64,000 nt of DNA. Source: Andalucia godoyi And28. Its lineage: Eukaryota; Protista; Jakobida. The notes under the pieces were generated by a model. That model worked only from the letters and a program-made list of their open reading frames with translations, did no database searches and had not been told where the DNA came from. Both the position numbers and the translations under genes were made by a program. The stretch covers positions 311,356 to 375,355 of the forward strand of contig VRVR01000016.1 in the NCBI GenBank assembly GCA_009859145.1, written 5' to 3'. Shown in pieces: positions 1-64,000 of this stretch. Positions within the stretch are counted from its first letter, which is position 1, and each line of letters begins with the position of its first letter.

Positions 1-315
1 TTTGCAGCAAAGCCAAGCGCGGCTGCACCGAAAGCATCGAAAGAAGGTGGCAAATCATCGGCGGCCGTCGCACCGAAATCCACGATTCCCGGCGGAATCC
101 CAATCAATATATTGAAGACTGGACAGGACCCCGTGTTGAAAGGCGTCGACCAGTATCCGGATTGGCTACAGCCGCTTGGTGCCGGACTTCCGTCACTGCC
201 GGATCTCCTGGCTCAGCCGTTCGACTCTCTGCTGCCCGTAACCCGGAAGAGGCTTTTCAAGCTCCAGAACCGCGACAAGATAAAAAAGGCAAACTCCCTC
301 CTCGCCAAAAAGTAA
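1..315 (+). CDS. MRPL54: Mitochondrial ribosomal protein mL54 (L37 family), 5'-partial
   Basis: Frame is open from base 1: ...GGIPINILKTGQDPVLKGVDQYPDWL...KRLFKLQNRDKIKKANSLLAKK*. This matches the recalled mL54 pattern N-I-x-K-x-G-x-D-P-x-L-K-x3-Y-P-D-W-L and the C-terminal R-x2-I-K-x2-N. Confidence 0.75.
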   Translation, partial: FAAKPSAAAPKASKEGGKSSAAVAPKSTIPGGIPINILKTGQDPVLKGVDQYPDWLQPLGAGLPSLPDLLAQPFDSLLPVTRKRLFKLQNRDKIKKANSLLAKK

Positions 316-581
316 CGGCTACCTCAGACGGGCGCCTCTCCCAGTGCCACCACCACCCCACCTCATTCAAGCATGTATTATTTCTTTGTGTAAAGATCTT
401 TACCGACAAGCAGCCGTTCCCCCCCGGTTCACTGGGAGTCCAATTTCGCCCGCGTTGTGGATGCAAACTTGGCTGTATTTACACTGTGAAGCGATGCATC
501 CGCGAAATGAGGGAAAGAAAGAAAGAAAGAAAAAAAAAAAAAAAGAAAAGAACAATAAGGAATAAACAGTGCCAAGTTGGA

Positions 582-1187
582 TCATTGTGGATGGCTCTGA
601 TGATCAGTATGTGCAAAGTCGATTTGCGCGAGGGGTTTTCGTGTTTGGGCCGAGATGTTCTTGTACATGCGCCTTCTCCACCTGGGGTATTCAGCGAGCC
701 GGGTCTGCAATGCGCGCAAGACGAGGTGTGACGCAGCGGTCGCCGAAGCAGCCGAGGATGTCGAGGTGGCTCGGCCACGGCTAACAAGAGCGCAATAGGA
801 GGCCGGGTGTTCGGACGCATCCACAATCAGCGATTGCGATGACCGTAGCGATTGCGACGAGGGAAATGGAGGTGTCGAGGGCGTGCGGGATGTGTTGGGA
901 GACAAAAGGTATTTGAGATGGCCTCGGATCCCGTACGAAAGCTCCAGAATGCGATGGAACTGGCGCCTGTCGCAGCCGCCAATTGCGCGTCCGAGCCGCC
1001 GGCACTCTTGGCGCGCCGCTCGCATGCACGCGACGATCCGCGGCTGACTCGTGAGATCCGCATGCGCTCGGAACCGCTCTTGCACGCGCAGCGTCAGATA
1101 AAGCTGCGCTTGCGGATCGGGAAAAAGCACAGACAGTCGCAACAACCGCCTGTAGATTCCCAATATCGCAACCCGAGTCGTCGACAT
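582..1187 (-). CDS. LYR-motif (Complex1_LYR) protein with C-terminal extension
   Basis: MSTTRVAILGIYRRLLR...RVQERFR has the (L/I)YR motif and the downstream conserved Phe. Confidence 0.6.
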   Translation of the reverse strand: MSTTRVAILGIYRRLLRLSVLFPDPQAQLYLTLRVQERFRAHADLTSQPRIVACMRAARQECRRLGRAIGGCDRRQFHRILELSYGIRGHLKYLLSPNTSRTPSTPPFPSSQSLRSSQSLIVDASEHPASYCALVSRGRATSTSSAASATAASHLVLRALQTRLAEYPRWRRRMYKNISAQTRKPLAQIDFAHTDHQSHPQ

Positions 1188-1408
1188 TTGTCTACTGCAA
1201 TTTCACACCGTGTTCGTTGTTTTCCTGCGCAGAAACGAAGAGAAACACAGGGCGCCAATCAGAAAGCTGTGTTGTATCTATTCGAAATAACAATAATTAA
1301 AATAAAAAAATAAACACAACAAAGCGAAAAAAAAGAAAGAAATTGAAGAAGAAAAGGAACGGAAAATTGTACTACGGTTGCGATTGCTGTGATTTTTTGC
1401 AGGTTTTC

Positions 1409-1951
1409 TCAGTCGTGTTGATGGAGGACTTGGGCACGGGCACGACGAGCTTCTTCGATGCGGGCATTCACTCGTTGATGCAGCTCGCTTGATGCAGGGC
1501 TTGCCACCGGAACTTGAGTCGCTCTTGGAGGAGGCGAGTCCGGTTGAGGCTCTGCCAATGGTACGTCCGCTGGCGTTCGAAGAAGCTGCTGCTGCCGCCG
1601 TTCGCGGTCGGCACGCCGCGACCGCAGCCTCTCCATGTCCGACCGGGCGGCATCCACCACCGTCCGTGTTTGTCTTGATGCAACAGGACTGCCATCTGTT
1701 GTGGACGGCACGGATGCTGAAGGTGCAGATGCAGGTGCAGATGCAAACGGAGCGGGAGTGAGAGTGGGAGGGGGGGTGGGAGAGGGAGGGGGAGAGGGAG
1801 AGGTGGCGAGGATGTTGCGCGCGGAAAGGATGATCAGCGCCAGCCCAAGAAATTGATGGAACGACGAAAATGACGGAGCGCTTGTAAAAACATAGAAGAG
1901 GCCGATGAACGCAGTGATGATGTGTGATGCAAACGATATGCTGTCTGACAT
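1409..1951 (-). CDS. Hypothetical small membrane protein (two N-terminal hydrophobic helices, Pro-rich tail)
   Basis: ATG-initiated 180-aa ORF with coding-like composition and two hydrophobic segments (IITAFIGLFYVF; FLGLALIILSA). Confidence 0.55.
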   Translation of the reverse strand: MSDSISFASHIITAFIGLFYVFTSAPSFSSFHQFLGLALIILSARNILATSPSPPPSPTPPPTLTPAPFASAPASAPSASVPSTTDGSPVASRQTRTVVDAARSDMERLRSRRADRERRQQQLLRTPADVPLAEPQPDSPPPRATQVPVASPASSELHQRVNARIEEARRARAQVLHQHD

Positions 1952-2406
1952 TTTCTCTCCCTGTCTCTCTCCGGCTCTCTTTTTCAGAATTCAAGAAAAG
2001 TCGTCGCACGGGCAGTCTCTCGCATAAACAGACACACGCACACACTCTCACACACGTGCTTATATGCATTACTGCGCACAGACAGCTGAAAAAAACTGGT
2101 GGACAAACGGTCGACTTAGCATCACGTGATTCTTCTCCATCTGGTTTTCCCGGCAAAACCCAGTCTTGGCGGGGACCGCTTTGCTTCTTCGGTTTTCTCT
2201 ATTTTATTTATTTGTTTATATATATATATATATATATATTGAATTTAAATATTATGCTTAGTATTGCAGGAAGTGAAGTTATTGAGAGGACAAGGAGAGG
2301 AGAGGAGAGAAAAAGAAGGGAAATGCAACCTACGTTCAAGTGTCCCTTTTTCAAGTCGAAAAGTCGGAGCGTGTCTTTGAAAAGCCTTTGTTCCGAAGGA
2401 ATCATA

Positions 2407-3010
2407 ATGGATCCACTGCGAGTATGTCTCGCCTTTGCAAATCTTTCCCTTTTTTAATTACGATTTTTCCACCCTTGTGTATTAATCCTACGATTGCATG
2501 ATTCAACGATTGTTCTTATTCACTCATTCATCCATCCATCTACACGCATGTATGCATTGCATTGCATACTTTAAATACATCCGTGCTTCAAGACGCGAAT
2601 TGTGGATGTCCGACCTGGAGCCGCGCTGACAAAGCTGATTCTTTGTGATTTTAACGATTCTACACAGTGTTTTCGAGTGGAATTGGACCTGATTGGACCT
2701 TGGATGCTTGGCTTAAGCACGTTTCTTTTCAGAACTGCAATGCTTTTCATCTCGAACTGCACATGCGAACGCATTTCTCTGCCACAGCCGCAGTTCGAGC
2801 TTTCTTCTTTTGCACTCAGCGAGTATCGACTTGTAATAAGCTCAAAAACAAGAGATGCGAATGTCGCCATTGAATCAAAAGTCACAAAAGACGAGTTTGT
2901 TTGGTTTCGATTCGAAGGAGACCAATTCACGAAATCAAAAATCAATCCAATTCCCGTCTTGCTGCCTCCTCCTCCTCCAGCTTCTTCTTCTTCTTCTTCT
3001 TCTTCTTCTT

Positions 3011-3048
<38 letters not shown>

Positions 3049-4917
3049 ACCTCTTCGACAGTCTTGGTGAGTACCACTGCTGCTCTGGTAAATCGTGCAG
3101 ACAGTTCAGAATCGCGTTCTGTTGCAGCGGGAAGCGAGGATTCGTGGATGGTTTCCGATGTTGAGTATGAAATGAGCCTCAGCAGGCTTTCGTGCTCCCC
3201 ACTTTCGAAGCTTGTCCGTGGGCAAAGGCGCAGGAACGTGTTCGGTGTTGTGGTGGATTTTCGCGGAGTGGAGCAATCACGAAGCGGTGACTTGTATATT
3301 CAGATCAGGCTCTGCGACCAGCTGTCGCATTCTGCAAGCTTGCCTCCGTTAGTTTTAATGGTGTTCTTCAAGGACCCGGGCGCGGTGGTCCGATTCACGC
3401 CGCCTTTTGCAGGATGCTTGTGCCTCGTGAAGCAAGTCGACATCCAGGACCGAACGCCGCTTCAAGGGTGCGTGTCAGAAGGGTTTCGGCCTATTGAAAT
3501 TGCGTACTTCCACAAGCACGGTGGAGCGAAAATGGCAGCCCCTGCAGATTTGCTGAGTACTGGAAACTGCTCTGATATCCCAGATTCGCTGCTCCCTGCT
3601 GCGAATTCGCTGTGGAGCTTTGCGTGCCGAGTTGCAGGTTCCAAAATCGAGTACGCCAGGACAATGGCTGGAAACACACTGTGGACTCTCGACCGAATTT
3701 CGGCTTGTTCGAGCGTGTTTGCGGATTTTCACTGCTTCATCGCAGATCCGGGGTCCATTGCGTTTCAGGGACAAGCCGATAAACTTTATTTCGAGGTCTC
3801 CGACGATATGCTCTGTGCACATCCTCTTGAGGGGAGGGTTCCTACGGTGCGCGTCTGGGTGTTTGACCAAGGCAGGGAACGGCTGCAGCAGTGGGCAAAG
3901 GTGTTTCGAAAAGGAATGTGGATCCGCTTGCGCAATGTGTCCTTTCATATGGTGTCTGACGGGCGGTATGAACTCAAAATGGCATCGAAAAGTTCCCTCA
4001 TTTTCCTGCCACTGTTTCCCATCGAAACCAGCTGCTTTTCACTGCCGAATCGACTTTTGCAAAATACCGGGAACAGCGATGTACAAAGTCTCGCTTCGAC
4101 CGGTACCACCAGCACCACCAGCACCACCACCACCACCGCCGCCGCCGCCCCGAAACGCAATCCTGCAGGCGTTGAGCATCCTCCGCGACAGCCACAGCCA
4201 GACCCGCGGCTTCATTCACAAGCGCAGCCACCGCAGCTACAACAGCCGCAATATCCCCTGTACGCTGCAGAGTCCGCTGCTTCTTCTGCTTCGCGCCGCA
4301 CGGAGCCAGCGATTGCGAATTCGCAAGCAGTAAACATAACGCTGGCATATCGGCGATTTGTTTCGACGATTGCGTTTCCCGTCTGTGGAAACTTGCCAGT
4401 CGATTCGTTCGAGCGCTTAGCACAGATGGCTGCGCCGGGTTTTGCAACCATTCCCGTCCGATTTCACGCCTTCACAGATGTTCATTCGAGCATCGTGACC
4501 TCTGCGCATGGGCCGTCGTCGTGGAACACCGCGTGCATGCTTCGGGCCACCGATCGCCAAGGTGTGTTCTGCGATCTTCTGCTGGCTGGCAACGATTTCC
4601 ACTTGTTTTTTGAAGAACTGTACAACTGGTACGTGGTTTCGAACGGCGGGGCAAGTTCCATCGCAGACCTGTTTACCAATCTCCGCGAAAATCCTTGCGC
4701 AGCGCTGGTGCTTGTCAAGCAGGAACTGGCTGCCTTTCTGAAGCAGTACAACGTGAATATCCGAGGATCGACGTTGAGGGATGTGTATCAAGCGCTTCTG
4801 CACGCTTGCGTCGTGGCCTCCGAACATCAAGAGTTTATGATTCATGCGGCCGTTGGCACCGAGGACAGCGGAAGTGTGTTTCTGTGGGGAACTCGACTGG
4901 GGCTCGAGCAAGCGTGA
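2407..4917 (+). CDS. POT1: POT1/TEBP-alpha-like multi-OB-fold ssDNA-binding protein; join(2407..2421,2593..4917)
   Basis: OB1-like RNVFGVVVDFRGVEQSRSGDLYIQIRLCD...LMVFF...CLVKQVDIQ and OB2-like VRVWVFD...GMWIRLRNV. A 5-codon first exon (MDPLR) splices in phase 0 through GTATGT...TTCAAG. Confidence 0.6.
2422..2592 (+). other. Spliceosomal intron (171 nt, phase 0)
   Basis: GTATGT donor and AAG acceptor; joins ATG GAT CCA CTG CGA in frame to the 2602 ORF. Confidence 0.7.
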
Positions 4918-5063
4918 CCAGCAGCAACAAGCTGCCCGTCCCCGCGGATTAGTAATCATCATTCAGCAAATAAAACGTAACGTAGCGTATGGCGTATTTG
5001 TTGTTTGTTGTATAAATAATTTCACAGGAGAGCACAGGAGGAGACGAGGGCGCAAGAAAATCG

Positions 5064-8000
5064 TCATTTCATGAGATTCTGCACATCCTGCAGCTGTCGG
5101 TGCGCAGTGTCCAGTTCCTGCCGAAGTGATGCAATGACACGGTCTCGCTTTTCGACCATTCCACGAATCTTTTCCTGCAAAATGTCCATTTCTGCGGCCT
5201 TCTGCTCCTGGAATTCACGAAGCTTTCGCTGATGGACCTCGTCCTTGCGGCGAAGTTCTTCCTCCATGTGCGAAATCCGGGTACGAAACTCCTCTTCTCG
5301 ATTCACCATTTCCTTGTTGGACTCTTCGCGGATTTGCAGAATTCTCGTCTGGAACTGCGACACCTCCTTGCGCAGGTTTTCAATGTCAGAAACCAAGCGA
5401 CTTCGTTCAGAAGCCCAGGTTTCCTGCTCACGGCCAAAGTTGTCCACGCGTCCCTTGTTACGGAACATCTCGTCTTCCATCTCTCCAATTTTGAGCAGCA
5501 ATGACCGGATTCGCTCTGCCTGTTCTTCCTTCTCAGCCACAAACCGCGCGCGCTCCTCTTCCAAATCACGGCGAACACGCTTCACCTTTTCGTCGGCTTC
5601 ACGCATCGCAGCAAGTTTCGCTTTAGCGGCTTCATCTTCCAGCTTTTCAATGACTGCGGAAATTTGCGCGTCACGCTGTGCAGCCACCGATTTTGAATAT
5701 TCTTTCATCTTGATTTCGTTTTCTCGGTCCATCTGCATCGCCCGCGTTTGCTCAAACATTGATTTTTCTTTCGCCAAGGATGCCTCTCGCTCCTCTAGCT
5801 TTTCACGTAGCTGCTTTGCCATCCCAGACTCCGCTTCACGGACCTTTTCCTTGACTTCTCTCTCCCTGGCTTCTTCAATGTCCCGTTTTTCCTTTTCTTT
5901 GCGACTTAGTTCTTCTTCAAGCACTCGTATCCGGGATTCGCTTCGAACACGTTTTTCATCCGCGATGGCATTTACACGCTGCACTTCGCTCGTGGCCTTT
6001 TCTCGCCACTTCTCTTCCGCGTTTCGTTCAACGCGATCCTTCGCTTCCGTAAGCTGTCGCGCAAACTCCTCCTTAAATTCCGCCTCCTTCTTCCCCAACT
6101 GATACTGGTATTCCTCACGGGCGCTTTCCAACTCGGTCTTGTGTTTCGCAAGGATCTTGTGGATTTCCGGTTCGAGACCCTTGACAGTCAGTTCCTTGAT
6201 TTCCTGGGTTTTGCGGGCCATCCACTCTTCCCGCTTTTGTTTTTCGTGTGCATAGAACATGTCCTTTTGCCTTTTGAGCTCGCGCTGATGCTTCTCCGTC
6301 AGCTGATTGATTATATTTTCGCTTCCAGACTTTGCCAATTTCAACTCCTCGAGAACTTCAGCGAGTTGCTTTGCCAACTCTTCCTTTTCGCGAAGCAGAG
6401 AATCGGCAAACTGAACATGATTCTCGGTCTTCGCCATGTAGTCCTTTTGTGCCTGCAGAAACTTGGATTCCCACTCTGCATCTCTTTCCTTGATGAGCGA
6501 ATCCATCTTGTCTTTCTGTCTTTGGATATGCGATTCAAGCGCTGCAATTGTCGACTCTTTCGCTGCGAGCTCCTTGTTCAACACCTCAACCCGCGCCTTG
6601 ACGTTTTCAATCACAGATGTTGGGATCTTTGGGATCTCGGGCTCTGCGGCCGCCGCACCATACTCGTCGTCATCAATCATCTTTTGCATACTGCGACTTC
6701 GAAACGTCCCCGAAGCTGCAGCTGGCTGCGATGATGAAGACGACGACGACGACGACGACGACGACGATGATGATGATGAGGCAGTGGGATTGGAGCGAAG
6801 AGCCATCATGGGTGGAGGTCGCAGCGTCGAAGCGGGCATCGGAGAAGAGACTGTCGGAGCAGCCGCATCAACTTCGTCGAGAAAGCTGAGAAGATTTTTG
6901 AGCCGAGTCGTCGAAGCAGAGACGGCCCCAGCTTCTCCTTCTGTGTGGATGTTTTCGAGGACGTTGGAAACCGGTTTTGCAGACGAAGTCCCCGTTCCCG
7001 ATCTCTGTCCCTGTCCCTGTCCCGCTCCCGATGCAGAAGCCAGTCCTGATCTTGACGACTGTTTCGATGAAGGAAATGGAAGAACGGGCTTGAATGACAT
7101 GACTGCAGCCCACTTCCTGGCCGCAGCCTTGACTCGTGCTCGAAACAACACGTATTTCATGAACCGCGCAATCTTTCTTGCAGCTCTCTTTTCTCTCAGT
7201 CGAGCTTCCTTTTCCCTCGCCTCCCGTTCTTTCTCGTCCTTTTCCTTCTGGACCTTGAGTTGTTCTTCCGCTGCTCGCTCCTCTCGCTTCTTCTGCAACT
7301 CAGCAATTTGCTTTGCTCGTTCTTCGCGCGCTTTCCGTTCTCTTCGAAGCCTCAAAAGCTCTTTTCGCTTCTCCTCGTCATCAAGCTGCGACAGCATTTC
7401 CACGGTCTTTTGAGCCCTCTCCAACTTTTCTCGCTCTCGCTCCCGCTCCTGTTCCTTGTCCTTATCAGGCTCGACAGTCGCATGCAATCGACCAGGATCC
7501 GTTCGCTGCATGAGCGCATACTTGCGCCGATGCGTAGAAAACAGTCGGCGAGCCAATATCCTTCGAAACCAGCGCTGAATGCGAATGACGCAGAGCCGAG
7601 TTCGCAAGTCGGCCAGCTTTCGCGACTGATACACTGGAAAATCAATCGAGTCGAACGGAATCACAGTGCTGGACTTTACAGAATTCGCAGTTGGATTCAC
7701 AGACGACGATGATGACTTTTTCTTGAACAAAACGCCGTTATCGACATCCTCGGAATTGTCATAACTGTCAAAACTTTCATTACCGTCCTCATGCTTCACA
7801 CTGCTGCTGTTGGATGGGGCAGAAGACACCGGTCCTGTAAACAGCAACTGCGTGGAAGATTTATGTGGTGAGTGGACCGAAGTGCCGACCAGAGTCAGAT
7901 CGCTTACGGAGGCTTGCGGAGATGAATACGCCTATCCTCATTCCTCACAAGGATTCCTCAACAAGAAGAACGCACAATTCCAAAAAAAAAAAAATACATA

Positions 8001-8127
8001 ATAAAAATGATGAGCAAAGCGGTCGTAAAAAAAACAAAAATCATAATCCACTCACATAAGGAGTACATACGGAGCGAGGCCGACTGGGCTTCTTTGGAGA
8101 ATGGCTGGCAGTCTGCGGTCGAAACAT
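5064..8127 (-). CDS. CEP131: Centrosomal/centriolar satellite protein CEP131 (AZI1); join(8071..8127,5064..7931)
   Basis: IQ-like motifs, long coiled coil, and the recalled signature REEWMARKTQEIKELTVKGLEPEIHKILAKHK. A 19-codon first exon splices in phase 0. Confidence 0.85.
7932..8070 (-). other. Spliceosomal intron (139 nt, phase 0)
   Basis: GTATGT donor at 8070 and TAG acceptor at 7932; the frame is preserved. Confidence 0.7.
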
Positions 8128-8661
8128 GCTGCGTCTAATTTCTATTCTTCCTCTTACTCGAAATCCAAAAGGGAAAGAAGAAGAAGAAAGAAAAAAAGAG
8201 AAACACCGTAAAACCTAAACACCTGTCCGTTAACGAAACCAAAGAAAGGTGTTGTACTACAGCTGGCAGCTACCGTTGTCTTTTGCAGATTGCATGCAGA
8301 GCGCGACGGATCACCTAGTCCCGTTTTGTTTCCCCTTTTAGCGTGAAAGTGTCTTGTTCTGATGATGCTTATCCTTTATGTATGAATCGTGGCTCATGTT
8401 TTTGAGAGCCTAGAAAAACATAATATATACCGATATACATTGCGTAGAGCTGTTAAAAATGGAAACGTTGATGGACGATGACAGCGCAAACGACCGCAAC
8501 CTTGCTGTCGCCATCTGTCAACCGCATTCTTTGTGTTGTGCTGAGTGCTTCATGGAGTGCTTCACTGCCGCATAAGAAGAAGCCATGGTTTCGTTTCGGC
8601 ACTTGTGCAAGAATGCGTTTTGGTGTGTTGGTTGGTGGGGTTTGGAATACGAAACGGGAAA

Positions 8662-10417
8662 ATGTTGTCGAAGAGACTGGTTCTTCTTGCAGTGTCTATC
8701 GGGATCCTAGTGCGTGTCCTTGTGTCGCAGCATCCTCATTCCGGTACGTACTTCGGCGACCTAATCAGCCTCTTTTTCTCTTCTTCTTCTTCTTCTTCTT
8801 CTTCTTCTTCTTCTTTTGTTTTATGCTTAGGGTTATGCGTGTGCTTATGGTTGTATGTGTGCATGTGCATTTGGGGCGGGGTTGGGATTGGACATAGGAA
8901 AGAGCAAGGGGCCGATGTATGGGGACTTTGAGGCCCAGCGGCACTGGATGGAAGTGACGATGCATGTGCCGGTGGCGCAGTGGTACACATTTGATCTGCC
9001 GTTCTGGGGTCTTGACTATCCTCCAGTACAGGCGTTTCATGCTTGGGTGTGCGGGAAGATGGGGTCTTTGTACAATCCAGCGTGGTTTGCTTTGAATTCT
9101 TCGCGCGGTCTGGAGTCTGCGGATCTCGTGGTGTTTATGAGAGCGACGTCCGTGCTCTCGGATCTCATCTGCTTTTTCCCGCCGGCAATTCTCTTGGTGC
9201 TGTCCTTTCAAAGGTCGTTCTTCCCTCGAAACCAGCTCCGCGGTAGCTCCTCCTCCGTTTTGGAAACAGAGACAATCAATATTTACGTTCTTCTAAAGGT
9301 GCTGATGATGCTTTTGGCTCCCGGCTTGCTTCAGATTGACCATGCTCATTTCCAGTACAACTCTCTCAGTCTGGGCTTTACCCTCTGGGCCGTTTATTTC
9401 TTCGGCAAGCGATGGTTTGGCTTTGCCTCGGTTGCGTACTGCATTGCGCTGAATTCAAAACAGGTCGCATTGTTTTATGCCCCTGCAATCTTCTTTTATG
9501 TCTTGGGCAACATTTCAAAGCAAAAGTCAAGCGGGCTTGCCCTCGGAATGTTCCTCAAAGTCGCATCAGCAGTGACGCTGACGTTTCTAGCTTGCTGGGC
9601 GCCGTTTTATGTGTACGGCGATGGGATTCCGGGTGTGATGCAGGGGATTTCACGGCTGTTTCCAGTCAACCGCGGGCTCTTTGAGGACAAGGTGGCGAAT
9701 TTCTGGTGTTCAATCAGTCTGTTTACGAAAGTGCAGTTGTTGGATCGCGGCCTGATGTTCAAGATTTGCACTGCTTCCACTCTTTGCTCATTTTTGGTGT
9801 CCGTCACGCACTTGTACCGGGCCCCGTCGCTGAAGAATCTGATGTGCTCGATGCTTATTTCGTCCGTGTCATTCTTCTTGTTCTCCTACCAAGTGCACGA
9901 GAAGGGAATCTTGTTTCCACTGGTTCCGCTGATCCTGCTCTCGGATTACTGGTCGACGGTATGGATTCCTGCGACGTACGTCTCTGTTGCGTCGTTTTCC
10001 ATGTTTCCGCTTGCTGTCAAGGATAACCAGATTGCTTTGTACTTTGGTCTTCAGTTTTTGTGGTGGACACTCGTTGTTTGCACTGCCCGGTTCGAAGCCT
10101 TGGTTGCCGTTCGCTCATTCGGGGCTCAGCACGTGGGAGCATTTGAAAAACAGCAGGTCCGAGGGATGCTGCTTGCAATGCTAGCAGGTGCAATGATGAT
10201 CTTCTTCCACGGCATGCACTACTCCTGGAGCCCCCCTGCACAGTACCCGGACTTGGTCACAATGTTCTTTACGGTCTCAAGCTGCATATGGTTCTTTGTC
10301 CTTCTCGCGGATGCGTATGCACTGCAGCTGTGGAATATGTCGGGCGTCGAACTCGCCATCAAAGTCTGGAACGACGTTGCACTGCAATCAAGTCCGCCAA
10401 AGCAAAAGATGTCCTAA
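8662..10417 (+). CDS. ALG6: Dol-P-Glc:Man9GlcNAc2-PP-Dol alpha-1,3-glucosyltransferase; join(8662..8743,8898..10417)
   Basis: PMYGDFEAQRHWME, WGLDYPP, DHAHFQYN, RLFPVNRGLFEDKVANFWC and FSYQVHEKGIL motifs; multi-TM. Splicing restores ...HPHSG-KSKGPMYGD. Confidence 0.93.
8744..8897 (+). other. Spliceosomal intron (154 nt, phase 1)
   Basis: GTACGT donor, (TTC)n tract, TAG acceptor; restores the ALG6 N-terminus. Confidence 0.8.
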
Positions 10418-10798
10418 CGCCAAAACTCCTTTTTTTCCATCGTCGGAATTTCCTAGACTTTAATGCTTTTGTTTCTCCACCCCTGCACACCTGCGCTACA
10501 CCACATCAATACCAGTTGGCTCCAGTTGGTACTGCTGCGGCGTTCTCTATCAATCGATCTCAAGAAAATCAATCGTCCAGGGGAGGAGGCCCCAGCACAG
10601 ACAAGTGCATGCGTATCGTGTTCTTTAAAATAGATATTGCGCGCTCCATCACCGCTGCACATGCTGGACATCGCAACACTTTTAGACCACCCAGTTTGTC
10701 GTGCATTTTCCCTTATGCGGAGATATTGGCCGGTTGGTAAAGACCAAAGATGGAAACTACGTACCATCCTTCAGAGAACAGTACATTATGCGGTCGAT

Positions 10799-13431
10799 CT
10801 ACGGAAACTCGTGACAGTCATTCCAAAGACGTTCCGGGGGAAGATCAATTAGTGTACCACTGGATGTTTCCACACCTCGAATGCAGAAATACCGCTGCTT
10901 CTCTCCAGGGCGAGGGCCGACAATGCAATGCGACACATGGGTTTTTGAGATGACCGATTCGAGAGGAACTACATCAAACATGCCTTCGGATTTCGAAGGA
11001 GCAAGTCGGCCCTCGGCAACTTCGTCTTCGGAAAAGCTGCCTTCAAAAGATATTGGATAAAACAGCTCGAATCGATCATTCAGAGAAGATCGCATATGCG
11101 CGTTTGCATCCGCGACGTTTTCCACAGACCAAAACCACCGAACAATCAGAGAAATCTTGTCTGACGACAGCGGCGACAGTTGATCTGTTTTCGGTCGGCG
11201 AATCGATCGGATGATGCCAACATATGGGGCTTCTGATTTCCTATCAGGGTTCAACAGCACACAGTCTCCAATCGCCAAAGGTTGGCCAGCAAACGAAACT
11301 GAAGCCCCCGGTAAACAAAGATACTCAAAGCCAGTTGCGCTGGGCTTTCTCGCCACAGCAGGCTGTGATTCCCTTTGCAATGTTGACGGTTTCGCAGTGA
11401 CATCTTCCGCCAGCGGATTGTCACTTGGAAGCTCAAAAGCCAGCTTACTTTGTAAACGATCTGTGGACGGTTTGCATTTCTCGCCTGACACCTTGGGTTT
11501 CTCCAACGGAGCTGTCGGCGTCCTTTTCCTGGTCGTCGAAACGACAAATTCCGCATCTGCAGTGTGTGCGGACGGGCCAGCCACAGGTGTTTCGTCATCC
11601 GCATCGTCATCCACACCCATATCCACACCCACACCCACATCACCAGAATTGTCTGCATGCGAGGAGCCATGTGGATCCCGGTCGCTCTCGGTTTCTTTTT
11701 CCTTGAACTGCTCATCGCCATCCTCTACCCCGGAAACATCGCCAGCACTGCTTTTGAGCGGCGCAGGCACATTGCACTCCCACAAAGCAAGATCCGGGAG
11801 CGGGATCCTTGCCGAAGGGTATAAATCCAAATTCTCCGTAATCTGCAATTTGAACTCTTCGTCGGAAAGTGCAAGGAGCCGCAAAAGCTCCTTTTCTTCC
11901 CCTTCTTTCTCCGCAATCATTGACAAGAGCGCGGCTCGCGTCTGCAACTTCGTGCGATGCAGGTGCGAAGTCAGAAACGAAATGTACTTTCCTTGGACAT
12001 CAAGCTCTCGAAAGCCAGGCGCTTTCGACGCCGAACCAGCTCTCGCCACGCTCGCAGCATGCGCTTCATACCGCGGATGATTGGGAGGCACGGACGAAGT
12101 CATCAAAACTCGAAACGAAGCAGCAGCTTCTTCACGAACTTTTGCAGAAGTGCCCATGAAACCAGCAAGCAGAGCTGATGGCGGCAGTCCATTTCGACTG
12201 GCAACCACGACAAATGGCATCCGAACCGAGACGACGCCGCAAGTTGGCCCGTCAACGCCGAGAGACTTCGCCGCATCTGCATGCTCAGCACACTTTCCTT
12301 GTTGGTTCACCAGTTCTAACATCCAATCATCTCGCTGTTCGACTCGAAACACGTTCATGTAAGTGGACAATGTTCCAGCATCATTTGATCGGCTTGATGA
12401 CGTGCTTGCAACCGACATCCCTGCTGTCATATATGGCGACATGATGATCCCAATTCCAAACGAAGCCATTGTCTGGATCGAGCTCTGCATATCCATGTCT
12501 TTCTGAGAAGGAAACGGAGCAATCCGCGGATGGGAATGGTACCATCCAACCCATTGAATCTGGAATTCCGCTTCCACCAAACCACACGCATCCACCCCAT
12601 TGTCTTGTCCCAGTGCTTTCTTTTCCACGTCGTTTTCATCGTCGTTTGACGCTGCGTCGACGTTAATCGGAAGATTTGAGGATGCCGCTCGCAAAACAGC
12701 CTCCAGTGTAGCGATTTCCAGTGGAAGATAGTCATACACCTTGACAGGCTTCAGCGATTCTAAACTGGATGCTGAATTTGACATGTCTGCAGGGTCGCAT
12801 TCGACTGCATCCGGAGCGATTCCACACAGCACCCGACTTCCTGGAATTGCGTTCGTAATGACAATAACGAAGGCATCTTCCGGAAACGACGTTGTCGAGA
12901 ACAAGCACGGCTGACGCACTGTTTGCAGCTCGGAGCGCAAACCCTCGTAGATCTTGCAAAGATGCCGAATGGATACTCGAATTCCTCCGAGCTGCCCAAT
13001 GACTTCACACGTGGAGTCCGAGTAGGCATGACATGACATTGTCCATCGAACAAACGTAGGGATGACGACCGCACCTGGATGCTGGAAGAGCCCCAGTCTG
13101 CTTGGAGCATACAGTTTCTGAAGCCCAACATCCGAGTGGAATTCCTGACCGCGGTTCGTTCTTCGTCCAGACAGCACCGAGACAGCAGGCTCCGAAGCCG
13201 AAGGGCCAATCACATCATAATCCGTCTGTGCTTTCTAAAAATCGCCAATCTCACTCACGCAGCCACGCACGAAAACGGAATAAGCAAAAAAGGACATACT
13301 TGAAACGATTGGAAACAGAAATTACGGCGAAGACAACAATAACAACAAACAAACAATAAAACCACTAGATGTACTAAATAAAAAGGAAGATTTCATACGA
13401 CTCGATTTCTCTGCGGATATCGACGATCCAT
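10799..13431 (-). CDS. JAMM/MPN+ metalloprotease (BRCC36-like) with C-terminal BAH domain; join(13399..13431,10799..13234)
   Basis: CEVIGQLGG plus WVGWYHSHPRIAPFPSQKD (intact H-x-H-x7-S-x2-D), then a helical region ending EEKELLRLL. C-terminal LAIGDCVLLNP...PYVGIIRSI...IVRWFW...ELF is BAH-like. An 11-codon first exon (MDRRYPQRNRV) splices in phase 0. Confidence 0.75.
13235..13398 (-). other. Spliceosomal intron (164 nt, phase 0)
   Basis: GTATGA donor at 13398 and TTTTAG acceptor at 13235; supplies an ATG to an ORF that otherwise starts at GTG. Confidence 0.6.
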
Positions 13432-13470
13432 TTCCCTTTCAAACAAGTACGCTGCTATCCATCAAACAAC

Positions 13471-13536
13471 AACAATAATAACAATAATAACAATAATAAC
13501 AATAATAACAATAATAACAATAATAACAATAATAAC
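13471..13536 (+). repeat. Tandem repeat (AACAATAAT)x7
   Basis: Directly visible perfect 9-bp tandem array. Confidence 0.95.
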
Positions 13537-13559
13537 CCTGATTCCAGGGAAGTGAATCG

Positions 13560-14410
13560 ATTTCCCAATTAGAGTGAACCCCTGTCCTTTTTCGACTGAA
13601 ACGTTCAGCTACAGTCGCTTCTCTTGCTCTCAGCATTTCAAAAATTCAGCTGCCTTCTCCAGGCTTCTTGTTCTCCGTGTGCCGTTCTTTTAGATTAGTG
13701 GTTTCGTGAAAATTGGAACCAAAGGAATTTGGTCGCTGTCGTTCTCGGGTCGTGTTGTCTCCTCAATCTGAGTGGTGCCTAGTAGCACATTTGGTTCTCA
13801 AAGGCTTGGAGAAAGATCCATTCCCCATTCTTTGTATTTATCCAGGATGACTCTTGCTTTTTCGTCGCCCTCGTGAACACCGTCGAGGATTTGGCGTGAA
13901 TCCACTGGGATCATTTTCAGACACTGCACAAAAAACGAATGTGCATGTTTGAACGTTGCATTAACGCGTTCTTTCGTAATGCGGTTCGCGGCTTGCGCCA
14001 CGAGTGCAGCCACCCCTTTATGCTTCGATGGACTGTAAGAAAGCAAGCTGATACTGGGTAGCGACAATGGTTCCTGGAACCTGGAACAATGCTGGTTCAT
14101 GTTGTCTGTGATCACTATTACACCGGTCATTGCAGGTGATATGCATATTTTGGATATAACCCTCCAACCCAAATGTCTGATGGACTCCTCTGATACATTC
14201 ATCACCGGATAGTATAGCTGAAGGTGTGTGCAGGGCGAGGCCCAATGAGATACTCTCGAATATTGACAACCGATTCCTTGTAATCGATGATGGCCACTGA
14301 TGCGGATTGTAAAAGTCACTTTACGCCAAATAAATCTGACTGAGGCGCAGCATGCTAGACAATGGGTTGAAGAGGCTTGGGTTTGCAGGGTAATGCTTGT
14401 GTAAACATGA
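13560..14410 (-). pseudogene. Possible decayed coding region of unknown origin
   Basis: ORF 13798..14319 has no convincing ATG. Its frame continues past several stops with protein-like text, and an overlapping frame (14018..14269) suggests a frameshift. The region looks more AT-rich than the flanking genes. Confidence 0.25.
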
Positions 14411-14627
14411 TGGTATTCTTAATTTGATTCTTTCTTTCTTTCATTTCATTTCTTTCGTCTTTTTTTGATGCTAGAAATGAGATAGCGGATCAAAAACCGA
14501 CAGGTCTAGTGGGCGGAGCGATAAAAGTCGAAACGTCTCCAACGCACATTCAACATTGTCTTTTGGTTTTTTGTGGATGAAAGCACTGACACAGTGAAGC
14601 AGCCGAACAGTGGAGCAACAGTACATC

Positions 14628-15374
14628 ATGTGCAACGGCGGCATGCCCACGGGCGTTATTCGCCTAGGCGGTTGCCCGCGAATGCCGTGGAAGAATGGGC
14701 AGGGGGAAACGACCCAGCTGTGTATATGTCCGCGTGGTGCGGAGCTTGCCAGAAATGATTATCTGTTTCGTGTGTCATCGGCTGTGGTTCGTCAGAGTGG
14801 GCCGTTCAGCACGTTCGATGGCTATTCGCGCTGGCTCTGGCTGACGTCCATCGAAAGAAGCAAGACATGCGACAGAGCGACTGCGGATGCAGATGTGGCT
14901 GCGTTAACTGTCGTTGTTGGCGATGGACAAGCTCACGAACTGCGCGACGCCGGCGACGGCTTTTCGTTTGATGGTGGTGTCCCTGCGCAGTGCTTCTTGG
15001 CTCCCGGCTGCGATGCCATCCGGGATTTTGGAATCATTTTTAAAAGGGATAAAGTGGTCGTCGAAAGCGTAGAAGTCGTGAGGCTTCCAGCAGGTCAGAC
15101 AAGGGTCAATCCCCTGGTGTCCGCTGCAGATGCGGTCACGGTTGTCCACGTTGCCTGCGGATCTGTGCGCGTACGCAGCAGCAGCGGCTTCACAGAGATG
15201 TTGGATCGGTTCGACACGTTCTGCGGGGCCGCAGGACTGTTACCAGCTGCCGTCGTGCCAGGCCCACCGGGAACGAGCGAATTGTCAGCTTCCACGCTGC
15301 AGATTACGTCCTCCACCGACACCAATACCGAGGACGCCGTGCTCATTTGCTGTGCTATCCGCCTGCAAAGTTGA
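14628..15374 (+). CDS. hutD: HutD/Ves-family cupin protein (bacterial type)
   Basis: RMPWKNGQGETTQL...YLFRVSSAVV...GPFSTFDGYSRWL matches the recalled HutD signature MPWKNGGGxTxEI...FxWRxSxA...GPFSxFxGxDR. Intronless. Confidence 0.85.
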   Translation: MCNGGMPTGVIRLGGCPRMPWKNGQGETTQLCICPRGAELARNDYLFRVSSAVVRQSGPFSTFDGYSRWLWLTSIERSKTCDRATADADVAALTVVVGDGQAHELRDAGDGFSFDGGVPAQCFLAPGCDAIRDFGIIFKRDKVVVESVEVVRLPAGQTRVNPLVSAADAVTVVHVACGSVRVRSSSGFTEMLDRFDTFCGAAGLLPAAVVPGPPGTSELSASTLQITSSTDTNTEDAVLICCAIRLQS

Positions 15375-15581
15375 CAACACACAGCCTCCAGCGTCTATCA
15401 CATGGTTGAAGGGAACAAACAAACGAACGAGGCAAAACCCCACAACAAAAATACCAACAACCAAAGAGCGAGGGAAAGAGACGTTGTGGGGAAACAGCAA
15501 GTAATAATAATAATAATAAAATAAATAAATACATAAATAAAGAACTTTATTATCAGAACAAGAAAGGTTGGATGGTGACGG

Positions 15582-18500
15582 CTACTGCATTGCGTTGTCC
15601 TTGGCCAGAGCAACGAGCTCGGGATTTGCAAGAGGATCTACTCCTGGAGGAACGATGCGGTACTTTAGTTCGATTGGAACCGCTCCGTCCTTCTTGGTCA
15701 CGACAATCTGGATTTCGTCAAAGACGCTGATCTTTTGCTGCCCCATAGGCCAGTCCACAACCAGGCGCTGATCGGCTTCGTCGCTTCCAAAAAACGTCCA
15801 CTTTGTTGGAATGTCTTCCAGGAACAAGGTTCCTTCAAGGCCATAGTGCGTTTCCATTACCTTGATGAACTTTTCACCAAGACTGTGTACGACAGCAGTC
15901 GACACAATCGGCTTGTTCTGCACAAACAGAATCAGAAACAGCGCCCACGAAAGTTCCTCGCATCGGCGGGCCGCCATCTTCTTTTCATTGCAGTTCGCAC
16001 AGATTTCATCCAGGTCGCCACCTGCGGGCAATGTAGCAGCAGTCAACCCATGTCGAGGACTGTTGATTGCGACGCTCAGCAAACGATGCACCACAATATC
16101 GGCAAATCGGCGAATCGGACTCGTAAAATGCGTGTAGTAGTCAACATTCAGCGCATAATGGTGAGAATCGTTCTGGGCGTCCCCAGTGTTCTTGTGGAGG
16201 CACATGTACTCGGCAACACACATCGTACGACTTGCAAGATATTCAACAACCGTCGCAACTTGTTTCGTTTGCTCTTTGCGGACTCGCTGCAACAACTGAT
16301 GCATCGTACCAGACGGGATTTCCTCTACGCTCTCTCCGACAGTGCCGTCCGCAAACAGATACTGAGACAGATCATGTTCCTTCATGAACTTCACAAAGGA
16401 CTCGAGTTTGTTCTCCGTCGGCGCCGGGTGCTTTCGGAGCAACGCACGCTCCGGATCAAAGGAAGCAAGCTTTCGCGCAACAACTTCGTTGGCGGCCAAC
16501 ATGTACTCTTCCACAAGCCAGTTTGCTTCCTTCGTGACGTAGAGACCAACGTCTGTGGGATGCTTCATCTCAGCGTCCAAGGAGAAGTACATCTTTGGAC
16601 GGTTCAACGCCAAGGAGCCAGAATCGAAACGGCGTTTGCGGCGGATGGAGGCCAAAATGTGCAGCAATAGAGAGTCTCGAACGACCTCTCGTTCAATCTC
16701 CGCAGTTGCCGGACGCCACTTCTGAGCCCACCCTTGAAAAGAATTCGCAACGTGATCGATGTTGGCGATTTGTGCACGGTATCCACCAACAGCCGGATCT
16801 TGCACAACATCGATGAATGCCTCGCGGTTCGGACCAATGGCATCTTGATGTGCCAGTCTTGCTTGCTCGACCATCTTTTGCACAGTTGCGTAGTCGCCTC
16901 TCCAACAAGTGCGAATTACACTTCGAGAGAAACGAATCGAGTCCGGGACTACTTCACATGTGTCGACATCCAATTTCCAGAATGCGCTGAATGCAAGGCG
17001 ATCCACGTCCGGATTCAAGGAGCACAGATTCTCGCTCAGCAGACGCGGTAACATGGGAATGACACGATCAACTAGATACACAGACGTCGCCCGAGCATTT
17101 GCAACGTTGTCGAGCGCAGAGTTTGGAGAAATGAAGAAGGAGACATCGGCAATATGCACTCCAATTTCTACCACTCGATCAGTCACCCACTCGACAGACA
17201 GCGCATCATCCAAGTCTCTCGCGGTTGTCGGATCGATGGAGAAGATGCGCTTGGCTCGCAAATCTTCGCGCTTGGCAAGCTCCTCTGGGGGAATGGTCCA
17301 TGTATGGTCATACTCGGACAGTGTGTCGACGGCTTCCTTTGGAAAATCCCCCGCATCAATGTTGTTGGACTGCAGAATTGCTGCTGTTTCAGCCTCGACG
17401 GTACCCGCCTGCCCAAGACTGGACTGAAATGCCGCCCAGGGATAGGGAACTGTCGCAGGCCATTTGTCAATCTGTACAAGATAAAGTTGCGAAGGAGACC
17501 AATTTTCCACAGGAAGCGGACCGTCGTCCTCACTCCTTTCTCGGGATTTACCCCCGTTCTTGCGATTCACGTCCTTTCCAGTAGCGTTGTTCCCTTCCGC
17601 TGAAGGACCAGCACCAGCACCAGCACCAGCACCAGAGGATGCAGTGGAATCTGCGCTGGAAATCGAGGACGCGGACGGAAACATCGCCTTAACAGCTTGT
17701 TCTAGGATCTGCCGTCCTGCGCCACGATGAGTGTAGACAAACGCTCGAGGGTATCGACTGTCCAATGGTTTGAAAAGCAATGTCGTTGTCCCTTGCAACG
17801 TGATCGTACCGGCAACGGAACGGAAAGGAGACTGCTGAACAATACCCACAACCTTTCCCAGCTTGCGGGCAGCTTTCTCCGTTTTTGCCGCTCCTCGAGC
17901 AGCAGCCTCAACAACATCCTCCTCATCACTGTCGACGACGTCCGCAGTCGAGTACTCGACACTTGCGTCAACATCACCCATGGCTGATTCACTCGCTGCC
18001 TTTTGAGATCTCGAAAGCGCATGGTTCTTGTGGCGAAGTACGGCAGCACCTTCCAGAATGCGAACAGCAACCGTGTCTCCTTCCATTGCTCGATTTCGAG
18101 TTCGCTCGCCATCAATCATGACGTCGCGGTCCATGCCAGGGATCGTGACGTAAGCTTCATGGTAGTTCTTCTTGTTAATGCGAAGCTTTCCAACAAATAG
18201 AGTCTTAGCTGCAATCCCAGCAGCAAGGTCTGCTGGTTCCAAGTACTCTTCATAGCGCGCCTTTCTTTTGGCTCCCGACGCTGTTGAAGCGCCGGAATAC
18301 CGCGATGTCCCAGTGACCGTCGTGGCAGCCTCTGCACCCTCGGTGTTCGACCGCGAAGACTTGTCGCGCCTGTTCTTCTTTTTCCCAGACCGATCACTGT
18401 GCGCAGCACTCGAAATTGATGGTTCTTCCGAGCCACTTGCTTCCGCTCTTCTTAGGTTAGGTTGATCACCCCTTTGCCGTTTTGACACCGAAACCGACGC

Positions 18501-19244
18501 CGACGCTGCCTCTGGACGGTCATGGCTACTGGAGGCCTCGGAGAACCTCGTGTTTCGAACATGGTCTCCGCGAGTCTGCAGTGGAAGCTTCGCAGAAAGA
18601 TGCGATGGATCCGATACCACGGGAACAGGAACAATCGTCGAAACATCGAAAACGGCCCTTCCGCGCACCGGAGCTTCTTGCACCGAACTCGATTCGGAGC
18701 GATTTCCGCCTTCTCGTCGGCCACGCCGGCCGCGGTGACCACTGGCCGTCTGAGAGTCCTGGGCCGCCTCTGAAGCTTGCGACATTCGAGCAGATCGCGA
18801 AACAAGTCCAGTCACAGCATTCACAGGAGCACCAGGAACACCAGGAGCACCAGGAACGCCTGGAACACTTGGAAGCGAGATTGCCGGTGCTGGAACCCAC
18901 TGGCTTGCCCCACCACGGTCTGCATTCCCCCGACCGCCTCTCCCGCCTCGAAAAGAGCGAGCAGCAGATGTAGACGTGGACGCGGAGTTCCTGGCGCTTG
19001 CTCGGGACTCAGAGCCGTCTTCCGTCGATTCCGAGACTCTGGGCCTTGAATGGCTGCCTCGATCTCTACCGCCGCCTCTGCCACGCCGAGGCTGAGCAGA
19101 TGGGAAATTATCAGAGTGTTCAGAAACATGTTCGGTGGTGCTGGTGGCTGTGCTGGAGTCACGTTCGCTTTGGCGGTTTCGACCGCTCCGATGCGCCCCA
19201 CGCCGTCCAGAGGCAATTTCCACCCTCGGATTCTGATCGCTCAT
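15582..19244 (-). CDS. DIS3L2: DIS3-like 3'-5' exoribonuclease 2 (RNase II/RNB family, no PIN domain)
   Basis: GKLRINKKNYHEAYV cold-shock domain, REDLR...FSIDPTTARDLDDALS catalytic motif, HYALNVDYYTHFTSPIRRFADIVVHRLL; long RGG-rich disordered N-terminus. Confidence 0.9.
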   Translation of the reverse strand: MSDQNPRVEIASGRRGAHRSGRNRQSERDSSTATSTTEHVSEHSDNFPSAQPRRGRGGGRDRGSHSRPRVSESTEDGSESRASARNSASTSTSAARSFRGGRGGRGNADRGGASQWVPAPAISLPSVPGVPGAPGVPGAPVNAVTGLVSRSARMSQASEAAQDSQTASGHRGRRGRREGGNRSESSSVQEAPVRGRAVFDVSTIVPVPVVSDPSHLSAKLPLQTRGDHVRNTRFSEASSSHDRPEAASASVSVSKRQRGDQPNLRRAEASGSEEPSISSAAHSDRSGKKKNRRDKSSRSNTEGAEAATTVTGTSRYSGASTASGAKRKARYEEYLEPADLAAGIAAKTLFVGKLRINKKNYHEAYVTIPGMDRDVMIDGERTRNRAMEGDTVAVRILEGAAVLRHKNHALSRSQKAASESAMGDVDASVEYSTADVVDSDEEDVVEAAARGAAKTEKAARKLGKVVGIVQQSPFRSVAGTITLQGTTTLLFKPLDSRYPRAFVYTHRGAGRQILEQAVKAMFPSASSISSADSTASSGAGAGAGAGPSAEGNNATGKDVNRKNGGKSRERSEDDGPLPVENWSPSQLYLVQIDKWPATVPYPWAAFQSSLGQAGTVEAETAAILQSNNIDAGDFPKEAVDTLSEYDHTWTIPPEELAKREDLRAKRIFSIDPTTARDLDDALSVEWVTDRVVEIGVHIADVSFFISPNSALDNVANARATSVYLVDRVIPMLPRLLSENLCSLNPDVDRLAFSAFWKLDVDTCEVVPDSIRFSRSVIRTCWRGDYATVQKMVEQARLAHQDAIGPNREAFIDVVQDPAVGGYRAQIANIDHVANSFQGWAQKWRPATAEIEREVVRDSLLLHILASIRRKRRFDSGSLALNRPKMYFSLDAEMKHPTDVGLYVTKEANWLVEEYMLAANEVVARKLASFDPERALLRKHPAPTENKLESFVKFMKEHDLSQYLFADGTVGESVEEIPSGTMHQLLQRVRKEQTKQVATVVEYLASRTMCVAEYMCLHKNTGDAQNDSHHYALNVDYYTHFTSPIRRFADIVVHRLLSVAINSPRHGLTAATLPAGGDLDEICANCNEKKMAARRCEELSWALFLILFVQNKPIVSTAVVHSLGEKFIKVMETHYGLEGTLFLEDIPTKWTFFGSDEADQRLVVDWPMGQQKISVFDEIQIVVTKKDGAVPIELKYRIVPPGVDPLANPELVALAKDNAMQ

Positions 19245-19313
19245 ACCACAAAAAAAAACCTCTCTGGTTATTTATGTTAAAAACAATAATTAAGAAGCTT
19301 TAAAAATAACACG

Positions 19314-19360
19314 AAATCAAAACAAAACAAAACAAAACAAAACAAAACAAAACAAAACAA
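19314..19360 (+). repeat. (AAAAC)n microsatellite
   Basis: Visible tandem pentamer; a similar array lies at 52816-52863. Confidence 0.9.
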
Positions 19361-19778
19361 AAAAGATTATATGTATTAATAAAAAACCCCAAAAAAGATC
19401 CAAAAGGAACACGTTTCGAGTATTTTTGCCTCTTCTCAATTTTGGATTTATTTGTGCGCCAGAAGTACTCAAGTGAGGCATGGAAGTGATGCTTGATGCT
19501 AGGGTTTTTTTTCCTGCACTTGATGATGATTCGGATTGCCGTCCAATGTACAAAGGGAAAAGAGGACGCTATTTGCCGCCTCGAGTATTTTCAAAAGCTG
19601 TTTTCATTTTTTAATTAATTATTTCACTAAAGTATTGTTTTTACATTTTTTAACTTTATTTTTAATATTTAAATCTTCCTCCCTCCTCCTTTTTTCTTTT
19701 CTTTTCCTATTGTACCCGTATCATCGTGGACTTTCAGACTCACGCACGAACGCAAAAAACCGGGAAAAAAAGCAGAAA

Positions 19779-19809
<31 letters not shown>

Positions 19810-19818
19810 AAAGAGGGA

Positions 19819-22703
19819 ATGTTTACTGTGTGTTCGATCCGGCAGCCTGAAAAGACGGATTTCGCAGCACCGATCTTAAAGTACTTGAAATCGTATTTTG
19901 GACCACAGGTAGAACAGAATTTTACGACATGTTTCAACAAGATGTCGGCACAGAGAATCAGCTTGGCTTCGCTTTCTCGGACAGCCCAGTTCGCAGTATC
20001 CTCGTCACCGTACGTCCTCTCTACCTTCTCTTCCTCTCTCTTCCCTCTTCCTTACGTAAGTATGGATGATTCTTACAACCGCTGGATATCTATTTCTTCT
20101 TCTTCTTTCTTCCTTTCCTGTCTGTGGGTGTGGCGTGTAGAGGAGCTATATTCCCGTATGAATCACAGCTGCTGAGTTGCGTAGTGTCGTATTTGGGGTT
20201 CTTGTACTGTGTGAAGCCGCACTTTCCAATCACGTCTACTTCGAGTCTGCTGAAGGTGAAGTATGCGTGGAAGGAAGCGCTGCCGGATGCGGGCAAAGCG
20301 CGTGTCTTTACTGTGAATGATATTTCGTATGAGATTGCGTGTGTCGTGTCGGTCCTGGCAGCCGCGCTCTCGAACTATGCTGCGATGGAGTGTGCGGACA
20401 CATGCAAGCTGATCCCGGTGTCTGTGGAAGAGTCCGATCTTGGGAAACTGTCAAGCGACAGCTCGAGCATTGCAGACATCAATGCAGTGCTGGTTCGCGG
20501 TTCGCGGTCGTTTCAGCTGGCAGCGGGACTCTATGAGTATCTTGAAAAATCGGTTGTGCCAAACATCCCGCTGACAGATGCAAGCGGAAACAGAAACAAG
20601 CTTCCTCCAGACTTTTCAAGAGAGGGGCTGCGAGTTCTGCGGCTTACGATGCTGGGCCATGCGCAGCTGTGTGCAGCGCTCAAGGCGTATGCAACGACCA
20701 TTCCCGCGGCTGCTGCAGACAAGTCCATCAAGCCGATGAAAAAGGCCACGATCGCACGGCTCTTTCTCGGCGCAGCGCAGATATACAATGAAGCGTGGGC
20801 GCAGTCTCGCGTTCCGTTTCTGAGCGGGTTGCTGCTGCCAATTAGTGCTCCTGCGCTCGCGGCGTCCGCACGATATGCAATGGTTCGCGGACTTCTGACG
20901 CTTGCGATTGACCCGACCGTTGTTGATATTTTGCACCATGGAAGAAAGGTGACGTTGCTTGCGTCTGCAAGAGACAGGATAGCGGAGGCAAGCGCGTGTT
21001 TCCGCGAAGCCGCTTCCTCTTGCTCGCTTCTTCCTCAAATCGCAGCACTCAGGACGCACGTCGACAGCTTGTATGCCAGGGTCGACGTTGCGTCCAAACA
21101 GGCAGTTTCCGACAATGAAAAGGTGTATCATGACAAGGTCGTTTCCGAGGCCGAGGTGATTTCTCCTTTTGAAGCCTCTGTGTTGGTGAATGCTGTTTCC
21201 GTGCAAGATCCCCTCACAGGAGATGGCTCAGTCTCCCCAAGTGCTGGTAGTGGAAACGGACTCGCAGGAGTCCTCGTCGCGATTGTTGCGCTGCAGAACG
21301 GAGATCCGTTCGCGGGACTTGTTCCTTCGGACGTCCAAAAGGCTGCGGCAGGCCTTGCGCAGTGGATTGACGATGGCATGCGCAAAACAGCCCAGTATGT
21401 GTCGGATCGCCAGGCCACTACACAGATGGCGCTTGCGCCGCTTCCTTTGGCACTGCCGGCGGCGGCTGGTGCTGCTGGTGCTGCAGGCACTTCCAAGCCA
21501 GGCAAGCGGCGGGCCGTGGATATACTCTTTGAGCAGGTGTCTGTGGTTTCCATGGACCTTGGCGACCCTTCTCGTTTGTCTGAACTGCGTGCTATGGCGA
21601 TCGACATGAGGACTGACATAGCCACCTCGCTGGACGCTGTTCGCGATACGCTGAACGCCGAAGAGGAGCAAGACACCGTGTTGCGAACAAGGTACGGACG
21701 ACTGTGGAATCGCACGGCCTCCAAGGACGCCGCGGTGGACATTTGGAAGCGTGTCAAGGATCTCAAGGAACGCATGTGGCAAGCAGAAGCGTCGGACAAG
21801 AAGGTTGGTGACGAAGTACTATCTGTGCTTGGACCGGTTTCTGCGTCTCCGCGTGGAACTTCGAAAATTGCTCCTGCGCAATGGATCACGGCTGCTTCGA
21901 ACCTTTCCGACTTTGAGGAGCTGTTCAAGACCGCCGTTCTTGGTGGGGCTGGAGCGGGCGCTGGGCCAGCATCGATGGCCGGCGTTGATTCGACGTTTAC
22001 CGAAGACGAGTCGAGTGCGTTTGCAAAGATTGCGGCGCCGTTCCTGGAGGCGCTGGAAAGGGTTCTGACGGAACGTAGCGCCTTGTCCAACCAGCTGGCA
22101 GAATACCGGGATGCAGCAGTCACTTCGGTGCTGCACACACTCATTCCACTCCACGGCCAAGGGCAGAAGCTTCAGGGAGCAGTCAACGAATACTTTACGA
22201 ATAATGTGACTCCTGTACTGAAGTCGGTTCAAGAATCGCTGGCTGCGGAAGACAAGATTGTCGCAGATCTGAAGGCGAAGTACACGGAGTTTTCACGTTC
22301 CCCGACTGTGGCGCGAGTTGAAGCAGTGTCACACGAGGTTACAAATGCGGTTGCAGCGTATACCGCGGCTGTGCGCCATGTCCAAGAGGGCATTGAGTTC
22401 TACACAAGTGTCCAGGACGCTGCACGCTACACCAGGCGCCAAGCTGATGACTTTGTGGCCGCTCGTTCCGTTGAGAAGGAACAGTTTGAGGCTGCATTTG
22501 CCAATCATCCACAGGGTCCCGGGCAACCGATGACGGGCGCTCTTGTACCACCTCCAGCTCCTGCCTATGCGCAGCCGATGTATGCGCAGCCCGTGAATCC
22601 GTATTCTGCACCTTCGCAGCCCCTTGCGTATAGTGGAGCAGCTTATGGCTCCCCCTACGCATACCAGCTTCCACCACAGCCCGCAGTTCCCCGTCGCCCG
22701 TGA
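19819..22703 (+). CDS. PDCD6IP: ALIX/BRO1 family ESCRT adaptor (Bro1 domain, V domain, Pro/Tyr-rich tail); join(19819..20009,20141..22703)
   Basis: MFTV...EKTDFAAPILKYL start, HFP...YAWKEA, YEIACVVSVLAA, FQLAAGLYEYL, DNEKVYHDKV, GIEFYT, and a Pro-rich C-terminus. Confidence 0.85.
20010..20140 (+). other. Spliceosomal intron (131 nt, phase 2)
   Basis: GTACGT donor, pyrimidine-rich body, TAG acceptor; joins the two Bro1-domain ORFs in frame. Confidence 0.75.
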
Positions 22704-23069
22704 TGATCCATCTTCGTTGCTACTTCACTGCTTCTTTTTTTTCCTCCCATCCTTCTTCTTCTCTTCCTCCTTTTCTAACGGGGCGGGCTCTTTTTTGAAC
22801 GTCGTAAACGCACATGGCTTTTCTTACCAGGGTTTCTTTGTTGACAGGTCAGACGTGTCTCTTGTGCAAATGCATGCGGATTCGTGGGGAGGATGAAATA
22901 CGCCACACAACCTCGCGAGTGCTTCAAGTGTTCTGCAACTTCACTTGAACTGCGGAAAGAATACAATTACAGGAAAGCGACCAGGAAACGATGCGCTGTT
23001 CTTTTGAATGCAGTCCACAGCATGCGTCTCTCTGCTTTCGTGTGTCTTCTGAAGTTTAATCCTGCTCAT

Positions 23070-23115
<46 letters not shown>

Positions 23116-23147
23116 ACCTCGAGAAGAAGAATAGTACAGTTCGAGGC

Positions 23148-23861
23148 ATGCTACCAGCACTGAAACTACTGCGCGTCATCGAATCAAGACCGATTCTTCC
23201 CAATCGGTTCTTTGCGACGACCGCCTCGAGCACGTCAGTGCCCAACTCTGGAGGAGGGGGAGGACCGGCCTTTGAGCCTCTTGACCTCAGCGGCAACACT
23301 AATGGTCCAGCAAAGGGTTATTCAACCACGCGAGGATTCAAAAAGTTCGAGCCAGCCTCGGACATGCCGACAGGAACGGCAAGCACGGGCGGGCAGCACT
23401 CTTCAGACGAGTATTTGAAGAGGCGATACACGCCTGCATCGACAGATGCCGGGAAGGATGCGTTTGATGAGCCCGGTTCCGTCGAAGAAGCATGGAATAA
23501 TGCGAAGCATGGAATGAGTCAGCGCGAGAAAGGAAACTACGTGTACGACAATCCTTATCAGGACACTGCATCACTGGCCAGTGCGAATCGCGAGAAGGGT
23601 GGAACGCAGAGCCAGGACTTTGCGGATCGTGGCATCCAAGAAGCCGAGGACTACCGCGATGGCCCGACGGACCCGAGTCTCAATCCAGCCGCAAAGTACG
23701 CACAGACGCACGATCGCGTGAAGGCGCAGCAGTCCATTTCGAAGGGAGAAGAGAGTTTCTACAAGGCAGAAGACTTCCCTCCTATTCCCAAGCACTCTGC
23801 AAGCTATGACCATCGATCGCTGTGGGACAAGATCAAGGACGCCGTTCGTCCTTCTGCCTAA
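23148..23861 (+). CDS. Hydrophilic LEA/hydrophilin-like protein with putative mitochondrial presequence
   Basis: MLPALKLLRVIESRPILPNRFFATTASS is presequence-like; the rest is G/D/E/S/A-rich and ends SLWDKIKDAV. Confidence 0.55.
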   Translation: MLPALKLLRVIESRPILPNRFFATTASSTSVPNSGGGGGPAFEPLDLSGNTNGPAKGYSTTRGFKKFEPASDMPTGTASTGGQHSSDEYLKRRYTPASTDAGKDAFDEPGSVEEAWNNAKHGMSQREKGNYVYDNPYQDTASLASANREKGGTQSQDFADRGIQEAEDYRDGPTDPSLNPAAKYAQTHDRVKAQQSISKGEESFYKAEDFPPIPKHSASYDHRSLWDKIKDAVRPSA

Positions 23862-24016
23862 TTTAAAAAGCCCGTGCTGCAAATAACGAAAGACACGCTC
23901 CTCCCCCCCCCCCCCAAAAAAAAAAAAGAAAAAAAGAAAAAAGAGTAGCTTGCTGTTAATCTTTTTTAATTACAGTGATAATACAAGAAGAGCACAGTGT
24001 GCCGAAGTTTAGCTAA

Positions 24017-24331
24017 CTACGAGTTTTCCTTTTCCGCAGCAACAGCAGCGCGGACAACAGCAACAGGCAATGGCGATTGCATCTTCAACGCAGCGCTGTT
24101 AATGCTAGTCGTGGTGTTGTTGGCGGCAACTGGAGTGTTTGTGTCTCTCGGCTTGAGCACTCTGCTCTGCTTTGAAGTAGGGGAAGCGAACTGCAGGACA
24201 CTTGGCTTAATCGAGCCTTGTGGCTCACTGTTCAATTTAAAGTACTTTCGTGCCTTCAGTCGCATTGAAACGGGCGACGGTGCATCCGTAGGTGACGCAA
24301 ACTTTGCATGATTTCTCTGCTGACTTGCCAT
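24017..24331 (-). CDS. Hypothetical small disordered protein (SP/TP-rich, C-terminal KEN)
   Basis: 104-aa ATG ORF with repeated FASPT; ends EKENS*. Confidence 0.4.
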   Translation of the reverse strand: MASQQRNHAKFASPTDAPSPVSMRLKARKYFKLNSEPQGSIKPSVLQFASPTSKQSRVLKPRDTNTPVAANNTTTSINSAALKMQSPLPVAVVRAAVAAEKENS

Positions 24332-24752
24332 GTTGTCCTCTTCGTCCTTTCGAAATGGGAATATCCTAAGAAAAGCAACTCACACGCTTACTCTCGCACA
24401 CACACTCTCTCTCACACACACACACACTCTCTCGCACACACACTCTCTCTTGGTGCTATTGCTCGAAATAATGATCGTGACGACTTCCACATGTGAATAA
24501 GGAGAACGTCGGGGATTTTCTTAACGGCTCTCCGGCGATGTTTGCAGGATACGCAATGCACGGTAAGATCCCAACCGTCCGGGTTTTACCCCTCTCTCTC
24601 TCTCTCTCTCTCAGAAAACGAAAAAGGCTTTGTTGGGTTTTTTTTCATCAGCGTGATGGATTCACTTTCCCTTGCTTTTCCATTTTTCAAAAGATACTTT
24701 TAATATTTTTTTTCCCTTTTAGGAAAACAGAGATCAGAAGAAGACGACGACG

Positions 24753-25325
24753 ATGATTGAGATCGACACTTCTGTGCAGTTGGAGTACACGCTTGGGATA
24801 TTCAAGCCGGATGTGCAGGACCGTGTTGGGGAGTTGATGCAAGCGACGACGGATGCAGGGTTTCGGATTTTGGCATCAAGCACACTGAAGATGAGTGAGC
24901 ATCAAGCGGCGCAGTTCTACCGTGAGCACTACGGCAAGCCGTTCTACGACGGGTTGATTGCATTTATGACCTCGGGGCCGTCGACAGTGGTGGCGCTGTC
25001 GAAGCCTCAGGCGGTTTCCGAATGGCGGACATTCCTTACGACGGTGCTCAGACCGAAGTTCGGGACGAATGCGACACAGAATGCAGTGCATGGGTCTGAC
25101 TCCGCCGCAGCAGCCAAGCGCGAAATCAACTTTTTCTTCCCGAATCTCGTCGTGCCCGCGTTCCCGGGCGAAGCGCCTTTGGAAAAGTATGTACAGCAGG
25201 CTGTCGGCCCAGTCCTGACGAAGGCACTTGCAGAGCTGGCGCGTGTCCAACCGGCAGATCCCTGCAGATGGCTCGGGACTTGGCTCCTGGAAAACAATCC
25301 AAACAAACCAAAACAAGAACCCTGA
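24753..25325 (+). CDS. NME5: Nucleoside diphosphate kinase homolog 5 / radial spoke protein 23 (NDK + DPY30 domain)
   Basis: TLGIFKPD, FYREHYGKPFY, FMTSGP, NAVHGSDS...REINFFFP, and C-terminal DPY30-like PVLTKALAELARVQPADPCRWLGTWLLENNPNKP. Confidence 0.85.
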   Translation: MIEIDTSVQLEYTLGIFKPDVQDRVGELMQATTDAGFRILASSTLKMSEHQAAQFYREHYGKPFYDGLIAFMTSGPSTVVALSKPQAVSEWRTFLTTVLRPKFGTNATQNAVHGSDSAAAAKREINFFFPNLVVPAFPGEAPLEKYVQQAVGPVLTKALAELARVQPADPCRWLGTWLLENNPNKPKQEP

Positions 25326-25491
25326 ACACAATAGTGTTAAAAAAATAAATAAATAATTAAAGACATTGAAAGTGCATTCTTCGTTTTCCCTTTCGTTTCT
25401 TTGTCCTTTCATTATTCGTAAACGTAACATACTGCAAACGGCAGACGGCAGGGAAAAAGAAAAAGAAAAAAACGGCAGAGAGACTAGGATT

Positions 25492-25833
25492 TTATTCCGG
25501 ATGGTCGAGAACGATGATTTTGCGGCCTCGTAACATCACTGTGTGAGTCTTTGCAACCCGCGGCGGAATAGGGAACACTTGCTCAAGATCATCGTCTCGG
25601 AATCGCACGGACTTGTTGTTTCCCGGTGACGATGACGATGCGCTGCTCTTCTCCTTCTTCGCCTCCTCTTTTTTCGCAGCTACTCGTTTCTTCGCCACTT
25701 TTTGTACTTTTGCACGCGATCTCTCTTCTTCTTCCACTTCCACTTCCTCTTCCTGATGTTGTGGTTGCTCTAGTTCGACCTCTGCGGGACGTTTTCTGGT
25801 GCTGCTCTTCTTTTGATCAGCTGTCTTTCTCTT

Positions 25834-25866
<33 letters not shown>

Positions 25867-26241
25867 TGACGATGATGATGAAGACGAAGACGAAGAGGAC
25901 TTCTTCGACGCGATTTTCACTTGTTTTTCGTATTCTGTCCTCGGGAGAACGGGAATTCGGACGACAAGCATAGCCTTTGCCTCGTCAAACTGGGCCTCCA
26001 GATCCTTGCAGGCGTCTAATCGGACGACGAACTGCTCTGGAAGCGATTTTGACCAGAAGTACGGCCGGCGACTGAAGTCCTTGGAGTGCACCGTGACGGA
26101 CGTCAGCGTTGGGTCGACCTTGATCATGTGCGCAGGGACATTCGGGAGATGAGCCTTGACAAGCGCATGCGTCTCGGACTTGTTGATCTTGAAAAATACG
26201 CTCGGTGTAATGATGTGCTCCGACACCGATGGCTGAGTCAT
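25492..26241 (-). CDS. Hypothetical protein with HSP20/CS-like beta-sandwich and K/E-rich tail
   Basis: VKAHLPNV...IKVD...VTV...A.FDE.KAMLVVRIPV resembles an alpha-crystallin/CS fold. Start taken at the internal ATG (MTQP); the ORF segment upstream is low-complexity. Confidence 0.55.
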
Positions 26242-26898
26242 CTGATTCTCCTTCTGATTCTTTTCCGTTTCCGTTTCCGTTTCCTTTCTTCTTATTCTTC
26301 TTATTCTTCTTATTCTCGAGGCTGTTCTTGTCGATTCTCGAGCACAACGAAAATAAACAGCATAATAAAAAAATAGTAATAACAAAAAGAATAGCAAAAG
26401 AATAGGCAAATGAAAGTCGGACGAAATGACGTATTATTTTTTCGCCGCAACAGAATGGGCGAAAAATCCCGGAGTTTACGGCAGGTTGTCCGCTTGATGC
26501 CGGAGTGTTGCATCACGCTGATACAGTAAACGTGCTTGTTATTTTACAACAGGCGTTGTCTCCGCAGAGGTTTTTTTTTTGCCTGTACGGCCGCGCATCA
26601 CAGCCAGTCAGACATGTCTGCGGGTTGCCGACAGCAACGTTTCGGCGTCGATGAAGCCGATGGACATTGGACGCCACAACGGAGGAGCAAAAGCACCCCT
26701 CATCAGACCAAAAGCCAAAAACCAAAACAAACACGCAAAACAAAAAAGAAAAAGAAAAAGAAAAAAATCGAACGAACAGAATCCGATGTTACCCCACCAC
26801 CGCTGGCTGTTTTCCAAATTTTGAAATAGACGGTGTATCAGTCAGAAAAAAGAGGGGAAGTACGGGGAGGGTTACGTTGCCCAAGTCCATGATTCAAC

Positions 26899-29800
26899 AT
26901 GCGTGTTCGTCGACTGCCACATGAGCCGTGTTTCTCACTACTGCTGCTGGTGCTTGTTCTGGTTGGACGAGGAGGCTGTCTGCGGGGAGTGGAGGGGCGT
27001 GCGGCCGCGGGGAGTACTGAATGGAGGAACCGACTTCCAGAAGTGCTGGCGTCGAATTCGTCCTCTAGCTTAAATGCGTTTTATCTGAACCAGTCGAGTG
27101 CAGTTGCGGCATCTGGACTGAACACGCCGTTGAAGGTAAGCACGGCATGGTTCTCGGCGCGGATTCCGGACTTTGAGTGGGCCGTTTCGATGTCGAACGA
27201 CGGGCTTGTCATGGCGGTTGGGGCACCTGGAGTCCCCTCGTTCTCGCAAGGACAGCTGGAATCGTACGGATCCGTGTTCGTGTACTACCGGACCTCGCTT
27301 GCGACAAAGGACTGGACGCTGGCGTCGAGAGTCACGTTGCCGGCTGCACCATACCCAAACGAACTGTACCTGGAATCGGATTTTGGATATTCGGTGGCGG
27401 TTTCTGATAACGGCACGTACATCTTCGTAGCAGAGCCGCAGTACATGGCGACGTCGAAAAACAACAACCAGATGCATTACCTTGTTCGGAAGCTCACTGC
27501 TTCGAATTCCTCCACGTGGATATATGGAGGCAAGATTCCGTGCGTGGTGGATTGCCAGAATGAGCAGCTGGGTGCGGGTGGGATATCACTTGCGCTCTCC
27601 GATCGTGCCGTGTTTGTAGGGGCGCCGTATGAACCGTATTCGCAGTCCGGGGGGCGCATTCACACGTTCTATGCAAGTTCCGGGCCGTCGGGCACGCTTT
27701 ACTTTTCGGAATTTTCCGCAATGAAGCTCGCTTCACCCGATAGTCAAAGTGGCCAGAGGTTCGGAGCGTCGATTACCGCGATGCTGGACGGATCGTTCGT
27801 TGCAGGGTCGGCAACCATGACAAACAAGATTTTCATCTTTCGAGCGTTCACGTCTCCCTCGACATATTCACCTTTGAAAGTGCAGTCGATCTCCTTGTCG
27901 GATTTTTCTGTGCAGGTTTCACCGACGACCTCGGCAATTGCCTTTGATCGAACCCGGAAGAACCTCCTGTATGTCGGCACGACGAGCAACAAGATCCTAG
28001 TCTTCGGAGGCCCCGTTGATTTTTCGTCGTCTTGGACGCTTGTGGACACCATTGATCCGACAACCGCAACGGGGGGTCCGTATACCGAGTGCTCAGGAAT
28101 GTTTGGAAGATCGATGTCGCTGTCCTTGGACGGAAACACCATGGTGGTCGGCGCAAGATCATCTCGCTCATTGCAGGGAAGTGCCTGTGTCTTAGCACGG
28201 TCGACAACTTCCTCAAAATGGATTTTCATGTCATTTTATGCAGGCGACTCATCTTCATCCTTGTCTTTTGGAAGAAATGTATACATAAGTGCCCAGGGCA
28301 CGTCCGCGGTGATGAACGGCGCTGTTTCTGGAATGTTTACGCTGTTTGATTCCGGACTTTGCGCAGGTGGGTATGAGCCAGCAAGCAGTGGGTCCGTAGG
28401 CTGCAGGAAGTGCGGTGCTGGCACGTACTCTGAATTCGGAATTGTCTGTGTTTCGTGCAAAACGGGGACGGCCAGCACTGCCATCGGATCAGCCTCGCCT
28501 GATGTGTGCCAGCCATGCGGTGTTGGAGAGTATGCCGCGAACGGTGGGTCAGCTTGCCTAAAGTGTGAAGCAGGACAGTACAACGATGCCACACAGCAGT
28601 CTTCTTGCAAACAGTGCCCGCCCGGCGAGTTCATCGAGAGTACGGGATCTGCATTTTGCACACCGTGTGTGCAGGGGTTTTACCAGGATCGCAGCGGCCA
28701 GACGGCCTGCAAGTCCTGCGGGCCCGGTGCAACGACTGCGTCTTCCGGAAGCTCTGCCATTGCCTTTTGCCGATCCCAGCCAGGCTTCTATTGGGACGAA
28801 GTGTCGGCAACTGCAATTCCCTGTTCTCCTCGCGATGCGTGTGCTGGCGGTGTCGGCGACGATTCCTGTGCGAATGGCTATACTGGTCGCTTGTGTTCGC
28901 TGTGTCAACTCGGTTTCTACCGAGATCAGACTGGACGATGTTTCGGCTGTCCTTCATTCCCAATCACGGAGCTGCTAGTTGTGTGCTCCATCATTGGTAT
29001 CCTTGTTTTGATTTGCATTTACTACCCCGTTCGCGTGTTTTTGCAGTGCATCGTATCTGCCCTGGCCCCTGTTATCAACTTTTTCCAGCTAATGGCGATC
29101 ATTTCTTCGGTGCGGGTTGGCTATGGCTCCTCAACGAATGCTCTCTTTCAGGTGGCAGATGTGGCCATGTTGAAGGTCTCGTTTCTGAAGCCGGAGTGCA
29201 TGACTTCGAACATGACCGTTGTTCAACAGTGGCTCATGTCATTTTTCCCTGTCGTGTTCCTTCTGTTGATTCTCTGTGTCTTGTATCTCGTGTTTACTCC
29301 CTTTGTGCAGCGAATGCTCTTTGGGAGAGAGAAGTTTCTGGCGCGCGAAGAGGCCGTTCATAGGTCTCGATGGTCCGTAACCGGAATGATGGTTTCGCTG
29401 ATGTCGGTGTTCTTCTTACCCTTGCTGCGGCTCACGGTTCTTGCCTGGGATTGCTCCAAAGTTGGGGATACGTATGTGCTGGATGCCCAGCCGGATATCT
29501 TGTGCTATGATTTCAACTCGTCCTCCACTTGGTTCTTGCTGATGATCCTGGGCTGCTTGTCTGGCCTACTGCTCTTTGTATCGTGGTTTGCAATTAGCTA
29601 TCGAATCATATCTTCTGCTCGACGGTGTCGATTGGATGTTGTCGATCCTCTCGATGACTGGAATTTGGATTCCGAGCGTTTCCGAACTGTCTTTGGTGCA
29701 GTCACGCAGGACTTCCGATCTACGTCCACCCTCACGATTTGCTGGGGAGTCGTGTTTCAGAAGATGTGTGATGCGTGCGTTCTGTTCGTTCAGGTCTTTC

Positions 29801-31290
29801 AGTCCGATTCTCCTCTGATGCAGTGTTTGTGCATCATTATGGTTCTCGAGCTCTATGTCGTTCCTTTTGTGTTCTGTCGACCATGCAAGCACAAGGAAAC
29901 GGCGAATGCGACTGGCATTCTTATGTTTTGTCTTCAGCTACTCATCTTTTTCGGACTCGCGAATGCATTTCTCGGAGTCATCAAAGCGGTCGATGAAAAC
30001 AGCGGTCCGGATCTCAATGCAGCATACATTCCAGTTGCATTCTGGTTCTTCTTGGTGGTCTTTTGCTTTTGTCTCATCGGTCTTTCATGCCTCATCCTCG
30101 TTGTTCCACTCAGTGCACAGTACGAACTGCAAATTGTGCTCAATCATTCGCTCTGCACCTTGACCGCCGACACAGAAGTGGAAAAGAAGGACGGGTTCAT
30201 GCAAAGATATCGGCAGCTGGAAGGGTTCTTCTTGTGGAGATTGCTGCAGCATCTGTTGGGCTGGCTGTCTCGTATTTGTTTCCAGTTTGCAAGTTCTGCG
30301 AGCAATGCAAGCACGTCCGAGGATGCACTAGGCGGCGCGCGGGCTGCTGTCAAGGACTCTGTGTCCGAGGATGATTGGAAGCGCTACTGCAGTCTGCACG
30401 ACCATTCTCATGGACTTGGTGGGTCTCGCGCGACCAGCGGCCCTTCCGCCAAGAGACTTGTTGGTTTCCTCGTTGTACATCCACCGCTGGGCAAGTCGTT
30501 CCGAATGCTTTTCCAGAACCTTGTCGATTCGCAGTACTTTTGGCCAACCTTGTACTCGTCGGACGTCTCGTCCACTGCATCCATGCAAGCGAATGTTGTT
30601 GTTCAGATCTTTGAACTCATCACCATGGGTGTAGACTTTGTTTCCCAGATGGACCATCTTGCAGATCGATTCCGTGCCGATTTTGCTTCCGTCGGGTTTT
30701 CTCTGCCAACCTCTCAGCAGCGCTTTGGCACAGGCCACATTTGGTTCTACCATATGATGGCGTCTCAGCGGACCCTTTCTCGCGAAGAGTTTTCTTCCTC
30801 GGCGCTGGAAGCTGCCAAGTTAAGAATGTACATTTCGTTCCTCCAGATGTGCGAGCTGATCCGCCAGAAGCCTCGACTGGTCCGGTGCTTTCTTGAATTC
30901 CTGGAGGCCAATCCGACCTTTACGGCCTTGGATGGAGCCCCGCGGATTCCGAGAAAGAACACAGTTACTGTCGTCCAATCCGCCGCGGGCAGGTCTGCTG
31001 CATCTGCTGCAAAGCCGTTGTCTGCGTCCATGTCCATCACCAGTCCTAGTGCCAGCCAGTCAAAGACTGCGCCGACAACGAAGCCTTCACACGGTGCCTC
31101 GTCGAAACCGCCGATTCTCACCCCATCGACCCCATCGGCCTCCATTTCCTCGTCGTTTTCATCAAGTGCCAATCTCCTCAGTCCACGTTCTCCAGCACCA
31201 CTGTCGCCAGCGACTCCTGTGAAACCTCGATCCGCAGCAGCCACCGCCTCCCCGTCGTCATCAAAAGGAAGACTTCCCGATGCCATCTAG
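26899..31290 (+). CDS. Large receptor-like membrane protein: signal peptide, FG-GAP-like propeller, GCC2/GCC3 Cys-rich repeats, about 9 TM helices, cytosolic tail
   Basis: FGYSVAVSDNG, FGASI and FGRSMSLSLDG repeats with GAP motifs; CxxCxxGxY repeats; about nine hydrophobic segments; 1463-aa uninterrupted ORF. Confidence 0.85.
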   Translation: MRVRRLPHEPCFSLLLLVLVLVGRGGCLRGVEGRAAAGSTEWRNRLPEVLASNSSSSLNAFYLNQSSAVAASGLNTPLKVSTAWFSARIPDFEWAVSMSNDGLVMAVGAPGVPSFSQGQLESYGSVFVYYRTSLATKDWTLASRVTLPAAPYPNELYLESDFGYSVAVSDNGTYIFVAEPQYMATSKNNNQMHYLVRKLTASNSSTWIYGGKIPCVVDCQNEQLGAGGISLALSDRAVFVGAPYEPYSQSGGRIHTFYASSGPSGTLYFSEFSAMKLASPDSQSGQRFGASITAMLDGSFVAGSATMTNKIFIFRAFTSPSTYSPLKVQSISLSDFSVQVSPTTSAIAFDRTRKNLLYVGTTSNKILVFGGPVDFSSSWTLVDTIDPTTATGGPYTECSGMFGRSMSLSLDGNTMVVGARSSRSLQGSACVLARSTTSSKWIFMSFYAGDSSSSLSFGRNVYISAQGTSAVMNGAVSGMFTLFDSGLCAGGYEPASSGSVGCRKCGAGTYSEFGIVCVSCKTGTASTAIGSASPDVCQPCGVGEYAANGGSACLKCEAGQYNDATQQSSCKQCPPGEFIESTGSAFCTPCVQGFYQDRSGQTACKSCGPGATTASSGSSAIAFCRSQPGFYWDEVSATAIPCSPRDACAGGVGDDSCANGYTGRLCSLCQLGFYRDQTGRCFGCPSFPITELLVVCSIIGILVLICIYYPVRVFLQCIVSALAPVINFFQLMAIISSVRVGYGSSTNALFQVADVAMLKVSFLKPECMTSNMTVVQQWLMSFFPVVFLLLILCVLYLVFTPFVQRMLFGREKFLAREEAVHRSRWSVTGMMVSLMSVFFLPLLRLTVLAWDCSKVGDTYVLDAQPDILCYDFNSSSTWFLLMILGCLSGLLLFVSWFAISYRIISSARRCRLDVVDPLDDWNLDSERFRTVFGAVTQDFRSTSTLTICWGVVFQKMCDACVLFVQVFQSDSPLMQCLCIIMVLELYVVPFVFCRPCKHKETANATGILMFCLQLLIFFGLANAFLGVIKAVDENSGPDLNAAYIPVAFWFFLVVFCFCLIGLSCLILVVPLSAQYELQIVLNHSLCTLTADTEVEKKDGFMQRYRQLEGFFLWRLLQHLLGWLSRICFQFASSASNASTSEDALGGARAAVKDSVSEDDWKRYCSLHDHSHGLGGSRATSGPSAKRLVGFLVVHPPLGKSFRMLFQNLVDSQYFWPTLYSSDVSSTASMQANVVVQIFELITMGVDFVSQMDHLADRFRADFASVGFSLPTSQQRFGTGHIWFYHMMASQRTLSREEFSSSALEAAKLRMYISFLQMCELIRQKPRLVRCFLEFLEANPTFTALDGAPRIPRKNTVTVVQSAAGRSAASAAKPLSASMSITSPSASQSKTAPTTKPSHGASSKPPILTPSTPSASISSSFSSSANLLSPRSPAPLSPATPVKPRSAAATASPSSSKGRLPDAI

Positions 31291-31451
31291 CCTCTGTGTA
31301 CAGTTTATGTATCTGTGCATACGATTTTTGCGCCGTGTAAGCAGCATGTCTCATTGTTTCATTCTCACATTAAATGCAATTCCTAATTGTGTATATATAT
31401 ATATGTATGTATGTGTGTGTGTGTGTGTATGTGTGTATGCGCGCGCACCAT

Positions 31452-31705
31452 CGCCTACATTATACGCTGAACATGCAAACACTTTGCTTCCGCCGCTCGC
31501 GATACTCAGTCGCCCTATGGAACAAACGTTGCAAAAATTGAAACCAACGAATGATGGAATAGATGGCTACGGATGCTGCGTTAAAGAGTGTCGAAAATGC
31601 GGAGCCTGTGTCACAGGCTTTGAAACAAACGTGCTAGTGTCGGCCAGCATTGTCCGTGTCTGTTTATGTATACTTCCATACGCATGACAGTGGCGTGTTA
31701 TTAAA
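31452..31705 (+). repeat. Dispersed repeat, short copy (homologous to 62387-62930)
   Basis: 31542-31619 matches 62724-62801 at 74 of 78 nt; further matching blocks lie up- and downstream. Confidence 0.9.
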
Positions 31706-32376
31706 GGAAAGAAAGGTACAAAAAGCGCCTCCGGCTGTAAAAGCGACCCGCCTTCGTTATCAAAGTGGGGGCGTTCGAATTTTTTTCTTTCTGTTTTCTT
31801 CTCTTATTATGTGTCCGTGCTGTGCGTGATTGAGTGAGTAGTAAGTGAGACCGCCTGTGTGTGACGCTCGGGAAGTGACGACGACTGTCTGACTGTCGCA
31901 TGGGCCTGCAGCGCTGGGACCTTCGGTTTCGGCTTCAGGAGCGCAGGAAACGCCTGGACACGCATCCAGGTAGGACATCCGCCGGATCCCTTTTTTCGAA
32001 TCGGAGAATCCAAATGCATGCAGTTCAGAGATTTCTACAGTCATTGCATGATGGCACGCGCTGATCGTCTGGTCACAGACTCCTCAGTGTCCTGCATCAA
32101 TATGTTTCTGCATTCTACATGTGATGGTTATAGGAAACGAAGGGAAAAAAAACCAAGAAAAGGAAACCAGGTTTGTTTTTGGACTTGATCAAAGATGATG
32201 ATGTATTCTATGCATTAAAGAAAAAAAAAGTAGTCATTAAAAAAGAAAGAAAAGAAAAAAGAAAAGAAGAACAGGGAGAAATGACAGGAAACGAAAATAA
32301 AAGAGACAGGAAGTAGAGGGATTTGAGAATTCCGAATAAACAATCAACACGAGCGACGATTGCAGGAAACAGTGAA

Positions 32377-32423
<47 letters not shown>

Positions 32424-32959
32424 CACACACACAGAGCGATCTCAGCCAAACAATACAAAAAAATACAATTAAAAAATAATAAACTATAAACTGAAAGACT
32501 CGATGTGCACGACGCTCTCTCCTCTTCTCATTGTCGCCTGTCGTCTCCGTTTCACGCGATTTCAGCAACGCTGCGACACCATTCTCTCTGTCCTTTCCTC
32601 CCCTTGCTCAAAAACAATTCAAATGGTTTCCCCTCCTCTGTCTCTTCTCCTTTCACTCTTCTTTCTTCTTTTTTTCCCGCCCTTCCTTCCTCCTTTCTTC
32701 TGTAATTCCCTTCTCCTTTCTTTTCTTCTCCTCCTTCTCCAGCAAACTTCCTAGACAAATTTTTCTCTTTTCTCTTTCCTTTTTTGATTTTCTGTCAATT
32801 CCTTCTCCTTCTCCTTTCTCTCCCTCTCTGTCCTCGACACACCCTCACACACGCTCTGTCTTTTGTACGATACCAACTTGATTTCGAACGCACCCCGTGT
32901 CCACCGGCCTTATCCCCCGCGTCCTTTTCGTCGACCTCCAAAAAGAAGCAGTGCTCGAA

Positions 32960-34228
32960 CTATGAACGTTTCGCTTGGTTACGAAGGGCAGCGCGGAACT
33001 GCGGGTCCGAGACATTCTTGAGTTCTTCATCGGTCCAGTCAAACAAAGGCGGCAGAACAGCACCATTGGGCAATCTTGTGGAAGCTTGTCTAATTTCGTC
33101 GAAGAATGGGTGCAAACACGCTTCAAGCAGCCCAATTCGCTTGGCTGGGGAGTACTGCAGCAGTTTTGATACCAAATCCACGGCTTGCGGCGTGACTGTC
33201 GGTCGGAATACCTTGTTCCATGCACATCCCTTGATTTGCGGGAACTTGAATTCTGTGTAGTTCTTGTTCATGTCTTCAATCTGCTCCCGAGTCGGTGTTC
33301 CCAACACCTTTATGATTTCCACAAGTTGGTCCACAGAGGATTCACCAGGGAACAGCGGCGCACCAACCAACATCTCTGCAATCACGCAGCCCGCGCTCCA
33401 CACGTCGATGGATGGTGTGTAATCCGTGGCACCAAAGATGAGCTCGGGAGCACGGTAGTATCGCGAGCAAATGTACGACACATTCGGCTCACCCTTGATC
33501 AACTGCTTGGCAGACCCAAAATCGCACAGCTTGAGGACACCGGCGTTGGCATCAATCAGCAAGTTCTGCGGCTTGATGTCTCGATGGCAGATGCCCAAAA
33601 CATGGATGTAGTTCAGGGATCGCAACAATTGGTATGCGAACAGCTTCACGAACAAAAGCGGGACTTCCTGCCGTCCTCTGACATACGATCTGTAGAACCT
33701 GTACACGGTATCTGGCACAAACTCAAGCACCAGATTCAAATACACCTCGTCCGGCTTCTCCCCTGCCGAATAGAAGAAATGGCGCATGTTGACCACATTC
33801 TTGTGGCTCACCATGCGCATAATCTGCAGCTCGCGGTTCTTGTACCTGCGGTCCTGCAGCACCTTTTTGATCGCCACCATCTCCCCGGTCTCCACAATCT
33901 TGGCTTGGAACACAACTCCAAACGACCCATGGCCAATGACCCGTTCAGCCGCATACGAAATGCCCTTTTCCCCACTTGCCGACAGCCCAGCCATCAGATT
34001 CGGAGATACCGGAGCATCCGTCTCCAACGCACTCGAGCTCGACGCACCACCAGCAGCAGCGGCGGCGGCACCGGCATTCGATGTTCCAGGTGCATCCGCC
34101 GAGAACTCCGTGTTTCGACGCTGGCGCTGTTGGCTTGCTGATTGCGAACTGCTTGATGCAGCCGCTGTTTGTGACGACGATGGGCTATCCGTAAGCTTGA
34201 GATTGCGAAGTGACGAATCCATAGACAT
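32960..34228 (-). CDS. GSK3: Glycogen synthase kinase 3 / shaggy-like kinase
   Basis: [77 protein letters not shown]. Confidence 0.96.
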
Positions 34229-35255
34229 GACCAGACAATGCGTGTATTTCTGAAGACTCACAAAACAAAAGCAAGCAAGCAAGCAAGCAAGCAAGCAAAC
34301 AAACAAACACAAACAAAAACAAAAACACAGCACCAAACAATCAAGGGAACCAAAGCAATCAAATAATAACAATAATAAAAAAATTAAAAAGGAAAAGGTA
34401 AAGGAAGGTTAAAAAAAAAAAAAAAAAGAAAAAGAAAAAAAGGGAGTGTGTGAAGATGATGGAGACGAAGAAGCCAACGACTACAAGATCAAGAGATATG
34501 CACAAAAACGAGAGAGGGAACAGGAACAAGGCTCAATATTTAAAAGAAAAGAAGAAAAGAAGAAAAGAGAGAGAAAGAAGAAAAGAGAAAGAAAGAAAAG
34601 AGAGAGCAAGCAAGCAAAAAAGGGGAATGATAACAACGAGATGAAGAAACGAAAAGGAAAGACAAGTTGTTTGGGTTGACTAAAGAAGGGGGAAAAGAGA
34701 AAAGAGACTGAGAGGGAAGGGAAAGACGAGGGGGCGCGGGGGTCGGGTCCGGGGTGGGCTGGAGGGGAAAAGGGGAAGGGGAAAGGGGGGAAATTGGCCG
34801 GGAGGTTGAGTGGATTGAAAAGGGGCGGGGAATTTATGTTTTCTGCTTGGATCAGGTCGTGTCTTCGGCTTTCAACTGTATTCGAAAAAGTGCTGGGGCA
34901 CGGCGGTTGGTGCACGTCTGGTCTGGTTAAATAAATTATAAAAATAAAAAATAATAATAAAAATAATAATAATAAGTTTTTTTTTTGACGTTCATCCCGA
35001 TGCTGAGCTAAAGGGTTTTGCTTGCATCCGGGCGGGAAGAAAGAGTATTTTTGCTCGTACACTCCTGCACGTTTGCAATACACTGCATCCATACGAATTG
35101 GCTGCAGCTGGTGCAAATTGCAATGCTGCACAGCGACCGATCCTCCGAATCAATCGACCGGGCACCGTGCTCCGGTTGCGCAGGAAAAGAGAATAAGAAG
35201 ATCATGGGCGGGGGGGATTGTGAAACACCTGCACTTTTCCCTGTTTGTGGACGTT

Positions 35256-36578
35256 TTATTCAGCCTTTTTGGTCTTCCTGCCGCTGGTCGATGATGTCTT
35301 GGCACTTGCATCCTCGGTTTCCGACTCGAGAGACGCCGCCGCCATCACCTTTTCCACAAACGGTGCGCCAAAAGCTGTGCTGGGCGTCTGGATTCCGCCT
35401 TTTCCACGAAGAATCTCTCGGTCCACCAGCGCTAGTGCAGCATACGAAGCGGCAACAGCAGTCACATCGTATGGCGAATTACCGCGGATTACCGTATGCA
35501 TGAGTTTTGACTTGTCTTTTGCACAACTGCACGTCACCGTGTCCTTTGCCCAGTCAAAAACTGACCAGAAGGGCGCCAGGAACATGCATGCGGCGGCGCA
35601 AGAGAACACGCATTTTGTTGTTGCTGCACACGCCCCGCTGTTCCCTCCACTACCATTGGTACTCTTGTACGAGAAGAAGTGCAGTGCAAACTTGGCCTTT
35701 TGCCGCATGGAGGCCGAAGGACCTGTCCCATCCTGCATCTTCCTCACTGCAAATGCCCGCAACGGCTTGATGACTGCCACGAGATGCAGTCCGAGCACCA
35801 GCAAGAATGTCACGAATGCCATGAAGATGTTTGCTTGGCGCAGGTAATGCCCATACGAAACGCGGCTCGAGAGTCCCGAAAGCTCGATCTGGCGATCCAC
35901 AATCCACGGGTCGCTTGACGGGAACGGAATCAGCCATTCCTTGACGGTTCGGTCGTACACTGGGAACTGCATCGACCGGGTCGGGTTGGCAGCGATGTTT
36001 TCCAAAATGCTTTTGAGCGTGCCCTTGGAAATGCTGCCGCCGGACATGTGCACTGCGCAAAGCAAGCGGGTGTGCTCGTTCGATTCGAGGACCCGGGACT
36101 TGGAAAGCTGCTGAAGATGCAAATATGCACCAAAATCGGCAGGCACAGAGTCGAAGCCACATGACGGAAGCACAAGCACGCCGTTCTCAGTAGCCTGCTG
36201 CGAATACAGCTTTTGGATCTTGTCGAGATAGTCTGGTTCTCCCGTGATGTCTACATAGTGCGACTTGGTGGCGACGCAAGCGCGGACGACCGCTGCGCCA
36301 TGCAGCAAGAATGGACCAACACAGTTTACCACCACCTTTGCGCTGGCCGTCATTGCCAAGATCGAGGCGTCGTTCGAGTGATCAACTTGCTTGATGCACA
36401 AATCAGGAAGACCAAGACTGCTGCGCACTTGTTCAAGCTTCGATGCATGGCGCCCCGCAATGCACCACCGTGACGCAGGCACCTTCAACTGCTCAGCAAG
36501 GTACCGACACACAAGCTGGCCGCTGTATCCCGTCGCACCATACACGACAATGTCAAATGAACGCTTCGACGAGGACAT
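35256..36578 (-). CDS. SCCPDH: Saccharopine dehydrogenase-like oxidoreductase
   Basis: FDIVVYGATGYSGQL, VVNCVGPF, HYVDITGEP, PSCGFDSVPADFG, GGIQTPSTAFG. Confidence 0.85.
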   Translation of the reverse strand: MSSSKRSFDIVVYGATGYSGQLVCRYLAEQLKVPASRWCIAGRHASKLEQVRSSLGLPDLCIKQVDHSNDASILAMTASAKVVVNCVGPFLLHGAAVVRACVATKSHYVDITGEPDYLDKIQKLYSQQATENGVLVLPSCGFDSVPADFGAYLHLQQLSKSRVLESNEHTRLLCAVHMSGGSISKGTLKSILENIAANPTRSMQFPVYDRTVKEWLIPFPSSDPWIVDRQIELSGLSSRVSYGHYLRQANIFMAFVTFLLVLGLHLVAVIKPLRAFAVRKMQDGTGPSASMRQKAKFALHFFSYKSTNGSGGNSGACAATTKCVFSCAAACMFLAPFWSVFDWAKDTVTCSCAKDKSKLMHTVIRGNSPYDVTAVAASYAALALVDREILRGKGGIQTPSTAFGAPFVEKVMAAASLESETEDASAKTSSTSGRKTKKAE

Positions 36579-36927
36579 TCTCTTCAGGCAGCGAAAGTCA
36601 ATTTCTCAGAGCACTGAAATGAAATAGAACCAATCCCCTGCGCAGCGAATACCGATAGGAACATCCCCCCTCGTCAACTAAAATACAGACGAGCAAACAA
36701 GCAAAGAAACAAGAATACTTCAAGCGGAATCCGTCAGCACTCGAAGTTCGGATATACCCACAGCATGTCATGTCATGTCATCTCCCTTGGAATGCTTGAG
36801 GCTGTTGTTGTTTGTCAGCTTGATCATGAAATGTCATGGTTGACTGGAACCTCGTGTCTCCGTCACACTGGTTTCCCCCCATTCTTCTCTTTTCAAATTT
36901 GTTATATGTAAAATATCAGTCAAACAG

Positions 36928-36966
<39 letters not shown>

Positions 36967-37021
36967 CGTGGGTTTTTGGTATCGCGATCGTCGTTGATCA
37001 GTATTCTATTCATTTTAGAGC

Positions 37022-38533
37022 ATGTCCAACTTGTCAGTGTATGTATGCGAGCAGCTGCATTCGATAGGGGTGGAGCCGATCAGCTCGCACGAGTCAGTTT
37101 CCGATGCCGAAGCGGTCTTCTCCGCACAGCTGGAATCTCTGCTGATGGAGACGACGACGTCAGACGTTGATCTTGGTGAAATGTACTGGTATGTTGTGAC
37201 GGCGGATGCGCTTCGTCCCTTTTCTTCCATAGCGGAAGTGTTTCATGCGTGCGTCGTAAGAAGATCGTTTTCTGGTCCGCACTACCTGGTTGGCGTGCGG
37301 CCTTCTGCAATGTTTTCCGTGCACTCAAAGGAGCCGTTTGCGCTTGCGACATCGACTTGCAGCCGTGCGTTCTTTGGCACTTCCGATGGGGTAGTCCAGC
37401 CGATGTTTCAGTGGGAACGAGACACTTCCGCAAAGTTTTGTGTGGCGTGCGGAACGAATTGCTGTGCTGCTCTGTCAGGCGGCCAGCCAGCTGGTTTCAG
37501 TATGGAGGGAAATTCGAGAATGTTTCGCAGTGCTTCGTCGGAAAAATTTACCTGCTCGTGTCCGGTGGACAGATGTCTGTTCAAACAGCCAATTGAATCG
37601 CGGTCGCAACTTGCAAAGGGAAATTACGGACTGTTTCTGAGAGATTGTTTGGGCGTGGTTCTTGCCCAGGCTGTGCTTAAGGGCAGAGAACTGTCCACGA
37701 GGCAGATGGAATCGCGATTGGAGACGTATGCACAGCAAGTATTCGAATATGAAAGCAAGGATACGCATGCAATGTATCTTGGGAAGATGCCGTTGAGCAA
37801 ATGGAGGACAGCGGGAACCAAGATGGAGCTGTTGGAGGATATGATGAAGTGGTTTAAACACGAGTTCTTTTCGTGGGTCAACAGTCCAGCTTGCTCGTCG
37901 TGTGGCAAGGGAACGTCCTTGTCGGGGGTGTGCGAGCCGTCGCAGGAAGAATTGTATTACAAGGCAGGCCGCGTGGAACTGCATCGGTGCGCCGACTGCG
38001 GGACCGTGACTCGATTTCCAAGATTTAACTCCGCCGTCAAGCTGTGCCAGACGCGTTGTGGACGGTGCGGGGAGTGGGCGCAGGCGTTTACTGCGTGCTG
38101 CCGCGCTCTTGGATATCCTGCTAGGTTCGTCATGGACTTCACAGACCATGTGTGGACGGAGGTGTACCTCGAGGACGAGCAGCGGTGGATCCACACGGAT
38201 TGTTGCGAAGACATCCGGGATGCCCCGTTGGTGTATGAATCTGGGTGGGGTAAGAAGCTTTCGTATATTTTCTCGTTTTCAGTTGAGGAGGTCCGCGATG
38301 TTACAAAGCGGTATACGCGTCGGTACAGCGAAGTGCTGTCGCGAAGGACGATGATGCCGGAGGACGACCTTGAGCGGCTTGTGGAAAAGCTGAATCTTTC
38401 CCGACCGAAACGCACCCAGCAGACGCTGGAGCGGTGGAATCAAGAATGGCAGTCCATTTTGCAGGCAGAGGAGGCCAACTTGCGGCTTCTGAAGGACGAA
38501 GAGCAAAAGAGCCGCATTTCCGGTAACGAATAG
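37022..38533 (+). CDS. NGLY1: Peptide:N-glycanase (transglutaminase-like core)
   Basis: KWFKHEFFSWVNSPACSSC, RVELHRCADC...RFPRFN, GRCGEWA, DFTDHVWTEVY, RWIHTDCCE, YESGWGKKLSY. Catalytic C/H/D are present. Confidence 0.92.
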   Translation: MSNLSVYVCEQLHSIGVEPISSHESVSDAEAVFSAQLESLLMETTTSDVDLGEMYWYVVTADALRPFSSIAEVFHACVVRRSFSGPHYLVGVRPSAMFSVHSKEPFALATSTCSRAFFGTSDGVVQPMFQWERDTSAKFCVACGTNCCAALSGGQPAGFSMEGNSRMFRSASSEKFTCSCPVDRCLFKQPIESRSQLAKGNYGLFLRDCLGVVLAQAVLKGRELSTRQMESRLETYAQQVFEYESKDTHAMYLGKMPLSKWRTAGTKMELLEDMMKWFKHEFFSWVNSPACSSCGKGTSLSGVCEPSQEELYYKAGRVELHRCADCGTVTRFPRFNSAVKLCQTRCGRCGEWAQAFTACCRALGYPARFVMDFTDHVWTEVYLEDEQRWIHTDCCEDIRDAPLVYESGWGKKLSYIFSFSVEEVRDVTKRYTRRYSEVLSRRTMMPEDDLERLVEKLNLSRPKRTQQTLERWNQEWQSILQAEEANLRLLKDEEQKSRISGNE

Positions 38534-38744
38534 TTGGCGAGAAGCGGAGCATGCTGTTTTCTCCACGCCTTCTCCGTGTTGCTGTTCATCCATATGTACA
38601 GAACTGTTTATTTTCATTATTTAAAATTTAAAACCCCCACCAAAAAAAAACAAAAAACAAAAAACCATAACAATAAAGAAGAAGAAGAAAGACGGAGAAG
38701 AAATACCAAGCAAATCTCCTGCATTCCGAGTAGAGCAGCACCGG

Positions 38745-40631
38745 CTACGAGAGTAGCGCGTCAACGACATCCGACACATGCAGTTTCTTCAGGTCCATAT
38801 ATGTCTGTCCGCAGCCAACGAATAAAATAGGCTGCCCGGTGGTATAGACCATGGACAACGCAGCGCCAACCTTGTCGTCTATTGTGTCAAACTTGGTGAG
38901 GAAAATGCCGTCTACACCCCGCGTCCCCTCGCGCAACAAAGCCTTGTGGAATGATCGCAGTTGATCCACACCATCATTTCCAACAAGTGCCTCGCCGACG
39001 AAAAGCACCAGATCCGGCTGATTGACTTCGATGAGCTTCGACAGAGCCCGCATCAGCGGTTCGTTATCCTGCATGCGCCCTGCGGTGTCGACCAACACAA
39101 CGTCGTATCCATCTGCAGCAGCCTTTTGGATCGCAGCCTTTGCAACCCCAGCAGCATCCGCTCCATACTGCCTCTCAAAGACAGGGACATCCAGATTTCG
39201 AGCATGCACTTTGAGCTGCTCAATAGCACCAGCACGAAACGTGTCGCAGGCGGCCAGCATGACTTTCAGATTGTTGAGCTGCAGCCACTTTGTAACCTTT
39301 GACAGCGAAGTGGACTTTCCAACACCATTGACCCCAACAAACGTGACGACATACGGCCGTCTTCCCTCGAGGGCAGCAACGTCGCGCAGAATATCAAGTT
39401 TGCGATTCGGCGTGAGAACTCTCGTCACTGCATCTTTCAGAGCCTTTTCAAACACCGACTGGATGGTTTCGAACGTCGCCACTTTCTTTCCGACGAGGGA
39501 TTCCGAAATCGACGAACAGATCTGCGATGCAACCTCTGCAGCAACATTCTTTCCAATCAGATGTTCTGTGAACTTATCCAGCAACGGATCCAAGTCTTCT
39601 TGCTCAACGATCTTGTTGCCCGTGATGCGCTGCATGATGTTCGTTTTCAGCAACATGGACGCAAACCCACTCTTCTTTCGCTTTGACGACTCGTCTGCTT
39701 CTTGAATTTGCGCCATCAGTTCTTCTTCATCCAGCATACCAGGCATCAGTTCTCGAACGCTACCATCGCTTCTGTTTCCCACACTGGACCCCGTCGTCCT
39801 TGCCGCCGCCGCTCCTGCACTTGCATTTGAAGGCGACTGCGCCGCCTTATCATCCGAAAAGTCCAGCGTCTCAAAGTCTCCCTTTCCAACTTGTCCCACC
39901 CATGTGCGTCCTTCCTTCCCCTTCCTTCCCGCTTTGTCCTTGGAAGGCACAGCTGCTTCCGACCCCTTCTTTCCGCTCAGGCCCTTCGAGTACGGCCTTG
40001 GAACTCGCTGTGGAGACTTTCTTGAATCCGCCACGCTTGCAACATCCACATTTTCTAGCTTCGTTTCCAATTCATCAGCCCCTTCCACCCCTTCCACATT
40101 CCCGTTCGTTGCAGACTGTTCCGATGCACCAGCACCAGCACCAGCACCAGCACCAGCACCAGCAGCGACATTGGTTTGTTTGCGCCGACTATCATTCTCT
40201 AGGCCATCCGCACCTTGGCTTGCGTTCGGCATCTCAGAGCCAGAGTGCTCCGAGCCCGCCGCGTCTGTCGATCTGCTCTTCAGCAATCCCGCATACGTCT
40301 TATCGTATTTTGCAAGCAGCGTGTCAAACACAGGTTTGAACGGTCCTTTGCTCTCGAATCCAACGAACGCCTTTTTCAGTGTTTCCAAGAATTCATGGAC
40401 GAAATGAAGCGTCAGGACTTTCTGGTACACCGCAACAAAGACAAGTCCACGCTCATTGTGGAGCGTCCATCGCAAAGCATAGGAGTCCACTGTAAATGAG
40501 TCGCTCGCCGCACGTTCTTCCAGCAGAACTTTTGCAATCAGCTGGTTTACAGGCGCACCCTTCAGTCCAAAAAGAACATGCTCGAACAGCACAAGCCCAT
40601 GCTTGTCGAAAATCACTACATAGTCCAGCAT
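38745..40631 (-). CDS. SRPRA: Signal recognition particle receptor alpha subunit
   Basis: MLDYVVIFDKHGLVLF longin domain; FVGVNGVGKSTSLSK, ACDTFRAGAIEQL, DTAGRMQDNEPLM, TKFDTIDDKVGAA. Confidence 0.96.
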   Translation of the reverse strand: MLDYVVIFDKHGLVLFEHVLFGLKGAPVNQLIAKVLLEERAASDSFTVDSYALRWTLHNERGLVFVAVYQKVLTLHFVHEFLETLKKAFVGFESKGPFKPVFDTLLAKYDKTYAGLLKSRSTDAAGSEHSGSEMPNASQGADGLENDSRRKQTNVAAGAGAGAGAGAGASEQSATNGNVEGVEGADELETKLENVDVASVADSRKSPQRVPRPYSKGLSGKKGSEAAVPSKDKAGRKGKEGRTWVGQVGKGDFETLDFSDDKAAQSPSNASAGAAAARTTGSSVGNRSDGSVRELMPGMLDEEELMAQIQEADESSKRKKSGFASMLLKTNIMQRITGNKIVEQEDLDPLLDKFTEHLIGKNVAAEVASQICSSISESLVGKKVATFETIQSVFEKALKDAVTRVLTPNRKLDILRDVAALEGRRPYVVTFVGVNGVGKSTSLSKVTKWLQLNNLKVMLAACDTFRAGAIEQLKVHARNLDVPVFERQYGADAAGVAKAAIQKAAADGYDVVLVDTAGRMQDNEPLMRALSKLIEVNQPDLVLFVGEALVGNDGVDQLRSFHKALLREGTRGVDGIFLTKFDTIDDKVGAALSMVYTTGQPILFVGCGQTYMDLKKLHVSDVVDALLS

Positions 40632-41248
40632 TTCATAAGGAAATCCAGCTCGCTTTTCTCCACCAAAAAGTCCTCCAAATTGTAATTCTACAAACCACAG
40701 CAAAAAAAAAAATGCAAAACAGCAAAGCAATAACCAACATAATATAACAATAATAGAAAAAAAAAAGAGACTTGAATTGATGCTACACGACACGAAGCAT
40801 CCATTGCCGGACTTTTTTGGAGGGGGCAAAAGGGAAAAACAGCCACGTGTCGAGGAGAAACACGAACAGCATTTCCCTTCATGCAGCTAACCCTAACTTT
40901 GGGAGGGGGAAAGGTCTATCTCTCTCTCTCTCTTTCTCTTTGTGAGCTTTCTTGAAAAAAGGCCAAAAAGGACCCGGTAAAAAGTAATTACCCTACTGTC
41001 CCTCTCTCTCTGTCCTTCAACCCTTTTTCTACTAATTTAAAGCACCTTTTTAGCATACTTTAAATTTTTTTTATTTATTTAAATATTATTATTAAAGATT
41101 TTTTATTTAAGAACTTTTATTTGTTCTTTCTTCTTCTTGTATTTCTTCTTCTTTATAAAAAAAGAAATATTATTTTTGTGGTTGAAGAAAAGGGAAAGAG
41201 TTTTTCACAAGAAGCAAAGGGCCGCGAGAAGACAGAGGACAGTAGAGA

Positions 41249-42712
41249 ATGACCAAGTCCGGGTTCCGTGTGATTGATATCGTGCGGCCGTTCATGCGGG
41301 TCCTTCCTGAGATCGAGAAGCCGCAGAAGGCCGTGGCGTTTACGGAGAAGCTCATTTGGACGTCTGTTTGCTTGTTTATTTTCCTTGTTTGCTGCCAGAT
41401 CCCGCTGTACGGAATCCGCCCGGCGAAAGGAGCCGATCCATTCTACTGGCTTCGTGTGATTCTTGCGTCGAACCGCGGAACGCTGATGGAGCTCGGCATC
41501 TCGCCGATTGTGACGTCTGGTATGTTCATGCAGGTGCTGGCGGGTGCTGGGCTCATTGCCGTGGACCACTCGAATCCGCAGGACCAGATCCTGTTTGATG
41601 GAACTTCCAAGTTGCTTGGACTGATCATCACCATTGTGGAGGCAACGGCGTACGTGTTTTCTGGAATGTACGGAGATGTTGCCGAAATGGGATACTTCAC
41701 TGCATTCCTGATCATTGGACAGCTTGTTCTTGCAGGAATCATGTGCATCTTGATGGACGAAATGCTGCAGAAGGGATATGGTCTCGGATCCGGTATCTCG
41801 CTGTTCATCGCAACCAACATCTGCGAGTCCATTGTGTGGGCGGCTTTCTCTCCGACCACCTATGCATCACCAAAGGGTGTGGAGTTTGAGGGCGCAGTAA
41901 TCGCGTTCTTCCACCTGCTGATCACCAGGGACGACAAGTTCAGGGCGCTGAAGGAGGCCTTTAACAGACCTGGTCTGCCCAACATGACCAACTTGTTGGC
42001 CACGTTCCTGGTGTTTGCAATCGTCATTTACTTCCAAGGATTCAAGGTCAACATCCCCGTGCAGTCTCGTCGCTATGCAGGCCAGGTTACCAGCTATCCC
42101 ATCAAGCTGTTCTACACGTCCAACATCCCGATCATTCTGCAGACGGCACTGTTGTCGAACTTGTTCTTCTTCTCTCAGATCTTGTCCAAGCGCTTCGGCG
42201 AGAACCTGCTCGTTTCGCTGTTGGGAGTCTGGAGAGAATCTCAGCAGAACGGCCAGTCGGTTCCCGTGTCGGGTCTTGTCTACTACATTTGGGCGCCGCG
42301 ATCGTTCACGCAGGTTCGTGCAGACCCGATCCAGGCACTTATCTACACGTTGTTCATGCTTGTTTCGTGCGCGTTCTTCTCCCGAATCTGGATCGAGTTC
42401 TCTGGATCGTCCGTCAAGGATGTTGCACGCCAGCTTGCTGAGCAGGACCTTTTCATCCGATCAACCAAGCAGACCAAGGCTTCCTCGGAGGGCCAGGGTA
42501 ACATCAAGATGCTCGAGCAGTACATCCCGACCGCTGCAAAGTTTGGCGGAATGTGCATTGGTGCGCTGACCGTTGGTGCCGACTTGCTCGGTGCCGTTGG
42601 CTCCGGAACCGGTATCTTGCTTGCCGTCACGATCATCTTCCAGTACTATGAAATCTTCCTTAAGGAGGGACAGGATCTTCGGAACCCGTTCGTATCGCAG
42701 CAAGCGCAGTAA
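41249..42712 (+). CDS. SEC61A: Protein transport protein Sec61 alpha
   Basis: [81 protein letters not shown]. Confidence 0.97.
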
Positions 42713-42917
42713 TTTTCTGTTTTTGCGAGCTAGAATAATGAAGGAAGAACGGAAGAACCGTTGGAAAGCCAAAAGGATGAGAAGCCTCTGGGCAACTCAT
42801 TTTTTGTGCTGTATGTTCTTGCTTGTCTACAAAAAGAATTAAGAAATAAAAAAAAAAAAAAAGAATTATTCAGAACAGTCTTTGCACCACATGATGACAG
42901 GGTTGGCAAGAAGGAGG

Positions 42918-44135
42918 CTATGGATTCACGAATCGAAACACCGCGGACACCGGCCCACGCTTCTGATACGACGCGAGCGTCATCGTGGTCACAGCATCGG
43001 ACGACACAATCTCGTCAAACTTGGAGCGGGCAACGTAAAACACTTCTCGAACGGGGTCCTGTGCTACGGTCCAGGTTCCTAGAATATCTTCCTCCACCAA
43101 GGATCGAACAAGCCCCGTCAGCTTTTCAAACAGTCCTGGAATGCTGAAGTTGCCTCCAAAACAGTGCATTCTATGAATTGCAAGCAGACCCATGATCTCT
43201 GGCAGGGCTTTGTAGGAATCCACAACTGCCTCATGCATGCCGCACTGCGAAATACCAAGCAGCGCCTGCGGTTCAAACAGGGCTTCTGGCGTCATGAACC
43301 GCTCAACACTCAACGGAATGATCGGGTCCTGACTTTCCATCTGCGCAGCTCGCAGCTTTCGCCGTTCCCAAATGCACTCTGCGCCTTGCACAACGCGGAT
43401 TTCCGTTTGCGAAACGTAGACATCTCTTCGAACGCCATTGGGTGTTTGCTTGCACTCTGCCATGCAGTCCTCAACATTCGCCGCACAAAACACGGTTTCG
43501 TGTTTGATCCGCTCGACAAGCACGTTTTCGTCGCTTACATTCACCTGCCGAAACGATATTTGCTCCTTTAAAAAGTTTGAAATGTGCTTTCCACCGACGC
43601 CGAGTCTTCGCACGCCCGAGTACTTGATGCGCTGGTCCACAACAGGCACGACGTATGTGAACGAGTACCCGGAATCGACCAGCAAGCAGGCCCGAGCTTC
43701 GTCCTTCAGTCCAAAGGCAACGACTTGAGCAGCCGGCACAAACGAGACGACTGAAAACTTAAAGTCGTCAAAGAGGATCTTGAAGAGATACTTTTGAATT
43801 GTGGGTGGAGTGAACAGCGGCAGTGTGATCAGCAAATGCGATCGCGACGGATCGACGTTCAGCTGCGAAAACGCTCGGAGTAAGATCTGGGCCAAAATGT
43901 CAGGCTGTGTCAAGTATCCTTGCTCGTGCGCACGGCGAATCGAGATCTCCAGAATGCTATCCGCCGGATACTCACCGAGGAAGATCCGGGAGCTTCCCCG
44001 TCTCTTGCACAGGACAGCAGGAACGACCAATGGCTGAAGATGCCCCATCGCAACAGTCCCGATCTTCACGCTGTGTGCGCCAACATCCACAATCACCTTT
44101 CCGAGCGCATCCAACGACCCCGCGTCCAGCAGCAT
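42918..44135 (-). CDS. ACTR6: Actin-related protein 6 (SWR1 complex), divergent
   Basis: VIVDVGAHSVKIG, LLITLPLF, LLVDSGYSFTYVVP, GVGGKHISNFLKEQISFRQ, LSVERFMTPEALFEP, GGNFSIPG. Confidence 0.8.
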   Translation of the reverse strand: MLLDAGSLDALGKVIVDVGAHSVKIGTVAMGHLQPLVVPAVLCKRRGSSRIFLGEYPADSILEISIRRAHEQGYLTQPDILAQILLRAFSQLNVDPSRSHLLITLPLFTPPTIQKYLFKILFDDFKFSVVSFVPAAQVVAFGLKDEARACLLVDSGYSFTYVVPVVDQRIKYSGVRRLGVGGKHISNFLKEQISFRQVNVSDENVLVERIKHETVFCAANVEDCMAECKQTPNGVRRDVYVSQTEIRVVQGAECIWERRKLRAAQMESQDPIIPLSVERFMTPEALFEPQALLGISQCGMHEAVVDSYKALPEIMGLLAIHRMHCFGGNFSIPGLFEKLTGLVRSLVEEDILGTWTVAQDPVREVFYVARSKFDEIVSSDAVTTMTLASYQKRGPVSAVFRFVNP

Positions 44136-44644
44136 CCCTCCTCCAAACCACAAAACCCCTCCACCCCCAAAGTACCACCAAGCAAACACTGAAAAAAAGA
44201 AAAAGAAAAATATAAAAGCAGCTCATCGAGAGCAAGCCTATCCTTTCTTTCCCCTTTCTCGAACATTGTCGACTTCCTCTTATCGTGCATTCTTTATCAT
44301 GCACGCTGTCATCCAGGCAATCCACTGCACTGACTTTCTGTTTTGGTTTTTTTGATTTTTTGCGGGAAAAGTCTGACTCCGGGGTCAGGATCGTGTCAGA
44401 ATCGCATCATGCCGAATGACCACGTCAAACAAGAAAAAAATATAGAAAAAAGAAAAAACCCGAATTCAGCTCTCCTCGTGTCTCCTTTTTGCCCGTTGCT
44501 TTCCTTCAACTATTATTTTTTCTTTTTTCTTTTTTCTTCTTCTCTATTAACATTATTTTATATTTCCTTCTCAGAGTTGAATCTGGATTGAAGAAGAGCG
44601 AGGGAGCCTTTTTTTAAAAATCTTTTTTCTTTGTTTGTGAAGAG

Positions 44645-45232
44645 ATGTTCTACTATCCGCCCCAGGCACCGAACCAATATGCGCAGTACCCTGGCGGACT
44701 TGCGCCGCAGGAGATGCAGCAGCTGCAAGCGTGGTTTGCGGCTGTGGACTGTGATCGGACGGGATTTGTAGATGCTCCCGAGCTCCAGAAGGCTCTTTCG
44801 GCTGCGGGAAACTCGTTTGATCTTGGAGTTGCAAAGGTTCTCGTGAAGATGTTTGACAAGAAGAATCTTGGAAAGATCGATTTTACAGACTTCATCGACC
44901 TCCACAAGTTCATCATGACTGCGAAAGAGACGTTCCATACACATGACATCGACCACGATGGACGCGTCACCATCCCAGAGTGCCACAAGGCTCTCCAGCG
45001 CTTCCAGTTCAACTTGACCGACCAGACGCTCAAGGCAAACATGATGATGGTCGACAAGAACCTCCGTGGATCCCTCGATTTCACCGAATTTATGCAAATG
45101 CTTGTCTCGCTCGGACATGCAAGACACATCTTTGAGCTCTACTGCCCCCCGAACCAGAGAAATAACCCAAATGCCACCATCAACGTCAATTTGGATCTCC
45201 TCTGCATGATGTCTACCCTCTTCCGTGCGTAA
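44645..45232 (+). CDS. Penta-EF-hand protein (ALG-2/peflin/sorcin family)
   Basis: P/Q/Y/G-rich N-terminus; WFAAVDCDRTGFVDAPELQKAL, MFDKKNLGKIDF, DIDHDGRVT and VDKNLRGSLDFTEF EF-hands. Confidence 0.85.
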   Translation: MFYYPPQAPNQYAQYPGGLAPQEMQQLQAWFAAVDCDRTGFVDAPELQKALSAAGNSFDLGVAKVLVKMFDKKNLGKIDFTDFIDLHKFIMTAKETFHTHDIDHDGRVTIPECHKALQRFQFNLTDQTLKANMMMVDKNLRGSLDFTEFMQMLVSLGHARHIFELYCPPNQRNNPNATINVNLDLLCMMSTLFRA

Positions 45233-45551
45233 TCACCATGTCCGCCATCATCGCCATCTCGGTCGTGTATTCCCAGACTGAAGAACAGGATAGCCCAAGA
45301 TAGGAAAGCAGAGGGAAAGGAAGAAGAGTAATTAAAAACAACCAAAAAACCAAAAACAAATACAATAGTCAGTAAATTGAAATTGAAAGAACAGCATGCA
45401 TTGACACTGTGAAGGAAGAAGAAGTCCTTCAGTAGCACATCAGTCCGGGATTTCGCTTGTTGTTTCCGTTGTTTCTTCCTTTTCAACCCCCATCTTGGGT
45501 CTCATTCTTATCATCATACGTTTCTGTTGGTTGTTTTTGAAAAGACCACGG

Positions 45552-46109
45552 ATGTACTTGATCATTCGAGAGATTCTTCCGTTTGAGACGGCGACGGGCG
45601 ACGTCACACACATATCGCATCGGACGCACCTTGTCGTGAATTCGTATTCCGCTTACGAGTTTCCGTCGCGTACCGAGACTCTGCTTCTTGCCGACGGAGC
45701 CTTGGGGGGCGCCGGTGTGAATCCGCAGATGACACTGGACAAGGCGGCGGACATGCTTGGGTATGCATCGTACTTTCCATTTGTGCAGGTCGTGTGGTCC
45801 GATACGCATCTGGAGCTTGTGCACATGCAGTATGCGCTGCGGGACGGCGCCATCAAGGGCACGCCGATCAGCACAAGGCTGTCGTATGCTGTTGACCATC
45901 GCATCGAGCTGCTTTCCCTTGGGAAGCGCTTCATTGCAAAGTTTCTCGAGCCGACCACACGCCTCGGCACTCCCGTCGACGCAGACCATCTCCCACAAAC
46001 TGCCTCTGCCTCTGCCTCTGCCTCTGCCTCTGCCTCTGGCGCTCCACGACCCATCGGCGCAACCTTTGAGTTTATTCTCTCTGCTTCAAAACCTTCCGTC
46101 GCCGTCTAA
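45552..46109 (+). CDS. Hypothetical protein (185 aa)
   Basis: ATG ORF with globular composition filling the space between two genes; no motif recognised. Confidence 0.5.
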   Translation: MYLIIREILPFETATGDVTHISHRTHLVVNSYSAYEFPSRTETLLLADGALGGAGVNPQMTLDKAADMLGYASYFPFVQVVWSDTHLELVHMQYALRDGAIKGTPISTRLSYAVDHRIELLSLGKRFIAKFLEPTTRLGTPVDADHLPQTASASASASASASGAPRPIGATFEFILSASKPSVAV

Positions 46110-46308
46110 CTACTGTAAAAGCGGCAAAGTAAAAATAAGAATGGGGAAAAGAAACGACAAACACGCAAACCCACACTTGCATCAATTGATCCATGCTGCA
46201 TTTCTCCCCGCTTTGTTCCTCCGCATATATAGCAACAAAAATTCTCTCTGTGTTGATTTTTAATTACAACAACAGTTAAAACTATATTGTTGGCGTGCGA
46301 GAAGATCC

Positions 46309-47304
46309 ATGGTTCCGAGGCCGGACGCGCTGCACGTTGTCCTGTTGCTGTTTTTGCTGCAATGTGTGTGCGGTTTGTCTCAATCGTCGTCGTTGTACAA
46401 CACGTCACTTGCGGAGAAGGCCGTGATCCTGGCGTCGACTGCGTATTGCGACGATGTGGTGATCCGAGATTTCACGTGTGCGCTGTGCTCGTCGCCGCTT
46501 GTAGCTGAGTTCAGTGTGGTTGACGTGGTCGCGAACGAGTCTCTCGACATCTCGGGATATGTGGGCTACTATACTCCGCATGATCATCGAAGGTGGCTAC
46601 CGTCGTTGGCAGCATCAAGAGGGAGAGGGAGAGGGAAGGGAGGAGAGGGAGGAGAGGGATGGGAGGAGCCCAGGTATGGTGTGCTTGAGATTGTGCTGTC
46701 ATTTCGGGGAACATCCTCGGAGCTTGACTGGCTGGAGGATCTGCATGTGTACCAAGTCCCGTTCCGACCAGAAGAGCTTCCGAACATGTGGGTGCACCAG
46801 GGCTTCTATGATGCGTATTTGTCGGTTTCGAATCAGGTGGCGGACTTGGTGCAGTTTGCGGCGGACAAGTTCCCGGATAACCCAGTCGCACTTACCTGCA
46901 CAGGACATTCGCTCGGTGCTGCTCTTGCGCTCTTTGCGTGCTTGGACATCATGCAGAAGCCGGAGATCAAGACGAGGATCGTGGGGCTTCCGGTGTTGTA
47001 CAATTTTGGACAGCCAAGACTCGGAAACAGCGTCTTTGCGTCGTACATCGAGACGCAATTCTCACAGTACTTTCGGCTTGTGCACAACAGAGATCTTGTG
47101 CCACACGTCCCCGTAACCTTTGTCGGTGAAAATGGGTACCTGCACGGCGGCATCGAAGTCTGGTACAATGAACCGTCGACTTCATTTGTCGTTTGCAAGC
47201 CCGGAGACGATCCTTCGTGCTCGGACCAGCAGCTTGACTTGTCCATTCACGACCACTTGTTCTACCTCGCAATCAACATGGCAGCAGGTGTCTGTCATTC
47301 CTAG
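46309..47304 (+). CDS. Secreted class 3 lipase
   Basis: Signal peptide, LSFRGT lid, VHQGFYDAY, TGHSLGAA nucleophile elbow, YNFGQPRLGN, RLVHNRDLVPHVP, DHLFYL. Confidence 0.9.
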   Translation: MVPRPDALHVVLLLFLLQCVCGLSQSSSLYNTSLAEKAVILASTAYCDDVVIRDFTCALCSSPLVAEFSVVDVVANESLDISGYVGYYTPHDHRRWLPSLAASRGRGRGKGGEGGEGWEEPRYGVLEIVLSFRGTSSELDWLEDLHVYQVPFRPEELPNMWVHQGFYDAYLSVSNQVADLVQFAADKFPDNPVALTCTGHSLGAALALFACLDIMQKPEIKTRIVGLPVLYNFGQPRLGNSVFASYIETQFSQYFRLVHNRDLVPHVPVTFVGENGYLHGGIEVWYNEPSTSFVVCKPGDDPSCSDQQLDLSIHDHLFYLAINMAAGVCHS

Positions 47305-47870
47305 CGCCCTGCAAGTCGTTATTCATACCGGTGTATTTGTGTCACTTTTTGGTCTCGGTGTGTGTGTGTGTGTGTGTGTGTGCTGCCCACCTTTCTCGAC
47401 TGCCCAACTTTTATCAACTATTTTGTTTCCGCACCCATTGTGCTGCCTCTGCACCGCGTAAAAATCAAAACAAAAACCGTTTATCCGGCAAGCAATTGAA
47501 AAGCCATTACTGCCCCTCCATCCCACCCAAACCGCGCCAGATTTTTCTGTCGCTCCCCCCAGCAGCTGTCTTGTTCGGAATGCGTTTTTGTCAACACACA
47601 CACACACACGCACACACACACACACACTCTCACTCACTTTCGATTCGGCCACAACATCTGTCCAATGAGCATTTCTTTGCCGGGGGAGATTGGTGAGTCT
47701 GCGCAAATACAACAAAAAAATTTCGACTCTTTGCTTTTGGAGTTTGCACTGGTCGCGTCCCAAACCTATTTTTATTGCAATCTTGAATCGTGCTTGATTT
47801 TTCCTGTTTCCATTTTGCACATTTCTCCCCTTTTTACATTTCCCATTTTTGTTTGGGTGGTGGGAAGCAT

Positions 47871-48545
47871 ATGGAGCTGCAAGACGGGACGACAGATATT
47901 GAATTTCGGCCATTGGAAGTAGGAGATCTAGGAGCGTTCTATCGACTAAACTCGGTGACGTTTCCCGTGCAGTACAGCTCTGGGTTCTATCGCAGTATTC
48001 AGGAAAACTGGCTCCACCTCACTCTTGGTGCATTTGCAGGGTACGTTCTCGTCGGTGCGATATCATGCAGGCTAGTAAGGCATTGTCGTGATTTGCAAGT
48101 TGAAAGCCAGCAAATTCAGCGGCCATCGCAGCCGCCGTCAATCGCGCGCGAACCACCAGTCAACAGCAGCAGCAGCAGCAGTAGTGGTGATGGTGGTGAT
48201 GGTGCGGAGGGTGCTTGTGAAGATGACGAAAAGAGATTTGACATGTACGTAATGACTCTAGGAGTTCTTGCTCCGTATCGCGAGCGCGGAGTTGGAAGTG
48301 CGCTGCTGGAGGATGCCGTGGACCTTGCTCGGTCGGTTGGCTGCCCCCGGATTCTTCTTCATGTACATGTTCTCAATGAGCAAGCAGTGGCGTTCTACAC
48401 GAGTCGGGGCTTCCATCTCGGCCCATGTATCCAGGACTACTATCGACGCATCTCGCCGCCGCATGCGCACGTTCTCTACCAAGATCTGCCGCCGGACTCG
48501 ACTGGTTTCGATAGCGACGGCAGCAGCAACAGTAGCGCAGCGTAA
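47871..48545 (+). CDS. NAA50: GNAT N-acetyltransferase, NAA50-like
   Basis: RLNSVTFPVQY, YVMTLGVLAPYRERGVGSALL, LHVHVLNEQAVAFY, YYRRISPPHAHVL. Confidence 0.75.
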   Translation: MELQDGTTDIEFRPLEVGDLGAFYRLNSVTFPVQYSSGFYRSIQENWLHLTLGAFAGYVLVGAISCRLVRHCRDLQVESQQIQRPSQPPSIAREPPVNSSSSSSSGDGGDGAEGACEDDEKRFDMYVMTLGVLAPYRERGVGSALLEDAVDLARSVGCPRILLHVHVLNEQAVAFYTSRGFHLGPCIQDYYRRISPPHAHVLYQDLPPDSTGFDSDGSSNSSAA

Positions 48546-48669
48546 CCCGAACGCTGCATCGTAGCGCACGTGGTACGATGCGATGACGGCGCCGTTGATG
48601 AATTTCTTTTTATTTATTTATTTATTATTTCTTTATTATTATTATTATTATTATTATTGAATATGATAA

Positions 48670-49290
48670 TTACAAGATGCGGAAGAGCGGATCGGCGTCT
48701 CTTCGAACTGTCGAGTCGGTGGTGTATCCGAAATATTCCATGTTTCGGGTGACGACATTGAGTTTCAGCCGGACGGAGCCTTCCGAGGCAACTCGCGTGA
48801 CTTCTCTTCCTTCGTTTCGAGCCAGGATCTTTGGATCGAGGTACGTTGGTGCACCTCGAGTGACGAACGCAATAAACCGCTGGATCGGCGACGAGCTCAG
48901 CGGTCGGAACAGCTGGACCGACGGAGACGAGATGCCCGCTGCAACGGGCATGTAGCAGCGGCCGTACCCACGGACCCGCTCAGACCCAAGCCGATCAGAC
49001 TCCCACACCGTAACGATAAGCTGTGGCCATCCGTGGGGGTTCGTCGATCGAAACGTCACTTCGATGGGGAAGTTGAAAATAAATGCCGGGTCCGGTCCAC
49101 CGCTCGAGCTCGTCATTTGCGTCGTTCCTTCCTGCAACACAACCTGCTCGCCAGACGATCGCACGATTTCCCAGTCTGGACCACACACAAACTCGTATCG
49201 AATAAACAAGTTCGACGCTCCACATATTCTTGCCGATTCAATCTGACCCGTGATTGTCACAAAAAAGGATGTCGGTGCATCAGAAGCCAT
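48670..49290 (-). CDS. B9D1: B9 domain-containing protein 1 (ciliary transition zone)
   Basis: GQIESA, GPDW, FNFPIEVTFRSTNPHGWPQL, VRGYG. Confidence 0.88.
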   Translation of the reverse strand: MASDAPTSFFVTITGQIESARICGASNLFIRYEFVCGPDWEIVRSSGEQVVLQEGTTQMTSSSGGPDPAFIFNFPIEVTFRSTNPHGWPQLIVTVWESDRLGSERVRGYGRCYMPVAAGISSPSVQLFRPLSSSPIQRFIAFVTRGAPTYLDPKILARNEGREVTRVASEGSVRLKLNVVTRNMEYFGYTTDSTVRRDADPLFRIL

Positions 49291-49709
49291 CTTTTCTTCT
49301 TATTCTTGTTCTTCTTTTTTTTTTCCTTCGTGTTTTTCTTATCTTGTTTTCACCCCCCCCAGCCTCTCTTTTCCCCTCCTTCAATTAAATTCTTCTCTGT
49401 GAAGCCACCACCCACTACAATTCTGATGAAAAAGAGAGAGTGAGCAAGCATCTGTGTTTCGGATTCGCAGAGGAGGGAAAAAAAACCCAACCAAAGGACA
49501 CCCAGTTGCGTGGAGGCGGGGAAAACACCGAAAAGGACTTGAAATGGGTGCTGTAGAGTCAATTGAAGCAACAGCTGATGTTGCACACCCGAGATGGCAA
49601 CTGCCGAGCATCTCTCATACGTTTGCAACGTGCCGAATGCCCGGTGCCAAAGGGAGTGTTTGGGTGAGAGAGGGGCTTTTTTAAATTTTTTTTTTTTGGA
49701 GTTTTTGTG

Positions 49710-50282
49710 ATGGGCTCGGGTGCATCGAAAAAGACGGGTGGGCAGCCAGTAGTGCTGGTAATTGGGCTGTCGTATTCCGGAAAGCGCGCACTGATCAACC
49801 GGCTGTGTTACGACCGGTTTGTTCATGTTGGGACTACGGCAGATGACGCTCCTGTGGGTGCGCTGGTCGGAACGTATGTTCCGACATCCGTGGTCTTTTC
49901 CAAACACACAATGTCGCACGAACAGAGGCAGAGTGCACGAGACTTGAAGCAGTCGCTCGTGCTGCATGTTGTGGATGCAGCGGACAAGTTGCGAAGAGAA
50001 TTTGCACTGTCGCTTCATGATCATTGGATCAAGCACGCACCGAAGCACGCCGTGCATTGCCTGGTCGTCACCAAAGCAGATGCAGTAGACGTGGACTGCG
50101 ACGCTCTAGTACGGACATTCTCAACACTTACGGGTTCGACATTCTCGAAATTGGTTGCAGTCTCGGCGAGCGATGGTGCGGGGATTGCTGATCTTGCAGC
50201 CTTCCTTCGATTCACGTTTCCCTCAACAGCATCTTTACGCCAACCCAAGGAGACTTCCCAGGTCATGCATGCCGAACCATAA
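49710..50282 (+). CDS. Degenerate Arf-like small GTPase (putatively myristoylated)
   Basis: MGSGAS (G2/S6), VLVIGLSYSGKR (G1), YVPT (G2), LHVVDAAD, VVTKAD (G4), VSASDGAGI (G5); no DxxG (G3). Confidence 0.6.
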   Translation: MGSGASKKTGGQPVVLVIGLSYSGKRALINRLCYDRFVHVGTTADDAPVGALVGTYVPTSVVFSKHTMSHEQRQSARDLKQSLVLHVVDAADKLRREFALSLHDHWIKHAPKHAVHCLVVTKADAVDVDCDALVRTFSTLTGSTFSKLVAVSASDGAGIADLAAFLRFTFPSTASLRQPKETSQVMHAEP

Positions 50283-50568
50283 TCGCGTTTTCTCGTTTCT
50301 CGTTTCTTGTTTTTTTCGCTTCCCCCATAATTTATGCATTGTACATAAACAGCACCGATTGTCCAGCTCGACCGCAGCGGCTGCGCGGCTGCGCGGCACC
50401 CACCTACACACACAGAATATGAAGAAAGGGAATGAAATAGTGAAATGATGAAAACAAGCAAACAAGCAAACAAGCAAACAATGAATATGATAAACAGGTA
50501 AAAAAACACTCCAACATTTTTATTACATTGAATCGATCCGCAGCAGACGGATGCAGCGGCGCATATTC

Positions 50569-52212
50569 CTAGTCATGTTCGGGAGATTTGAATTTGAGAC
50601 CGACATTCTCGGGAACAAGATATGCGTTCTTGATCGTCTTGGACATCGCCTTGGCCTTCTCGACGTCTGCCATGGCCTGGTACACCGCTTTGGCGTCGGC
50701 ACCCGCAAATTCCTTGATGACTTCGAAAATCTTGCGTTGTTCTGCAGCGCTGGCTTCTGCCTGGGCCTGGGCTTCCTTGACGAGATTCTGCTGACGGATT
50801 TCAACCAGTTTACGCGTCTCCGTTTCCACACGAATTTCACGACTAACACGCTCCAGTGCAAGATCCGATTCGGCCTTTTCTTTGAGCATTTGGTTGGTAC
50901 GATCCGTCGTCTCCTTGACGTAGTTGTCGAGAACGAGCTGGATGGTCGGGTTTGCACACGTGATGGAGCCGAGTTGCAGCGAAATCAGTTTCAATCCTTT
51001 TGCTTCGAAGAAATCCGGGGCTACGCGTTCGCACACATCCTGCAGAATCTGCGGAATATTGCTGAACACCTTGCGATGCTCCGCCACGGCAACCTGCTTG
51101 GCAACTTCAGATTTCAAGAAATCGGTCATGATCGTCAGATACACATCTCCAATCATGCAAAAGTGCGATACATCGCAAATGTCGTACGCAAGCGACATCT
51201 GAACTTCCATGAGCACATTGTCCGCAGACCGGAACGTCGATTGCATCGAAAACCGGTTGTTTTTCATGTTCAGTCGCTGGACAGTTTTTCCAGTCGGAGC
51301 CTGGAAGTCAATGAACTTGTCAAACGGCCCCAGGAAGAACGTGCGCGTGCTTGCGTCGTCGTGTTTCTTGATAAACCTCTCTCCTGAAACGTTGTTGAGG
51401 ACCACTGCAAATTCATTGATCTCCAAACTGACAACCGGTGCGACCTTGATGACCACTTCGTCGATGTCGGGGATGAAGCGCTGCGGCTCAGAGATCATCC
51501 GGATTGACCCGTCCGTGATGCTGCGAACGTGCAGGCACTGGACCTTCGTAACCTCGTAAGCGTTCAGAGGCGTAAACACAGCTGCACGGACCGGTCGTCC
51601 GGCCGCATCCCGGTCAATGTAGTCCTCGTACGGATCTGGGATGAACGTGGCGGGCCCAACCACCTTGCGGTACGACTGTTTCGCACGGTGGTACAAAAAG
51701 CAGTACTGCGCTGCTTGCAGCGTAATGCACTGCTCCGGAGCCCCAAACGTCTGGTACGGCTTTGGAGTGTACATGCACGGTCCAACGACGATGTCGACCG
51801 ACGAGTCCTGGTTCGTAACCCGCAGGAAATGGTTCATTGGAACGGACGGTTTCGTTGTCACCTGGCCAACTCTGTCGTACGGAGACGAAAGCTTGATCTT
51901 ACCCGGACCTGAAACGATGCGCACTTCGTCTGTCGACCAGTCCTTCAGAGGCACATACTGCGACGAGTCCAGAACGATTTTGTGGAACAAACGGGTCTTG
52001 TACAGTGCAGGGCAGCATGGCACACAAAACCACGTCGGGCCGTCTTTCAGATACCGCGTTGTGAAGCTCTGGATAATGGCTTGCTCATTCTCGTCGGAAT
52101 TGTAGAGCGAGCAAATAAAGGGAACACAGCAGCAAAGTGACGCATCCCGACCACGTTCAAAAACATCTGTGAATCCGTAGTCAGTTCCTCCTGCCAGGAA
52201 ACTGCTGTTCAT
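50569..52212 (-). CDS. SPFH/Band-7 protein containing about five major-vault-protein-like repeats
   Basis: Repeats of the form L-x3-Q/H/E-Y/F-x2-L/V-x7-R-x-V-x-GP-x2-F/Y-x-P-x-PY, then FRSADNVLMEVQMSLAYDI (SPFH/MVP-shoulder-like), a short coiled coil and terminal AYLVP. Confidence 0.75.
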   Translation of the reverse strand: MNSSFLAGGTDYGFTDVFERGRDASLCCCVPFICSLYNSDENEQAIIQSFTTRYLKDGPTWFCVPCCPALYKTRLFHKIVLDSSQYVPLKDWSTDEVRIVSGPGKIKLSSPYDRVGQVTTKPSVPMNHFLRVTNQDSSVDIVVGPCMYTPKPYQTFGAPEQCITLQAAQYCFLYHRAKQSYRKVVGPATFIPDPYEDYIDRDAAGRPVRAAVFTPLNAYEVTKVQCLHVRSITDGSIRMISEPQRFIPDIDEVVIKVAPVVSLEINEFAVVLNNVSGERFIKKHDDASTRTFFLGPFDKFIDFQAPTGKTVQRLNMKNNRFSMQSTFRSADNVLMEVQMSLAYDICDVSHFCMIGDVYLTIMTDFLKSEVAKQVAVAEHRKVFSNIPQILQDVCERVAPDFFEAKGLKLISLQLGSITCANPTIQLVLDNYVKETTDRTNQMLKEKAESDLALERVSREIRVETETRKLVEIRQQNLVKEAQAQAEASAAEQRKIFEVIKEFAGADAKAVYQAMADVEKAKAMSKTIKNAYLVPENVGLKFKSPEHD

Positions 52213-52815
52213 TCTTCCTTCCGTTCCACCCAACTTGCTCCGTCAAAAAATACTAGCGCGGCTTAAGCAGAGACGTAAACGCTCATATGAAACGGGGAAA
52301 CTGCAGAAAGAAAAAGAAAGAAAACCCCCCACCCTGGAGATGACCAAAGACGAGCAGATGGGGGAAGCGTGCAGTCTGCGGCAAAAGTCGCCGTTTTTCT
52401 TTTTTTGCACTACAGGCGCGGCATACGGTGCTAGCGTCAGCTAAAACATATGAAGGAAGTTTACTACTACTACTTGTGATCACGATACAACACTCACAAA
52501 ACAAACACGAAACATGAATAGCCACCAATAAACATCAACACATCACAAAGAAAACATACGGATGTTGGGCGGGAAAGAAAAAATCTGAGAGAAAATAGCA
52601 ACAAAAATTCGAGAGAGCTACTTTAGTTATTACGACAAGTGGTGCTGGAAACTTGAAAGTTGAAGTTTGAGATTTGTCCGACTCCCGACTGAAGCTGGAT
52701 GCAGGACGTCGTCGCTTCGTTTTGTTTCGATTTCTTTGTTGGTGGTGGTGTTTTTGTTTTTCCAGGGACGCATACCGCGATCACGAAAAAGAAAAAAAAA
52801 CAAGACAAGACAGAC

Positions 52816-52863
52816 AAAACAAAACAAAACAAAACAAAACAAAACAAAACAAAACAAAACAAC
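52816..52863 (+). repeat. (AAAAC)n microsatellite
   Basis: Visible tandem pentamer just upstream of sppA. Confidence 0.9.
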
Positions 52864-52896
52864 AGCAACAAAAAACGAGTGGATTCTTCCTGGAAG

Positions 52897-54816
52897 ATGT
52901 TCGGTCGACTTTCCAAGATTCTGGTTGGAGGAGCAATTGTTACGGGTTTTGCAGGTCAGTACTATGCAAAGCGCCAGAAAGAAGAGTACGAGTCGCGGCC
53001 GTGCCTGCTGGAAGTAGACTTGACAGCCACGTTTGTGGAGACGCGGCCGACGAACCCAATCAAGCGGATGATGTCTGCGAAGAATCCTGCTTTTGCAGAT
53101 CTTCTGTATGCGCTGAACTCTGCTTCTCTTGACAAGAGCATCGAGCTTGTGATTCTGCGAGTCGGGCCCTGCTCCTTAGGTCTTGCGCAGATCCACGAAG
53201 TCCGCGAGGCAATCAGTAAGCTGAAGGCTGAAAGGAAAAAGGTCGTCGCGGTGTGCGACTCCATGGATTCTACAAGATCATATTATCTCGCCAGCGCTGC
53301 GTCTGAGATTTCGGGATCCGAAAAGGGTGATTTTGTGGTGAATGGATTCGCTGTGGAGTCGCTGTTCTCGAAGCGGCTGCTCGATCGTCTTGGAATTGAC
53401 GTGCATGTGGAAAAGAGAAAGGAGTTCAAGAGCGCAATGGACATGATTTCCGAATCCGAAATGACGGAGCCGGTGCGTCACAATCTTGAAAGTCTGCTGG
53501 TTTCGTTTGCGAACCACGTTTCCGAGAGCATTTCGGCAGACCGCGATGTGGATGTGTCCCTTGTTCAAAAAGTGATGGGTCAAGGGTATTTGAATATGAT
53601 GGAAAGTCATGAGAAGGGACTTGTGGATCGCACCGAGCCGTCGTTTGTGACTGCAGAAAACTGGACTCTCATCATGAAGAAGAATGGCCGGAAGCACGCT
53701 CGGATGTCCTTGGCGCGATATCTGAAGAAGCTGAACCGTATCGATTCGAAGAAATTCACAGAGACGGGGGCTGCTTCTCGCTACTGGATTTGTTCAGATC
53801 CGCGGTTGCTGGTTGCGAACGACTTCTGGACAGCCTTCAAGTTTGGAAAGGACGATGAAAAGGCAAAATCCGCCGAGGACGCTAAGAAAAATTCTGCTGG
53901 ACGAATTGCGGTCATGACTCTTTCCGGAGCCATTATGCGGGATGTGGATGAGCGAAATCCCTCGCAGTACATTTCGGATGTTGCTGTTTCCAAGGCGCTG
54001 TTGGATGCTGCAAAGGACGTTTCCATCTCCGCGGTGGTGATGCGGGTTGACTCCCCAGGCGGGTCGTACATTGCGTCTGAAAACATCGCGGCTGCCATGC
54101 GGCGGGTGCGTGCAGAAGGAAAGCCAATTGTGCTGCAGATGGGGAATGTTTGCGCCTCTGGTGGATATTACCTCGCAGCGGAGTCTGACTATGTCATTGC
54201 AGCTCCGCTCACGATTACGGGGTCTATCGGTGTGATCGCAACCAAGTTTGCGATCGCGTCTGCACTTGGTCTTCACGACATCAATGTTGCGCGCGTGCAA
54301 ACGCACGAAAATGCGGCTGCTTTCGAGTCTGTTATGTTTCCTCTTTCCCCGGTTCAAAAATCCATGCTCAAGAATCGCATTGATGAAATTTATGGCGACT
54401 TCGTGCAGCATGTTGCCAGGGGTCGCAAGCTGCCCTTAGCGCAGGTTGAAGCGTTTGCAAAGGGCCGTGTATGGACCGGAGAGCAGGGCTTGCATCTCGG
54501 ACTTGTTGACGCTTTCGGAGACTTGTATTCTGCAATTCAAATTGCCAAAGACAGGGCTCTCAAGCCGACGGCTACCCCTGTCGCATTTCCCTATCCAAAA
54601 AATCCCGTGCAGGTCTTTCTTGAAGAACTGACTGGCGAGGACGCGGGCTCAGGCGAGCTCTCTCGGCCGCTTGGGGCGTGGATCCGCGAAGCCATCCTTG
54701 ACGATCTGGAACAATCTTCGGCGGTTGCCCGCGTAATCTCTCGTCACGCCCACTTGTATGAGCGCGAGGCAGTGCTCGCATATTGCGAAGACGTGGATTT
54801 AAACAAATTTACTTGA
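52897..54816 (+). CDS. sppA: Signal peptide peptidase A (protease IV, S49, tandem 67K type), likely mitochondrial
   Basis: LGLAQIHEVREAI, YYLASAA, EFKSAMD (catalytic Lys), VMRVDSPGGS, CASGGYY (catalytic Ser), TITGSIGV, KGRVWTGEQG. MFGRLSKIL start followed by a hydrophobic anchor. Confidence 0.9.
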   Translation: MFGRLSKILVGGAIVTGFAGQYYAKRQKEEYESRPCLLEVDLTATFVETRPTNPIKRMMSAKNPAFADLLYALNSASLDKSIELVILRVGPCSLGLAQIHEVREAISKLKAERKKVVAVCDSMDSTRSYYLASAASEISGSEKGDFVVNGFAVESLFSKRLLDRLGIDVHVEKRKEFKSAMDMISESEMTEPVRHNLESLLVSFANHVSESISADRDVDVSLVQKVMGQGYLNMMESHEKGLVDRTEPSFVTAENWTLIMKKNGRKHARMSLARYLKKLNRIDSKKFTETGAASRYWICSDPRLLVANDFWTAFKFGKDDEKAKSAEDAKKNSAGRIAVMTLSGAIMRDVDERNPSQYISDVAVSKALLDAAKDVSISAVVMRVDSPGGSYIASENIAAAMRRVRAEGKPIVLQMGNVCASGGYYLAAESDYVIAAPLTITGSIGVIATKFAIASALGLHDINVARVQTHENAAAFESVMFPLSPVQKSMLKNRIDEIYGDFVQHVARGRKLPLAQVEAFAKGRVWTGEQGLHLGLVDAFGDLYSAIQIAKDRALKPTATPVAFPYPKNPVQVFLEELTGEDAGSGELSRPLGAWIREAILDDLEQSSAVARVISRHAHLYEREAVLAYCEDVDLNKFT

Positions 54817-54964
54817 AACAAAATCACCAGACTGGTGGACGCAATTCTTGTGTATGTCTGTGTGCGTGCGCGCGCGCGTGTGTGTGTATGTGTGTTTTCC
54901 TCCTCCTCCTCCCCCCCCCCCCCCCCCCCATTTTTTTTTTACGCTTGGTTTTGTTCTTTTGGGA

Positions 54965-56230
54965 TCATGGGAGAATGACCCGCCACCGTGAGCTCCATGA
55001 CGTCCCTGCCCAGTATCGAAGCCCAGTCTTTTCAAATTTCAACTGGCTTTTGCCACCCATTTTCTTGTGTGCCAGCTTTTCCAGGTACTTTGGACCCGGG
55101 CCGATGCCATGGCAGAGATTCAGATACACATTGACATCGCGGGAGATAGCGTGACGCAGCTGGAATGTCTTTCCGAGTCTTTGCAAACCGCTTTTGGACG
55201 TGCAAATGGTAAAGCTGTTGCGCTTGAGGATGAAGCTTCCTCCCCAGGGACATAGCATTGCTCCGTAGATCGGATGTATGCCGACCTTTCGTCCGACGAG
55301 GTATCCAAATTCCAGTTGGGGCAGCGAGCCCCAGACAGCATTGTCGTGGAGCAGAGCCGAAATTTCCCTCCAGTTCTCACAAACCGACTGCTCGTCAAAG
55401 GAGAGCGCGGAGGGTTCTCCCGAATTCATCGGCAGAAGGGCGTCTGCAGAGTCCTTGTTATGCTGCATCTTGAAGTATGTTGGGCGCCGGAACGATATTC
55501 TCCACTTTTCCTCTTCCGTATTCTCTTCACTCTGCATGACCGGAAACATGTTTCCAAATATCGCGGTATCCTCGCAGATCATCGATGTGCATTTTCGTCT
55601 TCCCTTGAGAGCATCTCCCGTCCGATCGGATGCTGTGGCAGACCGCGGTCTGTCGTGGTTCGGCAAATCATCACTGGTGAATCCCATGTGGGTGTACATG
55701 TACTGTCTCCTCGTAAACAGGAGCGCCACGTATTTCCGAAAGTCTCGAATCACTGTACTCGATTCGGCCAAGCCCTCTAGTTGCCTGTCGCGCGATGCTT
55801 CCAAGCGTGACCTGACAGAGCTCTGCGGGAGGTCATCTCTCAAAGACGATGCCAAGTATGCATAGCGAAGCGCTTCATTTTCCAAACTGGGCGTCTTGTT
55901 CTTGTTCTTCTTTTTCTTCTTTATAGTCCGTCCGATTTCCTTCGAGGTCCGCCTGTCGAAGGAAGCGAGGATCAATGATGACATTTTCCTGAGGATTTCC
56001 ACAAACACTGTCTCTTTCGCAAGCATTTCCTCTTCAGAACGACAACCGGCCTTCATCTTCCAAAATCGCTCCATCAACTGACCAATTTCATCACCGTGGT
56101 ACGGGAACTTTCGCTCTGCCGCCGTGAACGACAAATGTTTGCACGTCTCAATCAAGCCTTCCAAGGACTCGGAGCCAAATTCTGCAGTGCCGCTTCTTCC
56201 ACCACCACCACTGTTCTCAAATTGTAACAT
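54965..56230 (-). CDS. Hypothetical protein (about 420 aa; start uncertain)
   Basis: Long ORF with globular composition; no family recognised. Confidence 0.6.
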   Translation of the reverse strand: MLQFENSGGGGRSGTAEFGSESLEGLIETCKHLSFTAAERKFPYHGDEIGQLMERFWKMKAGCRSEEEMLAKETVFVEILRKMSSLILASFDRRTSKEIGRTIKKKKKNKNKTPSLENEALRYAYLASSLRDDLPQSSVRSRLEASRDRQLEGLAESSTVIRDFRKYVALLFTRRQYMYTHMGFTSDDLPNHDRPRSATASDRTGDALKGRRKCTSMICEDTAIFGNMFPVMQSEENTEEEKWRISFRRPTYFKMQHNKDSADALLPMNSGEPSALSFDEQSVCENWREISALLHDNAVWGSLPQLEFGYLVGRKVGIHPIYGAMLCPWGGSFILKRNSFTICTSKSGLQRLGKTFQLRHAISRDVNVYLNLCHGIGPGPKYLEKLAHKKMGGKSQLKFEKTGLRYWAGTSWSSRWRVILP

Positions 56231-56745
56231 GATTTTGTAAAACTGATATTGCACCGTTTCCCACAGGAAAATGCGAGTGACCGCATCCTCCACGAACGGA
56301 AGAGGAATGTGTGTTTATTTTCCCCCCATTCTCCTTCTCCTCCTTGATTCTCTGGGGAGAGGAGAGGAGAGGAGCGCAGCTTTTCCAAAGCAGTCGCCAT
56401 GTCCATAGAAGTTCAACTGTTCAAGTGCCAGAGCACCCCGCTGCCTGCTGTAGAAAACAAATTGCCCATTGAACGTCTTTTCTCGCCTTTTGTTTTCTCG
56501 TAGATGACGACGGATTACAGGAGGAGAGCCCACGGACAGAATGGAACAGCAGAGCGGAAGAGAGAGGAAGCGACAGAGGCCATGGAGAATACGGTTTTTG
56601 TCGAAGACCCACAATCGGACGCCATGCGAAGACCAAGGACTTCCACTCTGAAAACGAGAAGCCAATCCACATATTCACAGTCGACGACACCCTGCGTCTC
56701 CTCCCCGCTGTCGAGCGCTCAGATCTTCAATGATGGCACATACAG

Positions 56746-56780
<35 letters not shown>

Positions 56781-56807
56781 TACTGCTGATTTGCTGCGGG
56801 AGCACGC

Positions 56808-58352
56808 TCAATTCCCTGTGGAAATCGACGATCCAACCTCGACTTTTGGATCTAGAACTTGAAAGTACCATTCTTCAAAGGCTGAATACCCTGCTGGGTT
56901 AAACTTTGTGATCCTGCGGCATTGATAAAGTATCCATTCACCTGCCTTTCGAGATCCTCGAAACATGCGGCCAATCTTGGCCTTTTGCAGGACCATCGCA
57001 TCGAATATGTCGTGAAAGAACCACATGGTGTCCTCGATGTGAATAAACGCAAACTTGTCTCCGCCAAGTCCGAGAAGCGCTTCCGCCTCTCCCATGGAAC
57101 TGCATTGCAGCACGGACAATGCTTCTACATTCACACGAACCGTCATCGATCCAAGACCATGGTACCAGCACGAAACAACGCCGAAAAGATCAGAAGCCAC
57201 GGAATTCGCTGGGCAATGATCCTCCATACGAGGCACATCAGTGCCGACAAACATCTTTGCATGTGCAATCGCATCTCTGGAGCAAAGCTCGGTCGCCATC
57301 AGCTCGATTTCGTCCAGCATTGGCTGAAAGTACTCTTTTTTCCCAGATTTTGCAAAGTCGGCAACGACATGCATCATCAGCTGATAAAGCCGCCCTTGAT
57401 ACGAAACCTGGCCACGCAGATCTGCAGGAAGTGCATTCCACCTGGCTCGAATGACTGAAGTGTAGGACGGCAAGTGCGTCGTCCGGATAATCAACAGCGG
57501 ATCCGGACAGGAAATTTTCAACTCAATCGGTCCACCAATCGGCTGTGCCAGCTTGCACTGGTTGTTGGTGTCGCTGGCAGTGTCATTGTGCTGGATGATG
57601 CCATTGCTGGGGTTATTGTTCATGGCGTTCCCGTCCGGGCTGAGCACATTCCGAGATGCTTGCGCATTCGTCTTAGGAGAGCCTTGTGCGGCTGAGACGT
57701 GCGTATTAGACGACGCCGAAGGCAGGGAACTGACAGAAGATGGAATGGCGACGTCAGAAGACACGCTTGTCCGACGTGGACCGTCGAAATCCGGATGAAT
57801 TGGAAGAATATTACTTCCGGACGCCGTTTTTCCAAATGAAGGGCCTCCAATGCTCTCCGATGGAGACGTGATCTGTATGCTTCCAGCCGGCGGTGTCTGG
57901 AAATTCGAAATCATCTGATTTGCCAGCACGCCCATCGGATGATGGAGAGCACTAGGCGCCCATTGCAGATGACCAAGGTGGTTCTGGAACTGCCCATTAG
58001 AAAATGGAAAAGAAGGCTGCAGAGCAGAAACTGAATGAATGCTAGAGCCCGTATAGTGCTGCGTCGGAAAGCCTCCAGCACCGGCGGAAACATAGTCTGA
58101 CGACATGGCAGACCAGTCTCGCTTCTTGGAAATGTCCATTGTTTGGCGTCTCACCTTTGCACGGAATGTAAATTGCGGATCCGATTGACCTCCCTCAGCC
58201 GAATGCTGCTTATCGCAATCCAACCCTAACCGCGAGCATCGAAAACACGGTCGGTCGTCCGAGCAGGCCGTCTTTGCCTTCTTGCACGCGGAACAGGCGC
58301 TGCGGACGCGGATGTGCCCGGTCATAGACTGCTGGGCTGTGGATGCGTTCAT
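56808..58352 (-). CDS. Zn(II)2Cys6 binuclear-cluster transcription factor with C-terminal PAS-like region
   Basis: ACSACKKAKTACSDDRPCFRCSRLGLDC (six Cys); the C-terminal VRVNVEALSVL...FIHIED...WYFQVL reads as PAS-like. Confidence 0.85.
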   Translation of the reverse strand: MNASTAQQSMTGHIRVRSACSACKKAKTACSDDRPCFRCSRLGLDCDKQHSAEGGQSDPQFTFRAKVRRQTMDISKKRDWSAMSSDYVSAGAGGFPTQHYTGSSIHSVSALQPSFPFSNGQFQNHLGHLQWAPSALHHPMGVLANQMISNFQTPPAGSIQITSPSESIGGPSFGKTASGSNILPIHPDFDGPRRTSVSSDVAIPSSVSSLPSASSNTHVSAAQGSPKTNAQASRNVLSPDGNAMNNNPSNGIIQHNDTASDTNNQCKLAQPIGGPIELKISCPDPLLIIRTTHLPSYTSVIRARWNALPADLRGQVSYQGRLYQLMMHVVADFAKSGKKEYFQPMLDEIELMATELCSRDAIAHAKMFVGTDVPRMEDHCPANSVASDLFGVVSCWYHGLGSMTVRVNVEALSVLQCSSMGEAEALLGLGGDKFAFIHIEDTMWFFHDIFDAMVLQKAKIGRMFRGSRKAGEWILYQCRRITKFNPAGYSAFEEWYFQVLDPKVEVGSSISTGN

Positions 58353-58952
58353 TCTCCAGGTACGCGATTCGAAGATACAGACCAAGAGAGGGGAAAGAAA
58401 AAAAAAGAATTTTTGACGTTAAGTAACAATTGCAAAACCAACAAGCAAACGCAAATAATCGACAAGCCTAATCGGAATTTTTTACAGCGCCAAAAAGAAA
58501 TGATAAATTTAAATTAAAAAAACTCCGGCAGTCGGCACCCTTTTTCTTTTTTGGGCTGGGTGGGTTACAGTAGTTGGCAGTCCTCTGGCAAAGGACTGTG
58601 AGGGCGCGAGAGATCGCGATTGACTGGGTGCACAGAAAAAGAAAAAAACGAAAAAGAAAAAAAAGAGATTTAAGACGGGACTCTGTCGGAGATCCGCAGC
58701 AGTCTGTGTATACGTTCGGGCCACCAGTGAACTGTTCAATGTTCATGTGTGCAAATGAGTGGCGCGAAACAGAGATTGAGCGAGCGTAAAATAAAAAAAA
58801 AAGAACGGAAGACCCGCCCCAACAGGTCCGGCGTTCGAAAGAAGCACTTCTTCTTGAGGTCAAAAATCTCACAGATTCCATCCGTGCTTTTTTTAATATT
58901 ATTTTTCCGCAGAAATCAAACATAACATTCGGCCGACCTGTCCTTCTGTGGT

Positions 58953-59107
<155 letters not shown>

Positions 59108-59317
59108 ACACACACACACACACACAAAACCACGTCGTTAATCTGAACATTCTCAACATCATCTACCCACCCTCCAAAAAGGAAAAATAAGAAAAGGCGA
59201 AAAACAAAGAAGAGTAGAAGACAGCATCGTCGATAGCTCTTTTCCAACCATTGAAATAGAGAAGAAGAAGGAAAAAGGAAGAGGTTTGGGGAAGAACAAA
59301 AAACAAAGAAGGAGAAA

Positions 59318-61177
59318 ATGGATGACGATCCGTCGCATGTGACGAAATCCATGTCAAAAGCACCAGGTAGTTTTGGCAGGACTGCATCCTCAAGTTCTGT
59401 ACAGCGACTTGGATTGCTGGGGATTTCAGAGGATGATATGGTCTACATGATTGATGATAAATTCCCGGAGAACATGGCAGACCTGCGTGCTGTGTTTGAC
59501 AATGATGTAGAAAACATCCTTCGACGGTCTTTTGCCCGGACTGCCCTGTCTCATAAAGCAATTGAGCAGCTCAAGGTTGAAACTCCGTCTTTCCGACAGT
59601 ATATGGAACACTCCGAAGCTGCGAATTGTAATTCATCGGGCGATGACAGCGGCATGCACGCATCGCGCAAACCTTTCTGTTTGCCATCTGAAAAGTACAT
59701 TTCCTGGGATGTAGATCAGGCATATGAGATTCTTGAGTATGAATTTACAGCAGAAGATGATGCTTTCTTGGCTCAGTGCTGTCGTGCGTGCAATTCTTCA
59801 TCAAGCTCTTCTTCTTCGTCGTCGTCGTTGTTTGCATCGTCGTCCGCTCCGTTGGCGAGTGCTCAGTGTCCACATAAGAGTCCAATGTCGCTTCGCTCTT
59901 CGGCAAAACACGCTGCTGCTGCATCTTCGACCCCTTCGATTCGTCGGTGTCGTTCGAGCACAGAAAACGAGGCGCTGGCCGCTGCCGAAGCGCCCGTCAC
60001 GATGTCTGAAGATGTGTTTGAGTTCCTGATGGCCTTGTTCGAAAGAGAGTACTTGGACTGGGGATTGCAAGAGGAACAGGATATGGGAAAGAGCATGCGG
60101 ACTGCAATGGAAGACGACGTGCGCTGCTGCATCTGCAACGATGGCGCGTCCGCAGAGGGGAATGACATTCTTTTCTGCGATGGATGCAATTGCGCGGTGC
60201 ATCAGAGATGTTACGGAGTGTTGGATCTTCCTCCGGATGGCGTTCCCTGGTTTTGTGATCGATGCAGGGATCCAAACGCCCCCTATGTACGATGTGCATT
60301 TTGCCCCTCCCAACTGGGTGCGTTTAAACGGACAGTTTCACATGCCGTTGGCGCTCGATGGGCCCATGTATCGTGTGCGTTGTGGCTCCCCGAAATATAC
60401 TTCAAGGATGATGAGAATGTTTGCGACATTGCAGGATTAAATCACATTGATCCGGATCGCCGAGAGTTGGTTTGCATGTTTTGTCGCTCTACCAGTGCAC
60501 CGTTTAGTGCGTGCATACAGTGTGCGTGTGGCAAATGCTGCAATGCGTTTCATGTCTCTTGTGCCTTGGAAAAGGGGATTCCCATGTGGGAAGACAAGTC
60601 TGGAGTCAGGAAAGCGTTCTGTCCGCATCATGCTAGTTCTGCCCCGAGTCAGTTTCGAGACCGAACGGGAAGTGCCCACGTCGGGCATGGTTCCGGCTCG
60701 GAAAGACTGACCAAGCGATTGAAAGAAACTCGATCTGCGGTGCAAAGCGAGATTCATGAATTTTTGCTTCATCCAAAACGGAGAATGCAATTCCACGTTC
60801 CAACATCCGTTCGGACGTATACAAGAAAACAGCTCTTCGAAATTATCGACCTCGTTTACGAGTACTGGAAGCAACGAAAGCAGACGCCAGAAGCAGTCGC
60901 ACGGCAAAAAGAAATCGACGAACAGGCCAAGCGAAATGCAGAGCGAGAGAAACTGCGCATTGTCCGCGTCGAGCTCGAGCATTTGCGAATCCTCTGTGAC
61001 TGTCTCTTACGCCGCGAAAGAAGGAAGCGAGAGCTGGCGAGAGTCCGCTTGTCGATTGCACTTCATGAGATGGACATGTACGAGGAATTGATTGGAAGTC
61101 CTACTTCTGCGCGTTCAAGTGCTGGGAATCTCTTCACCCCTCCCACAGCAAAAAAGTCCAGGAGGCGCATGTATTGA
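59318..61177 (+). CDS. BRPF/JADE/Nto1-like HAT-complex scaffold (EPc-like region, PHD, Zn-knuckle/ePHD)
   Basis: YEFTAEDDAFL and FEFLMALFERE (EPL1-like); CCICND...ILFCDGCNCAVHQRCYG...WFCDRC; CAFCP..GAFKRT...WAHVSCALWLPE...FHVSCA...FCPHH; VYEYWKQRK. Confidence 0.87.
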   Translation: MDDDPSHVTKSMSKAPGSFGRTASSSSVQRLGLLGISEDDMVYMIDDKFPENMADLRAVFDNDVENILRRSFARTALSHKAIEQLKVETPSFRQYMEHSEAANCNSSGDDSGMHASRKPFCLPSEKYISWDVDQAYEILEYEFTAEDDAFLAQCCRACNSSSSSSSSSSSLFASSSAPLASAQCPHKSPMSLRSSAKHAAAASSTPSIRRCRSSTENEALAAAEAPVTMSEDVFEFLMALFEREYLDWGLQEEQDMGKSMRTAMEDDVRCCICNDGASAEGNDILFCDGCNCAVHQRCYGVLDLPPDGVPWFCDRCRDPNAPYVRCAFCPSQLGAFKRTVSHAVGARWAHVSCALWLPEIYFKDDENVCDIAGLNHIDPDRRELVCMFCRSTSAPFSACIQCACGKCCNAFHVSCALEKGIPMWEDKSGVRKAFCPHHASSAPSQFRDRTGSAHVGHGSGSERLTKRLKETRSAVQSEIHEFLLHPKRRMQFHVPTSVRTYTRKQLFEIIDLVYEYWKQRKQTPEAVARQKEIDEQAKRNAEREKLRIVRVELEHLRILCDCLLRRERRKRELARVRLSIALHEMDMYEELIGSPTSARSSAGNLFTPPTAKKSRRRMY

Positions 61178-61246
61178 GGAAGGTGAGCAACAAGAACAGC
61201 AAAAAACAAGAACAGCAACCAAGTACATTGAGAACGTAAACAAGAA

Positions 61247-62143
61247 CTAGAAGATGTAAAGACGCGCAAGGAACAATGCTGCCCAGAGCGCTCCCAATAT
61301 CCGAATTCTCTGTTCCACTTTGGCGATCGAGTCAGATGCGCGGGAAACGACTGGAAGATGGACAGGGACATCTGGATTCTCCGCAGCGGAGACCGAAGCC
61401 GCGACGGCGCTTGCGGAAGGAGCGTCTTCAATAACTGTGGATTCCAACGGAACCCCAGGCTGGCTAATCGTGGAGCCAACAAAACCTCGGAGACCGTTGT
61501 CAGCACCATCGGCATCGGCATCGGCATTGGCATTAGCATCGGCATCGGCATCGCCAACTCCATCGGCATCCCCGTCAGATACAGACGAGGGAGCAAGAAT
61601 GCTAAATGGAACAGGCTCCACAGGACCGGACGAAGACGACGCGATGCCAGAAGCCCACTCAGTCTTGATCTTTCCGCATTGTGGACAAGAGAAGCTCGTG
61701 CTGTCCGCTGCGTACCGACGACGAATTTCATCCGGGCAGTTCATAGCACCAATGGATCCCTGATCGGTTTCAGGAAGCATCGACACCAAAGCGACCATTG
61801 CAGTCTGTATGCCCCAGGACGGCTGCCAGTGCTCCGGGTGATAATTGCTAATGCTCAAACAGATCTTTTTCCCCACCTCAAAGCGACCCGAGGGAGTAAG
61901 GAAGATGAAGGATGGTGGCTTGAAAGGATATTCTTCAGGAAGGATCATTCTGCCATGGTAGAATCCGCCTTCATATACAGTATCAGGCGGTCCTCTGAGC
62001 GTAAAGTGCCACTCAAACAAATTATCATCCAGTGGTTCAATATGAAAATCCGGACTTGGGGAGGCGCGGAGTTCTGCAAGTTCACGCATCAGTCGTTTCA
62101 CCGACGGAGATTTCGGATTCCAGCTGGAACCAGCGCGTTCCAT
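61247..62143 (-). CDS. UBE2J1: Tail-anchored ubiquitin-conjugating enzyme E2 J1 (Ubc6 family)
   Basis: VKRLMRE, DNLFEWHFTLRGP, YPFKPP, TPSGRFEVGKKICLSISNYHPEHWQPSWGI; C-terminal TM helix. Confidence 0.9.
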   Translation of the reverse strand: MERAGSSWNPKSPSVKRLMRELAELRASPSPDFHIEPLDDNLFEWHFTLRGPPDTVYEGGFYHGRMILPEEYPFKPPSFIFLTPSGRFEVGKKICLSISNYHPEHWQPSWGIQTAMVALVSMLPETDQGSIGAMNCPDEIRRRYAADSTSFSCPQCGKIKTEWASGIASSSSGPVEPVPFSILAPSSVSDGDADGVGDADADANANADADADGADNGLRGFVGSTISQPGVPLESTVIEDAPSASAVAASVSAAENPDVPVHLPVVSRASDSIAKVEQRIRILGALWAALFLARLYIF

Positions 62144-62386
62144 GATTTGCAAAGCGACAACAGAAAAAGCTTATTAAAAATGGGGTGGGAGAGTGAGATT
62201 TGCACAATACATTAGTTAAAATAGACAACAGCAATACGCGTTCGAACAACTATCGGGAAAGCACAAAAAGGAAGATTAAAAAAACAAAAGGGCTCTCCAT
62301 CTCCGAGAGATCAGGAATGAAACACGTGGTCGAAATTTGTCGAGTGTTGCGTGACGTTACATGACCTTTCCCACGTGGGTGTGACG

Positions 62387-62930
62387 CGCCTACAATATAC
62401 ACTGAACATGCATATATATACGAATAGACATGTATATTCAGTCTTGCATCCCGTTTCCGGGAAGGGGATAGGCCCCAGCACGCCTCTCGGCATTCTTCAG
62501 ATAGATGTTCCGCGCTCCGTTCCCAATCTCGATCAATCGGTGAGCCACGTTCTCAGCGTGACACGTGGTTCTTGAGAAGGGTGCATTTTGAGTCTGGCGG
62601 CCCTAGCTGCAGGCGTAGTGACACGTGGTCTCTTAGTAGGTCTGCGGGACCTAGGAGGCCCTGTATCGAGCGGCGTAGCGTCATCCGTGCGCGCTCACGC
62701 CCATATTTGAATTAATAAAGTGGAACCAACGAATGATAGAATAGATGGCTATGGATGCTGCGCTAAAGAGTGTCGAAAATGCAGAGCCTGTGTCACAGGC
62801 TGAATTCTGGCCGAGCGTGCGTAAGCACGAATTCCTGTGAAGCAAACGTGCTACTGTCGGCCAGTGTCGACCGTGTCTGTTTATATATACTTCCTTCCGT
62901 ATGCATGCCAATGACGTGTTATTATTAAAC
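62387..62930 (+). repeat. Dispersed repeat, long copy (homologous to 31452-31705); possible non-autonomous element
   Basis: Three blocks shared with the short copy, plus an internal segment of about 300 bp and a 36-bp insertion; ends in GTGTTATTATTAAA. Confidence 0.85.
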
Positions 62931-62994
62931 GGTTTGCGGGCAGACGGAATACAGGCGACTTGCTGCAGCAGAGAGCGCACATAGAAAAAACAAG

Positions 62995-63639
62995 ATGGAC
63001 CAGTCCAAAGGACTGGAGGTGAGGAGATGGTCTGTGAGTCACACAGAGGGAATACTGTCGTCTGCGCGTAATTCGGAGGAAATCTCAAGAAATCTGCTGA
63101 ACAATGCGTTCTTGTCCGACGAGCAGCTTGGAGTTGTGCTGCAGAAGTGTCCGCCGGAAGTCGCATTGGAAGTGCTGGTATCGCATACATGCTGGAGAAA
63201 TCGAGCCATTCTGGCATCTTTCGTCGTCGCTGGTTTGGGTGGTGATGGTGCCAGGGAAGGTGGTGATGGGAGCGCAGCAGACCCGCTGATGCGTCTTCAG
63301 ATCGAGACAGCAGCGCGACTGGTCCAGCAAGCGGACCAAACTTCCCGCAGCTCCATGTTACTACGATTGTCGGTTCTCGCTCCGCATTACCCAGATGCAC
63401 TGACTATCCTTAAGGAATGCCGACTGTCTGCACAGGATGCTGCGGACGTCTCAGACATGTGCCTTCTCTATTTCAGGTGGTATGCACTGTCGCTAGTCAA
63501 CAACAGTCTACACGTCGAAGAAGCTGAGCTGCACAATCGCAGGGAACTGCTGTGTGCCAAGAAAAATACCAGCGTGCTGTTCGCCGCCCTGCTCGCATCC
63601 TATCCACACCAAACAACCGACACAATCGAAAAGGCGTAG
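62995..63639 (+). CDS. Hypothetical helical protein (214 aa)
   Basis: ATG ORF, Leu-rich helical pattern; no motif recognised. Confidence 0.55.
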   Translation: MDQSKGLEVRRWSVSHTEGILSSARNSEEISRNLLNNAFLSDEQLGVVLQKCPPEVALEVLVSHTCWRNRAILASFVVAGLGGDGAREGGDGSAADPLMRLQIETAARLVQQADQTSRSSMLLRLSVLAPHYPDALTILKECRLSAQDAADVSDMCLLYFRWYALSLVNNSLHVEEAELHNRRELLCAKKNTSVLFAALLASYPHQTTDTIEKA

Positions 63640-63707
63640 TTTACCGAATCCAAGTCGAAGTCCAAAAAAGAAAAAAAGGGGAGAAAAAAAGACACATTCA
63701 ATTTCAA

Positions 63708-64000
63708 TTATTCTTTCTGTTGCCCACTGGACTTTGGGCTTGCGGCAACTATCCTTTCCAAGAATGACTGAAAAGGCTCGAGAGACCAATCCTTGTAGAC
63801 TACCCACAGGGATCCGTCGTCCGAAAATCGGACTTCCACCATCACGCCCTCTACAGAGTATGCTCCGGGAGATTTGCGGGAAACAGACATGCTAAATGGG
63901 ATTTCGGCCTTTCTTAGAAACCGCATCAGCGCTGTATCTAGTGGATCGTCGGGATGCAAATAGGGATATTGCAAATGGGAGCGAACTTCGGCTAATTCCA
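63708..64000 (-). CDS. 5'-partial gene ending in a degenerate GAR/GAS2-like domain
   Basis: Frame is open to the window edge. DDPLDTALMRFL...SRKSPGAYSVEG...EVRFSDDGSLWV...FQSFL follows the spacing recalled for protist GAR-like tails but lacks VGGG. Confidence 0.45.
   Translation of the reverse strand, partial: ELAEVRSHLQYPYLHPDDPLDTALMRFLRKAEIPFSMSVSRKSPGAYSVEGVMVEVRFSDDGSLWVVYKDWSLEPFQSFLERIVAASPKSSGQQKE

Follow-up and report, generated by a model that had tools for sequence, protein, structure and literature searches.

Results

Gene and domain organization

Within the window, which is the whole stretch of 64 kb of DNA analysed here, an intact open reading frame on the minus strand codes for a protein of 547 aa, starting with an ATG at position 52212 and ending with a TAG at 50571–50569. 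The gene lies in an ordinary eukaryotic chromosome region. Its neighbours within the window are housekeeping genes that have no relation to it, and no vault-associated genes are found within these 64 kb. An earlier note on this DNA had recognised a vault-like protein in this reading frame, and this observation is confirmed. Each of the sequence elements quoted there is found in the translation: ENEQAIIQ corresponds to residues 41–48, the five repeat motifs lie within residues 79–298, FRSADNVLMEVQMSLAYDI comprises residues 326–344, and YLVP residues 529–532. The features of the gene and its product are compiled in Table 1.

Table 1. Features of the MVP-like gene and of the encoded protein, with positions counted from the first nucleotide of the window
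Feature	Residues	Position	Strand	Evidence
Whole gene, MVP-like/SPFH-superfamily protein, 547 aa		50569..52212	-	ORF, homologues, family profile, AF2, Foldseek
Leader, predicted disordered	1–25	52138..52212	-	AF2 pLDDT <50 for residues 1–31
Cys cluster 1, LCCCVPFIC, putative S-acylation site	26–34	52111..52137	-	Sequence, Cys enrichment
R1, degenerate MVP-type repeat	36–77	51982..52107	-	AF2 beta strands 34–77, pLDDT 80–96; hhalign
R2	78–122	51847..51981	-	hhalign 97–99% probability to R3–R6; AF2 strands
R3	123–160	51733..51846	-	hhalign; phmmer match to murine MVP R1
R4, longer loop at 196–216	161–216	51565..51732	-	hhalign; AF2 strands
R5	217–258	51439..51564	-	hhalign; AF2
R6, FFLxP motif family-conserved	259–312	51277..51438	-	hhalign 96–97%
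SPFH (Band 7)/MVP-shoulder domain	313–421	50950..51276	-	AF2 alpha/beta fold 319–419; stomatin profile match
Cap-helix-like single long helix, 105 aa	422–526	50635..50949	-	AF2; Ala/Glu/Lys-rich
C-terminal tail, motif AYLVPENVGLKF	527–547	50572..50634	-	Alignments; low pLDDT in monomer model

Six MVP-type repeats

When the protein was compared with itself by BLASTP, only the identity match was obtained. Profile–profile comparison was needed to reveal the repeats. With hhalign all pairs among R2–R6 are aligned with a probability of 96–99% and E values of 1e-9 to 1e-19. The segment 36–77, which forms R1, reaches 85–95% against R2, R3, R4, and R6 but only 24% against R5. In the AF2 model the beta repeats span residues 34–315. 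The earlier note had counted about five tandem repeats; the motifs are there, but model and profile comparison together give six, and the N-terminal segment that had been considered stomatin-like is R1, the first and degenerate repeat. A PDB search with the R1 profile, which is short (39 positions), returned no stomatin, HflK, or MVP, the best match being ubiquitin with an E value of 0.59. The idea of a split SPFH protein gains no support from this search, for which the profile is too short to speak against it either. Starting from the single sequence, phmmer aligns residues 124–176 with residues 14–68 (R1) of murine MVP (3gf5; whole-sequence E value 0.015). At the other end of the array the family profile aligns the R6 segment to the MVP repeats ahead of the shoulder, and F292, F293, and P296 of this repeat are almost invariant across the family.

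Homology

The single window protein matches none of the Pfam models Vault, Vault_2–4, MVP_shoulder, and Band_7 at E ≤ 10, and NCBIfam yields nothing relevant. Weak matches to RgpF, DUF5798, and 2-hydroxyacyl-CoA lyase are noise in the helix region. In the absence of a direct Pfam match the assignment of the protein rests on family-level and structural evidence. An exhaustive HMMER search found 224 relatives at E ≤ 1e-3, and when clustered at 50% identity the family has 224 clusters or more, annotated, if at all, as "Band 7 domain-containing", "HflC", or hypothetical. Among 53 relatives, 10 of which were also scanned individually, Pfam recognises Band_7 in 45, Vault_3 in 31, and MVP_shoulder in 13. 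Compared with the PDB, the family profile matches MVP with an E value of 1.9e-48 over MVP residues 296–782, and also QmcA/HflK; its positions 311–417 match stomatin SPFH crystal structures with E values of ∼1e-7.

Word-indexed searches with the single protein retrieved two Andalucia fragments only, and with alignments as query, within a limit of 8000 candidates that words from the coiled-coil region may have taken up, nothing but the protein itself or Andalucia sequences. By phmmer the protein matches P0016 and P0010 with E values of 1e-29 to 1e-31, P0016 being 99% identical to an Anaerolineaceae locus. BLASTP aligns residues 100–543 with a Herpetosiphonaceae protein (E = 9e-35). With an alignment of five closer sequences as query, relatives were found at 64 bacterial loci in Chloroflexota, Cyanobacteria, Riflebacteria, and other phyla. 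Among these loci there are no conserved gene neighbours, and the sole "cluster" that recurs is an antisense ORF lying within the gene.

Since the single sequence lacks a Pfam match and the Andalucia relatives are fragmentary gene models, an annotation artefact, a chance ORF, or a decaying, non-functional gene might be suspected. However, the ORF is full-length with 547 aa and no stops, the Andalucia proteins are 53–62% identical to it over both halves, a fold is confidently predicted for residues 34–526, and the family motifs are kept up to the C-terminus. We hold such an artefact to be extremely improbable.

Fold

The AF2 monomer model is an extended rod with a mean pLDDT of 89 and a pTM of 0.64, and it is confident over residues 34–526. 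When this model is searched with Foldseek, MVP ranks first (3e-21 to 1e-15, with the MVP R1–R7 crystal structures at 2e-10), followed by prohibitin, HflK/C, stomatin, erlin, and flotillin (1e-9 to 1e-6). The SPFH domain on its own superimposes on 4fvf/3bk6 with a TMt of 0.7–0.8. The AlphaFold monomer comparison suggested in the earlier note has MVP structures as the best match and SPFH cages next, and the repeats, which according to that note might have turned out to lack the MVP repeat fold, do match MVP in the model and by Foldseek. In agreement with the family profile these results bear out the proposed architecture of vault repeats, SPFH/shoulder domain, and short cap helix. The description as a stomatin-type protein with inserted repeats was imprecise, as MVP and not stomatin is the closer relative of the family, and as the presumed stomatin segment at the N-terminus is itself a repeat. 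Within the SPFH superfamily the gene product falls into the MVP-like branch, of which it is a short and divergent member.

Downstream of the SPFH domain the family profile aligns the helix with the cap-helix region of MVP, reaching as far as approximately residue 782 of the latter. The earlier note had placed a coiled coil of ∼90 aa here; a long helix is indeed present, but it measures ∼105 aa in the AF2 model. Only 21 residues follow, and an MVP-type cap-ring or cap-disk domain is absent. In these residues lies AYLVPENVGLKF, for which the family consensus is LYxTPxDVNL. The apex beta-barrels of SPFH cages and of the vault are built from C-terminal strands (PMC12915596), and by analogy this motif is a candidate apex beta-strand.

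The extended rod, with a pTM of only 0.64 despite the high pLDDT, could also be read as a non-cage scaffold, that is a monomer, small oligomer, or filament without a closed dome, for example, a membrane–cytoskeleton linker in which the repeats serve as spacer. One report describes fibril-like assemblies formed in vitro by some SPFH domains (PMC9157467). On the contrary, all structurally characterised proteins with an SPFH2 domain, a long helix, and a C-terminal strand assemble into rings or cages (PMC13100048, PMC12915596), and the C-terminal motif and the helix are kept across the family, as is expected of an assembly interface. We regard a scaffold of this kind as improbable.

N-terminal cysteines and membrane anchors across the family

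The leader shares the motif F-x-DVFE-x-G-x-DAS with an Andalucia godoyi relative (comparison of P0001 and P0002). It is followed by Cys cluster 1 (CCCxxxxC), which immediately precedes R1 and is kept in the Andalucia relative as MCCCIPLCLSC. Cys cluster 2, FCVPCC (residues 62–67, window positions 52012–52029), lies in the hairpin loop of R1. Residues 26–67 hold 7 of the 15 cysteines of the protein (binomial p = 6e-5). As cluster 2 is part of a confidently folded repeat, a structural or metal-binding role is possible. Pfam detects neither a PLAC8-like nor another Cys-rich domain at the N-terminus at E ≤ 10, and a match to OSTalpha (E 1.8) reflects merely a Cys-rich stretch in common. No TM helix is found in the window protein, for which the maximal hydropathy over 19 residues is 1.67 and falls within R6; any membrane binding must therefore be via lipid or peripheral. 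The protein does not start with MG, and a leader of 25 residues stands in place of the MG start or TM helix of its relatives.

At the position of Cys cluster 1 the relatives have MG(C) starts, Cys clusters, or a TM helix. Considering only complete N-termini, an anchor is found directly ahead of R1 in 71 of 93 relatives: 30 have MG starts (24 of these with a Cys at positions 3–10), 12 have Cys clusters, and 29 have TM-like helices, and the distance to R1 is usually 7–11 residues. The R1 hairpin holds at least two cysteines in 19 of the 42 lipid-type relatives vs 2 of the 51 others (Fisher p = 2e-6, kinship ignored). With respect to R1 the cysteines of the window protein are placed as in these relatives, and they are kept in Andalucia; in a rough NJ tree the protein is sister to an MG/Cys-type clade. 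Anchoring is not universal in the family, as the bacterial relatives have no obvious anchor and start with sequences such as MFFYFL or MFLPGIYFL. Nevertheless, the palmitoylation-type anchor that the earlier note had proposed gains strong comparative support from the MG/MGC, Cys-cluster, or TM N-termini of the relatives, and remains putative for the window protein itself.

In SPFH proteins the membrane motif precedes the SPFH domain, and the half cages that they build are attached to the membrane; for MVP no membrane-associating motif is known (PMC13100048). The sole report of a vault–membrane contact in situ shows the opposite orientation with the cap end facing the membrane (PMC13100048), which counts against a dome standing with its N-terminus down. 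In the literature we found no paper describing a eukaryotic membrane anchor of short MVP-like proteins, and no experiment that demonstrates acylation, membrane binding, or oligomerisation for the window protein or another member of its family.

Discussion

Proposed assembly

From the anchors in 71 of the 93 relatives, together with the co-occurrence of R1 hairpin cysteines and lipid-type N-termini, we infer a membrane-attached half-vault, and on these sequence comparisons we regard this as well supported. Taken in full, our best explanation, which we consider reasonably likely, is that the short MVP-like protein forms a membrane-bound half-vault held by S-acylated N-terminal cysteines. In such an assembly the six vault-type beta repeats would stack on the SPFH "shoulder", followed by the helix of 105 residues and the conserved C-terminal strand motif. 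Many copies side by side, touching one another by their repeats, shoulders, and helices, would form a closed dome, as do MVP and the cages of stomatin, flotillin, HflK/C, prohibitin, and erlin. The N-terminal rim would be attached to the cytosolic face of a membrane in place of the joining of two halves via R1 in the vault, and the attachment would be made by S-acylated cysteines of CCCxxxxC ahead of R1 and of FCVPCC in the R1 hairpin. Such a membrane-bound "half-vault" would enclose a patch of membrane with a wall taller than that of the classical SPFH cages, and it might have a microdomain or sequestering function. That the protein is acylated, oligomerises, and has this orientation we infer.

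Alternatively, the protein might be a soluble mini-vault, a free particle in the cytosol, be it a pair of halves that meet at R1 or a half cage on its own, with N-terminal cysteines that serve metal binding, disulfides, or redox sensing and not lipid anchoring. Among the solved relatives the MVPs come nearest in both sequence and fold, the bacterial relatives have the same architecture without anchors, and both MG start and TM helix are missing from the window protein. Moreover, short Naegleria MVP-like proteins have been modelled as vault-forming by Daly et al. (PMC3595041), and a five-repeat MVP from Asgard archaea as a closed cup (PMC12962969). However, the myristoyl/palmitoyl-type or TM anchors of the eukaryotic relatives sit 7–11 residues from R1, a distance at which they would sterically oppose waist-to-waist dimerisation. 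In addition, the cysteines of the R1 hairpin track the lipid-type N-termini, and the C-terminus is devoid of the cap-ring or cap-disk domain of MVP. On balance a soluble mini-vault seems unlikely to us, and we prefer the membrane-bound half-vault.

Possible meaning for the origin of the vault

The function and the origin of the vault are long-standing questions, and in its shoulder, helix, and cap it is similar to the SPFH cages on membranes (PMC12915596). The family described here is large and unnamed; its members have vault repeats, and its eukaryotic branches carry classical membrane anchors at the rim which is equivalent to the vault waist. If its members form domes on membranes, they would provide a concrete intermediate for the evolution of the vault from SPFH cages and widen the spectrum of SPFH membrane-microdomain cages towards much taller enclosures. 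If the protein is a soluble mini-vault, it would be simply one more divergent member among the known short MVP-like proteins. More broadly, and only tentatively, one may think of an overlooked class of lipid- or TM-anchored half-vaults in eukaryotes of several supergroups (jakobid-like, diplonemids, dinoflagellate, amoebozoan). These MVP-repeat/SPFH/helix domes would stand with their N-terminus down and bridge, in structure and evolution, SPFH cages and the free vault, which would have arisen once the anchor of such a dome was lost and two of them joined rim to rim. We consider this scenario possible but doubtful.

Comparison with known systems

The novelty of the present finding is limited, as the short vault-like architecture as such is not new. 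Short MVP-like proteins with a Band 7/shoulder domain and fewer repeats were described from Naegleria and bacteria between 2012 and 2019 (PMC3595041, PMC3762200, bioRxiv 10.1101/872010), among them A9AUD4 from Herpetosiphon as well as D2W0Z9 (530 aa) and D2V5B9 (559 aa) from Naegleria gruberi (Daly et al. 2012/2013; Sokolskyi 2019). With about 457–560 aa they are of similar size as the window protein, and like it they have few vault repeats followed by the Band 7/shoulder domain and a coiled coil. The homology to the bacterial family is direct, as seen in the BLASTP match to Herpetosiphonaceae, whereas for D2W0Z9 and D2V5B9 membership in the same family is suggested by the published descriptions. 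The core architecture thus largely belongs to an already described family, an outcome that the earlier note had named as speaking against its reading. The Cys-rich N-terminus of the window protein and the lipid or TM anchors of its eukaryotic relatives are lacking in the bacterial proteins. Myristoylation goes unmentioned in the three reports (PMC3595041, PMC3762200, bioRxiv 10.1101/872010). Unlike the published proteins, the window protein is too divergent for the Pfam models.

The five-repeat MVP homologues of Asgard archaea (Nat Microbiol 2026, PMC12962969), which we compare by their published description only, likewise have few repeats, a shoulder, and a cap helix, and models show them assembled into a small closed cup. 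For these archaeal proteins a membrane anchor has not been reported. Canonical MVP (∼860–890 aa; PDB 4V60, 4HL8, 9BW5) has the same order of tandem repeats, SPFH-like shoulder, and long cap helix, and it is the best match of the window protein by sequence profile and fold. In the canonical vault the two halves meet at R1 to give a free 78-mer, which is associated with vault RNA, TEP1, and PARP4. Compared with MVP, the window protein has six repeats in its 547 aa instead of nine, and its ∼21 residues after the helix take the place of the cap-ring/cap-disk domain. [quoted passage not shown]

Canonical SPFH cages (stomatin, flotillin, HflK/C, QmcA, prohibitin, and erlin) consist of an N-terminal membrane device, putative in the window protein, an SPFH domain, a long helix, and a short C-terminal strand. 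In flotillin and stomatin the membrane device is provided by acylated cysteines or hydrophobic hairpins (PMC13100048). In the canonical cages the unit of SPFH1 and SPFH2 directly follows the anchor, whereas in the window protein six repeats (∼280 aa) are placed between the candidate anchor and the SPFH2-type domain, so that a much taller wall is predicted. According to one report SPFH1 is the homologue of the MVP repeats (PMC12915596). By sequence, MVP is nearer to the window protein than any of the canonical SPFH proteins is.

Fold and homology

Examined alone, the window protein, the 547-aa short MVP-like product of the minus strand, is nearly invisible to standard annotation: a Pfam and NCBIfam scan of the single sequence gave no relevant match, and in phmmer against the PDB sequences the sole match, a marginal one, was to R1–R7 of murine MVP (E = 0.015). 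When 1.84 billion cluster representatives were searched exhaustively with HMMER, 224 relatives were recovered at E ≤ 1e-3 (112 at E ≤ 1e-10), with about 20–27% identity and a length of mostly 450–850 aa. Among the 53 relatives scanned with Pfam, Band_7 was found in 45, Vault_3 in 31 and MVP_shoulder in 13. A family profile of 148 members was compared with the PDB sequences as well (see table), and judging from the E-values for MVP and stomatin the family is, at the sequence level, a genuine MVP relative inside the SPFH superfamily and nearer to MVP than to stomatin.

Features of the window and of the window protein
Feature	Position	Strand	Basis	Remark
MVP-like gene	50569–52212 (first ATG 52212, TAG 50571–50569)	−	ORF/translation	547 codons, single uninterrupted frame
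191-aa ORF	49707–50282	+		tail to tail with MVP-like gene
A/C-rich tandem repeat	52740–52860	+		within long ORF 52699–54816
Zn(2)-Cys(6) binuclear cluster transcription factor domain	56808–58385	−		fungal-type
Low-confidence ends	residues 1–31 and 532–547		AlphaFold2	
All-beta repeats	residues 34–315		AlphaFold2	
Alpha/beta domain	residues 319–419		AlphaFold2	
One helix	residues 422–526		AlphaFold2	
Match to major vault protein	profile 139–542, MVP 296–782		family profile, 1.9e-48	late repeats, shoulder, cap helix
Match to stomatin SPFH domains	profile 311–417		family profile, about 1e-7	
Match to QmcA, HflK	SPFH region		family profile, 3e-6 to 7e-3	

The AlphaFold2 model, built from a 148-sequence alignment, has a mean pLDDT of 89. 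When it was compared with the PDB by Foldseek, the top ranks were exclusively MVP (E 3e-21 to 1e-15; R1–R7 crystal structures about 1e-10), and the next tier comprised prohibitin, HflK/C, stomatin, erlin, QmcA and flotillin cages (1e-9 to 1e-6). In profile–profile comparisons every pair among R2–R6 scored 96–99% probability and the segment 36–77 scored 85–95% against R2, R3, R4 and R6; thus the protein has six repeats. The short profile of the R1 segment alone had no match in the PDB. The motifs quoted in the earlier note were all located in the translation where it placed them; its observation is confirmed and its interpretation supported in part. The N-terminal segment that it called stomatin-like is in fact a degenerate R1.

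The helix is followed by 21 residues containing AYLVPENVGLKF, which fits the family-wide motif LYxTPxDVNL; nothing equivalent to the cap-ring or cap-disk domain of MVP follows the helix. In a sub-clade of relatives starting with Met-Gly (MG-type; P0004, P0013, P0014 and P0021, columns ~815–880 of the family alignment A3) 30–80 extra coiled-coil residues are inserted where the cap helix begins, which implies that roof or helix length varies within the family.

N-terminal rim and candidate membrane anchor

The most telling comparison was that of the N-termini of 93 relatives with complete N-terminus and aligned first repeat. Thirty start with Met-Gly, 12 carry a Cys cluster, 29 a TM-like hydrophobic helix and 22, bacterial type included, none of these; a candidate anchor precedes R1 in 71 of the 93. 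In 24 of the 30 Met-Gly starters Cys is present at positions 3–10, the classic myristoyl plus palmitoyl signal, and R1 of MG-type proteins usually begins 7–11 residues past Met1. Of the 42 lipid-type proteins, 19 have at least two Cys in the R1 hairpin loop, against 2 of the other 51 (Fisher p = 2e-6 without correction for phylogeny).

The window protein itself has no MG start and no transmembrane segment, its top 19-residue hydropathy (1.67) falling within a beta repeat. Its cysteines are grouped, with 7 of 15 within residues 26–67 (binomial p = 6e-5). The CCCxxxxC cluster lies as far from R1 as MG(C) does in the relatives, and FCVPCC lies within the R1 hairpin loop. In a rough neighbour-joining tree without support values the protein is long-branched and sister to a clade of MG/Cys-type sequences. 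It probably has a lipid anchor, which S-acylated Cys would provide. The lack of an MG start and of a TM helix would also suit a soluble mini-vault or a free half cage whose Cys have a non-lipid function; in view of the spacing and the R1-loop cysteines, we regard this main rival as unlikely.

The only close relatives are two fragmentary gene models of the jakobid Andalucia godoyi, which weakly suggests a jakobid-like protist as the source. ANDGO_02694 (P0002) corresponds to the N-terminal half (53% identity), its last ~55 residues being unmatched and apparently out of frame, and ANDGO_02723 (P0003), which begins within the SPFH domain, to the C-terminal half (62% identity). Probably they represent one gene that is split or was wrongly predicted, or else a pair of paralogues. 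The CCCxxxxC cluster, the R1-loop Cys and the leader motif F-x-DVFE-x-G-x-DAS are common to the window protein and its Andalucia relative.

Distribution

Besides Andalucia godoyi, named eukaryotic members are found in the amoebozoan Trichosphaerium, in the diplonemids Rhynchopus, Diplonema and Sulcionema (a further diplonemid sequence, labelled 'Hpha', we read as Hemistasia) and in the dinoflagellate Polarella glacialis, where the protein is TM-type and bears the annotation 'Band 7 domain-containing protein'. Among the representative genomes of GTDB we located 64 bacterial loci (L001–L064) in Chloroflexota, including Anaerolineae and Herpetosiphonaceae, filamentous cyanobacteria, Sericytochromatia, Riflebacteria and Cloacimonadota. 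These genes stand alone: over the 64 loci neither a conserved neighbour gene nor an NfeD-like partner was found. The encoded proteins (457–560 aa) have short, hydrophobic N-termini (for example MFFYFL or MFLPGIYFL) with neither TM nor lipoprotein signals. Residues 100–543 of the window protein align with a Herpetosiphonaceae protein (E = 9e-35).

Two family members are fused to large additional regions (P0070, 3381 aa; P0091, 1525 aa), and single members carry TPR_10/TPR_12, NHL, zf-CCHH (PBZ) or C1_2 domains, which hints at cargo-binding or signalling modules on a cage subunit.

Genomic surroundings

The window is a stretch of eukaryotic chromosome dense in genes, which lie on both strands. 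Among those identified are genes for Sec61 alpha, an actin-like protein, the SRP receptor alpha subunit, ALG6/8, Dis3/Rrp44, a BRO1/ALIX protein, a PHD/EPL1 protein, a Zn2Cys6 factor and an S49 peptidase; none of these is vault-related, and no tRNAs were found across the 64 kb. The 191-aa ORF starts with MGSGASKK (myristoylation-type) and contains a P-loop-like GLSYSGKRAL; by sequence it looks like a small GTPase, and it has no Pfam match at 1e-3. The A/C-rich repeat, translated as KTKQNKTKQNKTKQN, lies in the 5' part of its ORF, and the S49 (SppA-like) peptidase domain follows downstream; the real start of the peptidase gene is probably an ATG further downstream and the repeat probably intergenic or 5'-UTR. 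The Zn(2)-Cys(6) domain is of fungal type; the genome around it is probably that of a non-fungal protist.

Proposed assembly

Proteins of solved structure that combine an SPFH2-type domain with a long helix and a C-terminal strand all associate side by side to form domes or cages. Canonical SPFH proteins have a membrane motif N-terminal to the SPFH domain and place their open rim on the membrane (PMC13100048), the C-termini of vault and SPFH cages form beta-barrels closing the apex (PMC12915596), and R1 of the vault provides the waist contacts joining the two halves (PMC13347060). From these rules we infer that the window protein forms a homo-oligomeric dome. S-acylated Cys would hold its N-terminal open rim on the cytosolic leaflet, the six repeats and the shoulder would build the wall, and the 105-residue helices would form a roof closed by the C-terminal motif. 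Such a dome would enclose a membrane patch as stomatin and flotillin cages do, with a taller lumen. We consider this membrane-anchored dome as a whole fairly probable, its acylation, oligomerisation, orientation and function being presumed.

Comparison with known MVP-like proteins

The core architecture of repeats, SPFH domain and helix is not new. Daly et al. (PMC3595041, PMC3762200) described Naegleria MVP-like proteins of 530 and 559 aa as 'considerably shorter' and with fewer repeats, as well as MVP-like proteins from bacteria, one of them a Herpetosiphon protein with a band 7 annotation; Sokolskyi (bioRxiv 10.1101/872010) reported bacterial MVP-like proteins carrying Band 7 domains, and a 2026 study of Asgard archaea found five-repeat MVP homologues, modelled as a small cup (PMC12962969). 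In view of these published short proteins, the possible intermediate between SPFH proteins and vaults proposed in the earlier note largely belongs, as far as repeats, SPFH domain and helix are concerned, to an already described bacterial or protist family, the short MVP-like / Band 7 proteins, in which the gene represents a divergent eukaryotic form. Myristoylation is not mentioned in PMC3595041, PMC3762200 or bioRxiv 10.1101/872010, and among open-access papers and preprints we found neither such an anchored family nor any account of the eukaryotic branches as systematically anchored in membranes by their N-termini. The anchored family would connect the membrane cages of SPFH proteins with the vault in a way that can be tested, everything past the fold being what we infer. 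The window protein carries a candidate lipid anchor, in contrast to the bacterial MVP-like proteins, which have none.
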